Source of the DNA: Owenia fusiformis
Lineage: Eukaryota
Reading direction: 5' to 3'
NCBI GenBank assembly: GCA_903813345.2
Contig: CAIIXF020000001.1
Coordinates: forward strand, 4,836,001 to 4,900,000
DNA length: 64,000 bases
Position numbers and translations under genes: made by a program. The notes beneath the pieces are model-generated. The model was given only the letters and a program-made list of their open reading frames with translations. It ran no database searches and was not told where the DNA came from. Below are positions 1 through 64,000 of this stretch, one piece after another. The first letter of the stretch is position 1. Each line of letters begins with the position of its first letter.

Positions 1-3
1 TAC

Positions 4-1340
4 CTTCATGCCAGTAAAGTGCTGCCACCTTTATTTGATTGACTAATTATCAGTGCTGCCATCTTAATAGAGAAGTTAAAACGAATATCATTTTGCTTTA
101 CCCAAAACAGAAAAAGATGGTCTCAAATAGTAACAGGAGCCAGAGTTAGACCATTGTTGGATCCACAGTCTCTGCCATTCCTTTATGTAGAGCTCATTAG
201 CTTTAGATAAAGAGAGACTAAAAATGGAGTTAGTATGAAACGACTTGGAATAATTTAACAACTTGCATTATTTTCTATTGTTTTTTTAAGAATGTTCCCT
301 TGGCAGTTGGCACTATCTATCCAAAACCAGTTTTAAGAAGTGATATTCGATGGTTTGAGAAGTGATATTCGATGGTTTGGGATCTGTTTGCTAAAATATG
401 ATATCTTGATCCATATATCAAATTATCTTCACGTGATATTCGATCTATATCCTTGCAACCATGGGATAAAAATTGATTCTGATGTACCAGGCCATCCAAC
501 ATTCTTCATCCTTCAGCTTACAACCAATCATTGCCAGAGAGCTTGACTTTGTATTCATATTGAATTTTCTGGGTTTCAAAGTAACTAATAACACATTAAC
601 AACACAGAGGTTTTCTTGTTTATATTGCCAGAACCAACATGTTGCATGGCCAAGCGGGAAGCTTCATCCAGGGCCACGAATTGGTTTATAACTGGTATCT
701 TCGGTACAGAAGGCTCAAGTTTCATGTTTTCCTTTGCTTTATTACTACGCATTCGTGGATTGATCTTGACATTCGTGTGAATTCAGCAGCAGCCCTAGTG
801 AACTGAAAATACACATCCACACCAAATGTGTAGCTTGTACAAGGTGTTCACAAAAAGTCTATTTCCTTTAAATAGGGGTTTCACACAGGAATTGTATAAT
901 TTGCCACCCCTCCATACCACACTATGTAGGGTTTGATTCTTTAGTTCTGTTTCTATTTTATCATATTGTTTATCATTTATCCAATGGAAGGGTGTATGTT
1001 AGTATCTTAGGTATTTTGATACAAAAGTTAAACTTAGCACAACAGTAAGTGGGTAAGGGTGTTTCGCCTTCCTAATACTTTTGCGGTAAGTTCACTGACT
1101 TAGGTTCAAAGTAAGCAGACCCTATCTATAATAAGCTAAGTGAATCGAGCTGACATACAGGTCCAACACACTCACTCGACGATGTAGGATCTGTGAGCGA
1201 AACTATATAGCGTTTGTCTCGGCCACATTCGCTCAGTCTATGACGACCGTATTTCCCCAAAATCGAGCTAAGGTGGCTGGAGAAAATCTATGGCCATCTT
1301 CCGGTCGGCACAGGGGCATCGGGTCGCCTTGGAAATTAAC
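4..1340 (-). other. Possible spliced 5' leader of a gene continuing off the left edge
   Basis: CpG-rich 1150-1450; GTGAGT donor at 1175; TTTTCAG acceptor at 803-804; ATG AAG|GTA donor at positions 9-1. No recognisable protein. Confidence 0.35.
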
Positions 1341-3944
1341 ACGAACGTGAAACAACTGTAATGTTTTTCATTTGTACGGTCGCTGTAGCCGCTGTACCGT
1401 AACGTCAGACTGGTTGCACCGTACCACCGCCGTAGTAAATGTAATAACTGAGGCGCATTAGTGTTTAAAACATTGTAGTGATATTACCCCCAAGGGACCC
1501 TACGTGTCATTTTAAACGCCAAAACGCGATAGAACTAAACTATTCACCAGTACATTAAATTATTTTAGGACTTTAGTTTGTGGAGATTCGATTTTAGTTT
1601 GTGGAGATTGATGATAGAATACTGCATTTGAATGATTTGAAATATGAAATATCAGACCCTGAATGGTGTGGTAGGTAGCATAGGAGGAATCCACCTAGCC
1701 AGGGAGGGGGCGGCTATTGAAACCATACAATAAAAAACATGAACAGTGACTGGTAATGCATAAATTGTCTTTAATGCACATTCTATAATAATTTAGCCAA
1801 TTTAATGATGTTTACAATTTTTCACCGTACTTTATGACCACCCTGTACAGTGTACAGATAATGTGATATTTCGGAAGTTGGAGAACGTTAATAACCTATA
1901 TGCAGGATCCTAATAGACTATTACCAGTGGTAAGTAACTCAAACTACCTTCACATTTCTATGGTTAAACTCTGGCAACACGCTTGATGTTTTTGTATCAT
2001 TCGTAATGTTAATTTTCTTGGTATTTCGTACTAGATAAGGAATTGTCTCAAGCCGTCTAGTCTTGTTTCGACAAATAAAGGTTTTTACCTGAGGCCCGGG
2101 TATACAGTCATTAATAAAAAATCAGTCTTGTTCTTATTCAATGTAAGTAATATAGTAAAAGATTATTAATATACATGTATACACCACGCATTACCAACTC
2201 AGTACACTATGGGACGTTTTAAACATTTTTAACGTATTCCTGGGCCTCAGGTTTTTACTGATCACTAAAATATGGCTCGAGACCTTCGACTCAAAGTGTT
2301 ATCCGAGTAAATTGGACATGATCAGATCATGATGTGGAAATAAAAATGGCTACACGACATGGATTTGGAACTAGTTGGAGCAAGACAGACTTGATTTTTG
2401 AAAAACATTATTTATCGTGACAAAAAATGTAATCTCGCTGAAACCCAGAACTAGAACTAGAGGCTTAATCCATTCCTCCTTATAGATATCACACAAACGG
2501 CAACGTTAAGTGGGTAAAAAACGGTGCATGTTTTGGGAATATGCGTTTCAAATATGTGGCCTTGGAAAGCTCATGCAGCTTTATTCTGTACATTTAGGCA
2601 TGGGATAGAATGTATTGTAACCTTGAAAATGATATATAAGACATGACATGAAAGATCGTCAATGATAAAAAAGGTAAAATGATAAATAGTGATAAATTCA
2701 CCTAATGGTCGCGAAGGAGGAGTATATAATGTTATGTCTATTTTTTCTTTATGTTTAGTTTCAAAATCAGAACTTCTAGTGCTAGTTTGACCCTGGTGTC
2801 TGTTAGCCCTATATAATACCCCTTCAACCATTATTTCTTCGTTTTATTAAAAGGATGCTAGAGCAGGGTTCAAAACAGAGTTCGTCCATAACGATTCTGC
2901 AGGATTAACACCTCTAAATACTTGCTGTTTCATCCCTTTTCAAAATTAGATTAATGATATGTCTGCGGTACATGTGTATTGGAAAGTAAAAAATGAAAAG
3001 CAGTACGCCAATTTAGGTCTTTGGTTTTTGTTCATCTTCAAGTTGATGCATATCCAGAGAAGTGTAGTTCCAAATCTTCATTGTGTTTCGTACTTGTGGT
3101 TCTACATATAATTTTGGAGAATTGGTCTATTTTGAAAAATGGGCCTCGTTTGTCAATTTCCAGATCCGCCCGTGTTGCACAGATGTAAACAGTCTAAATA
3201 TTGATTCATCGTTTGAATGATGTACTGAATAATAAGTTCAAATCAAACACACTTCGTGCAATAAATTCAAAACGTCGTAATAAAATAATAATATTGAGGT
3301 TTAGCTACACGTTTAAATGAGAACTTGACTTGAACGTGTAGAATTATGATTCTCGCCTTCGTAGTATTTGCTTACCCGATAAGTATACAGGCATAAGTTA
3401 CAGTTGTAATTGGGTCTCTAGAAAAACAATACAGTTGAGAGGGACGATAATCCTCGAGGGTCTTAATATTTACGTGTTCCACGAACAAGGCCAGTCTTAA
3501 AACGTGTAGCTTAACATCCTTAAGAAGACATAAGTGGTACTGCACTGGTATCCTTCGGTAAAGATCAAATAGGTCGCAGAAATATAGGTAAAATTGCTTT
3601 TGTTTAGGTATTTTACATCTAGCTAACAGTGCACCGAAGATAGAGCCTTGCTGAGAGATGGTTTGATTTGAAGTTAAGATTTGGTTTAAACATAATTCAA
3701 ACTGTAGAAGTTTCATCATTGAATTTCCAAGTTCTAACGTTTAATATCAAACTTGTAAGTGAATATGAGTTTCGAAAAGAGCGTGCAGAGGCACGGGGTT
3801 TAGTATTAATTGAAGCTCTCCCAGGGTTCCATTTTCACTTTTTCAAAACAGTTTAATCAAACCACGAAATACTTGTCCTTTGTAATGATTTAAGCAAATA
3901 TGTTTATAGTCGAGGCCAAGCCATAGCATTTTATACATGAAGTA

Positions 3945-6900
3945 ATGGCCGTAAAGGATACAAGAAAGCGACATGTCGATATTGATCATGCAGAGGCTGG
4001 ACGACAATACAATGATGGCCACGAAAAGAAGGAAGGCGACAACGCCCTGTTGTATGGTATCGAGACACCTCCTCCATGGTATCTTTGCATCGTCTTGGGT
4101 TTTCAGGTAATTAATCATGTGAAAATCTCTCAGTATATAAGTACTGTTCTTTGATGTAATCTCACTATTGTATGTGCACAAGTACTAAAATGAAAAGGCC
4201 AAAACAAAGCACCAATTTCCCAAAGATGTAAGAAACGATGTCGGACATTTTCTCGAGCTAATAGATACTACATGGTGGGTGTACTGGATCACAAACCTCC
4301 ATTTATCCAAAATGTCTCCCTTACACAGGGTCGGGGCATACTGTACAGGGTGTCAAATAAGTCCCGTCCCCCCGTAGCTAAAACCTGTATTGATGGTAGT
4401 TTGTGTGATATACAAATGGAAAGATCATCCTCACCAACTCACCAACTCCCCATTATTTTGGATTAAATTAACCTATATTTTCATGACGTTCTTAATAATC
4501 AGTGTGCCCAGTGTCCTCCTCCAAAGCAGCTTTTATTGGGTCAAATGAGATGGATATGACCTCAGAAATACGTCAAAAAGTTAATCCCTCTATTTTCTAC
4601 ACATACACCCTGTTAAATTCACTGCCATATACATAAGTTGTCATCTTAAGCTCCTTTGAGTTTTCTGATTCCTGATTTTTTAAATCCTGTCAAACACGTT
4701 AAATTGCCATGTTTCTAGGTCTATGCTATGGTCAAAGCAGCCATTCAACGTAACTTTGGACGATTTTTTCACACTTGGTACCATATATAGGCTATTCGTT
4801 TTGGCTATAGAAGAGGGTGGGGCTTATTTGACACCCCGTAGAATTAGGGGGTAATCAGAGACTTATTTCATGTACTGTTTTGTCATTTTCTTTCAGCACT
4901 ACCTAACGATGTTCGGCTCTACTATCGCAATACCGTTGATAGTTGCACCAGCGCTATGTGTTGGCAATGACCAGGTTGCAAAGAGTGAAATCATTTCCAC
5001 CATTTTCTTTGTTTCTGGCATTTGCACTTTACTCCAGACGATATTCGGGTGCAGGTAGGTCAAACAGTCCAAAAAAACAACTTGCAAAATACCTTTTTCA
5101 CATACAAGTTTGAAGTCTGAACTGGAGTAGTACTTTCATATTCTAATACAAAGGAAATACTTTGGATGGTGGTGACCTTTTGAAAATGCTCACGACTTAT
5201 TTATTATTTTGCTCAAAATATTCCTTTATACCAATTTTTTAAAACTATCAAATTCTGATTTTCTCATATTATTCTAAGGTTATCAGCAAAAATAAACTCT
5301 GTTATCACCTGGTCTTGTATCATGGCAACTTTTACATTTGACCGGCTATCTCAGGTCGTTTTATGAATTAATTTTGGAATGATGTGCCGAACAGATTGAC
5401 ATGAAAATGGATATATTGCTTCCAATTTTTTACACTCTTTGTCCTTTGCAGCTGTATTAAATTCATTGGCCTTTTCACTTGTAGACTACCGATCGTTCAG
5501 GGAGGCACATTTGCATTGATACCACCTACATTCGCTATTTTAAACTTACCACAGTGGAAATGTCCCTCTACGGGTGATCTAGGTAAGTATAGATAAACAC
5601 ATTTTATTGTCACTTCCAAGGGTCACGTAGTGAAATATTTGGACTCTCCCATCGACGGACTTTATGAGGCCCGAAGCCAGGCATTGCCAAAGGGGATTCA
5701 CTTTTCGAAACTGGGGGGGGGGGCTTACGTTTGACAACTTTTGCCCAAAATCACTTGATACGTGCGCATAATGGTGAAAACTGCATGATTTTGAAACACC
5801 CCCACGGGCCTGCTTGCAATACTTAGTTGGTTTAATCATGTTATCATTGTTGCAACAATCTGATTCACCAATACCTCTCTATCCAACGCTTCCGAAAGTA
5901 AATGCTGTGTATTAACAACAATGGAATCAAATGCCTTTTAAAACTATCAAAGGATCATGCATTTCTTATTCTTTGCATATTTAAAGAAAAGAAGCTTCAA
6001 ATGCGTCAACTAATGTTGCAATTCATTTTATTCATATAATTTTGGGATAATCTAGGGTCTGAGCCCTTTGAAACTTTAAAGCTATTTTCCAGGAGTTGCT
6101 AATGTTACACTAAACCTCACCGATGCTATTTTTAACGGAACCACAGACACGTCGGAGATTTGGAAAAGTAGAATGCGAGAGGTAATAGATGTAACTGGTT
6201 CCATATACTGTAAGAGAGCAGATTTATAGATAAAATAAATATTCCAATCCATAACATCAACTGAGTTCTTGTATTCTTAGATACAAGGGGCAATCATGGT
6301 GGCTTCGTTACTACAGATCGTATTAGGATTCACTGGTATACTTGGCATTTTGATGAGCTTCATCGGGCCATTGTGCATCACCCCTACTATCATCCTCATC
6401 GGGCTTTCCCTCTTTGAAGCAGCGAATTCATTCTCTTCTCAACTGTGGTGGATCGCTTTATTGTAAGTATTTGATCAGTAATGTTGAACGCTGTTGTTCT
6501 TCAACAACGTGTTTCTTCTAGTATCAGACAAGTCCTTAGTCACCGCCCCTTACTTCCTTGGGTTGACATTGTTTCCATTTTGTGTCGACTCTTAATCCAT
6601 CCAGATTAGCGTTCAATTGTGGTCTTAGTAAATTGAACAATTTTTGTTTCAAGTGCAATTGTATTATATTATTTGATGATTTGTTTGTTTGTTTATTTGT
6701 TTGTAGGACTATAGTTCTGATAGCAATATTTTCACAGTATATTCCAAGAATAAAGTTCTGTCGAAGGAACAAATGGCTGGCAGGTTTGCTAAAGGGTGTT
6801 CACTCTTTCCGGTAAGTATACTAACAACACACATATGATTTGTATCAGTCATGCTTCTAACTTGATCTACAAGGTTTCGGTTGTTTAAACTGCATTGTCG

Positions 6901-9526
6901 TAAATATCACGTTCCACTGATTACGGCTATATGCTATAATTAAGAATGGGGCCATCATAGCACGTGCAGTTTGTGCAATCTTGAATGAACAATGATTGAT
7001 TGCTATTTAATGGATAGATATTTCTGTAGTTCGACTATTTATTACACTTTTATTATAATACAGGGTGTATTACAACATTATGGTATTGACATAAATCTTT
7101 TTACAGAAACTTAAGGATATGCATATTTTACCATTAAAATACTTATGCTTATACTGACTTCAATTTTTTTGTCAGATGTTTGAATATTATGCTAAATTGT
7201 TCATTGTTAACTATTGTTGATTGGTTCAACAATTTTCATTGTTAATTACTGTTTATGATTATATAATTTAGATTATTCTTGGCATAACGGTGTCCTGGGC
7301 AGTATGCTACATCCTAACGGTGACAAATGCACTGCCAAAAGATTCAAAACAATGGGGCTATTATGCAAGGACCGACATTAGAGAAGATGTATTAAGGGAC
7401 TCCGCTTGGTTTAGATTTCCATACCCAGGTATGTCTTAGGTGACAAAATCTGCATGCCATTTGAATCCCTCCAAAAATACTGTTTGAGTGTAGTATTTTG
7501 ATAGATATTTAGTATTTGTAGATATTGATTTTGTAGTATTCTTCCTTGATGCAAAAATTATTTTGAAACAGGTCACAGAGAAAAAGTAACTGTCAATTTT
7601 CATAAATCATTCTCATACTTTAGGACAATGGGGTACTCCAACCGTAAGCCTATCAGGAGTACTTGGGATGGTGGCTGGTCTTCTTGCTTCTATTATAGAA
7701 TCTGTGGGCGACTACTACGCATGCGCAAGACTTTCCGGAGCACCGCCACCTCCGACACACGCAATTAACAGAGGTGAGAGGTGTGTCCATAAGTAATGAA
7801 TATAATGTAATGAATATAGAATCAATCAAATGAGAAACTAGTGTGGGATAAAACCTTCAAACAGTTCAAAGGTGGGTGTTCAATGAATAACGTAACTCAT
7901 CATTGTCATGTGGTTGTCCGTCGTACTCGTACATCCCGGGTCGTACATACAGGTAATTGTGAATTCCTAGATCTCCCTGTTTTATAGGTATAGGTATGGA
8001 AGGTATAGGAAGCATATTGGCAGGAGCATGGGGGACCACATCTGGTACCACCTCGTATAGCGAGAACATTGGAGCAATCGGTATTACAAAGGTATATTAC
8101 AATGGGTAGAATAAGTAATCCAATTATGAGAAGAGCATACGATATCATGGCTAAAGCGAAGGGCCTTACACGTTCACGTTCAAGTTATTTTGAATTGTAC
8201 AGCTTAACCTCCGTAATATGACAACAAGGGATTATAATCCCCATCTCAATTGTTTTTTCCAGGGACCTATATAACTATTTCCTCATAATTACAGTAGCAA
8301 GCATGCCCATTTGTTTTTTATAATTGATTTCACTAGGTCGGTAGTAGAAGGGTTGTGCAATTTGGAGCTGTAATAATGATACTTCTAGGAATGCTGGGAA
8401 AATTTGGAGCCCTGTTTGTCACCATTCCAGATCCAATCGTAGGCGGGGTATTCTTCACTATGTTTGGTAAGAAGCTGCAACACACATTCTATTGTATATT
8501 TTATCAAACATTGTTCCTTTTCATGTTAGATCATGATTTGGGATAGTTGGGGTTGTTTTCTTTATGACTTGAGTACTCTTAGATATTTTCTTCATACGTT
8601 CTGTTGTAAGTTTCGGTCCTATTCCTCTGGAACTTGTGGATACATATTTCTTATCTATACCCGAAATTTGACGATAAGTAATTATGTTCCATTCACAAAT
8701 AACTTTTAATTCTTTGAAGTCAACACTTAAATTATGCAAGTGTGTAATTTTGTAGGTTTGATAACAGCAGTCGGAATGTCCAACCTACAGCATGTTGATT
8801 TGAATTCCTCAAGAAATATGTTCGTCCTTGGTATGGCCGTATTCACAGGGTTCAGTTTACCCCAATGGCTAAAGGCTAACCCTGGTGTTATACAAACTGG
8901 CAATGAGACGGGTGACAATATTCTTACTGTGCTTATGAGTACAAGTATGTTCGTTGGGGGTCTGGTGGGATTCTTCCTGGATAACACCATACCAGGTATG
9001 TATGAGAACAAATGATGAGATAATTTGCGTTGAAGTCTTTTTTCTCATTGTTTAAATTACTCAAATGTTTCTAATTATTGTAAGTATTCTAAATTGTAAT
9101 TGATATACATACTCGCATTGTACGAGTTGCTTTAATGTGAATTCGAACAGGACACTTGCTATTACTATTCAACGACTTCCAGGTACAACTGCTGAACGAG
9201 GACTTGACGGTTGGAAAAAGTTGACAGAGGTAAAATCTGACAATGAAGACAAAACAAAGATAGGTGGCGCCACAGCAGTAGGTCTAGAGTGTTATGACTT
9301 TCCCTTTGGAATGAACATAGTGAGGAAAATGACGTGTGCAAAATATAATCCAACATGCCCAACATTTGATCTAATGAACTGTTGTGGATCTTCTTCCAAA
9401 AAACACGAAGAAACGACCGAAAGTGTGGATATTAATGGTAGCCAGTTTGGGTACATCTCAGGGTCAGCAAAGGAGAATGATGCATATGTTGGACATAGCA
9501 CTGGGTTGGAAAACACAAACTTATGA
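3945..9526 (+). CDS. SLC23A: SLC23 / nucleobase-ascorbate transporter (NAT, NCS2) family member, 12 coding exons, with an apparent frameshift in exon 6
   Basis: Exons by GT-AG and phase: 3945-4106, 4897-5054, 5485-5582, 6093-6181, 6281-6462, 6707-6811, 7272-7428, 7624-7773, 7988-8091, 8337-8466, 8756-8995, 9183-9526. Family motifs: [106 protein letters not shown]. An in-frame stop at 3924 precedes the ATG. Exon sum is 1919 nt, one short of a multiple of 3. Confidence 0.93.
4346..4838. mobile_element. Tc1/mariner-type MITE in SLC23 intron 1
   Basis: TA-flanked TIRs CAGGGTGTCAAATAAG...CTTATTTGACACCCCG; same family at 63607. Confidence 0.8.
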
Positions 9527-9857
9527 GAATCTCAATCATTTAAGACATAAGAAGTCACATATATGACGTATGGACAAGACGGCATTCTCCGAAACGCAGG
9601 ATGTCACGGGGGAGATATCTACAATAGGGATACAATAGACCTACGTTCTGTGTTCGGAAGATCATCAATCACTAACATCACTTTAAAATGACAACATGCA
9701 TGATTAATTATATATTTATAGCTATCAAATATACTGATATACTGAGTATGTGTCGTTTTGGCTCACATGTTGAGCCTATGAAATCACCCTCTTTTTCATC
9801 TGTCCTTCCGTCCATCAACAATTTGACCTAAATTTGCAACTTGACCTACTTTTCAGG

Positions 9858-11100
9858 ATTTTTATTTTATTTTTCATGTTAAATTTATTCATAGTCTATA
9901 AAAATTACAAATCTAAATGAGCTGCCAATCGCTTCTTAGCATTATAGGCTAGCTTTTACTTAATTAATTACAAAATATAGTAACATAAAATGATTAAATA
10001 TGAATTTGCGACTACACACTTTACATGATGACTAGTAGAAGGATTATGTATCCTCCATGCCTTCAATGGTTACAGCATCAGTTATTAATGTACATTAAAG
10101 GTAGAGATTAAAAGGTGGATTGGATCGAGTGGATTGGATTCATGTAAAAGGTGGATTGGATCGGGAATCTTCAAAATGTGGAATTTCTTATAAAAAAAAT
10201 TCTGTTGATCTCCCTCTAAACAATTTCCCTCTACAGTATTACAGGTCCCTTTTGAGAAATCAGAACAAAGCAATGACAAATACATACTCCAATTAGTTCA
10301 TGGACACTCTTAAGTATTTAACCGCTTTCCCTTGTAAATCAACTTTTGTAAGACATAGATCTTTAGAAAAAGAAAACCTGTCATTCAAATTAATTTGTGA
10401 ATGTTCACAAAACATTTCTGGTATGTTCAGTTTGGAGTGAAAACAGATATTATGGATCTTTAAACCAGTCTGCCTTATGATTTATGAAATGTCTCAAATT
10501 ACACTTGGAATGAATAAGATCGTGTATCAGAAAGCGGGTACCAGGTCATCCTTCTAGCCCACCCAAGCAAAATAATATTACATCTATAATTTGACATTGT
10601 GCAAGTGAAGAGACCACCAATCTTCCTAAAGGGAGATCAATAGAATTTTTTATAGGAAAATCCATATTTTGAAGATAGCCAATCCAATCCATCTTTTACA
10701 TGAATCCAATCCACTCGATCCAATCCACCTTTTAATCTTTACCACATTAAAAGTATTTAGGGAAAGTATAAATTTTATAACATTTTCTTTGAGAGTTGTG
10801 TCTTCATCAATACTTAAATTGTTACCAAAAAGAAAAAATTCAAGTTTGTCTTGGTTGGTTCTGGGTAGGTGGTCTATTAGGTTCTTCTGCTCTAGGGTGG
10901 TCATTAGCTGTTGTCGTTGGAGATTATGGCGCTCACAGGAGAAAAATACATGTTTAGGTGTCTCAGGCTTACCACAAGCACAAAGATTATCATCAGTGTC
11001 AGTAAAATTGTGAGAGAATTTTTGTGATTTGAAGAAAAGGTCACATCTGATTTGATTTAGGACTGTTTCATGCTTTCTAGATAGCTTTAGTTTGCTTGTA
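9858..11100 (-). mobile_element. 5'-truncated non-LTR retrotransposon (CR1/L2-like LINE 3' end), interrupted by a MITE
   Basis: ORF 10650-11141 encodes CACGKPETPKHVFFSC...RQQL...FLFGN...VIKFI, the Cys/His C-terminal motif of LINE ORF2. The frame resumes after the MITE (LNTFNVH-stop) and is followed by a 3' UTR with AATAAA (9884-9889) and an A-rich tail. The 5' boundary is approximate. Confidence 0.75.
10100..10743. mobile_element. MITE with ~115-bp TIRs and 8-bp TSD, Merlin-like
   Basis: TIR GGTAGAGATTAAAAGGTGGATTGGATC... pairs with ...CCAATCCACCTTTTAATCTTTACC. TSD ACATTAAA at 10092-10099 and 10744-10751. GG termini with 8-bp TSD fit Merlin; hAT/P are not excluded. Confidence 0.8.
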
Positions 11101-11315
11101 GTTTTCAGGATGAGTATCAAAGAATCACTAAGTGGGTTCACCGAATACTGCCAAGCAATTGTTGATTACATTGTTGACTTCAGGAGAAAAGGTATTGCTC
11201 TTGACGAATCTTCTGATTTAATACAAATTAGAGGGACCAGAAACTAATTTGACATCGTTGTGTAAAGAACATTTTGGCAAGAGAGTATTAGTAAATTATC
11301 TTTCTGAGTGCGACA

Positions 11316-14119
11316 TCAGTCAACGTTTAGTTTCTTGAATGTTCCCGTCACACCACCAAGGTCCCCAGAATGTCCAAAAAGATCTTTTACTTCTTCCAGA
11401 CGATATCCCATAATCCTTTCAAAATAATCTTGGTTTTTATTAAGGGTTTCAATCCATTCCTGAAATAATAGAATGTGTTTGGCATTAGACAAATTCATAC
11501 AGAAGTATGTTTTTTATTGACGCGGCAGAAACAAAAAGGTGAATTGATTTCTGAGTTAAGAAATAGGAAATGAGACTCAATTGAAAACAATTGAAATTAA
11601 TACCTTGTTATTCAATGGACCTGCTGTTCCTTCGTACTCTTCTGGTAGAATTTCAGGTTGTATATTCTTGTGAAGACTTTTCATATCGTAGGCGTGGAAA
11701 GATATCTATAAATGTAATCACAGGAGAACTACAGGAGACAAGTAAGCAGTAAATCTCATAATTTTATGTATAGTACTTTCAGCTAAATGCAAAATATATA
11801 TAATGACAAAACGGTCAAAATGTATGAATTATGGCATGATATGATATGATTTAGGTCTGAGAATGTAAGTCAATGTAATTTAATTTTACTTATGACCATT
11901 GTTAAATATAAGTATGATTTTTCATGTGCTGATCTTTTTATATCATCTACCATTGGTAAATACATGCCATTTATCAAATCAACAAATAATTTGGTGATTG
12001 TACTCACCCTATCCAAAAGTTTGGGTTTCAGGAACATCTTAAGAAGTCCGAATAAATATCCAACGACAGAAGGTTCGTTTACCATGTTCATGCCTTTCAT
12101 TCTTATTGGCATGGCTTCCTAAAATATATAATAAAAATGTGTCTCATTTCAACAGTTTTCAATGAAAGGGTTAAAAGGCTAGACACTGAATATGTTTTAC
12201 ACATCATTTACAACAATTTCTTAATAATTTGGTTTCAATTTCTTTACAAAGACCTTCATCTTCACCAAGAGGCTCATGGGTTGCAATTACTATTAGCCCT
12301 CTAGCCTGGGTGCCTGGGTATGTTTTACCTGTATAACAGCAGAAGCTTTCTTCATATAGGTAGGCCCTATGTTATAAGCCTTTGACATTGTCATACCATT
12401 CAGGTCATTCACAATCACAATTCCATTTACTTGCATGCTCTCATCCTGAAATGATTAACAAATCATTGAAATCACTTGACTCGTACAGCCAGAAATATTT
12501 GAATTGCAGAGCTTGATTCAAGTTTTTAATCGTTGGTACCGGTGTAGGTGCAAAGAAGAGCAAGTGGAGGAGCAACAACACATCTAAGATATGCCAGAAA
12601 GTCTGTCATGCGCCAAAGAATACTCACCAGCAACAACTGTTCAATGCAGACAATGTTAGTGCGAAGAAGCATGGTTATCGGATATTTTTCAGGGTCCCAT
12701 CGACCTGAAAAATTAAATAAGCATAGAAACACTCATGGCTGCAATAATTTTCACATTGTACATATGTAGTCATCTGTCTTGGCAAGTAAAACAACATGCA
12801 TAGTTCATTGTAGTTCAAATCGAACCAAGGAACAGTCATTTCAAAATAAATGTATACACAAAATCTTTTTATCCATTTCAGATATCACATACGACTTGTT
12901 TTTGTTTAAAATTAATCGTATCAAGAATAGGCTGCAATGTCTTTCTTGTATCATTAAGGAACGCCTTAGGAATTATATGAAAGAAAAGGATCCAGAAATG
13001 ACTTTTGGCTTTTAGGCAAAGAAACATGAATTTTTAACAAAATGTAAAATAGGTCTTCATCGGCTTTTAATCATTTATACAGTGAACACCTATGAAACCA
13101 CAAAAAGTGTTCGCTGTAGGTAGGTGTTCACTACAAAGAGTGGATTTAATACGCATACAACAGCTGGAGAGGAGGCAATGTAAAATGTGTCTTGAAGTGG
13201 TGTTCACTTAATAAAGGTGTTCACTCGAGAAAGGTGTTCACTAAGACAGGTCTTGCTGTATATAATAAAACCTGCCCGATGGGTTAACTTTCTGTTAGGA
13301 AGGAACGCCTGTAAACAAGGAATGGTTTTCGAAAGAACCAACTATTTTTCCATTGACTTACATATTAACTAAGCCAATATATGATTCTAAAAAGATTAGA
13401 TTCATATGAATGAAATAAGATTAAGCCAAGTTGAATTATTGATTTTGGCCGATTCTGCTTTTGATTCACTACCTTGTAACCTAGAAAGACCAAGAGGATT
13501 ACGTAACATGAAATCAATCAAGTTACATTTCAGAGGCCACCCTGTAGAATTACAACTCGGTTCCTTTATGATTTTGGTTGTTGACTAAATCTAAATTGTG
13601 GTCGATATGATCCTTACCTGGTCTGAATACAAGTACTTTTCGCCGTTCCTTATCCAATCCTGGTAGGACAGTGACAAATCCATCATCCAGTACTTGCTTT
13701 ACGTCATTAGGGCCCGCTCGAGGCGACAACTTGTCAAACACATCCGGGTACTCATTTCGAATAGAGCAGTATCTTACTATGTTGTCAAATGCCCGCTGTA
13801 TGTTGAACTTTCTGGCACGCAGGAAACGAAGGAGGAAGGAGTCCGATGTGTCCACTTTGAGGCCTGTATTAGATAAGATAGCTAGGCATACATAACTACG
13901 TTTTGAGCATTCAAAACGTCACGTCACGTCGAAAGAACGACAATAACCAATATTGAAAAATGAATGTTGTTATTAGTATGCGTTATCTGTTATCTCACCT
14001 TTATGACCTTGAACCATCTCTCGCAGTTTCTGGACATCTTGCAGTCTTGTTTTGGGATTCTCATTCAGCTCAGCTTTAGCTTTCTGCAAATCCTTCTCGT
14101 CCAACGTACATTCATACAT
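11316..14119 (-). CDS. CRAL-TRIO (Sec14) lipid-binding protein, alpha-tocopherol transfer protein-like/clavesin-like, 305 aa, 7 coding exons
   Basis: Exons 14119-13999, 13863-13618, 12704-12628, 12445-12329, 12118-12008, 11705-11604, 11459-11316 join in frame (918 nt). Motifs: MYECTLDEKDLQKAKAELNENP, DSFLLRFLRARKF, QVNGIVIVNDLNG, AMPIRMKG, ILPEEYEGTAG, C-terminal GTFKKLNVD. A probable non-coding first exon has a GTAAGT donor near 14486. Confidence 0.93.
13078..13260. mobile_element. Small TA-flanked Tc1/pogo-type MITE with repeated GGTGTTCACT motifs (CRAL-TRIO intron)
   Basis: TACAGTGAACACCT start and GCTGTA end; GGTGTTCAC recurs three times, plus a GTGTTCGC variant. Confidence 0.45.
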
Positions 14120-15112
14120 TCTACCTCCTAATAAGAGAGCAAACGAGAAACAATATTAAAAATGCATGGTATAGCAGCATAAAAACAACCAACTGCAAAT
14201 ATATCAATACTGATTTCATTTGGTAAGCTTTCATTTATATGTGTTTTACTATTAAACCGTGCTGTTTACATTGATGTACTGACCTTGATGAGCTTAAAAT
14301 GCAATTATGAACTTATATAGGTATCGGAAACTGGTTGTTGGATCAACAATTTGATTTCATTCCCGTTTGACGTATGTCATGTACATGTACCAGCTGTAAT
14401 TCCATTGATCAGCAATTTGACAATTTACTTGATTATCAGTGTAGTGTTAACAAATGTTGAACATTGCACTATATATATTTACTTACCCTTTGTATTCGTT
14501 TGATTCCGCTTCTTAAAGTGTTTGAAAAAAGGGTACGTTGACTAGAAGTGTTTATTTCAGACGAATGTATTTCAAAAGAGAGAGGTTCAGGTTTTTTAAA
14601 TAGCTTACTTTCATATTAACATCAAATGGAAAAAACAAGCTTTTTGAATTTATTCTAGCTAGACTTTGTATAGAATAGTACAAATACCTTAAAAATAATT
14701 GTTTTTAAGAAATTGTTGGAAACTATTTTTATTTCGTATTTGGATTTACACCTGTACTTAAGTGGCATTAGGGTGCATCGAGGTAAAAACATCATTTAAA
14801 TGATTACATCTGTCATAAATTATGGTTATAAATATGCGTAAAAAGTGTTTAACGCTCTGTCAAATTTACAATTCTGAATCTTTACCCCTGAATCTACTTA
14901 AATTTATGGCGAATATTGCAAAAGTACAGTCATATCTTTTGAACGCAGTGAAGACCGAGCGTTCGAAGATGCACGCAGTATCACAAAACACGTATTACTG
15001 TTTTTGAATAGGTAGTACAAGTATTTAAATAATTTATGTCTCACACATACCTAATATTACCTATAGATTCGTAAAAAGTATTGAAAGGGTGCGATTTTAT
15101 GCCCTGTCATTC

Positions 15113-15143
15113 CATGGGCTCTACCACCCTGATTGAGCCCATG
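15113..15143. mobile_element. 31-bp micro-MITE with 7-bp TSD
   Basis: CATGGGCTC...GAGCCCATG flanked by GTCATTC at 15106-15112 and 15144-15150. Confidence 0.65.
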
Positions 15144-16359
15144 GTCATTCCATGTCTACGAGTGACTGATCATATATCATTAATAGTAATATAATTCGGC
15201 ATACAAGTAGTCACAAAGTCACGTTTATCACTGCACCATACGAGTTATTTTCATAAAAACTAATCTACAAATTCTCACAAAACACATTAGAGACAACCTA
15301 TGCACGGGTAGTATCTAAAGCCCCGCTATGATTTAGAAGTCGCGAGCAAATACCCGCTGAAATCGCGAGCAATTAAAAGAAAAGAAGGGTTATCTTTTGT
15401 TTACTTAAATTGTATGTTGTAAAAAGCGTTTTCATTTAATTTTACTCAATTATTACATGGTATTGATACTAAAAAGCAACTTCTGCAAAAAAGGATCACG
15501 AGCTGATGTTCTGAGTTTTGTTATTTGATAATTGGAGAGAGAATGTATCATCTTGAATCTTTATCTATATATTTCTATATCTTATAGCTGAAGAAGGTCA
15601 TTGCCCTTCAGTTGAAATGGTCATAGTAATATGAAATGAAGGTATTGTGAGTTTCACTTCCTAAAGTTTCACAAAAAATTATATATTTCAAATTTAGCAT
15701 ATCCCTTGAGGCCCCGCTTCTACAATGAGCAATAAACTAAAGATCCCGCTGAAAACATGAGGAGGCCCCGCTGAAAACATGAGGAGGTCCCGCTGAAATC
15801 AGGAGCAAGTGGCTCTCTAAAATGGAGTGAAGGCCGATTTGACTTTGCAAATCTGCCACGACTGTAGCCAACGTCATAAATATATTAATTATTGATACTC
15901 TACAGAGCACATATATATCATATATCATTGTCATTGTTATTATCGGTTCGAGCAACCCCCCCCTTACCAAAAGCTGGCTACGAGCATGATTCCAATAAAA
16001 CCATTTCACTTAATGTATTTCGACCTGACTCCATCGAGAAATTTACCAAGACAAGATTTAAATCCATTCCACGACTTTTGACAAGTTTCAAACAACTCGT
16101 TCTTCTTTGTATGCAATATATATTTATATTTCACTGAAGTTACATTATACTGTAGTTCAGTATATTACTACCTTAGAGGATTCAGCACCAATGGCGCACA
16201 CGTTTGAAAAGGCAATTTATGGATCAACTGCTAGATGTAAGTAACAAAGGAGTACATCATCCGATTATGAGTCCGAAATAATAATAATCAAATAATTTCA
16301 TCATTAACAATTAATTGTAGGTTATGTTAAACGCACTTGTTACGCGGAAAACATGATGC

Positions 16360-16980
16360 AAATATGTGTCATATTCTGCAATAAATATGGCATATTCACT
16401 TATGTTATGTGTATGACAGATTCAGCTGCAGTATATTGCATACCCACTAAGCAATGAGAACACGATACGGAAGTACGCAATTGTCAATTGCATTGATTGA
16501 ACAAACGGGTAATCATTGTGTCATTTTCACCTGCGGTATATGACATATTCGGCAAGTGAGTATGACATATTCTGCAGGTGACTATCAGGTATTCACTGAA
16601 ATCAGGGTATCGCATATTCACGGCGGAATATCGCATACTCACCTGCGGAATATGACATAAACTGCAGGTGAGTATGGCATATACTGTATACCCGTATCAC
16701 AGCTACCACGCAACCATAAATGTATGCCATACTCCGCGTAACATCGTATGTGCCATATTCAGCTGTGGTATATGGCGTATTCTGCAGGTGAGTATGGCAT
16801 ATTCCGTATTGAATATGTGATGCATTGATTTCAGTAAATACCCCATGCTCGCAGAAAATGTCATACTCGCTTGCAGAATATGCCTTACACCGCAGGTGAG
16901 TATGCCATATACCGCAGGTGAATCTGTCATACTCCACAAGTGAATATGCCATATTCATTGTGGAATATGACATATATTTG
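16360..16980. repeat. Degenerate ~22-nt minisatellite (GCAGGTGAGTATGGCATAT-like) inside the Transib-like element
   Basis: Recurrent GCAGGTGAGTATG / GCATATTC units in both orientations; this explains the spurious ORFs at 16602-16973. Confidence 0.7.
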
Positions 16981-17024
16981 TATCGTGTTTACCGCGTAAC
17001 AATATGTCCAGGAAAATGGCTTAT

Positions 17025-17147
17025 GCAGGACATACGATTTATATGTCCCGGATCCACGTTTGAGCGGGACATACGAAAAATATTTGCCCGGATATGGAAT
17101 ATATTCCTGGTTGATATGTCCCTGAAAATTATCAGGTATGGAATACA
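17025..17147 (-). mobile_element. Terminal fragment of the Crypton-like family seen at 39685
   Basis: Reverse-complement match to 39685-39806 (GTATTCCATACCTGA...GGGACATATAAATCGTATGTCC). Confidence 0.75.
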
Positions 17148-18306
17148 AATCATCATTATTTTAATAAATATATATTTAAAACAAAAACTTGAATGTTATT
17201 GTTAAATGTTATTGTTAAATTATAAAAGTAGAACCTGAATTATCATGGAGACTTTGTGGTTCTCCTTTCTCTCTAAATTTCATCTTCTTGCAACTTGGGG
17301 TGTCTTTGTTTAATACAAGACTCATTACCCTGAACCTCAGGCTTCAATTAAGTTCATTCTTGAAATGATATCCACCTTTCTCCTATACATTTTGATATGG
17401 ATGCAACTCTATAAAATGTTTGACGAAATCTCTGGTGGCTTGAAGTTGGAATGGAAACATTAGAAACCTGGCCCTAGAATGAAACAGTATATATACAGTA
17501 ATTATTAGAAGTACTTAACTTGGTCTTTCGAGTACGTTTATTTGAAGAACCTCAATATTTTATGTAATAGTAATGAGCTTTCCTCGTGATCGAAGCGGGT
17601 ACTCGTGATATCTGCTCCTGTTTTCAGCGGGACCTCCTCATGTTTTCAGCGGGGCTTCCTCATAATTTCAGCGGGGCCACTGGCACACCTTCAATGATGT
17701 ATTTCACCCCCCACAGTGGATGTTTTTGAAAACAAACTTATCAATACATACAATGTTGGTCCAATATTCATAATGAGGTATGTATATCGTAGTTCGTGTC
17801 TCTATTTTAACCATAAAAGTAATATGTTAACAGTAAATTATGCAAACGTGCATATTGACGCCCGTTTCTTCCATGTCAGTAAAAATAGTTATCTTTCATC
17901 TCATTGTTTGTGAAGATATACCTGTTCTGAAAGTATACCTAAAGTATCAAAGAACAGTAATGCGTATTCTTACCTTTTTGGTCCATATTTCCAGATGAAT
18001 TAAATAAAAAGGACTTTGCTCGTGATTTCAGCGGGAACTTGCTCGCGACCTCTCAATTATAACGGGGCTTTGGATACAACCCGTGCTATGGGACATTCCA
18101 AATCAATTTTGACAACTGGGCACAACCCGAGACAACATCTTCACATAACAAAATTTGATGCATCGAACTATCAACAATTTGTAAGGCATCACCCATCCAT
18201 AATGCTTTTTTCAATAAGTGACAATAATTACAGAAATAATTTTCTGGGTCTATTCTTATTGTGTTCAATGTTTATGTAACTGTGATAAAAATAAAAAATA
18301 AAATTT

Positions 18307-18310
18307 AAAA
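18307..18310 (-). terminator. Pol III oligo-T terminator of the 7SL gene
   Basis: TTTT directly after the 7SL 3' end on the minus strand, followed by further T runs (18287-18303). Confidence 0.8.
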
Positions 18311-18605
18311 GAATTGAGTCCAACTGTGTTGGACGGGCTGCAAGCCGTCGCCTATTCACAGGCGCGATCCCACTACTGCTCGACACGGGGACTTTTGTCT
18401 GCTGCGTTTCCGCCCTGGACCTGTACGTCCCTCCTTAGACAACCTGGGCACCCTAGGCTCCCCAGGGGTGACCATATTGATGCCGAGCTTAGTGCGGACG
18501 CCCGATCGACATAGAGCACCGACAAACAGGACTCCCGCCCTCAAACCGTTCCACAACCCCAGCCTCCAAGTAACTGGATTACAGGAGCACGCCACAACTC
18601 CCAGC
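18308..18605 (-). ncRNA. RN7SL: 7SL / signal recognition particle (SRP) RNA gene, about 298 nt
   Basis: The reverse complement begins GCTGGGAGTTGTGGCGTGCTCCTGTAATCCAG (Alu domain). It contains GATCGGGCGTCCGCACTAAGCTCGGCATCAATATGGT, a helix-6 GGAG loop, helix-8 CCAGGGCGGAAACGCAGCAG and CAGTAGTGGGATCGCGCCTGTGAATAG, collinear with metazoan 7SL. It ends at a TTTT Pol III terminator. Confidence 0.97.
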
Positions 18606-21600
18606 TGATGGCGTTAGTGAATTTAGCCTATACGACCACTGGCCAATCACATGCATGCAAATGTCGTGACGTTGCAGCATATTGATTATTTTCGATGGAT
18701 ACCATTGCCATCTATAAAACGATGTAGAATGTTTCGGCTCATAATACAAAAAATTTACTTTTTCATTTGGAAGGTTATACGAGTGGTGTTGATGTAATTT
18801 GATGTGGATTAAGTTGCAAATGCAATGGAATTAATGTGAAACTTTTGAAAGCATGATGAATCAAAAGTTACTTCTTCTTTTTTTCAAATCTTGATGCTAG
18901 GAATAAATCACAAGAGGGAAATCACAGTGATAATTAATAATATATTAACACAAAATGATCGGCCCTTTAATTTAAATTTAATACAACTTTGCCATCTTTA
19001 TTCTAAAATAAAAAAGAACTGAGAGTTGGAGATACAAAGTGCAACACACTATTTCTAAAAAGTATCTACACTAAGTTGACAATTCTGATAAGAATATATT
19101 ACAACAGTATACTTTTGGTTGTGGCAACCTATCTAATTATTTAGGTTGAGTAGATGAAAATAATCATTTTAATATATGACTTTAAGTTAAAATAGAACTA
19201 CTCAGGCTCAAAATCCAAATGGTAATATATTTGCTCTTGACATTTTGAGACTTGAGAAAGTAAATCTCTTGTTAAGTTGGAGTTGTATGATCACCATGAT
19301 TTACAATCAATAACTTTAATTTATTACAAGCGTAGGCCTTTTAATGTTGAATAAACTGCCCTTTAATCTAAATGTTTACAATGCAATCGTGATAAATCAT
19401 TACTTTTTAACTGCTGCAGTGAATGGCGTGCCATATGATCTTGGGGGATAACGTTTATTCTCAATAAGAGTTGTTTACTATTTGAAACTATAACCATGGC
19501 TTGACACATCCTTTGACAACCAAGAAATTAAAGTATGAGCTTTGGTAATTACACATATTGAGTGCCATCTTTTGAGGGACAAGATAATATAATTTCGATA
19601 TCTCGATTCCATCACTTGATCTCATCAGGAGTTCTACCATCTGACCCAATAAACTTTTCATATTTTCTGAAAACTTAGATCATATGATCCATCCCTCATT
19701 GGCCAATTAGTTAAAATAGAGAATGTAATAAAAACAACAATTTATAGTTATTTGAGGCTATTTATTCCTGGTAAATATGATTGTAATAATAATAGAATAT
19801 GCAAAGTAAAATATGACTATATACAATTTATATAGCAATAACAATGTGTTTGTAACAATATTTAAAACACAACCTAAATAGACATTAATGTCTTATGATT
19901 GCAACCAAAGCAAGCAGTTATTATTAACAATGTTAATTTAACAGGGTTACAGGAGTGAATGAAAGTATTTCACTTCATCTCCAGTGATAAACACACAACA
20001 AAATGGAACAAATAGCACATTAAAAAACAATTTAGAAAGCAGACAAAGGTGTACGCTAAATCAATTTTCTAATATAACACACTGTACTTTCTCATCAGGA
20101 AAAACTTGTGCAAAGTAACAGACTACAGGCTATAATGACAATATTCAGCTTGTCTTAATTAGCACCTATCAGTTTACCTCTAGGAAAGGTTTACTCTCAG
20201 AGAGATAGTATTGAGTACTGTACGAAATACAGAAGTGGCTTGGTCAATGGTCACTGGTCAGTCTTACTATTAGAAACTAACAGTATATTATAGAAGCTCC
20301 CAGGAACACAGGGATGATAAATTAAATATTTTAATATGGATTAACCTTATGTTGTTACTGTTGCATAGATGAATCATTTTCACAAATCAATTCACATTTT
20401 AAAATCAAAAACTCAAACTATATTACATTAAAACAGAGACATAAAATGTCTCTGATTAAAACTATAGCTTTGTTAAAATTATCAATATGTTCATCGATTT
20501 TTCGAGACTTACTCACTAATTAACAATAATCCGGTATACTCTTCATTAATTTATAATCAATATGTGGATTTTCATAATTCATTGTAATCAATGAAAGGGT
20601 GAATACAGCAGTTGTATGTGTAGGCCCATCTCACTCATTACCATATGTTTGCTAGTCTAAGCTTTTATTAAAAACCTTCAATACATAATTGAGGTCACTG
20701 TATTTATATTATCTAACTGTGGTTTTTCTAAGCATGGACTTAATGCATGTCAAAAATGTATTTATGGTCTAGTACAACAAAATGTGATTAATATATAATA
20801 AAAATAATATATTATCTGTGAGAAATTTATGACCTAGGAGTGACTCTGACCCAAAATGTCTCAAATAAGTAAAGTTATAACCTGATAACAGGAGTAAACA
20901 ACCTAAAACACTGGGTTATACAGATAAAACACATACTTTGAGATATTGTACAATTAAGTGACTATTTTAGAATTTTAAGGATGGAATCCAAATGTCAACA
21001 AGTGTGGAGCAAAAAAGTTAATTTTTTGATGGCTCAACTTACGCATATAACAAAAGTTTTAGCCTTAATGATAATTTACTTTCCTACGGCCAAAAATCAA
21101 TATTTTACTAATACAATTATCATTTACCATCTCTACAACAGAAATAAATAAATCCCGGTCTTCTACAATTGTTGACATTTAGGCACCATCCCATACAGAT
21201 TACATACAGATATATCTGTTATGGTAGACTTTAATCTACAAAAAGTAGTTCTGTGTCTGTGTGATTCTACGTTTTTACAATGCAATACTGTTGTTAAAAA
21301 GATTGTCGAAATACAACAATGTTAACGTTTTGCTTTGAAAAATAATTTAATACTTCAAATGTTGAAATGCAAATCTAATTCTACTTTAAATAAAACTATG
21401 CAACTGATAAATGCTAAAGAGTGCATATTTTGATTTCCGATGGCAAGAAATTAAATTCTAAATACTTCGTTGTAATGCAACTATCGTCTAAAAACTTAGA
21501 ACACTGTTAAACTATTAAAATGCTGTATCTTTAAACATTTTATCCCAAATGGCTATAGATTGCAATTAGGAATCTAAACACTATATAACTTTTCAATTGT

Positions 21601-23844
21601 ACTGATTTGTACATGAATTCATCATTTTACATACAACACTGAAGTAAAAAACTAATGTTTTAATAATTAGCAACAACAAGATTAATGCAGCAGCTGAACT
21701 TGTCAGTCTTGTACACAGCCCCAAAAAAACTGGCAACAAGTGAACAGCCAATGTTAATGAAGAGTTTGCCTCAAGTTGAGTTTTTCGGAGCTGTGCATGA
21801 GACTGGTAAAAGTGTTTGGTTGAACATTTTTGACAATGTGAATGGCACCAATGATTTGGCAAAAATGAGATTACAAATTGAGATATACATGATTACACAT
21901 ACATAAGTATGAACTTATAGAAATGTGGCACTGAACACTTCAAAATAAAAGTGGGTAATAAATAATTGTTTAACATATTTTTGAGATGCTTGGGTTTGAA
22001 TTGTAACGGCACCCTATGGAACCCAACAATAAAGTGATACTCTGGTCATTATTAAAGTGACACTCGAGTCACTATTAAAGTGACACTATCTGGTCAAATC
22101 AATTCTCTCGCATATTGAATAGATTCTGTTTGCATAGCATTTGAATACAACTTCATGTATCAATGGCATGTCTATTTACTTGATTCCACACTATTTTAAA
22201 TTGTTTCCTGTGCCCAATGATAATTCATGCATGGGAAGGTTACTTTAACATTGAGCCTGTAATATACATGTATGTTCATATTTCAGTTATTTTTGTTGAT
22301 CACTAGTGCCACATGTTGCCTGGCCACAGCTTGAGTTACATTACAATACAACAACTTTCATACCAACCGTTAATGAAATCTAGGGAATGAAACCCATACA
22401 GGAGATAACTTGTATGAATTAATTCTAATTGATCTCTAATTGAACCTTCTAAGAACAAAATTAGGCCTCTGTCAACAGGGCTTGGTGAACAGGTCCATTC
22501 CTGCAATACATAAATATGATTATAAATAAACTTATGTTTTATCCGACACATTAATTTACACTTGAATTTTAACGTGACTGTTCAAGATATAACAAATTCA
22601 CAATGTGACATTTTTATTTCTGGATTGGCAGTCCATACTGACTTGCCCATCCAGAAATATAAATAAGTCTACGTCATTCTTGAACATATTAGGTGAAATC
22701 AAAAAGTCAATTTGCCATGCTTGGTAAACACACAGCTGTGATATACTTAATCATTCAAAATGCAACAATGTATTAGAAAAATCTAGTTGCGATAACCATA
22801 AAAATATGATATTGGACCCATTAAAATAATTTCATGAACTTGAAATGAAAACTTGTAATATAACTTGCTAAATTGCAGCAAAAAGCAAAAATACAAACAA
22901 ATGCTTAAAATAAATCATCAATTAATATGGACTTTCATATCGAAAATTTGAAATTGTGTGAGCATATATACTAATATACTATGAAGTACATTCAACATGT
23001 ATATAATATAGTATATAACCTGAAGTATATAAATTATACATCTGTTGCTAGTTTTTGTAATTCACAGACTTTTGTCAGCACCTTGTTGAATGCCACCACA
23101 CATAGGCCCTACACGTAATCAATCTAAATACAACTTAATTAAATCACTATGTTAGCGTTAATTATAGAGTTCATCTATGTAGCGTATGCAAACAAGTTAG
23201 GCATGTCCTTGAATTAACATTAAAAAGTCAAATTAACTAAAGTAGCTCTCAATATCATTACATACTAGTATATACAATTGTGGCATTTATTGCATTAAAT
23301 TATTGCATTATATTGGCCCTCATTCTGCTCATGAAGGACGATCACCGAGAATAAACCTACACAATCCAGTAAATTATTACTGCTATGAGCTATTCAATAA
23401 CATTACAAAGTTGGTTGTCACTAAAATACATGTACGCCCAATCGTCATAAATCAACAGGGCGAGAGTCAAGAACAGATCATCTGATTTCATTTGTCTGTA
23501 AATAAGTTTGGGAGGACTGCAAATAACACTAAAAGAACACACCTTTATTATAAATCACATAGTGTCAATTGACTCCCAGATCATTTGATCCTCTTGTTGC
23601 ACATATTGGTAGCATTCCAAGACAAGAATCTTGTGAACACAACATGTTGAATAATTTATCAGGTATCCAATTCCCTTAGTTAATCATACTCACAGTCCGC
23701 ATCCTTCATAAATATTTCATTATAAGTTATACATGTATTGATAATGTGAAATTCATTATAATAATAGACTGTTCATTTTGCGAATGGTATATTCCTGTCC
23801 TGTCGTGTACTAGATATGGGTAGGCTGGCAGTCTTAAAATGACA

Positions 23845-24624
23845 TTAGTATCCATATTCACCGTTGATTGATTTTTTTATTGGTACATCAAATGATCGTC
23901 GCTCGGGTGTCTCAGTCGAATAATAGTTCTCCTTGTCCCGAGGGAGGTGTGGCATTTCCGGTTTAACAGTCCAATGGTGCACGATTTCCTGGTCTGAAGG
24001 GCAGGTTAACTTGAATGTCTCGCAAGAATAGGCATTGTTAAGGTAGCGCCAAAGAGCAGTGAACTCTGAAGGGATCTCAAAGTTCTTGAAAGCTTTAGCG
24101 ACAACTCGGATGTGTTGAAGCTTTGGAAGCATCTCGCAGTCTAGGTGTGTTAGGTAATCCCCACAGAGAAACGTTGTTCCCTGCTGGTCTAAGAAGTTGT
24201 TGATTTTACGCAATTCAGCAAGGAGCTGGGCCGATGAATGAGACACTTCTTTGGTGAAATATGAAAACTTTGAAAACACTTCCAGACAGATTTCGTTGGC
24301 TTTTTTATTATCAAATGCTAGGCTAGGACTTGGAAAGTTATCATCGATATACTGGACTATTTCATCGTTATCAGAAACGATCTCATTACCGTGAATCAAC
24401 ACAGGTAAACGACTAGATATCTTCTTGATAAAATCAGCTGGAGGTTTTGACATATTCACTGTAGTAACGGTAAACTTCTGGAGATCTCCACCTTGGCACT
24501 TTAACAGCAAAATCATATGCATTCTTTGACAAAACGGACACGCACCTCGACTTTTGCCATCTTTCCCAGCCTTAACCAACAGTTCCACATCATTGGGTGG
24601 AATTTCTCCCTTGCTTAGACTCAT
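23845..24624 (-). CDS. CLIC: Chloride intracellular channel (CLIC / EXC-4-like, GST fold), 259 aa, single coding exon
   Basis: VELLVKAGKDGKSRGACPFCQR, FTVTTVNMSKPP, FLCGDYLTHLDCEMLPKLQHIRV, FEIPSEFTALWRYLNNAY and TCPSDQEIVHHW are typical CLIC motifs. The ORF track starts at TTG 24657; the first ATG is at 24624. A splice acceptor lies upstream at 24727-24728. Confidence 0.96.
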   Translation of the reverse strand: MSLSKGEIPPNDVELLVKAGKDGKSRGACPFCQRMHMILLLKCQGGDLQKFTVTTVNMSKPPADFIKKISSRLPVLIHGNEIVSDNDEIVQYIDDNFPSPSLAFDNKKANEICLEVFSKFSYFTKEVSHSSAQLLAELRKINNFLDQQGTTFLCGDYLTHLDCEMLPKLQHIRVVAKAFKNFEIPSEFTALWRYLNNAYSCETFKLTCPSDQEIVHHWTVKPEMPHLPRDKENYYSTETPERRSFDVPIKKSINGEYGY

Positions 24625-25686
24625 AGTGTTTTGGAAATATTCCCTCGATCGTTCCAATAAGTTGGTATAGCGGCAATGAACTTCAATTGAAGCTAATCAA
24701 GTAGCGTACTCATGTGTGTATCTCACCTGCAAATAGTAGAAAGTCTAGATTAGGTATGATAATCAAGGTGTCATTTAGTATTGACAGGTAAAATACAAAG
24801 TCTAGTCCACGCCCAGTACACTGGTCCTCAAACCAATAGCAGATTAACAGGTAGTTTATAGTCCAGCCTTGCCTCAAGTGTTCAGTCGATTGCTGTGAAA
24901 AATGTCAATGGACGGTTACTTTGTTTGCTTCTAACCATCTTTTAACATGTTAAAGCACCTATAAAAGTCATACCATTGACATTAACTACCTTGCATCTTA
25001 TGGGAGAGATGTATGATGAATACTGATTGGAAATATGAACCGCATGTTACTCATGTAACTAATACAGGACAGAAGTGATGTGTTGATTAAATCCAAACTA
25101 ACATTATGAGATCAGAAACACAAAACCAATCAATTCAATAGGACCATATGTTATGATCAAGTTGGAGTAAATAACCCTCTTTGCAAGAGCTTAACTTTAT
25201 GTAACTCTTTAAATTAGAGATGATTCAGTGATCTCCCCAGCATTAAAGTAAGTGGGGGCAGCACCCACTTGAAAATGAGAAGTCATGAAAAACAGGCAAA
25301 ATTTGACTGATTTTCGAATGATTTGTGAAAATGATAAAAAATCTGTGGTTCTTAAATGCAGAATATCCTCTGCACTGAAATACTTCAACAGTTAAAATGA
25401 ATGTCAGAAAATCAAATGATAATTCCTGCCTAGGTACATGTAGCTTAAATATTCATTCTCACATTTCAACTCCCAATCAATACAAAACCAATTGTAAGAT
25501 ACATTTGAGATCAGTTGTATAGACCTAGAATTGTCTGTAATAGTTAGAGGGTAGTGTCAGGCTAAATGATGGTGAAAGGGTAAATAGACAGACTGCTTTG
25601 AAGGCCAGCCTGAGTGAGTCAGAGTTCTAAATAAAACTAATTCCATCATTACAGGTTAAGAACAGACTTCATACAAATATATAAAT

Positions 25687-27362
25687 ACAAGAACACAAAC
25701 GTGTACAATATGTCCCCACCTATGGGTAATCCTGTCAAATGATTATCCTAAAAATGAGTAGACAAGACTTTACCGACACAATTTGAGGACGGAGAATCCA
25801 AAATGGCCATCTTAAAATTTACCAAGAATGACAAAAAATTAGTCAGTTCTAGATTTTCATACTAAGAACCACCCCTGAAAATTTGAAATTGATCCCTCAC
25901 ACAGTTAACCAGAAAACATGTAAACAAGACGTTACAGACAAGATTTGAGGACAGAAAATCCAAAATGGCTGCCTTGACATTTACCCAGAATGCCCAAAAA
26001 CTAATCAGTTCTAGATTTTCATAATAAGAATCATCCCTGAAAATTTGAAATTGATCTACCAAACGGTTCACCTAAAAACGCGTAGACAAGACTTTACGGG
26101 CAAGATTTTAAGACGGAAAATCCAAAATGGCTGCCTTGACATTTATCCAGAATGCCGTAAAAATTATCAGATCTAGATTTTCATACTGAGAATCATCCCT
26201 GAAAATTTGAAATTGATCTACCAAACGGTTCACCTGAAAATGCGTAGACAAGACTTTACAGACACGATTTTAGGACGGAAAATCCAAAATGGCTGCCTTG
26301 ACATTTACCCAGAATGCCCAAAAACTAATCAGATCTAGATTCTCATACTAAGAATCATCCCTGAAAATTTGAAATTGATCTACCAAACGGTTCACCTGAA
26401 AACGCGTAGACAAGACTTTACAGACAAGATTTTAGGACGGAAAATCCAAAATGGCTGCCTTGACATTTACCCAGAATGCCCAAAATCTAATCAGATCTAG
26501 ATTTTCATACTGAGAATCATCCCTGGAAATTTGAAATTGATCTACCAAACGGTTCACCTGAAAATGCGTAGACAAGACTTTACAGACAAGATTTTAGGAC
26601 GGAAAATCCAAAATGGCTGCCTTGACATTTACCCAGAATGCCCAAAAACTAATCAGATCTAGATTTTCATACTAAGAATCATCCCTGAAATTTTGAAATT
26701 GATCTACCAAACGGTTGACCTGAAAACGCGTAGACAAGACTTTACAGACAAGATTTTAGGACGGAAAAATCCAAAATGGCCGACAATAAAAAAGTGATTA
26801 TGAGTTTTTGCTGAAATCTTTTTACAAAATTATCACATATACCTACTGTTAACAATAACATAAGCTTTTACAACAAAGTACACCTGAAATTATTTATAAA
26901 GCTACTAAAAAGTTAAAGCATGAAAACTGAAAAACACCATTCAATATGATACCGTGCGCTAACTTTTCTTAAAACATTCAAAATGGCTGACATGACTGAG
27001 CTAACAGGTCCAAAACCTAATCAGATCTAGAATGAAGTGAGCTGAACAAGATGTTAAAGTTTTAAAAGCAACTGTGAAGCCGTTTTTCTTAAAGTTTGCA
27101 GACAAGGATTTTAGCATTTGACTTCAAAATGGCCGACAGGAAGTAGGTATCGAGTTAATTTTTTTTCATCCACATCTGCATGCACTCATAAATTATCCCT
27201 GAAAATTTGAAGGTGATATCTGCAGCGGTTTTGGAGAAAACTCCCGGACGTACGGACGGACAGACAGACGGACAGACAGACGGACGGACAGACGGACGGA
27301 CGGACAGACGGACGCGCCTAGGCCGACAATATGGCCCCACACTATGTGGTGGGGACATAAAA
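25687..27362 (+). mobile_element. Helentron-associated non-autonomous element (HINE / DINE-1 / pearl-like) carrying a satellite array
   Basis: ACAAG start; subterminal inverted repeats TATGTCCCCACC (25709) / GGTGGGGACATA (27348); (GACG/GACA)n microsatellite at 27245-27315; 3' hairpin CCCCACACTATGTGGTGGGG followed by an A run. Confidence 0.8.
25757..26785. repeat. 162-bp tandem satellite, about 6 copies
   Basis: AAAATCCAAAATGGC recurs at about 25955, 26116, 26279, 26441, 26603 and 26766. Confidence 0.92.
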
Positions 27363-27864
27363 AGTGCAAAAGATTCAAATATGAAAATTAAAAGAAACAT
27401 GATATTATCATACAGAAATTTAATAAAACAAAGCACATTTTTTCAATAAGAATATAATTTATGAATGAAATTATATTTAAATTTTTGTAAATTATTCAAT
27501 CAGTTTTGACTCCTTTTCACCCTTTTTCTCAAAATCCCCCTTTATATTGTAGCGTTTAATCGAAACAAATAGAGATTTTTTAAACATGTCCTCAAATAAA
27601 AATGGAAATATACACAGCTTTTGCAGAGAACCTCCTATTAGATGTGTAGTACTTCCATTTGGTAACGATACCATATGGATCTTTTTTTTAGATATTATAT
27701 TTTGAACGGTGCAGGACACACAGATTGGCAAATCTCAATTTTGTCAGCCTCTAACTTTGATTCTAAATTAATGAACTTCTTTATGCTATCTTAATACATT
27801 ATTAACTTTGAAAATATTTTTTCTGGTCATTATTTTCTTGACAGTTAGTAAGTACTATTTTTAC

Positions 27865-29128
27865 ACAAGTTTACAATTTCAGCTTGGTGACAAGTTCAAA
27901 TCACATAGGGCTTCTTTGAGCCATCACTTGACATGAAGGCAAAAGTTGTTATGATCCATAAATAGTTGTGATCCTACTTGACCAGAATGTTTACTCTAAG
28001 TCTATATTACTTCAGAGATAAATCCTATATCCTACACTGTAATCCTTTAATTGGATTTTTGTCCCTTCATTTAATGAACCTATATAATATTGGGGTTGAT
28101 TTACATTTTCCCCAAAAATATTCTTTGGCTTAATATTGAATAAAGGACCCACGGTCCTGTGCTCACACAGTTTGGAACCTTCAGAGGAATGTATAACCTG
28201 ACTTTCAAACAAAAATATCGATTTGGATTTGTAGTCTCGAACTTTGAGAAACTTAGATAGCACAGTTGTGTGACCTAGTTTGATGACCTTTGACCTTGAA
28301 CATTTTACTTATTCAGAGCTCAGTAAGGGCTTTTGTGATTAAGCTGACCAAAATTTACATCCAAAAATCGATTTGAAAAATCAACTTTTTTTTACCTTTC
28401 GAAGGTCACTGAAGGTCAAGTAAAGGTCAAATCCTAAAACTAATGTCAGATTTGAATTCCTGGCAACTTGTAGATGATTTTCCCCAAAAATTGGTCAAAT
28501 TGAAGCAAGTTGAAAAATAACTTATTTTTACTGTTTTTTTTACGTCAAACATCTCAAAAACGGTAAAAAATTGATGCTGACATATATTGAGCAATATGTA
28601 GGGAATGCTTAAATCTAATAATGATGTAATTCATTGCAAGAAATGATCAAGTATAAGGCAAACTTTGAGAAACTTGTCAATCACAAAACCTGGCATTGAC
28701 TTTATAGATGAGAAAGTTTCCTGAAAACGACGAAGTCCTACTTTTTGTCAAATTTTATGGAGTAAACACCAAAAACTGTAATTCCAAGAGCTTTGAAATC
28801 TTCAGAGGACATAAGTTGCATATCCAGCAACTACTACAAATTATTTGAAAGCTCTACTTCAACAAAGTCTCTAGTATTTACAGAAAATTTGACTTTTTGA
28901 CGTCAAAATCAGCAATTTCTCGGAAACCGGGCGAACTTGGGAAATGGCGATGAAAAAATAGGCATTATGGATATGCATAAAATGAATGTGGATATGACTC
29001 AATCCGAATAGCAGTTTTAATGTGTGCGCCCAATGTTGACGGATGGACCAACGGACGGACGGGTGGATGGACGGACCAACGGACAGACGCCTGGTCGATC
29101 CCATAGGCTCACTGTGTGAGTCAATAAA
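27865..29128 (+). mobile_element. Second HINE/Helentron-like element
   Basis: Internal TGACCTTTGACC motifs, GACG-type microsatellite at 29038-29090, and a 3' hairpin GGCTCACTGTGTGAGTC plus AATAAA. A reversed 3' fragment of a similar family lies at about 9756-9850. The 5' boundary is uncertain. Confidence 0.55.
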
Positions 29129-29552
29129 GAACTAATATGGGGTTTGGGTAGGATAATGGAAATGGTACCATATTGGTACCAAAAGTGGTACCAATGATTT
29201 TTGTCAAAAAGTTCTACATTCTAGATAATGATATTAGTTTATACTAATAATTAAGATGTCTGATTTTCATATATTTATACAATAAACATGTCTGTAATAA
29301 TGTGAATTTCTTATTGACTGCTATATGGCTATTACTTTTGCTTGATTTTTTCTATGGCTTAGAGGGTCCTATCAAAAAGTTTTGCACTTAAGTCTACATG
29401 TTCTCAATTTCATTGATAACCCAACCGTCAAAATTTCATGGTTCTTCAGCACCAGACCGGGATGTTATTGCGGGGATTCCCTTCTAAAAGAGTTAAACAG
29501 ACGCCAATAGCCCCAAAAACAGAAAATCGCCAAATTAAAGACAAATTCAGTA

Positions 29553-30099
29553 TTAAAAAAGGCACATCATCACTATCACCAACGTGCAAAAGTCAGTATT
29601 TTTGCTATAAGTCAGGCAACAATGGTCTATACAACTATATGACCTGTAATAAATACTCATAAGGGACGTTATTATCAAAAAAACTAATGTCATTGTTGGC
29701 TTTTCAAAGATAGCTACCACACGTAACGTTATTTAAAAAATAATCAAAATACATAAAAATTGAATGAAAGGGGGATTGAACAGAGTGGAAATTAATATGG
29801 CTTCAGATGGAACAAGTTTACACTAATTCGGATTTATTGGAAATAAAGTCAAGTAACAGTTCATAGACATATGAATTCCCTCCTCCGTTCAAACCCCCTC
29901 CGTTTTTCAATTTTAATCTTTTTCAATTATTTTTTACATATAAACATGATGGTAACTAACTTTAAAAAGCCAACAATGACATTAGTTTTGTGAAAATAAC
30001 ATCCCTTATGAGTATTTATTACAGGTCTTATAGACCATTGTTACCTGATTTATAGCAAAACATTGACTTAACATGTGAGTGACGATGTGCCTTTTTTAA
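29553..30099. mobile_element. TTAA-bounded foldback MITE (Kolobok-like)
   Basis: TTAAAAAAGGCACATC...GATGTGCCTTTTTTAA, with ~230-bp inverted arms. Confidence 0.7.
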
Positions 30100-30419
30100 T
30101 AGATCTCTTGGAAATGAATAAGTTCAAAAAAGAAGACCTAACATATTTTACCATACAGTGCACAGATCTAGAGCCAGCTCCAGTCTCTATTGGTAGTAGG
30201 CTCAAAGGATAAATTGGAAGATAAGACACGAGCCAAAAATGGCACATCAAAAAAATGACCACCCAAAAATATGACCCTCGTACTGACCTTTATCTATTTT
30301 TTATCTGTCAGACATCTCTTCTTTATGTATTAGTTTGAATGATTGCATGGTATCAATTATTGACCCTGTAATTTGAATTTTTCCTGGACATTTATTTCAA
30401 ATTTTCAGAGCGTAAAGAT

Positions 30420-30685
30420 AATGGAGTGCTTCGGTAATTTCCGGCAGTGTCCGATATTGTTCATCTCTCAAATTACGTCACATCGCAACAAACAGCCAAT
30501 GAAAGTAAAGGATCGCGTAGCCTAACAAACCGTTGTTCTTGTTTCCACAGGAGTTTAAAGATACGTCATGGGACTTCTCGGTAATCTCTGATGATGTCAT
30601 CTGGAGTGGCGTCACATTCTCAGAAAAGACATTTGACTTCGGGAATAAACATTTGAACAACGGAAATAGCCGAAGCACTCCATTA
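30420..30685. mobile_element. MITE with TIR AATGGAGTGCTTCGG
   Basis: AATGGAGTGCTTCGGTAATTTCCG and CGGAAATAGCCGAAGCACTCCATT are inverted. Confidence 0.65.
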
Positions 30686-31628
30686 AATTTACGCTTGCTT
30701 ATTTTATGCTTTTATCCATAGACGCTTTCTTGGATGTGTGGCTTTAGTGATTGGAGTTGAAGCTAACAACAGTACGCATCATTTGAGGTATGACATGTGA
30801 TACTAATTGATAAACTGACTCCAAAATCAAGGAAAAATAAATTTTCCGAAGATCTTGTGTCTTGTCCTTGAGTATATTTATTAAGCCTTCACACCATAGA
30901 GGTAATCTGGCAGATGTCTGTGATACAGTGCACCTATTCATTTAGCGATTCAATTGTAAATTTTATCTTGAATAATAAATCTTCCAGATTTGCTGAATTT
31001 TCTTTTTTTCATGAGGTAATGAGACCAAAACTCCAGTTCAACTTGTGAAGTGAAAAAATGGTGACTGTTTGAATTCAAATTTTGCAATCACAACATGAGT
31101 TCCTAAATAATATATTGTACTTTATTCAAAAAGTAATAAACATTCGAAATTAATGATTGCGATGAGTAAATTGACAAATCATGGGCGTAGCGCTATTTTT
31201 ATGTGTAGTAAACCACCACGGGAACACGAGTTGAGCGAAGCAAAAAACGAGCATTCTGGGGTGGGAGTTCTTTATTCTTCTGTATTTGGAGTGTATTTTC
31301 AACCATTTGGTATGCCTGTGCGAAAGGGGCGCTACATCAGAGCAACTGACAATCAAGGTTTTTTATGACATCAGACCAGTCACGGATGTCTAATGTGTTC
31401 TTAGAACGAGATAGGTATCATTATCAACAAACAAGAATTTGGAATCCCAATCTCCTTTCGCCAGATCATTCTTTTCGACTGTGAGACCAGTGGTGAATTC
31501 TGATTCATTCATTCAGTTCCCAGTTGTCACCCATTTATAAAGATAAAACTTTATCTCAATAAACATGACGAAGGCTAATGGCAATAAATATTCATATACA
31601 TCTCAGACGTGAATAAACGGTCACTTAC

Positions 31629-32934
31629 CATCATACTATGAACGAGTAATTCTTCAAATAATTCGTTTATCTTTCTCTTCAATTTTTGTAATTTCCTGGC
31701 AGCTACAGAAGTGAATGACAATAAAAATTTGATTGGCTCCTCTATTTTCATGAACGACCACAATAATTAAGGGACCTGTCTTTCTGGCAATATTTTATTG
31801 AAATTGAGTCGACTATGCCATCTATGTACAGTAAGCTTATATTAAGCTTGGGTAATTTTACTTATGATATAATTTAAAGGATATTTTCATTTTTAGTTGT
31901 TTTATTTACTATAAAAAGTATGTACATAAAAACTACATGTAATACCAAGGGCTTTCAATTAATTAGTGAATTCACAATAAAGTGGGCTTAGAAGAGGCCT
32001 ATCAACATACTACAATTAACAAGAGCAAAAGGAATCAATTTAAATAGTTGAAAAAGTATCATACAGTAATAATAATATGAGACTACTAAAATAATACTGG
32101 TAAATATAAAAAACTACATGTTTACATACTCGGTAAAAAAAGTAAGGGTGGTCATAAAGTAAGATGTTGTTTGAGTCATTGTTTGAGACTTTGTGCATAA
32201 ATATCAAAGATTCCTATTATAAGTTGAATAAGTTCATTGAGGTCATACTGTAGATATTTGAAATGCCAAGTTTATAGACCTAAGATTACATGAGGGCACA
32301 GGCTTATTGCACTAAAAACTAAATAATCTGATATAAAAAATGGCATTCATATATGTCTCTGGTGTGCAGTATCACAGGGGTACTACCAATGAATTTATTC
32401 AAAGACATACTATTAGATATAGTAATTGATACACAAATAAGAATATATAAGAAACACTAAGAATTAGAGATGGTTCATAGCACAGATATTGGCCAGATCG
32501 TTTTGTAGTAGGATCTCATAGGCTCAAAGAATAATTTATTGAGCTACTGATCCTACTTACAAAATAATCTGGCCGGGATCTATGGTTCATAGAAATAAAA
32601 GTGAAACTCGAAATGTTGATGTTTTCAAAGTTTTGAAAATCAAACAATTATCGCAACTTTAAAACAATTTAAAACAGCCGCCATAAATTCTATCCAATCA
32701 AAGCTAGTATTTCAATTAACTTTGCAGTAATTATTGACCAATGAAAAGAGCGCTTATAAAAGGTGTTGGCGTGAAATAGAAAATGGTCTGTTTGTGAAAT
32801 TATCGCTTAAAAACATGAATATCATTGTAAATACATGGAAATAAATGAAACCGATAGACTAGAAGATACATACATACATCAAAATTAAATTTATCGAATT
32901 ATAGACGTTGCAAGATCAATATTGAGCAAATAAG
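31629..32934. promoter_or_regulatory. Probable divergent promoter region shared by CLIC (-) and SREK1IP1 (+)
   Basis: Minus-strand candidate exon ends at a GTAAGT donor at 31628, with a TCATTC initiator-like motif near 31718. Plus strand has CCAAT boxes (32695, 32738), TATAAA (32755) and a GTAAG donor at 32935. Confidence 0.45.
32481..32584. mobile_element. 104-bp hairpin MITE with 8-bp TSD (hAT or P-type)
   Basis: TSD GTTCATAG at 32473-32480 and 32585-32592; termini CACAGAT/ATCTATG; the interior is almost fully palindromic. Confidence 0.75.
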
Positions 32935-33137
32935 GTAAGAATAATTATAAATCTAAAAGTTTACAGTTTCTGAGTTTCTGATTCAGTGTGTATTTTACTA
33001 TTTAGTGTCGATGAAGGATTTAAGGTTTTGCTCAAAAAATTCAGTTCTGGCCAGAACTTCTGGGTTGTTCAAAGCCACCTAGAAAGAAAAATAGCCCAAA
33101 CTCAGCTCTTCAAATTTTGAGGGGATTTTAAAGTCGG

Positions 33138-34510
33138 GGCAATCTGCGCGAGGTTCGGTTTTTACTTGGTTCGGTTTTTCTTTAGGGAAGTATGTCACTC
33201 CCATGATTCAAAGTACTTTTCTGTCATCGGTTCGGTTTAAGGTGCTATGGAACTTAACAGGAAATGACAAAACAGGAAGTGACAATTTTTTTTGCATTTT
33301 TAGATATTTTTTGAATAAAGATAACAGAGTTCTGGTTTGACCTCCAGTCAATTTAACTATTTCCACATATCATTTACATGACCAGGATCACAATGTGCAT
33401 GGTCAGAATGACCCTAAACATGATGAAATAACCTTTTTAGCCCTTTGAAAGTGTGACTGAAAAAAAGCTAAAAGTAGGAGCGTAGGGAAGGTCACTGAAC
33501 AGAATCTTTTGAATATTTCAGAAAATGTGCCCAATGTATTGCTCTAAATGATACAATCTTTGAAAATTTGATATCATTCATAGAAAAAGAAAAAAAAATG
33601 AAAAAACTGATTTGAAAAGCGATCTATTTTCTTATTATGACCGCCATTTTTGTTTAAGACAATTTTCTAAAATTTCAAAGATTGTACTAGTTAGAGCATT
33701 ATATTGGGCACATTTTCTGAAAAATTCAAAAGATTCTGTTCAGTGACTATCCCTACGCTCCTACTTTTAGCTTTTTTTCAGTCACACTTTCAAAGGGCTA
33801 AAAAGGTTATTTCATCATGTTTAGGGTCATTCTGACCATGCACATTGTGATCCTGGTCATGTAAATGATATGTGGAAATAGTTAATTGACTGGAGGTCAA
33901 ACCAGAACTCTGTTATCTTTATTCAAAAAATATCTAAAAATGCAAAAAAAATTGTCACTTCCTGTTTTGTCATTTCCTGTTAACTTCCATAGCACCTTAA
34001 GTTTGTACAACAAACGTCTACAAATCCAGCCGGGACAGGTTGATATTATGTCATTACATTTGTTTTTGGTGTATATGTTTTGTTTTGATACGAAACATAT
34101 AGGGGGTGACAAAATTACAAGCAACGTGCATAATTGACCTACCAATCTATTCCTTACAATATCAAATACAATATCTCCCAAAAGATTCACAATATGTTAT
34201 AAATTGTTGAAGTTATTAATGATTCAAAGTGCAAAAATGGGTGAAAAATGTTTAAATTCTCCCAAATAATAAGAATGGTAACCATTCTTATAGAAAAATA
34301 ATACATTATTGTAAAAATCTTTCGTTTTCCTTGAATAAAGTTTGCACTTTTGTGATTTTTAGAAAATAGACATGACAAGGAATGACATGAGCCAAAAATA
34401 TTCTAAAATTGATACAATTTTTTGTTTAGCCTGCTCGCTATCTCTGATTCTCTCTTTAATACGCATGCGCCAAAAACCGAATCAAAAAATGGAATCTCAC
34501 GCAGATTGCC
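33138..34510. mobile_element. Older MITE (TIR GGCAATCTGCG; Mutator/Merlin-like) hosting a nested foldback element
   Basis: GGCAATCTGCGCGAGGTTC...GAATCTCACGCAGATTGCC, with GGTTCGGTTTT subterminal motifs; degenerate 9-bp flanks TAAAGTCGG / TCTAGTGGG. Confidence 0.6.
33241..33996. mobile_element. 756-bp near-perfect palindromic (foldback) MITE with TTAA TSD, Kolobok-like
   Basis: TTAA|GGTGCTATGGAACTTAACAGG...CCTGTTAACTTCCATAGCACC|TTAA; ~330-bp arms nearly identical in reverse complement. Confidence 0.9.
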
Positions 34511-34717
34511 TCTAGTGGGATTTTGGTTGTAGGCTGATTACGCCGCAAGGAGGATTGGCTCCCAGAATGCAACATAACACGTGACAGCTTTCAAAATGCA
34601 GTATCGCCATTTTGAAATGTAACCAATTAAAAGACTTTATTTCACATTTCAAAAAGGAACCCATTTTTCGAATTTTGTTTCAGATCTTGAAAAGAATATT
34701 ATCCAAAGACATCCAGT

Positions 34718-38739
<4,022 letters not shown>

Positions 38740-39308
38740 CTAGTGCATGAGCTAACAAAACATGTACTAGATAAATCAAAGTATGATGAAGAAAAACGAA
38801 AAAGACCAGATGGTGCTGAACATCACGGACATCATCATAAGAAGCACAAGTATGCTTAAGACCATCAGTAAAGTGACACAAGGAATCATATACAAACACA
38901 GGCTATAGAACTATGTGGCCAAGCTAAAAGCTAGATGTGAGTTGGAGGGGACTGATAAGAAGGGTCAATCAAAGTTGGATCCTTATATGGATGAGAGAAC
39001 AGTCAAGGCTTAACTCCTAATATGGACATAAGTCTCCTGAGATATTTTATCTTTCAATTAATTGTACTTGACTGTATATTTGATTTATATCTTTATATAA
39101 ACTTTTATTAGAATGCTAGTAAACTCATTGTATGGACTACGCTGAAAAGAAATAATAGAATTTGAATCATGGGAAGTTTGATTTTGATATACTATTAGAA
39201 ATGTTCATAATATACAAGGGTGATATCATTGTAATGTTATAGTCTCTAACTTTTTGTGTTCAACGGTCGGAATCTGTAACACCTGGAAGATTTTGCTATA
39301 AAACTTAT

Positions 39309-39684
39309 TATAACATACCTATGATGATGTATAGTGCAAAGTGCACACAAGACAGCGGGCCAATATTAGTTTTGAAAAGCCCGCGCCCGCTAACTTTCTG
39401 ATTGGTCAAGGCCCTGATGTCATAACCAATCAATCGAAGATAAAACTGCGCGAGCAATTTTTCTAAACTCATTTCAATCATTTTCAAACCATTTGTTTGT
39501 CAATTCTATAAGAAAACGGTACTCTCTGACCAGTCTACATCATCATAGGTATGTTATAAATCGTTTATGTCACTATCGTGGCATATATGCCCCCGGTTCT
39601 CAGATATCAATGTCCCTCCCAAGGTCGGGCCATGTATCACTGAGACCTCGGGCATATATGCCACGATAGTGACATAACCTCTAA
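39309..39684 (+). mobile_element. Crypton-like double-hairpin non-autonomous element (copy A)
   Basis: IR1 TTATAACATACCTATGATGATGTA / TACATCATCATAGGTATGTTATAA; IR2 TATGTCACTATCGTGGCATATATGCCC / GGGCATATATGCCACGATAGTGACATA; ends ATAACCTCTA; no TSD. The structure is clear, the family name is inferred. Confidence 0.6.
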
Positions 39685-40610
39685 GTATTCCATACCTGAT
39701 GAGGTTTCAGGGACATATCAACCGGGAATATATTCCATATCCGGGCAAATATTTTTCGTATGTCCCACTCCAACGGAGCTCCGGGACATATAAATCGTAT
39801 GTCCCGCTTAAAAAAAAAAATTAAAAATAAATTCGGGAAAAAATTTGAAAATAAATATTTGAAAAAAACTGTGCGAAAAAATTTGAAAAAAAATTCTGGA
39901 AAAAATGTGAAAAAATTTGGGAAAAAATGTGAAAAAAATTTGGGAAAAAAATGTTAAAAAAATTTGGGAAAAAAATTTAAAAAAAATTTGGTGAAAAAAA
40001 ATTGAAAAAAAATTTGGAAAAGAATTTTTTTTCAAAATGATAACATATTTTGCAAGTAAACACACCAGAGCATATGGGATACATAGAGGATATCCTATGA
40101 TTTATGAGTGATATGATTTTTATCCACGAATGGATATGATATCTGCACGAGCGAGCGTAGCGAGAGAGTGCAGATATCAATATCCATGAGTGGATTAAAA
40201 TCATATCACGAGTAAATCATAGGATGTTCTTTTTATGTTTGAGTCTGAAGTAGCAAAAATCCATAAACCATCGCATACGACGTCGTATGTCATGGCTAAA
40301 AAACCGTATGTTATGGTTAAGTGAAAATTTGTCAAAAATATCATATTTTACCACTGATTACAAAAATACCGTTTTTATTTTCACATGTTATCCTATGAAT
40401 ATCATGCTAACTATGGAATAAATGCTAATTATTTCAAACCTCATCAGGTATGGAATACAACAGTTATGCACGGTCGGTTTGGATACAGGAAATATCCCTT
40501 GGGATATACAACATATCTTCCCTTGGTCCCTTCGGTCCCTCGGGAAGATATATTGTATATCCCTCGGGATATTCCCTGTATCCAAAACCTCCCAGTGCAT
40601 AACCCCTATG
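39685..40610 (+). mobile_element. Crypton-like double-hairpin element (copy B) with an A-rich interior and a nested inverted copy C (about 40082-40235)
   Basis: IR1 GTATTCCATACCTGATGAGG / CCTCATCAGGTATGGAATAC (40439-40458); IR2 GTTATGCAC...GTGCATAAC; ends ATAACCCCTA. Nested hairpin TAGAGGATAT...GCACGAGCGAGCGTAGCGAGAGAGTGC...ATGTTCT. Confidence 0.6.
39808..40035. repeat. A-rich low-complexity repeat (AAAAAAATTTGG-like units)
   Basis: Visible ~11-13-nt A-run periodicity; gives spurious Lys-rich and Phe-rich ORFs. Confidence 0.85.
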
Positions 40611-40849
40611 CATATTGACTCGATTGATGATGTCATTGTAGATAGCAACAAGGTTCAAGCAAAAATAGGCTTAACTTTTTGCTTATTTTCATCATCAGTC
40701 TGGCCAATATAACATTGTTTCTTTGATATACCAAAAGGTGACAGTGTTTCTTGGAAATGTCTATTTGAAAGGATTTTCGAAAATCGTATTATTGCCATTC
40801 CAGGAGAAACGCTCATTATCCAACAGAATGATTCTACAGACTCGTTCGG

Positions 40850-41428
40850 AAGGGATATGGAAAAGTTCTGTTCATTCGTCTAGCGTCTGTCCGGGAGATA
40901 ATTGAAACACCAGTTGACGGATTGTGTTCAGCTTTCATAAGCTGATGCCTAACGGGCATAGGACTTCTTCTTGCGGAGGAGATCTCAATATGGCCGCTCA
41001 ATTTAAAATGTCCGCCATTTGCCATTGTACATGTTGATGTCTTACTGATTTGGATAAATGCTCATTTAGTTCCTATGTATGATGCTTCCATCTATATGCA
41101 GGAATCTCTGTATATCTTCATTCAGAGTATCTCACCACAAATACATGGCCCCTCGGAGCGCTCTGTTCAACCCTGGTCTTAATATGCTTGGAAATCCTAG
41201 ACTTGGCCAGTTTCAGAAAAGCAAAGAAACTTCATCATTTTGGTTTGGAGGCTGGATATCTGCTCAACAACTTTTGGAATAAATCTCTGAATAGTTTATC
41301 TTCATGTTTTTATGGATATTTTTAAATGCTGAAGCATGTCAAGCATCATACTAAAACTAATTCCTGAAAATCTCAAGTTAATATATTTATCAGTATCTGA
41401 GATATGAGGGTGTCTTATAGTACCCCCT
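40850..41428. mobile_element. Possible decayed Tc1/mariner relic
   Basis: APRSALFNP resembles the PPRSPDLNP transposase motif, followed by a CCCCCTG-TA terminus; heavily degenerate. Confidence 0.3.
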
Positions 41429-44400
41429 GTATATTTTATCAGGGGGGTATAAGAAATGCTCTGTAGAGAGTTGCCCAAGGGTGCCGCACCGGCATCCAGT
41501 GGTTTTGAGGTCCCAATCCTATATTCATGTTGATAAGTTAAAAAAACATTGTAATCCGAAGAAAACGATTGAATGTCAAACAGTCGTTATCCATTGAGTA
41601 TTAGTTCACAAGTGCTTCCCGCATTGAATGTTCTTCACAAAATTCATGAAGATATATCATCATTTGACTGTTATTTCAAAATTATAGGGCTGCACTTTTA
41701 TGTCAATGTTTTAAATACGTTTAGTGTGCTTTTTGAGTTAAAGACGCAATGACTGATGAAACAATTTAAATCAAGGTACAATACCATAATATAGATGCCA
41801 TATAGATGGCATGTAACATGACAAGGCAGCCACAGTCTTGTGACACGAGTGTGTCGCTTAGTAAATGTATTTTGGGTACCAACATTGACCAATATGATTT
41901 TGTTGCGTGCGTCTTCTATTTTACAATGTTTCTTGAAAAGAATTACAATGATGACGATAACGATGGTGATAATGAACTGATTTAAATAATGGCGCTCATC
42001 AATTAATAATTTCACCGTTTAGTTTAAGTCCAAGTTTGTGAATGACCGGAATTCACCCTCCTTTTCATGCAAAAACACGGTCTTTAAGCGTACTCAATAA
42101 TATATTAGTTACTATAATTGGTAATAGTTTATACTTATGATCGTGCTTGTGACATCTAATTTGCACAAAATCGCTAGTTTTATGAGCCACGTCATGGCTT
42201 TTTAATCTTAACCATTTTAAACAAGTCATTTCGATGACAAAATATTTCCGCAATATTAGAGAATGAGACCATATCTAAGTGTATCCGTTCTTGTCAACGT
42301 CTCGCCAACACTCCAAAATGCATGCAGCGTCATGTTGAAATAATGACGTTTGCTCTCATACTTTTTATTAACCTTTCAAATAATGACAAAATAGAAATTT
42401 TTGTGTTAGAAGTGCGAAAATCATAAATTATCAGAATTGATACGCCATATGCATATTTCATAAATTAATGTTTGATGTTAAGATATAACCGTTTTTATGT
42501 CACCACAATAAGTTGTTATGGTTTCAAACTTTTTTGTGGCGGCGGTTGGTGCTCGGCGTCTGTATAAAATGGCAGGTCGTGACATTTTACATGTAGTGTC
42601 TTGTTATAATGTAATCCGCCAGTATATTTCTAGTTTCATTGCACCTTTTCAAAGTATTAGGCTTATATTCAGATAAGTGTCGTCATCTTATCCTGAAACT
42701 GATAGGTGAGCGGGCGTCTTTGCAGGTGGGTGGGCTTCTCAACTAACTTGTTATTGATTAAAGTAAATTATTAAGACATCAAAGTCATGTAACAACGTTT
42801 GAAACAGGATGGTTTCTATGAAATCAAATTGATTTTATGCCCCGTCTTATGTGTACAAATTTCAATATCTTACACTTTATAAACAAAGTCATGCTTCCTT
42901 TCTAAATGAAAAATATTTTCTTTACAGACCGTCGATTGATTTTCAAGACGTAATCAAGAAAGTGAAAAAGATGCTACGCGGAATTTTCGATGGTGCGGTT
43001 CTGACATCAGTCATTGTCGGTGGACTTTCAATAGAATACCTGTAAATCTGACAGATCTTCACTGATTTGGGTACGCGTTAGCACTGAAATAAGTGATAAA
43101 TTTTGACTTTTCTTTTCATCCCGGCCCTTATCGTATAGATTTCTTGCCAGAATGATACACGTTTTTGATGGCGGACACAGAAATGCTGAACATAATCTTG
43201 AGTATAAATCGCCAGATGGCAATTTCAGGGGAAATAGACGCGGTTCAGTTTTGAACTCTAAAAAATGCAAACGCAATGAGAAGCCAAGAAACACGTTCAC
43301 ACTGAACGAAACTGTGTTCAGTGAACAAAGTTCACTTTCAATTCTTCCAAGGTATTTTTACATTTCTTGTATGAAGCCCTAAAAGTCTGTTAGTTACCAA
43401 AAATAGGATAACTATTACGTTTAGAATCCGAAAATAAAAAAGTTGAAAAAATGATTCGCATAAAATTTCATTTTTACATAACTTTTTTGAACATTGCTTA
43501 TCTACGTCACTTCCACCACGATTAATAATTTCGATTTGTCAGATTTAGTCAGTTGAGACCTGTCAAATTTTCAGTTCTTGTTTGTCAGATAATTGGGTTC
43601 GATTTTCTGAGGATGTCAACATAATGCGAGCTAAGTGTCCCAGAATCTTAGGCTCATGTTGCTTGCGTAATCAGACATAGGAAAGGATATTGGACGGATT
43701 ACAGCACGTAGGCGCGGGATTTAAAGCCGTTCAGAAACAAATACAACGAATGTTCTAGAACTAATTGAAATCAAAGAGCCTGTGGAACTATTGAACAGCA
43801 ACATGTCTTACTAAATCAGCATTATTTTGAGAAATGTACCATATTTGTGAAATAATAATGGAACAGACACAAAAAGTCTTTGAATGTGTTGTGCAGAATT
43901 TGCAAAGTGTATTATTTTATCCTTAAATCATAACAGAAACGAGCATCATTGTTTGCTATAGTTACTAGTATAGTAAATTGTATTTAAAAGAATAATGCAC
44001 TCTGTGGATTGATTTGTGGTGTCTTGATCTTTTTTTCATGGCCATGTGAGTTGTTCCCGTCATTTTGGTCTTGAGATCCTGAAATTAAACAGTTTAGAAA
44101 TGATCTAATGTTCTATACTAGTACATAAAATATAGAGACAAGAATGAGATATTAATACAGTAATAATGGTGATGATATTGGTCGGTGATGCCAATGAATA
44201 ATAATCAGAGGAAATACTCACTGTCAAACAAATACGTGCAGTATTTGGATAAAATTGCACTTTGTGAAGCTCATAGGTATAAGTGCAGAACGTCATCTTA
44301 ATTGATGAATGACTTGGGATAATTATCAAAAATTGTATTTGTTATTCAGATTCAGCTAGGATCAATGTTAGTGTAATGTTTTTATGTGGGCTTTACATAG

Positions 44401-44459
44401 TATTATACACAGTAATTAGACGAAGCTTTTAGATACCTAAAAGAGTGATACAAATAGTA

Positions 44460-45158
44460 GCCCAATTTACACTACGAGCAGCATTCCAAGACGTTTTAGA
44501 AAAATTAAGTTGAGTTTGCATTACCATTTTCAAGACGTCTTAGGAAATAAGATCGAGTTTACACCTGTTTTCCTAAAACGTCTTAGAGATACTCGTATGT
44601 AGGTATACATGTAAAATGAAAAAGGCAGTTCAGTACTTGTTGAAGGACGGTTCAGTCAATATAGCTATTCCTTTCCCGCTTCTATACTTTGTACCCGACT
44701 TTGTACTAAATGCATCGGTTTCAGAAAAATATTTTCTAAAGACAGCATTGTTAAAAGCATGAAAGAGAACAGGAAGATTTTATGCATAAATAAGGATTAT
44801 GATAAATCCCCAGGCAAATAAGTTCTTCTCAATAATTTTTGGATGATATTGGGAACAAGGGATATAACAAAATAAAGGACCAGACGACATATGTAAATGG
44901 AAAGTTTCAAATGTTTCGTTCGGCGCAATACGCAAAAAACCGGGCTAAGAGCTCTTAGCTAAAAACGATGGATTTACACTCGTTTGTAAAACGTTTAATG
45001 CTAAGACGTCTTAGCTATGACTAGGGTCCTAAAACGTTTTAGCTAAGCGCTCTTAGCCGAGAGCTTTTGAGTAAATCTGGATTTACATTACATTTGTAAA
45101 ACGTTTTAACGCTAAAACGGTTTAGCTAAGACGTCTTAGCGCGCTAGTGTAAATCCAA
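44460..45158. mobile_element. MITE with ATTTACAC/GTGTAAAT ends and repeated palindromic CTAAGACGTCTTAG motifs
   Basis: CCCAATTTACACTA at 44461 and TAGTGTAAATCCA at 45145; many AAGACGTCTTAG units. Confidence 0.55.
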
Positions 45159-46525
45159 CAAGCGAAATGTTGCAAAAGACTAGAACTAAAATTATCCATG
45201 TGTGTATTCTCATAAAAATTATGTTGGATGTTGAATTGGTAAAATACGCTTGTGAAGTTCCAAGTGTTTTGGGCTAGCCTAGAATTCTTACTATTGCTGA
45301 AGTGTTCTGATTTTACCCAATTGAAGAGATTACTTATTTTATTAAATACACCACAAAAAATCACTGATCGTATTTTTGACCATATTTTCATTGAACTTGT
45401 TGTTTTTGTAGAATGATGGCTACTGGTATTGTTTTTATGAAACCACTTATATTTATTTACTAGTCCTATAGGATTGGGGATGAGGTCCAAACGTCGGTCC
45501 ATTTTTAATAGACTAGTTATCCAAAATATGGGCCTAAATCTTATTCTCAATTTTTAAAATATGTTTCATTAAAAGATGATGATTTGGAAAAATTGGCAGT
45601 TTCTTAAAGTGGACCAAGATTTTGAAAATGTATAAATGCTTTCCAGGCAATGATTTTTCAAAAATAAGTTTTGCCGCCCTCATTCTTACCTGATTTCATA
45701 AAGTTCTTCAATAAATTAATGATATAGAACTCCAAAACAAGATTATCATAAAGGGTGGAAGGAAAAAGATGATAAATGCACGATGAAGAATGGAGTTTAT
45801 GACATATATGAGAAGCCTTGACATCCCTATCAATTTAAAGACTAGACAGAATGTCAAGAGGATTACATTGCTGCAATTGAACACTATTTTGATAAAACAT
45901 TTAATGAGTTATAACAGAACATAAACGGTTGAAGAAAAAAGCATTAGACTGATTACTTTCAGTCTATAGAGACATCTACAAATCATTTATTATGTCATAT
46001 GGACCGTGGAGTCGTGGACATAGCTATTGGTTCAAATATTAAAGTCTGTGTACTAGACTCTGCGCGCAGGGTATCTAGCACTATATAACTGCAAAATTTG
46101 GTTTTTATATGTTGGGAAATAAAAAAGTCATAGCATTTTTCATACTAAGTAAGTGGCGATTTTTGGCTCACCCTGCATTTGGTATACTATTACACTCTTT
46201 CCATACCATTTTTATTATTCGAACATAAAACTAGTAAGGTAAGGTCCAAACCAGTGGGACTGGAACATTTCGTATACGATACGGATTTTAACGTATCTTA
46301 TTCGATTATGCTAAATGTTTTAAGCATTACATGTATTTCCTTGGCTGTGTCCGGTTTTGACATTAAAAGTCTCATTAATTTTCAATTAGCACAAAAGGCA
46401 GTAAGTACCCAGTTAATATTTTTTTGCTTCCCACGTGAGACATTCCCAAGATTTGAGGTTCGTCGATTGCTCGTCTCTTTCAGAAATAGAAATTTTCAAG
46501 ATAGAAAATAGATAGATTCAATATA

Positions 46526-47140
46526 CAGGGTGTCAAATAAGTCTGTTCTCCCCTTAAATTTTTTATCTTTAGATTTATCATACTTTCCCATATATCATTT
46601 TGAAGCTCATGAAAAAAAAATCAATCATAAACTCCTCCTAATAAAATTGCTACAGTGTTTCTTGTAAGGTTGTAGTTGACCTTTGATTACGTCAAAACAA
46701 GTAAAATTACCAGGTATAGTGAATAAAAAGTGAAAAGTTGATACTGCAGTGACAATGCCAACATTGGGTGATTTCGATGTTTCTCAATATCATTACAGAG
46801 TAAAATGTGTTACATTCAAGGGAGCCTTTGAAGCAGGGGCATCTCTCATCACAAAATAGTTGATAACACCTAAAATTAAACGTTCTATATGATTTATACA
46901 GGATCATATCCTCGTAGAATTGAGGCCCTCCGGGCTGCTGGGGGAGACATACAGACTATTAAAAAAGTGAAATATGGACATCACTAAAAATTCTCTAGAA
47001 ATTTGGAATATAACCAATCACTCTGAAATGTGGTGTGTGATCAGCAAATTAAATTCCCTTTAAGATGATATATACCAACCCTATGTTATCTCTGACTTAA
47101 AAAAAGTTAAGGGGGGAGAACAGACTTATTTGACGCCCTG
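46526..47140. mobile_element. Tc1/mariner-type MITE
   Basis: TA|CAGGGTGTCAAATAAGTCTGTTCTCCCC...GGGGAGAACAGACTTATTTGACGCCCTG|TA. Confidence 0.85.
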
Positions 47141-47884
47141 TAGATTAACAAGATAGAAACAAGGTTTTAAATCCTGCTCCTGTTAAGATCATAAGTTAAA
47201 GATTAAAGTCATCTGCATACCTCATCAAATCATGGCGCGAATTGATCAATGCCCTTTGTGTTGGGGAAACATCATCAACGTAATTTTCCATCTGCCGACC
47301 CCGCTTTTATAATTTCATATCAAAATTAATTAAGATGAGGACACGTTTTATCAATTAAGCAAATAAGAAAACCCGATCCTTTTGATCATTGTGTAATTTT
47401 CGATTCAAAACGTGTCAATTTGGCGTCAATGATACGTCAAATGTTCAATTCTTGATAACAGCTATTTTCAGCCAACATCTTCAAAATTATGAAAATATGA
47501 ATCCACGAACTATTATAATCACATTTTGCTAGGTCTAAAATTTTCGTTAATGTTGAAACTTGAAAGTGGTGCATTTTTCGTAGATTAACATGATATACCC
47601 CTACGTATCAAAATCGTATTGGATTGATGTTGTGACTGATGTTGAATTAATATTGTGTCTGTACATTCTGTTATAGTTTGAAACTTGAGTGAAAAGTCAA
47701 TCTTTTGTAATGTTTGATTCTCCCATATCTGTGAAACCAAAAACAAAATTGTTACACCATTGTTTGTTTATAAACTATATCTAAACAACATCGAGTAGGA
47801 GGCGGTTAATATTGGATACTTTGCAATGTTAACAATCGAATGGTTCCTACAATCAATTGTATGGATCAAAAATACATGCATGTA

Positions 47885-48435
47885 CAGGGTGAAAAAAGGT
47901 AATCCAAAAAACCTTAAGGTGCCGTGGTACTTAACAGGAAATGACAAAACAGGAAGTGACAAAACCATGCTGGACTTCAAACATTTTTTGAACCAACCTC
48001 CAGTCAGTTTAGCTAGTTCCACATATCATTTACATGACCAGGATATCAATGTACATGATCAGAATGACCATAAACATGATGAAATTACTTTTTCAGCCCT
48101 CTGAAAATGTGACTGAAATATAGCTAAAAGTAGGAGCTTAGGAAAACTGAACAGAATTTTTTGAAATTTTCAGAAAATGTGCCCAATAAAATGACGTAGA
48201 CCTAATTAGACTGACTGGATGTCAAAACAGAACTCTATTATGTTGGTTCATAAAATGTTTGAAATCCAGCATGGTTTTGTCACTTCCTGTTTTGTCATTT
48301 CCTGTTAAGTACCACGGCACCTTAATGACTCATTCAGCTTTGGTTTATAGTCATATTTGGAACAATAAAACCTTGTTCAATGTTCTTTCATTCTACCATG
48401 TTTCATTGGTTTATGCCATCTCATGGCTCACCCTG
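47885..48435. mobile_element. Tc1-type MITE (CAGGGTGA...TCACCCTG, TA-flanked) hosting a nested element
   Basis: CATGTA|CAGGGTGA ... TCACCCTG|TACATG. Confidence 0.6.
47918..48321. mobile_element. Second, shorter copy of the TTAA foldback family of 33241
   Basis: TTAA|GGTGCCGTGGTACTTAACAGG...CCTGTTAAGTACCACGGCACC|TTAA; a further fragment at about 53691-53752. Confidence 0.85.
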
Positions 48436-48999
48436 TACATGAAGGCTATCGGGATATAGTCAGGATCTAAAACCTATTTCATCAAGATATCATAAAGATG
48501 AATTATTAACGTACTATTTATCGGTCCATCCTATACATTTACATGGCGGTCTTATTGGTTCTAAATCATTTCTAGTAACTTTACTCGTCGCCATGATACA
48601 TACCCTGTGCGCATAGTCTAGTAATAAAGGTTATTGTAGTTATTGTTTATATTTTTGTATTTTCATGCTATTAAACAGCAAAATCGTATTTGTAGCCTAA
48701 TATAATTATAAATGAAAATGAAATCCACCTCGATGTGGGAATAATAAAGATACATACATACACACATACATACACCGAGGGGTTGATTGGTTAGGAGACA
48801 TATCCCTCGGATTAAAACCATCGGCAATTATGGTTTGATGACACAGCAGTGATATTATATTTTATGTTTGGACCAAATGATAAATGTATCTGCACAAACC
48901 ATCGGACTTGAAACCACAGTTCTATGAAACAACTTACCTAATTCCTGAATAGTGTCCGCCTGTAATACATGGTCATTTTAAAGTTCTTGAAACAGTAGT

Positions 49000-51984
49000 C
49001 TAGCCATGAACTAAACCTCCTCCTATTGTATCGAGCTGACGTTTTTCCTCTTCTAATCCATGAACCAAACCAACACCGATGTTATCTAAACCGTCTCGTT
49101 TACCGTGAACCATTGCTCCACCTAATGAATCAAAGTTTCTCTTTCCGTGTACCATTGCTCCGCCCAATGAGTCAAAGTTTCTCTTTCCATGAACCATTGC
49201 TCCGCCCAAGGAGTCAAAGTTTCTCTTTCCGTGTACCATTGCTCCGCCCAATGAGTCAAAGTTTCTTTTTCCATGAACCATTGCTCCGCCCAGTGAGTCA
49301 AAGTTTCTTTTACCGTGGACCATTGCTCCGCCTAATGAATCAAAGTTTCTTTTTCCATGGACCATTGCTCCGCCCAATGAGTCAAAGTTTCTCTTTCCAT
49401 GAACCATTGCTCCGCCCAAGGAGTCAAAGTTTCTTTTTCCATGAACCATTGCTCCGCCCAATGAGTCAAAGTTTCTTTTTCCATGAACCATTGCTCCGCC
49501 CAATGAGTCAAAGTTTCTTTTACCGTGGACCATTGCTCCGCCTAATGAATCAAAGTTTCTTTTTCCATGGACCATTGCTCCGCCCAAGGAATCAAAGTTT
49601 CTTTTACCATGAACCATTGCTCCGCCTAATGAATCAAAGTTTCTTTTTCCATGGACCATTGCTCCGCCTAAGGAATCAAAGTTTCTTTTCCCATGAACCA
49701 AGGCTCCGCCTAACGAATCAACGTTTCTTTTCCCATGGACCATTGCTCCGCCTAAGGAATCAAAATTTCTTTTCCCGTGCACCATTCCACCGCCAATCGT
49801 ATCTAATTGACGTTTACCATGCACCATTGCACCACCGAGTGAATCAAAATTCTTTTTTTCATACATTTGGCTTTCATCTAAGGAGTCGACTGATCGTTTG
49901 TCTTGTGTCTTTGCATCAAGATAATATCGTAGGGCTTCGAAATCTTCATCTAATCTGTTAACAAGCTCGTCTTTCTAAAGAATAATAAAAATAGTACACG
50001 GTTAATGATTTATTTAAGGTTATCAAGAGCAAGAAGATTTTTGCTTATTTGATTACTTGGATGCCTGTGAAAACACCATACTTTCTTATAAGCTAGGATA
50101 TTCCATTGGAGGGTTCAAAGATTCACAATTCACAATTTCGTTTGTGACTTAAGATTTATGCTTATGTCTTATTCAATATAAATCAAAAACAATTGAAGTG
50201 CGCTTTTATGAGAACTTTATGATCACCCCTCGTATATCCTACAAAATAACTGCGATACAAATGTTTCATTTCTCACCATCTAATTATCTGCGCAAAAATG
50301 GGACACAGTCGGTTTGCATAACTTGTTTTGAAACCGAAATACTGAACATTATATACAGAAATGAGTGGTATCGATATGGAGAACTTTTTGAACACGTTTC
50401 TCTTAAACCAGTCATAAAAAAGCATATAATATTGAGAGGTCTAATAACATGTTGTATATGCTATTTTGTTCCATCAAGGTTCGGAAAGACATTTCATTTC
50501 ATTCTCAATAATTGGTAGAAAGGAGCAAAACAGTTATATAAAATATTTCTGAATAATTTTCGCATTAAATTGTTGTCAATCAGTCAACATTACATAAAAT
50601 ACCGTGTTTATACATCTAATGTTTTCAATGATTGGTTTAAGAGAAAAACGTTGTTGAATTCAGTTCTCCATATCGATCCTTTTATCTTTTAAAAGCCAAA
50701 TAGCTGTGTTGCAGAAAGAAAAAATATTTGTCCTGCTGATCGACTAGACTCTGAATATACGAAGCGCAAATAGACTAGATGCGAGTAGAAGTAATCTTGA
50801 TTTACGCCATTAAATATTCAAAATTCAGTCAAAGCGATGTTATATTTAAAAATCTACATGTAAAGTACATCTAGAAATATGGATTCGAAAATTGTTTATC
50901 AAGTTTGAAAATTTCATTGTTTTTAAAAGTGAAATATCTTTTCTTGTAGTGGTAAGATAACATTTTCATTTACTGGACATATTTTGATTTGCATAACTAT
51001 TAGATACATAAGGGTTATATGAAAATCGAACCACTAAAACAGATGTTATTTAAGTTAAAGGGATTTTTCTACTATACCCGCCATGCTATCTGACCCGAAC
51101 GAGCCACCTGGTGGTGAAACTGGTAACTACCTACTCGCATCTGCGTTATTAAACCAAATTACAATTTAGAAATCTAGACTCACCACCTTATCTTAAATAC
51201 TGTGAAATTACATTGCCTTTACACTACATTTTGTAAGTGTAAGTGTATAATTTTGGATGTTTTAAATTGCCGAGATCCGACAAATATACTCGAGCGAGTC
51301 GGTGCAATTATGTTTTTCATTATATCATTACTTTCAAGAAATAGCTCAGTATATCGTCATGTCATCATTATTTCTTAATGTCGGGGCTGGGTAAATTGTT
51401 CCAAACTCTAAAACCAAGAATTACGAATAAATATATAGATATCTCAAGCGTGTCTGGACATTGAAATAACTAGAACTCACCACAGCATTTAAGTGAATTT
51501 AGTTTACCAAAACGTTAAACGTAAAGTTGAATTCATTAGGATTGATGTGTAGTGTACATGTAGAACAAATATTTAAAAATGATAAAAAAAACATTTTTGT
51601 TTTTAAGATACTGGATCATTTTGTATCCAAAATGATTACTTATCAAAATATGTTGAATGCTATTTATTTTCTTCAAAAAGTTGCCATTAAATATCAATTC
51701 AGTAATAATTTTCGATGATATATGAATTAACTCAACGAACTGAACTCAACGCAACATGAAATATTCAAGCAAATTGGTCTTAACGTTAAGAAATAAAGAA
51801 AAAAGAAAGAACCATTAAATATCTTTAAAAGCAATCTAATCTTTGTAAAACCATATAAATGCATATTAATTTTTGATATTATATGATATTATTATATAAC
51901 AAATTAGCTCACCTGTACAAGAGGAGCGCTAGAACTACATTGTAAAAGACAAAGTAGAACGCTTCCAGTGATAAAGTTTGTCAT
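49000..51984 (-). CDS. FCAP: Neuropeptide precursor, FCAP (feeding circuit-activating peptide)-like, 348 aa, 2 coding exons
   Basis: Exon 1 (51984-51913) encodes a signal-peptide-like MTNFITGSVLLCLLQCSSSAPLVQ with a GTGAG donor. Exon 2 (49974-49000) joins in phase 0 and has 16x NFDSLGGAMVHG plus QLDTIGGGMVHG, NVDSLGGALVHG, DGLDNIGVGLVHGLEEE and QLDTIGGGLVHG, separated by KR. The core DSLGGxxVHG matches Aplysia FCAP (e.g. ALDSLGGFQVHGW). Confidence 0.9.
50367..50679. mobile_element. MITE (TIR GGTATCGATATGGAGAAC) in the neuropeptide intron
   Basis: Inverted termini; a longer copy in the opposite orientation lies at 55961-56682. Confidence 0.75.
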
Positions 51985-52082
51985 ATTGACTATTAGTTCC
52001 TAATTCTATAAGTTATGGCCTAATTTGTTGTTAATCCTCACGGGCCGTTTGCGGAATAGTGGCAGGTAACCATATCCAGTTC

Positions 52083-52090
52083 ATATTTAT
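52083..52090 (-). promoter_or_regulatory. TATA box of the neuropeptide gene
   Basis: CTATAAATAT on the minus strand, about 100 nt upstream of the ATG at 51984. Confidence 0.6.
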
Positions 52091-55000
52091 AGCCTCCTGC
52101 GGTGGTCAGTAAACAATAGAATTCAATTAATCATATATCCTAGATGTTATGTTGAAATAACATATGATTAGCCGGTCTTATTAAATTGGAGGAAATGTTC
52201 AGGAGCGCTATAGCAAATAAACGCTAAGGCTTACAAGGCCCGAGGAAATTGACACTCGGAAACTGATGGTTAACATATTTGCATCCCAAACTATCTGAAT
52301 TTTATAATACCTCTGCCTCTTCGTTTTCTTAAAAAATCAATAGCATTCTAAAGAAAATATAGTAAGACGCAAAGGTGGCCTTTTTGGTTTCTTTGATAAG
52401 ATGTTTATAGATCTTTCTGAGTGACTTTCAGTAATCAAGTGTACTAGGTTCGTGATATCATCTAAGTAATAAAACTGGTTCTGTCCAATGTGGCATAAGA
52501 TTTCGAGTACATTTCCAAGTTAACAGCCTGACCACGTAACGCAGAACAAGATTCTATTACGGTATGTTTACTTTTGTCATAGATCACGACCAAGACGTTT
52601 TGATTTCACAAAATCCAGTATTAGTTTTAATGAAGCCAGACCCATATTGACAGTGTATGACCTGTCACAGGTTTAAGTATATTAAATTCCAATTAACAGG
52701 AATATTATATGTACACCTGTTGTTTATTAGCGTGAGATACAACAATCTGTTGATAAAACAACCTTTGTCCTATGGTAGTACTGTATCTACATCCGATCAT
52801 CAATTATAGAAATGTTTTCTAGAGCTTAACTAATGATGAAATAAGCCTCACTTAGCTCATTAGCGAATATTGATTGATTTGAAAGTTAGTCTTGTTAGCT
52901 TTGTGCAATAGGATGGTAATCCAATAATAGAATGCGTAAAATCTATTTTACAAATTGTCTGAATGTAATTAACAAATTCTCATTTCAAGTGTGAGAATAA
53001 TTTCTATTAACCAGTCATATTCAATAAACATAGACTTATTTTCTTCATTATCATATTCTATTCCCTAGAAAAAATGCCGGAATAATCCTTCAATTTTTTT
53101 TCTTTACCCACAGTATTTTGTCCAACACGTTCTATCATCCCGGCGTAATAACTATTGTAACGGTCTAATCGTAGACGCAAAGATTACATTACATTAGTGC
53201 AGTGAAACTTGACTAATCTGAAAGTCGCTGGGACAAAAATGCGCTCGGATTACATTCTCATCGACAGGTTTTTGCGCCCAAGGAATTCACAATTCTAATG
53301 ATCATGAAATATAAGTATTAGCCTATTCAGACTACAATGCGTTGTATTTTGTTTTGAACTAATGCGATTGTAGTTCCATGAGCAATTACTGTCTGGGTGT
53401 AATTATTCATTAATATTATTTTTCGTGGGTCTTTGTTGTAAAATACATTTTCTGATTCCACCTTCATCAACGCATAATGGCAACATTAGTATACAAACCA
53501 ATTAGCTTTTAATGAGTTTTTGAGACATCATACTTTTCTATTATTACGTCTGGTGTGGTTAGGTAGTCAACCTACAATGTTGCATAACCGTATCTAGCAT
53601 ATCATATTTCAATGTAAGATTGGAAAGCGCTAATGAGTCTCTGATGTGTTGTTGCTCTTTTACAATTGGAAACTGGACGTTACAAAAAAAAACAGGAAAT
53701 GACAAAACAGGAAGTGACAAAACCATGCTGGACTTCAAACATTTTTTGAACCAGTTGCCAATTCTAGTAAGGCTTTGCTCTCTTTCCAGTTCCATTGAAA
53801 ACGAACATCATAAAAAGGGAACATCAAATTCTCACATGATTATGGAACAGTGATTCACGTTTGTTTATGTATTTTAAATATAATTGTTCTTGAACTCTCT
53901 TTTAAAAATAGCACAGGTGTGTTATATTGTGGACAAATTAATTCACTCATCTGAACAAAGGTTGTGGCTCTTTCCATGTAAATATATGGGTACTAAGTTA
54001 TTTTTTGTTTTCATCATAATACAATGGTAACGTAGAATCGTAACAAGGATTGTATGATTCATATGTCAAATATATGTATGACATTCGTTTTTATTCTGCC
54101 CATTTCTCACGCCCAACTCCGGTCAAATCATTGCATTGCTCCTAGTTTCATGCTTTGCAAAGGCTCATTATTGATGTAAGGTAGTCAGTAATTGCAACAA
54201 CCTTTATATCATTAATGTTTAGATAACTCAATGACATAGATTGTTTCAGGATTTGAACAATTACAAACTAATCCTGTTGAATGGAATAATTTTCAATTTA
54301 ATAGGGAATTAACAACACATTACAATTACGTTAAGTAAGGTTATACCGGTGGTGAGGGATTGGTGTCTGATGTATAACAGGTTCCCGGGTCCGGGAGAAG
54401 CCCTATGATAAGGATTATTGACGTTAAATCAAGTAAAGATATAGTTGCAGCCTAGCTGAGTAGCTAGTCCCTTTTGCTCGAGCGCCAGACTCTACCGCTA
54501 GACTATAGCTCCCCGGACAAGCGTGCCCAGGGTCGTTACACTTCCATCGAAAAGTTTGACAACCTAAATCCTCCCATACCTTAAATATGTCACATAAAGT
54601 GCATACATGAATATCTGATATTTTCAATGGAAATTACTTGACAATCAACAAATAAGAGTTTAGTTAGTATGGTAACTATGGTAACCAATGTCATGAGTCG
54701 GTGTGGTCAAGTTCAGCTTACGTCTCTTTTAGACGGCTGTGTTTTGAGTATTGATGCCACTAGACCAATTGATTTAATGGACGAGTGAATGTAAGGTAAA
54801 TTCAGATATGTTAGGATGAACATGTAACAAGTACACATCTTCGTCGAACGATGGAAACATGAATTTCTGAATTTCTCATCCTGCAATAAGGTAGTTTCTA
54901 TATAGGCCTAACTGAATTAAGCTGATTTAATAGATGGCACCCTTATGGGTCTTTGTTTTGGATGGGCCACACTGCCATAGACTTCCATGTTATAAAATAG

Positions 55001-55188
55001 CAATATTCACATAATTTCATGATTTTCATTTTATATCAAAAAGTGTCGGTTGAATCTGTTTGAAACTCGAATGGCATACTATTGGAGGAAGCTGTTATGT
55101 ACATATAACGAACATTTGATTGTCGAACGAATGATCTAAGGTTTTAAAGTTTAGCATTGCATCAATGGAGATTTGGCCCAAATTAGAA

Positions 55189-55914
55189 AAGGAGCACGTG
55201 GGTTATCGCAAACAATTTCAGAAGGTTATATCTTGGATTATGACTATTTTCTGACAATGAAGACAAGTTTATCTTTTAGATCAATTCATTATCTCAAAAA
55301 AAATTATGCACAGTAATAATAAATTCAAACAAACTCGGAGATATTTAACTAGCAATTAATCCATCAACACACTTTTTGACCCCATTTTGAAGATGTTGAC
55401 CCCATTTTCACCAAAAATGCAATCACTTTTTACAATGTTTAATGCATTGCTATTCTTTATTTTGATGTATCAAATAGTTCTTGAAAGAAAAACTTAATTG
55501 CATTAAGATAAGTGTTCCCCATGTTATTTCTCCATTGAAAAATCTCATGCTATCCATTGGTTTCAGTTCATTTTGGTCATCCAAATTGAATATCTTTAAA
55601 GTCCCCGGAGCAATCAAATTTTCCTTTTAGGAAATCGAACATGTCTCAAAGCACATTCTAATTATGCATTCAACAATATAATAATAGGTTGCATTTTTGG
55701 TGAAAATTAGGTCAACATTTTTGAAAAAGTATGTTGATTTGTCCATTGCCCCTTCAATATCACTTAGGTCTGATTAACTGAATTATCATTATATATACTT
55801 TTCTTGAAGATAATGAATGGATCTAAAAGATACACCCATGTTCATAATCAGAAAATATTCATAATTCAAGTTAGAATCGTTTGAAATTGTTTGCGATAAC
55901 CTACGTGCTCCTTT
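55189..55914. mobile_element. Foldback MITE (AAAGGAGCACGT...ACGTGCTCCTTT)
   Basis: Long degenerate inverted arms beginning AAAGGAGCACGTGGGTTATCGCAAACAATTTC. Confidence 0.75.
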
Positions 55915-55960
55915 AGAAAAGTTGGAAAAAGCCACAACTGCATGTATAAATCAAAGGATA

Positions 55961-56682
55961 GGTATCGATATGGAGAACTGAATTCAACAATGTTTTTCTC
56001 TTAAACCAATCTTTGAAAACATTCTGTAAAAAAAACATGGTATTTTATGTAATGTTGACAACAATTTAATGCGAAAATTATTTAGAAATATTTCATATAA
56101 CTGTTTTTGTTAAGATTTTTTGTTTTTTAGTGCAATTGTTTTTGCTCCTTTCTACCAATTCTTGAGATTGAAATACTAGTATAGTAAGATGTCTTTCCGA
56201 ACCTTGTTGGAACAAGATAGCATATACAACATGTTTTTAGACCTCTCAATATTAAAGCTATACAAAGGATTTTTTGGTTGATTTTAAAAAAGTATTCAAA
56301 AAATTAAAACAAAATCCCCCCAAAATAGATAAAAATCAAGAAAAACCTTTTATTTCATTAACAAGATACTTTTTTAAAATCAACCAAAATTTCCTTTGTA
56401 CAATTACAATATTGAGAGACCTAAACAAACATGTTGTTTATGTCGTTTTGTTCCAATGAGGTTCGGAAAGATGTGTCATTTCACTCACACGATACTAAGA
56501 ACAAAACAAGTGTTTGATGTGTTTTTTAAAACAATATAGATGAAAGTTTGTATATCTATTTCAAATTATATTGTTACCATTCAAAAGATGGCCATTAAAT
56601 TGACAATTTGTAAGATTTTCAGAAATGTTTGATGACTGGTTTAAGAGAAACGTGTGTTCAAAAAGTTCGCCATATCGATACC
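55961..56682. mobile_element. MITE, same family as 50367-50679, with an internal inverted duplication
   Basis: GGTATCGATATGGAGAAC...GTTCGCCATATCGATACC. Confidence 0.75.
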
Positions 56683-57731
56683 CATTCTTTATTCTTGTAG
56701 AAAACGTTTCATTGAATATATATGCTATTTAGAGTATTAGTAGATACGCGTAATTGGAACATCCTTTGAGTACGAGGGTAAAAAATGACACCATTTTTTG
56801 TTCCAGGGTTTTAAGTACCATGTTGAAAAGTGCTCTCATGAATATGAAAATGAGACTTTTGAAGTGCCACGATTTTTTTGCTCTCTGTTACACTCAGTAA
56901 ACAGGCGAATTCCGTTGAGGTATGAAAGTAATAAACTATGGAACAAATTAAACCAACAGTTCGTGTGCCATTTATTCAATACTCAATTTCTTTTCAAAAA
57001 ACCTCGTAGCAAAGGAGTAGGTGGGTGAATTAGGAAAATATTTACGTGAAGCACCCAGTAGTTTACAATATTGATAACATTTTCCCACAAGGCGAGGCGT
57101 GTCCGATTCCAGCCAATCCGAACACAGTATTTCATATGCAGTGCATTATATAACCAATCACTGCACCCAAAGTCATTCAAATATATGTTTGTTCAGGTGA
57201 CAACATAACTCTACAGATTGAAAGTGATGCTTAACCAACTTGACCCTTGCAAAAAGTTTCATTGAAAATATGTTCTTTTAGTGATTTTGCAATGTGTAAA
57301 AAGAATTTAAGCCCAAGACTTGATTGTGCCTGATTCATTCCACTCAGGCGTTGTTTCCTAAACTTTGCATTCCTGCTGCGGGGTCATGTCAAGATTTGAA
57401 AACGACACCTTCAAGGGAATGATTCAGTCCACATTGTTATTCATTTATTTTAAAGTTTTTGAAGCTCTCGTTCGCTAAATAAGTAGTAATGGTGGAAATA
57501 TATGTAAATATTATAAAAAAGCTAGAAAAGAAAAGAACATTTCAGAGTGCGATAGGATGGTGTAGTTTTCATAATCAATAGCTAGTTTGTGGAACGGTAG
57601 GCTATTATCAAGGAGAATATCACACAGATAATATGCCAATTGCATTGAGTATGTCATTTTTTAATAAAATGAACAAATAAGTGAAAAATAAATCATGAGG
57701 TTTGCTTTGTGCTTTTGACCTCTACTCAATC

Positions 57732-58322
57732 CAAACTAGTTCTCAAACCGTCCAATACCGTCCTAAAAATCGTAAGATGATTGTTGTAGAGATACAAAGT
57801 CGTCAATTACTAATGTATAAACCTATTTACGAATACATTTATTTACGTATTACAATTTGAAATCGTGTTTTCAAGCCCCTCAGAACTATTTATTTTTGAA
57901 CGTATTTGCACGAATAAGGACGTAACTCGGGCGAGTTGGACCTGTCTACGAATAGAATGAACGGATAACGACTGAATAAGGACGTAATTCAGGCGAGTTG
58001 GACCTGTCTACGAATAGAATGAACGGATAACGACAGAATAAGGACGTAATTCGGGCGAGTTGGGCCTGTCTACGAATAGAATAAACGGATAACGACTGAA
58101 TAAGGACGTAATTCGGGTGAATTGGACCTGTCTACGAATACGAATAGAATGAACGGACTACGATTGAATGGCTGCCAGAAAAGTTTTAAACAGGCTCAAC
58201 GTTCTTGAACACATTCACTTCTGAGCACGTCCATAAAAAACGTTAAAGACTACGTCCAATCCGTTCTTATGCAGATTAAGCTCATTTGGCAAAAAGTCAA
58301 GAGCGTATTGAGAACTAGTTTG
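57732..58322. mobile_element. MITE-like element enclosing a 62-bp tandem array
   Basis: Inverted CAAACTAGTTCTCAA / TTGAGAACTAGTTTG flank the array. Confidence 0.6.
57912..58168. repeat. 62-bp minisatellite, about 4 copies
   Basis: GAATAAGGACGTAA units start at 57912, 57974, 58036 and 58098. Confidence 0.92.
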
Positions 58323-61300
58323 GTGTGACCGCAGGAACGTTGTGTTAGTTCTAATTGAAGGCAGAAAGGTGTGATGAGTTTCGGAATGAGTTTGGTATGA
58401 TTTTGCAATGGGAAAGCAGAATATCGAAATATAAGTTATATCATGGGTAGGATTACTACTGCGATGCTCTTCATGTTATTAGCAACAATTTGTCAATATT
58501 AAATAATTAAACTAACAATGGAGACCGGTATACTGGTAATGTTCCAATACAAGTTGTGATTTGGAGAACAAAGGGAGATTGGTGTACCAGAATAATCATT
58601 TACCTGGTTATTGCGTGCTAAACTTCCATTCAATAATAGCCATAACTGATCGGTTTAATGATGAGAGAATTCTAATCAAATTGAGAACAATGCTCATATT
58701 GGTCATAAATGTGTTCATCGTTGATCACTACCACTTACACCTACTCGTAAGATGCGCATGGAATGAGCATGATGCTCGACGAGGTAACAATTACAGTTCC
58801 TTCTTTAAGGAAATAATTGAATAAAAAATAACAATCGGTTCTGGTGAACTCATACTGTGTATTTCATTCCATTAAAAATATAAAGTTTAATCATTTTAAC
58901 ACATGGAATGTGTTATTCCATCGACTTTAAATGGCGGTGGTTGTGGCGTTAATATCCCCTACGGGAAAATACGCGTGTCAGTTACTTATCTATTTTCATT
59001 TTAAGGCAAGCGTTATTAGATCGTTTGTGGCTGGGAAAAGTATTTGCCAGACATTAAGGCAGGGGATTCAACGGTCTCATCAATATTTTATTGAGAAAGT
59101 ATACTTCTTTACTTTAACTTAAACTTTAACTGTGTAAATGATGTCGAATGGTACGTGGATATCATCTTTTAAAATACCTCGTTTATTTTCAACCCTGTCG
59201 TTTAGTGAATCGAATTCATGTGACAAGTAAAACTAAATGTTATATGGAGTTCTAGAAAATTGTAATTGATAAGTAAAAATAAATGGTCCGAATCAGATCA
59301 CTGTCTTGGCATTTTACGAACGCCCACTGAACGGCGATTTAAATGCATTGTGAGCCAGTGGTCGATTCTAACTCTGTCTCAAATATTGACTCAAGAATCA
59401 ATCATTTGCTGAAGACAGGCCTAATAATAACTGCTTACATTTATCAGAACTGTGCGCCTATTAAAAATTCAAATATCGCTAATTGAATATTTGCAAAGTT
59501 CTTATTTTGTATTGTCAATCAATGGTAAAGTAATTACTCCATCATTTATTTAAACTTGTACACACGTAGGAGATGGAATTCTAATCGTTCAGCACATTAA
59601 CATGTGTCAGATCTTCCTAATTTTAGTCAAATGAGAAGCAAAAATTATAATGAAATAATGTGGAACAGAATTCAAAGAAGCTGTTATCTTTACAATAGCG
59701 TATTAATATTACATACCGTTTTACGGTATAGAATAGATAAGTACCTTAAACACCGTAGGGTCTTTTGGTTCACTGATATCTCTCGCCTAATCCTCATGCG
59801 AAATCATAATTCAACGCCACATTTTTGAGTAAAAATAAAGCATTGCAATTATTTTAGGAACCAACGCAACGCACATCACCTCTCTTGTACATCTGTCTTA
59901 ATACGCGATAAGGTATGAACCATTTGGAATCGCTAATCAAGTGAATTATTAGATATGATTTGACAGTTTATATTGAGAGATGCGTTTTTACAGCCACGAT
60001 AGCTGCCAAAAGAATTCAAAGTAGACGTACTTTACAAAACATCATACACGGGTTGCTGAAGAAGATTAACTGAGAGTGTATGCCCTTTCCTTTATCTGAA
60101 ATTGCAGCATGCATAATAAAGTGTTTCGGCTTTCCAAGCTTGCATTCAGATTGTTAATTTGGGGAAGTGAACTCTCATAGGTTTAACCGTTTATATCTGA
60201 AGAACACGTGTAAATTATACTTTATCACATTTTAAAACATCTAAACAAATATACAGTAAAACAATAACTGTCTAATCCGAACACCTCACAATGTGAACAA
60301 CTTTTTAATCCCATTTTAATCTGTAATAGACGTCCATGTTAAAAAACTCAAAATATGAACACCTTACCCGAACATGTTTTGGCCATTTGTTCGACAGATT
60401 CTACTGTATGCACTCTTGAAAGCCCATGATCGAAGCAATCAACAAATAACAGAATGATTTCATAACATAGTAAGAATATTGATCTTTGCGATTATAAGCC
60501 CAAAATCAAGTTTACTTCGTGAACGTAAGTCATCGACTCTATACACAAGTGTTTAACCTTAATATAACTTAATACACCCCCGCGAGCGTGAATACAGGCT
60601 AAGGGTCTCAAAAACTGATATCATCTAATTTTGGGGATACTGGTGGTATACTTAGTACTAATTATACTTGTACTAACTAAGTAGCATCCACAGCTTTGAA
60701 ATAATGAGAAATCACATTTTTGCTAGCTACATGTATGTTTTCATTTTTAACATGTATGGACACTCAATGTACACTAAAATATCAATAAAATGTCCAGTAT
60801 TTTAGGGTACCAGTACCATCCTGTGCATGTACGCGAAATACGCAACTGCATGCTATAAATAAAATCAAGTACTCTTTGATATACTTCCAGTATTTGTTGT
60901 ATGATATAATTTTCCAATAAAATGATATATCACATATGAGAAATGGATTAATATGTTGTATTCACACACTTAATTGAACCTAGGGGATTCTTTTGCCAGG
61001 CTTGTGAATCATGAGATTATAAATGACTGATTTTGTACGAATTACCTATTTATCTCTCAATGTTATGATTTCTAATATATTAATGCTGACTGTGGTTTTG
61101 TTTTAAAGGGTTATTTCGGTGGTTTACATCATGGTCTTAAGTAACAAGTTTGACTGTCAAAAGCGAACGTTTTCCTTTTTTTAAGATTTTGGTCATAAAC
61201 CTCAATCAAACACTGCGTCTATATTTAAACTTCATTGGTGTGAGCTGCTTTAATTTGGCAGCTTTAGCATGTTATACTATGTTGTTTTTCACAAAAAATT

Positions 61301-61347
61301 TCTAATGTGAACGACACCTCCAATGCAAACAAAAAGTTTTGGTACTT

Positions 61348-61518
61348 ATAAGATACACCCCCTTCTATAAGTTTGGCAAAAAGTTACGTTTCCATCAATA
61401 TTATAAGTTATTTCATTGCAGGCTAAGTAAATAAAAATTCAAACGTAAAGAGGCTTTAACACGTAGTTCAATGGGGGAGCTAAGGTTGCCAAACTTATGG
61501 AGGGGAGTGTAACTCATA
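61348..61518. mobile_element. Short MITE
   Basis: TACACCCCCTTCTATAAGTTTGGCAA and TTGCCAAACTTATGGAGGGGAGTGTA are inverted. Confidence 0.6.
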
Positions 61519-63606
61519 GCTCTTGATCAATTTAAAAATGGGAAATCAATCTTTTTCCAGATGTGAAGGTCATTATAACTGTACAAGTATCATTAGTGTT
61601 GCTGTTGTAATTATACAAGGCATTAATATGCAAAATGTCACCACCTGCCATTTGTTACAGGTGCTGATGTTTCAGACACCAAACGCCATCCACAAACGAG
61701 TTGGAGACTATAACAATATGTCTCCACTTCTAGTTGTGCCATAAAAAATACAAATTAATTTTTTGCTATCTACAATTTTGTAAAAACCTTTATTTCATAA
61801 GCTACTATTTTATACATTGAATTATGATGTATACAGAGCAAAAATGTCTATAAAATATAACTATAGGCCTGTAGGCTAATCTTTCAAATATACATATAAT
61901 GTTTATGTGTAGATACTTTTAAAGTTTTACAATCAGATACATAAAATATACAATACAAGTGTATAACTAATATATACCAACAAATATACACAGTCTTTTA
62001 ATAAATAATATCAATATCAATAAATATCAAAATATTTCATTTTGAATACGTATATAATAAAATGGACGGCAATTTGTACAGAGATCCAATTTGGTGTTTA
62101 AATCATGAGAAATCCCCAATACACATGATGCTTTTCACCAATTCTTTTTACCTTTCTGTGTAATTTCAAAATTGAGAAGTCATTCTAAATATATACCAGC
62201 AAAATTTAGACTCAATTTTTATTTAATCATACCTTATATAAGAGTGTACACAATTAGGGATGTTATGTGATCAGTTGCATCATGGTCTCTTGAAAGCCCA
62301 TGGTTGCATAAATCAGACTTCTAGCTGTTTCCATGCATAACTGAATGGGCAAATGTTAAACTTACCAGTAACTACTGATGTTTTTGCACAATCATTTGGA
62401 CGTCTTTTTTAAAACTGCTTAGTTTAAAATGTTCTTTGTAAAGCAACCATTTAGAAAATCTTACCATTATCCTATCCATTGCTACCACAAAAACAGTTGC
62501 TGAGATCTATGAATTTCCCTTGCTTGCTTTCCAGCAAGCCTAGGTGTAAAGCTTCAAGATTTGTTGACAACAAAATTATACAGATGCAGGTATACAGATT
62601 TGTACAAAGATGCAACCAGCAAATATCACATTTCCCAAGCTACAAAACAGCTTGCCTTCCATCAATAATTCAAAAATCATGAAATACACCTTTCTGATTT
62701 CTGATAACAAAATACAGTAATATAGATGCGGAAATATATGATCATACTTGTACAAGATGATTGTGATCAATGCAAACCGCATATAACGTTTCTCAAAAAA
62801 ACCAAACTAATATGCCTTCTCAGACCTTCCATTATGACATGCAATTTTCAGATCTTTGCATAATAAAAAGCAATAGGTTGCAAGTATAACAACTATAAAG
62901 ATTGCATAAATAGATTCAATCTGTATCCTAATAAATGATGCATTTATACTGAGCTATTACAGTATTAGGAGGATGCTTTACTCTTCCTTTTTTCCCCTAG
63001 CCTGAAAAACCAAATCTGCTTTTCTGGAATGTTACTTGCTTAAACTCAAGTCAGCTGTATAACGCTCAAAACGTTAAAAGTATTGTTAAGTCCAATTGGC
63101 TTTATGGTGAAAAATCACTCATATCTGAATGTTCTTATATCACTATAAAATCAGCCACTTGTATAATATCAATGCTAAGTATTATGCTATGCTTCACTTG
63201 CAGACATTCCTTCCATACTCTGAAAAACAAGATGAACATATTATTGATATGAGAGTTGTATCAAACATACATGGAGCTAGAATAACCAAACCATATAGAC
63301 AAAGGACACAATTTATCAAAAGGAAAGTAAAATGGAACATTAATAGAAATTTAACATGCTAAAAAAATCTAAATCACTGGAACCAATGTGTTTTCCCATT
63401 CTATTTATTTCTCCCTCAAAAAACAATTTAATAGATGTGTCATGCATGTAACCAAGAAGATATTGTGAAATCAGATTTGAGAATGAAATAATTTGAATTA
63501 AGAAACACAATATGCTTTTTAAATAATAAAATAACTAAAGAGGATTGCTTGGTTCTTCAATTTTTATATAATAACACAATACTTTTGAAATAAACTTAGG
63601 TCAATA

Positions 63607-64000
63607 CAGGGTGTCAAATAAGTCCCGTCCCCCCTGCTACAGCTAAAGCCTTAACAGACGGTACCTAATGTGATATACCATTGGAAAGATCATTCAAAGT
63701 TATGTTAACTCACCAACTCTCAAGTATTTTGGATGAAATTTACCTATATTTTTATGATGTCTTTTATAGTTAACGTGCCCTCCTTTAAGTAGCTTTTTGC
63801 GTCAAAATGAAAAGGATATGACCTCAGAAATATGTCAAAAAGTTGATCTTTTTCGCATTCCACTTGTTACAAAATGGTTTTCAGCACTTTCCTTGCCCCT
63901 CTATTTTCTACACATCTAACCCTATCCAGAAATTGGTTAAATTCATTGCCATAAACATATTTAGTCATCTTTTGGTCCTTGACCTTTCTTAAACCTGATT
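63607..64000. mobile_element. Tc1/mariner-type MITE, same family as 4346-4838, cut by the window edge
   Basis: TA|CAGGGTGTCAAATAAGTCCCGTCCCCC, with an interior collinear with 4346-4690. Confidence 0.85.

Follow-up and report, generated by a model that had tools for sequence, protein, structure and literature searches.

A candidate UGA-CUAG readthrough site followed by a coding-like His/Lys-rich extension in an invertebrate SREK1IP1 gene

We have found that the reading frame of a SREK1IP1 gene, on the + strand of a 64,000-nucleotide stretch of DNA (the window), stops at a TGA directly followed by CTAG and then stays open for another 39 codons that are clearly coding-like. Both the motif and the open frame are present in the mature mRNA of several individuals, and the coding-like signature is confined to the extension. 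From these observations we infer that readthrough occurs at some rate and that selection on the translated product has shaped the extension. We put the probability of this reading, present-day readthrough at UGA-CUAG with an extension shaped by its translation, at roughly 0.55. UGA-CUAG readthrough in SREK1IP1 is thus a good but unproven candidate, and judged from the sequence a 202-aa form is probably made besides the 162-aa form.

Gene model and RNA evidence

RNA data over positions 30000-39600 came from the raw RNA-seq runs X22 and X23 and from contigs of the runs X7 and X12. Variants and joints are given here as the best-supported entries listed, with a variant threshold of 5%; beyond them there were 205 differences, 17 indels and 27 joints. 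The reads define a five-exon gene on the + strand with four GT..AG introns, and the first mates fall almost all on the - strand, the orientation that standard stranded libraries give for a + strand mRNA. Its parts upstream of the stop are as follows.

End at 32934, +: upstream non-coding exon (joint 32934->34703)
34684..34736, +: exon with the start codon, ATG at 34718 (joints 32934->34703 and 34734->36113)
36115..36180, +: coding exon, first half of the CCHC zinc knuckle (…CRKCGY) (joints 34734->36113 and 36179->36661, GT..AG)
36662..36793, +: coding exon, second half of the knuckle and conserved block (family matches, invariant alignment columns)
37614..37680, +: coding exon, basic, K/E-rich (joints 36791->37612 and 37678->38533, GT..AG)
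38535..38736, +: last exon, canonical coding part, a Ser/Asp block and then a His/Lys block

The reads supporting each joint in the two raw runs are as follows.

34734->36113: X22 12, X23 23
36179->36661: X22 16, X23 36
36791->37612: X22 36, X23 36 (and 1 on the + strand)
37678->38533: X22 39, X23 46

The gene had been called SREK1IP1 in the first-pass annotation, and its sequence identifies it as such, that is, as the gene of a CCHC zinc-knuckle splicing-associated protein. The exon-2 peptide (36662..36793) matches 168 family proteins (E <= 0.01), many of them named SREK1IP1 and carrying PF13917; the identity of exon 2 is alike for insects and molluscs. The N-terminal zinc knuckle, C-x2-C-x4-H-x4-C, is present and is followed by the conserved block, with 22 invariant columns in the family alignment (A1). 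Because the CCHC knuckle is split over two exons, Pfam sees only half of it, and zf-CCHC_3 on this half scores 15.8 bits, below the cut-off of 27. No Pfam domain was found in the last exon with its extension, and the window holds no paralogue of SREK1IP1. For Arabidopsis, PMC11702985 links the counterpart CXIP4 to splicing of pre-mRNA.

The RNA data also cover the stop. A contig of X7 (record 15, 471 nt), from a study other than that of the best DNA source, aligns over 38533-38859 without gaps and differs only by the two SNPs at 38807 and 38819; the extension frame is intact. As this contig carries the same TGA, an assembly error at the stop is excluded. The raw reads of X22 and X23, at depths of ~42 and ~32 in the bin 38667-38987, have no variant listed at 38737-38743. 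RNA depth over the extension equals that over the coding sequence, and the RNA is spliced and of + strand. A contig of X12 reaches 39312, which places the extension well within the 3'UTR of the mature mRNA. Among the joints listed none bypasses the stop, 37678->38533 being the sole one into the last exon.

Two observations concern the data themselves. In the 5'UTR part of the ATG exon, 34684-34702, the reads have two substitutions and lack one base relative to the window, with 18 letters between the sides of the joint, a further sign of high heterozygosity. Run X12, tentatively taken as DNA, yields contigs with splice joints (e.g. 36179->36661), so it is derived from cDNA or RNA and provides no DNA control for editing.

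The stop site and the extension

The features at and beyond the stop are as follows.

38737-38739, +: first stop codon, TGA (also in the X7 RNA contig; no variant listed in the RNA reads)
38740-38743, +: CTAG at +1 to +4, abutting the 3' side of the stop, the core readthrough motif (role as given in Loughran 2014, PMC4132726, and Toledano 2026)
38740-38856, +: in-frame extension of 39 sense codons, LVHELTKHVLDKSKYDEEKRKRPDGAEHHGHHHKKHKYA, hydrophilic, K/H/D/E-rich and coding-like
38740-38770, +: predicted RNA hairpin, 10-bp stem with one G-U pair and 11-nt loop
38807, +: SNP C>A, P to Q at codon 186 (50/56 and 38/49 reads)
38809..38836, +: second predicted hairpin, within the extension
38819, +: SNP A>C, E to A at codon 190 (41/52 and 34/44 reads)
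38857-38859, +: second stop, TAA, with G as the next base
38860-39312, +: remainder of the 3'UTR, non-coding-like and highly polymorphic (spanned by the X12 contig 38533-39312)

The coordinates of TGA, CTAG and TAA and the extension peptide given in the first-pass annotation match exactly when the sequence is read again, and its isoform sizes are those obtained by joining the RNA-supported exons, 162 aa where the frame is ended at the TGA and 202 aa where it runs on to the TAA. Four codons beyond the second stop there is a third stop in frame, the TAA at 38869-38871. The canonical coding sequence contains no in-frame TGA. The codon at -1 is GAA, which is not among the Pro and Gly codons reported to abolish readthrough; that at -2, CCG, encodes Pro. 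The context of the stop is the leaky motif UGA-CUAG as published (Loughran 2014, PMC4132726), again as the first-pass annotation had it, and the features of this class found here are a UGA as first stop, CUAG at +1 to +4 and an in-frame extension within the mature mRNA.

In the mechanism that we propose, about one to a few percent of ribosomes at the UGA would, in the UGA-CUAG context, accept a near-cognate tRNA and not release factor. They would then read the 39 further codons in frame and terminate at UAA-G, a strong stop. The product would be an isoform of 202 aa whose second tail is hydrophilic and rich in His and Lys. The residues inserted at a read-through UGA in other systems are Trp, Arg or Cys.

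Published reporter data bear on how leaky such a site may be. In PMC4132726 all four efficient cases have UGA-CUAG and deletion of the motif abolishes readthrough, and in bioRxiv 2026.07.14.738498 764 of 765 mutations at +1 to +4 reduced readthrough, with CUAG as the optimum. CUAG is also described in a subset of Drosophila readthrough genes (PMC13278127).

The first-pass annotation had singled out KRKR in the extension as an NLS-like stretch. This does not hold as a distinctive feature, the canonical tail already having several basic runs to which KRKR adds nothing distinctive, and any role of the extension as an NLS or in a different nuclear-speckle targeting of the two forms is speculation.

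Chance expectation and coding signature

Neither the motif nor the open frame is remarkable alone. An open frame of this length is not rare, at 4-8%: of the 1497 + strand TGAs in the window, 115 (7.7%) have 39 or more sense codons after them, and among 20,000 shuffled versions of the extension 5.0% (mononucleotide) and 4.1% (dinucleotide) remain free of stops. TGACTAG occurs four times on the + strand of the window against ~3.8 calculated from base composition. By our own arithmetic the conjunction of motif and open frame has a frequency of ~1e-4 per gene, or about one chance case per genome, which accords with the 23 human UGA-CUAG genes given in PMC4132726, 4 of which have positive PhyloCSF and most of which are there without coding conservation. 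The candidate was taken from a very large scan and selection bias therefore applies.

It is the coding-like signature of the extension that raises the candidate above chance. The null set consists of the 5000 stop-free shuffles retained from 99,455 trials. The chi-square of base by codon position is 31.4 in the extension against a null mean of 7.2, and the fraction of K/R/H/D/E is 0.64 against a null mean of 0.35; neither value is reached by any of the 5000 open shuffles. A is found at codon position 2 in 64% of codons (null mean 42%, P = 0.0006). Among 631 real open post-stop stretches of the window, true exons included, the periodicity is reached by 0.16% and the KRHDE fraction by none. The signature ends where the frame ends: in a sliding window the KRHDE fraction is 0.65-0.70 up to the TAA and at most 0.2 from 38866 on, where every 20 codons include 1-4 stops. 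Read in its other two frames, the extension has 3 and 6 stops.

The last 12 codons are trinucleotide-repeat-like (CAT/AAG), which produces periodicity even in untranslated sequence. The signature is also found in the non-repetitive codons 1-27 taken alone (periodicity P = 0.0027, KRHDE P = 0.0067), so that the signal is not confined to the terminal repeat; both halves of the extension are significant. Once this signature is counted, pure chance is hard to sustain. An origin of the extension as a duplicate of the gene's own last exon was rejected, the best local nucleotide alignment scoring 18, which 679 of 1000 shuffles equal.

RNA structure at the stop

The predicted hairpin at 38740-38770 has a 5' arm that begins at the first base past the stop and includes the CTAG, and a 3' arm that has a second CTAG. 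This second copy means that the motif is explicable by the inverted repeat, a reason unconnected with readthrough. Hairpins of this kind number 36 in the 64 kb, against 4-16 in shuffled windows, and this is the sole one within 38000-39500. Folding of the 136 nt from 38725 to 38860 gives an MFE of -27.5 kcal/mol (z = -2.65), and none of 200 shuffles folds as well. In programmed readthrough genes of Drosophila, structure is reported to be enriched from ~25 nt upstream to ~75 nt downstream of the stop (PMC13278127). The hairpin here starts at +1, so its 5' arm would be inside the ribosome, and unwound, with the UGA in the A site, which would make it non-canonical as a spaced stimulator.

Polymorphism

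The window has the minor allele at both SNPs in the extension; most RNA reads have Q and not P at codon 186 and A and not E at codon 190. The peptide that the first-pass annotation had proposed for mass spectrometry is accordingly that of the minor allele in the RNA runs. Both SNPs are nonsynonymous, beside a strong single-sequence coding signature, and both lie outside the predicted hairpin stems. The only SNP listed in the coding sequence, at 36714, is synonymous. The SNPs listed number 1 in the 489 nt of the coding sequence, 2 in the 117 nt of the extension and 14 in the 453 nt of the distal UTR (38860-39312); the density of listed SNPs in the extension is thus intermediate and not significantly lower than that in the distal UTR.

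Comparison with orthologues

The C-terminal half of the protein consists of basic K/R/H and Ser/Asp low-complexity sequence and ends shortly past a basic run, as in the SREK1IP1 family. Of the orthologues retrieved, 100 have the knuckle and are 125 aa or longer. In 83 of these the last basic run is followed by no more than 15 residues (median 6.5), and the end is often a short Ser/acidic tail. The canonical form here ends 6 residues past its last basic run and its end resembles that of a gastropod protein (P0107). This fit suggests that the TGA stands at the ordinary stop of the family and not amid a formerly longer frame, a soft argument because the tail is of low complexity and the 202-aa form also ends just past a basic run.

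Orthologous stops were obtained from a metagenome scan with the exon-2 alignment, which gave 80 loci in host DNA of distant animals and from these, by a heuristic composition filter, 43 putative last exons (38 distinct; four, L067-L070, are perhaps not terminal exons). Their first stops are TAA in 22, TGA in 13 and TAG in 8. The first-pass annotation had proposed a search of lophotrochozoan orthologues for a conserved TGA-CTAG. In these last exons from distant animals TGA-C is found in two of the 43 and TGA-CTAG in none, so that the feature is not family-wide and is at best lineage-specific. Thirteen distinct post-stop frames of these orthologues extend over 20 codons or more; their KRHDE fraction is 0.06-0.33 and most are hydrophobic-rich; the 3' flank of SREK1IP1 is thus not generally coding-looking.

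Searches for homologues of the extension gave no match among 1.84 billion protein representatives, no candidate in a word-indexed protein search at near or longer lengths, and no confirmed case among the pattern matches in contigs (593 from metagenomes, 398 from prokaryote genomes and 43 from viruses). Compared by BLASTP with the 120 family proteins retrieved, the extension matched internal basic blocks only, through composition (best 26 bits), and these matches were rejected.

Two groups of similar loci in the metagenome set are of note for their stops. In six (L025, L027, L028, L029, L032 and L033) the last exon has TAG-G followed by a near-identical 10-codon frame (GSKIGRILHM and close variants), a likeness that could reflect close relatedness. 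In four others (L021, L044, L045 and L049) the tail reads …HSSE, stop, two codons, stop, and in three (L011, L038 and L053) it reads …HSSEKHA before a stop three codons later. This offset indicates that the stop position in the low-complexity tail shifts easily.

Readthrough and alternative explanations

The main rival to readthrough is a recently truncated tail. The tail of this lineage would formerly have been ~40 residues longer, a nonsense mutation would have given the TGA, the codons beyond it would be as yet undecayed and the CTAG would be coincidental, although by passing a little full-length protein it may have eased fixation of the mutation. Such a history accounts for the periodicity and the composition of the extension without selection today. 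It is in keeping with two nonsynonymous SNPs, with a tail labile enough in the family for the stop to lie three codons earlier in one group of loci than in another, and with a 202-aa form that, like many orthologues, ends just past a basic run. Yet the canonical end is the usual one for the family, with its Ser/acidic tail ~6 residues past the last basic run (83 of 100 within 15, the gastropod protein being closely similar), no annotated orthologue has anything resembling the extension, and TGA is present in all runs covering the site with no variant listed. A neutral frame of 117 nt would also be short-lived where haplotypes differ by ~3% in the adjacent UTR; 21 of the 351 single substitutions in the extension make a stop, and indels add to these. 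Calculated from composition, CTAG would follow a new stop by chance in ~0.3% of cases. We consider truncation unlikely on this evidence. Some extended protein is to be expected under the readings of readthrough and of recent truncation alike, because UGA-CUA alone gives 1.5% readthrough in human cells (PMC4132726) and CUAG is optimal in the mutational data cited above.

A different view is that the extension is plain untranslated 3'UTR: termination would be efficient, the CTAG would belong to the palindromic hairpin 38740-38770 with a role at the level of RNA or DNA, and the coding look would come from A-rich low complexity and from CAT/AAG repeats that happen to be in frame. The periodicity (P = 0.0027) and charged excess (P = 0.0067) that persist in the non-repetitive codons 1-27 argue against this even though the last 12 codons are repeat-like, and while an open frame of such length occurs in 4-8% of cases, the extension as a whole has no equal in 5000 open shuffles, and no more than one among the 631 open stretches that follow stops in the window. 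The 3 and 6 stops in the other frames and the charge-poor, mostly hydrophobic-rich post-stop frames of the orthologues point the same way. TGACTAG is at its expected frequency, the second CTAG in the 3' arm of the hairpin allows the motif to be explained by the inverted repeat, and most human UGA-CUAG genes lack coding conservation in the data of PMC4132726; complete termination at UGA-CUAG is nevertheless unlikely from the published reporter data (PMC4132726; bioRxiv 2026.07.14.738498). We rate this explanation as distinctly improbable. Another route past the stop, or an artefact (sequencing error, a splice removing the TGA, selenocysteine, A-to-I editing or a variant code), found no support and is largely refuted, leaving it very little probability. 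TGA is present in RNA data of other studies, and the sole listed joint into the last exon, 37678->38533 (39 and 46 reads), retains it. An Rfam search of 38400-40000 (E <= 10) gave neither a SECIS nor any other relevant match. The variants listed do not include A>G at 38739, nor is A>G in excess overall (31 A>G against 29 C>T places listed in X22). The standard code gives intact neighbouring frames, e.g. a CLIC-like one of 283 aa, and no in-frame TGA in the canonical coding sequence.

For the preferred reading, readthrough with an extension shaped by its translation, selection could have acted for a function of the extended form or only to keep the leaked product harmless, a distinction discussed in PMC5100048. 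In its fullest form the proposal is that a spliceosome-associated zinc-knuckle protein of an invertebrate outside the insects has a readthrough isoform which is lineage-specific and selected, with a UGA-CUAG core and a hairpin from the first post-stop base; this we hold only tentatively and regard as somewhat doubtful.

Relation to known readthrough systems

Programmed readthrough is well documented in vertebrates, for a handful of genes, and in insects, for hundreds. The site in SREK1IP1 is like vertebrate AQP4, MAPK10, OPRK1, OPRL1 and also MDH1 in having UGA-CUAG and an in-frame hydrophilic C-terminal extension to a second stop, as those genes are described, and the mechanism proposed for the vertebrate class, near-cognate decoding favoured by the nucleotides at +1 to +4 (PMC4132726; bioRxiv 2026.07.14.738498), is the one that we propose here. 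It differs from them in gene family, in animal lineage and in the 10-bp hairpin from +1. The vertebrate cases are defined by conservation of motif and extension throughout vertebrates and have reporter values of 3.5-31% (PMC4132726), whereas the present one is known from a single sequence and RNA. Its extension, at 39 codons, compares with 13 in MAPK10 and typically 28 in AQP4 (PMC4132726).

With the readthrough genes of Drosophila and Anopheles, as reported, it shares an invertebrate host, a UGA followed by C, an extension that is hydrophilic and disordered, and stop-proximal RNA structure. In flies CANNNG is given as the most frequent motif, with CUAG in a smaller subset, and support for the fly cases comes from coding conservation across several species and from ribosome profiling, that for SREK1IP1 from sequence and RNA. 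Alphaviruses (Sindbis, chikungunya and relatives) have the same heptanucleotide, UGA-CUA(G) (PMC4132726). Since their motif works in both insect and vertebrate cells, it is suggested to act on a conserved part of the termination machinery (PMC4132726). In alphaviruses readthrough is a strategy for a viral polyprotein, whereas SREK1IP1 is cellular and its tail is short and of low complexity. Selenoprotein recoding is similar in having an in-frame UGA and then an open frame, and differs in that no SECIS was found here in 38400-40000; SREK1IP1 is not known to be a selenoprotein family.

The first-pass annotation knew of no report of readthrough for SREK1IP1, and we likewise found no paper pairing the two, supplementary gene lists of fly and human studies aside. 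Readthrough of a nuclear gene in molluscs was not among the literature matches listed. If true, the present case would add a new gene and a new animal lineage to the known UGA-CUAG class, and would be a young example of the birth of a readthrough extension and its shaping into a hydrophilic His/Lys tail. Validation would mean that the activity of the UGA-CUAG core is not limited to vertebrates, insects and the viruses of both, and that a splicing-associated protein joins the dual-isoform genes; the extension being probably young, the order of events (leaky context first or coding-like tail first) could be studied. Should validation fail, the case would be a calibration point, in that motif, open frame and single-sequence periodicity would be insufficient together.

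Other features of the window

High-copy interspersed repeats lie at 35900-36075 and 38290-38470, in introns flanking exons of the gene, and also at 34173-34493 and 39309-39600. The two intronic copies share the core …GGGTGCAAAATTCTCATTTTCACAATT…. The repeats have contig depths of tens of thousands, reads on both strands and many cross-joints (e.g. 35963->38366), and look like SINE or MITE elements. Within a high-copy repeat, 39576-39666 (+ strand) matches mir-4536 weakly (29.4 bits, where the gathering score is 76; E = 0.008); this is probably a hairpin carried by the repeat rather than a conserved miRNA.

On the - strand, 49000-49974 is an open frame of 324 aa with many tandem copies of NFDSLGGAMVHGKR and variant units at both ends, on which Pfam found nothing meaningful. 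Each unit ends in Gly and a dibasic site, the layout of a multi-copy amidated neuropeptide precursor, and we take the frame to resemble the pedal-peptide/orcokinin-type precursors. Also on the - strand, 13553-13918, a frame the size of an exon, has a CRAL/TRIO N-terminal domain (2.6e-08) and belongs to a gene for a SEC14-like lipid-transfer protein, and 23848-24696 is an uninterrupted frame of 283 aa with CLIC-like_N (2.3e-17) and GST N- and C-terminal domains, which appears to be a single-exon gene of the chloride-intracellular-channel/GST-like kind.
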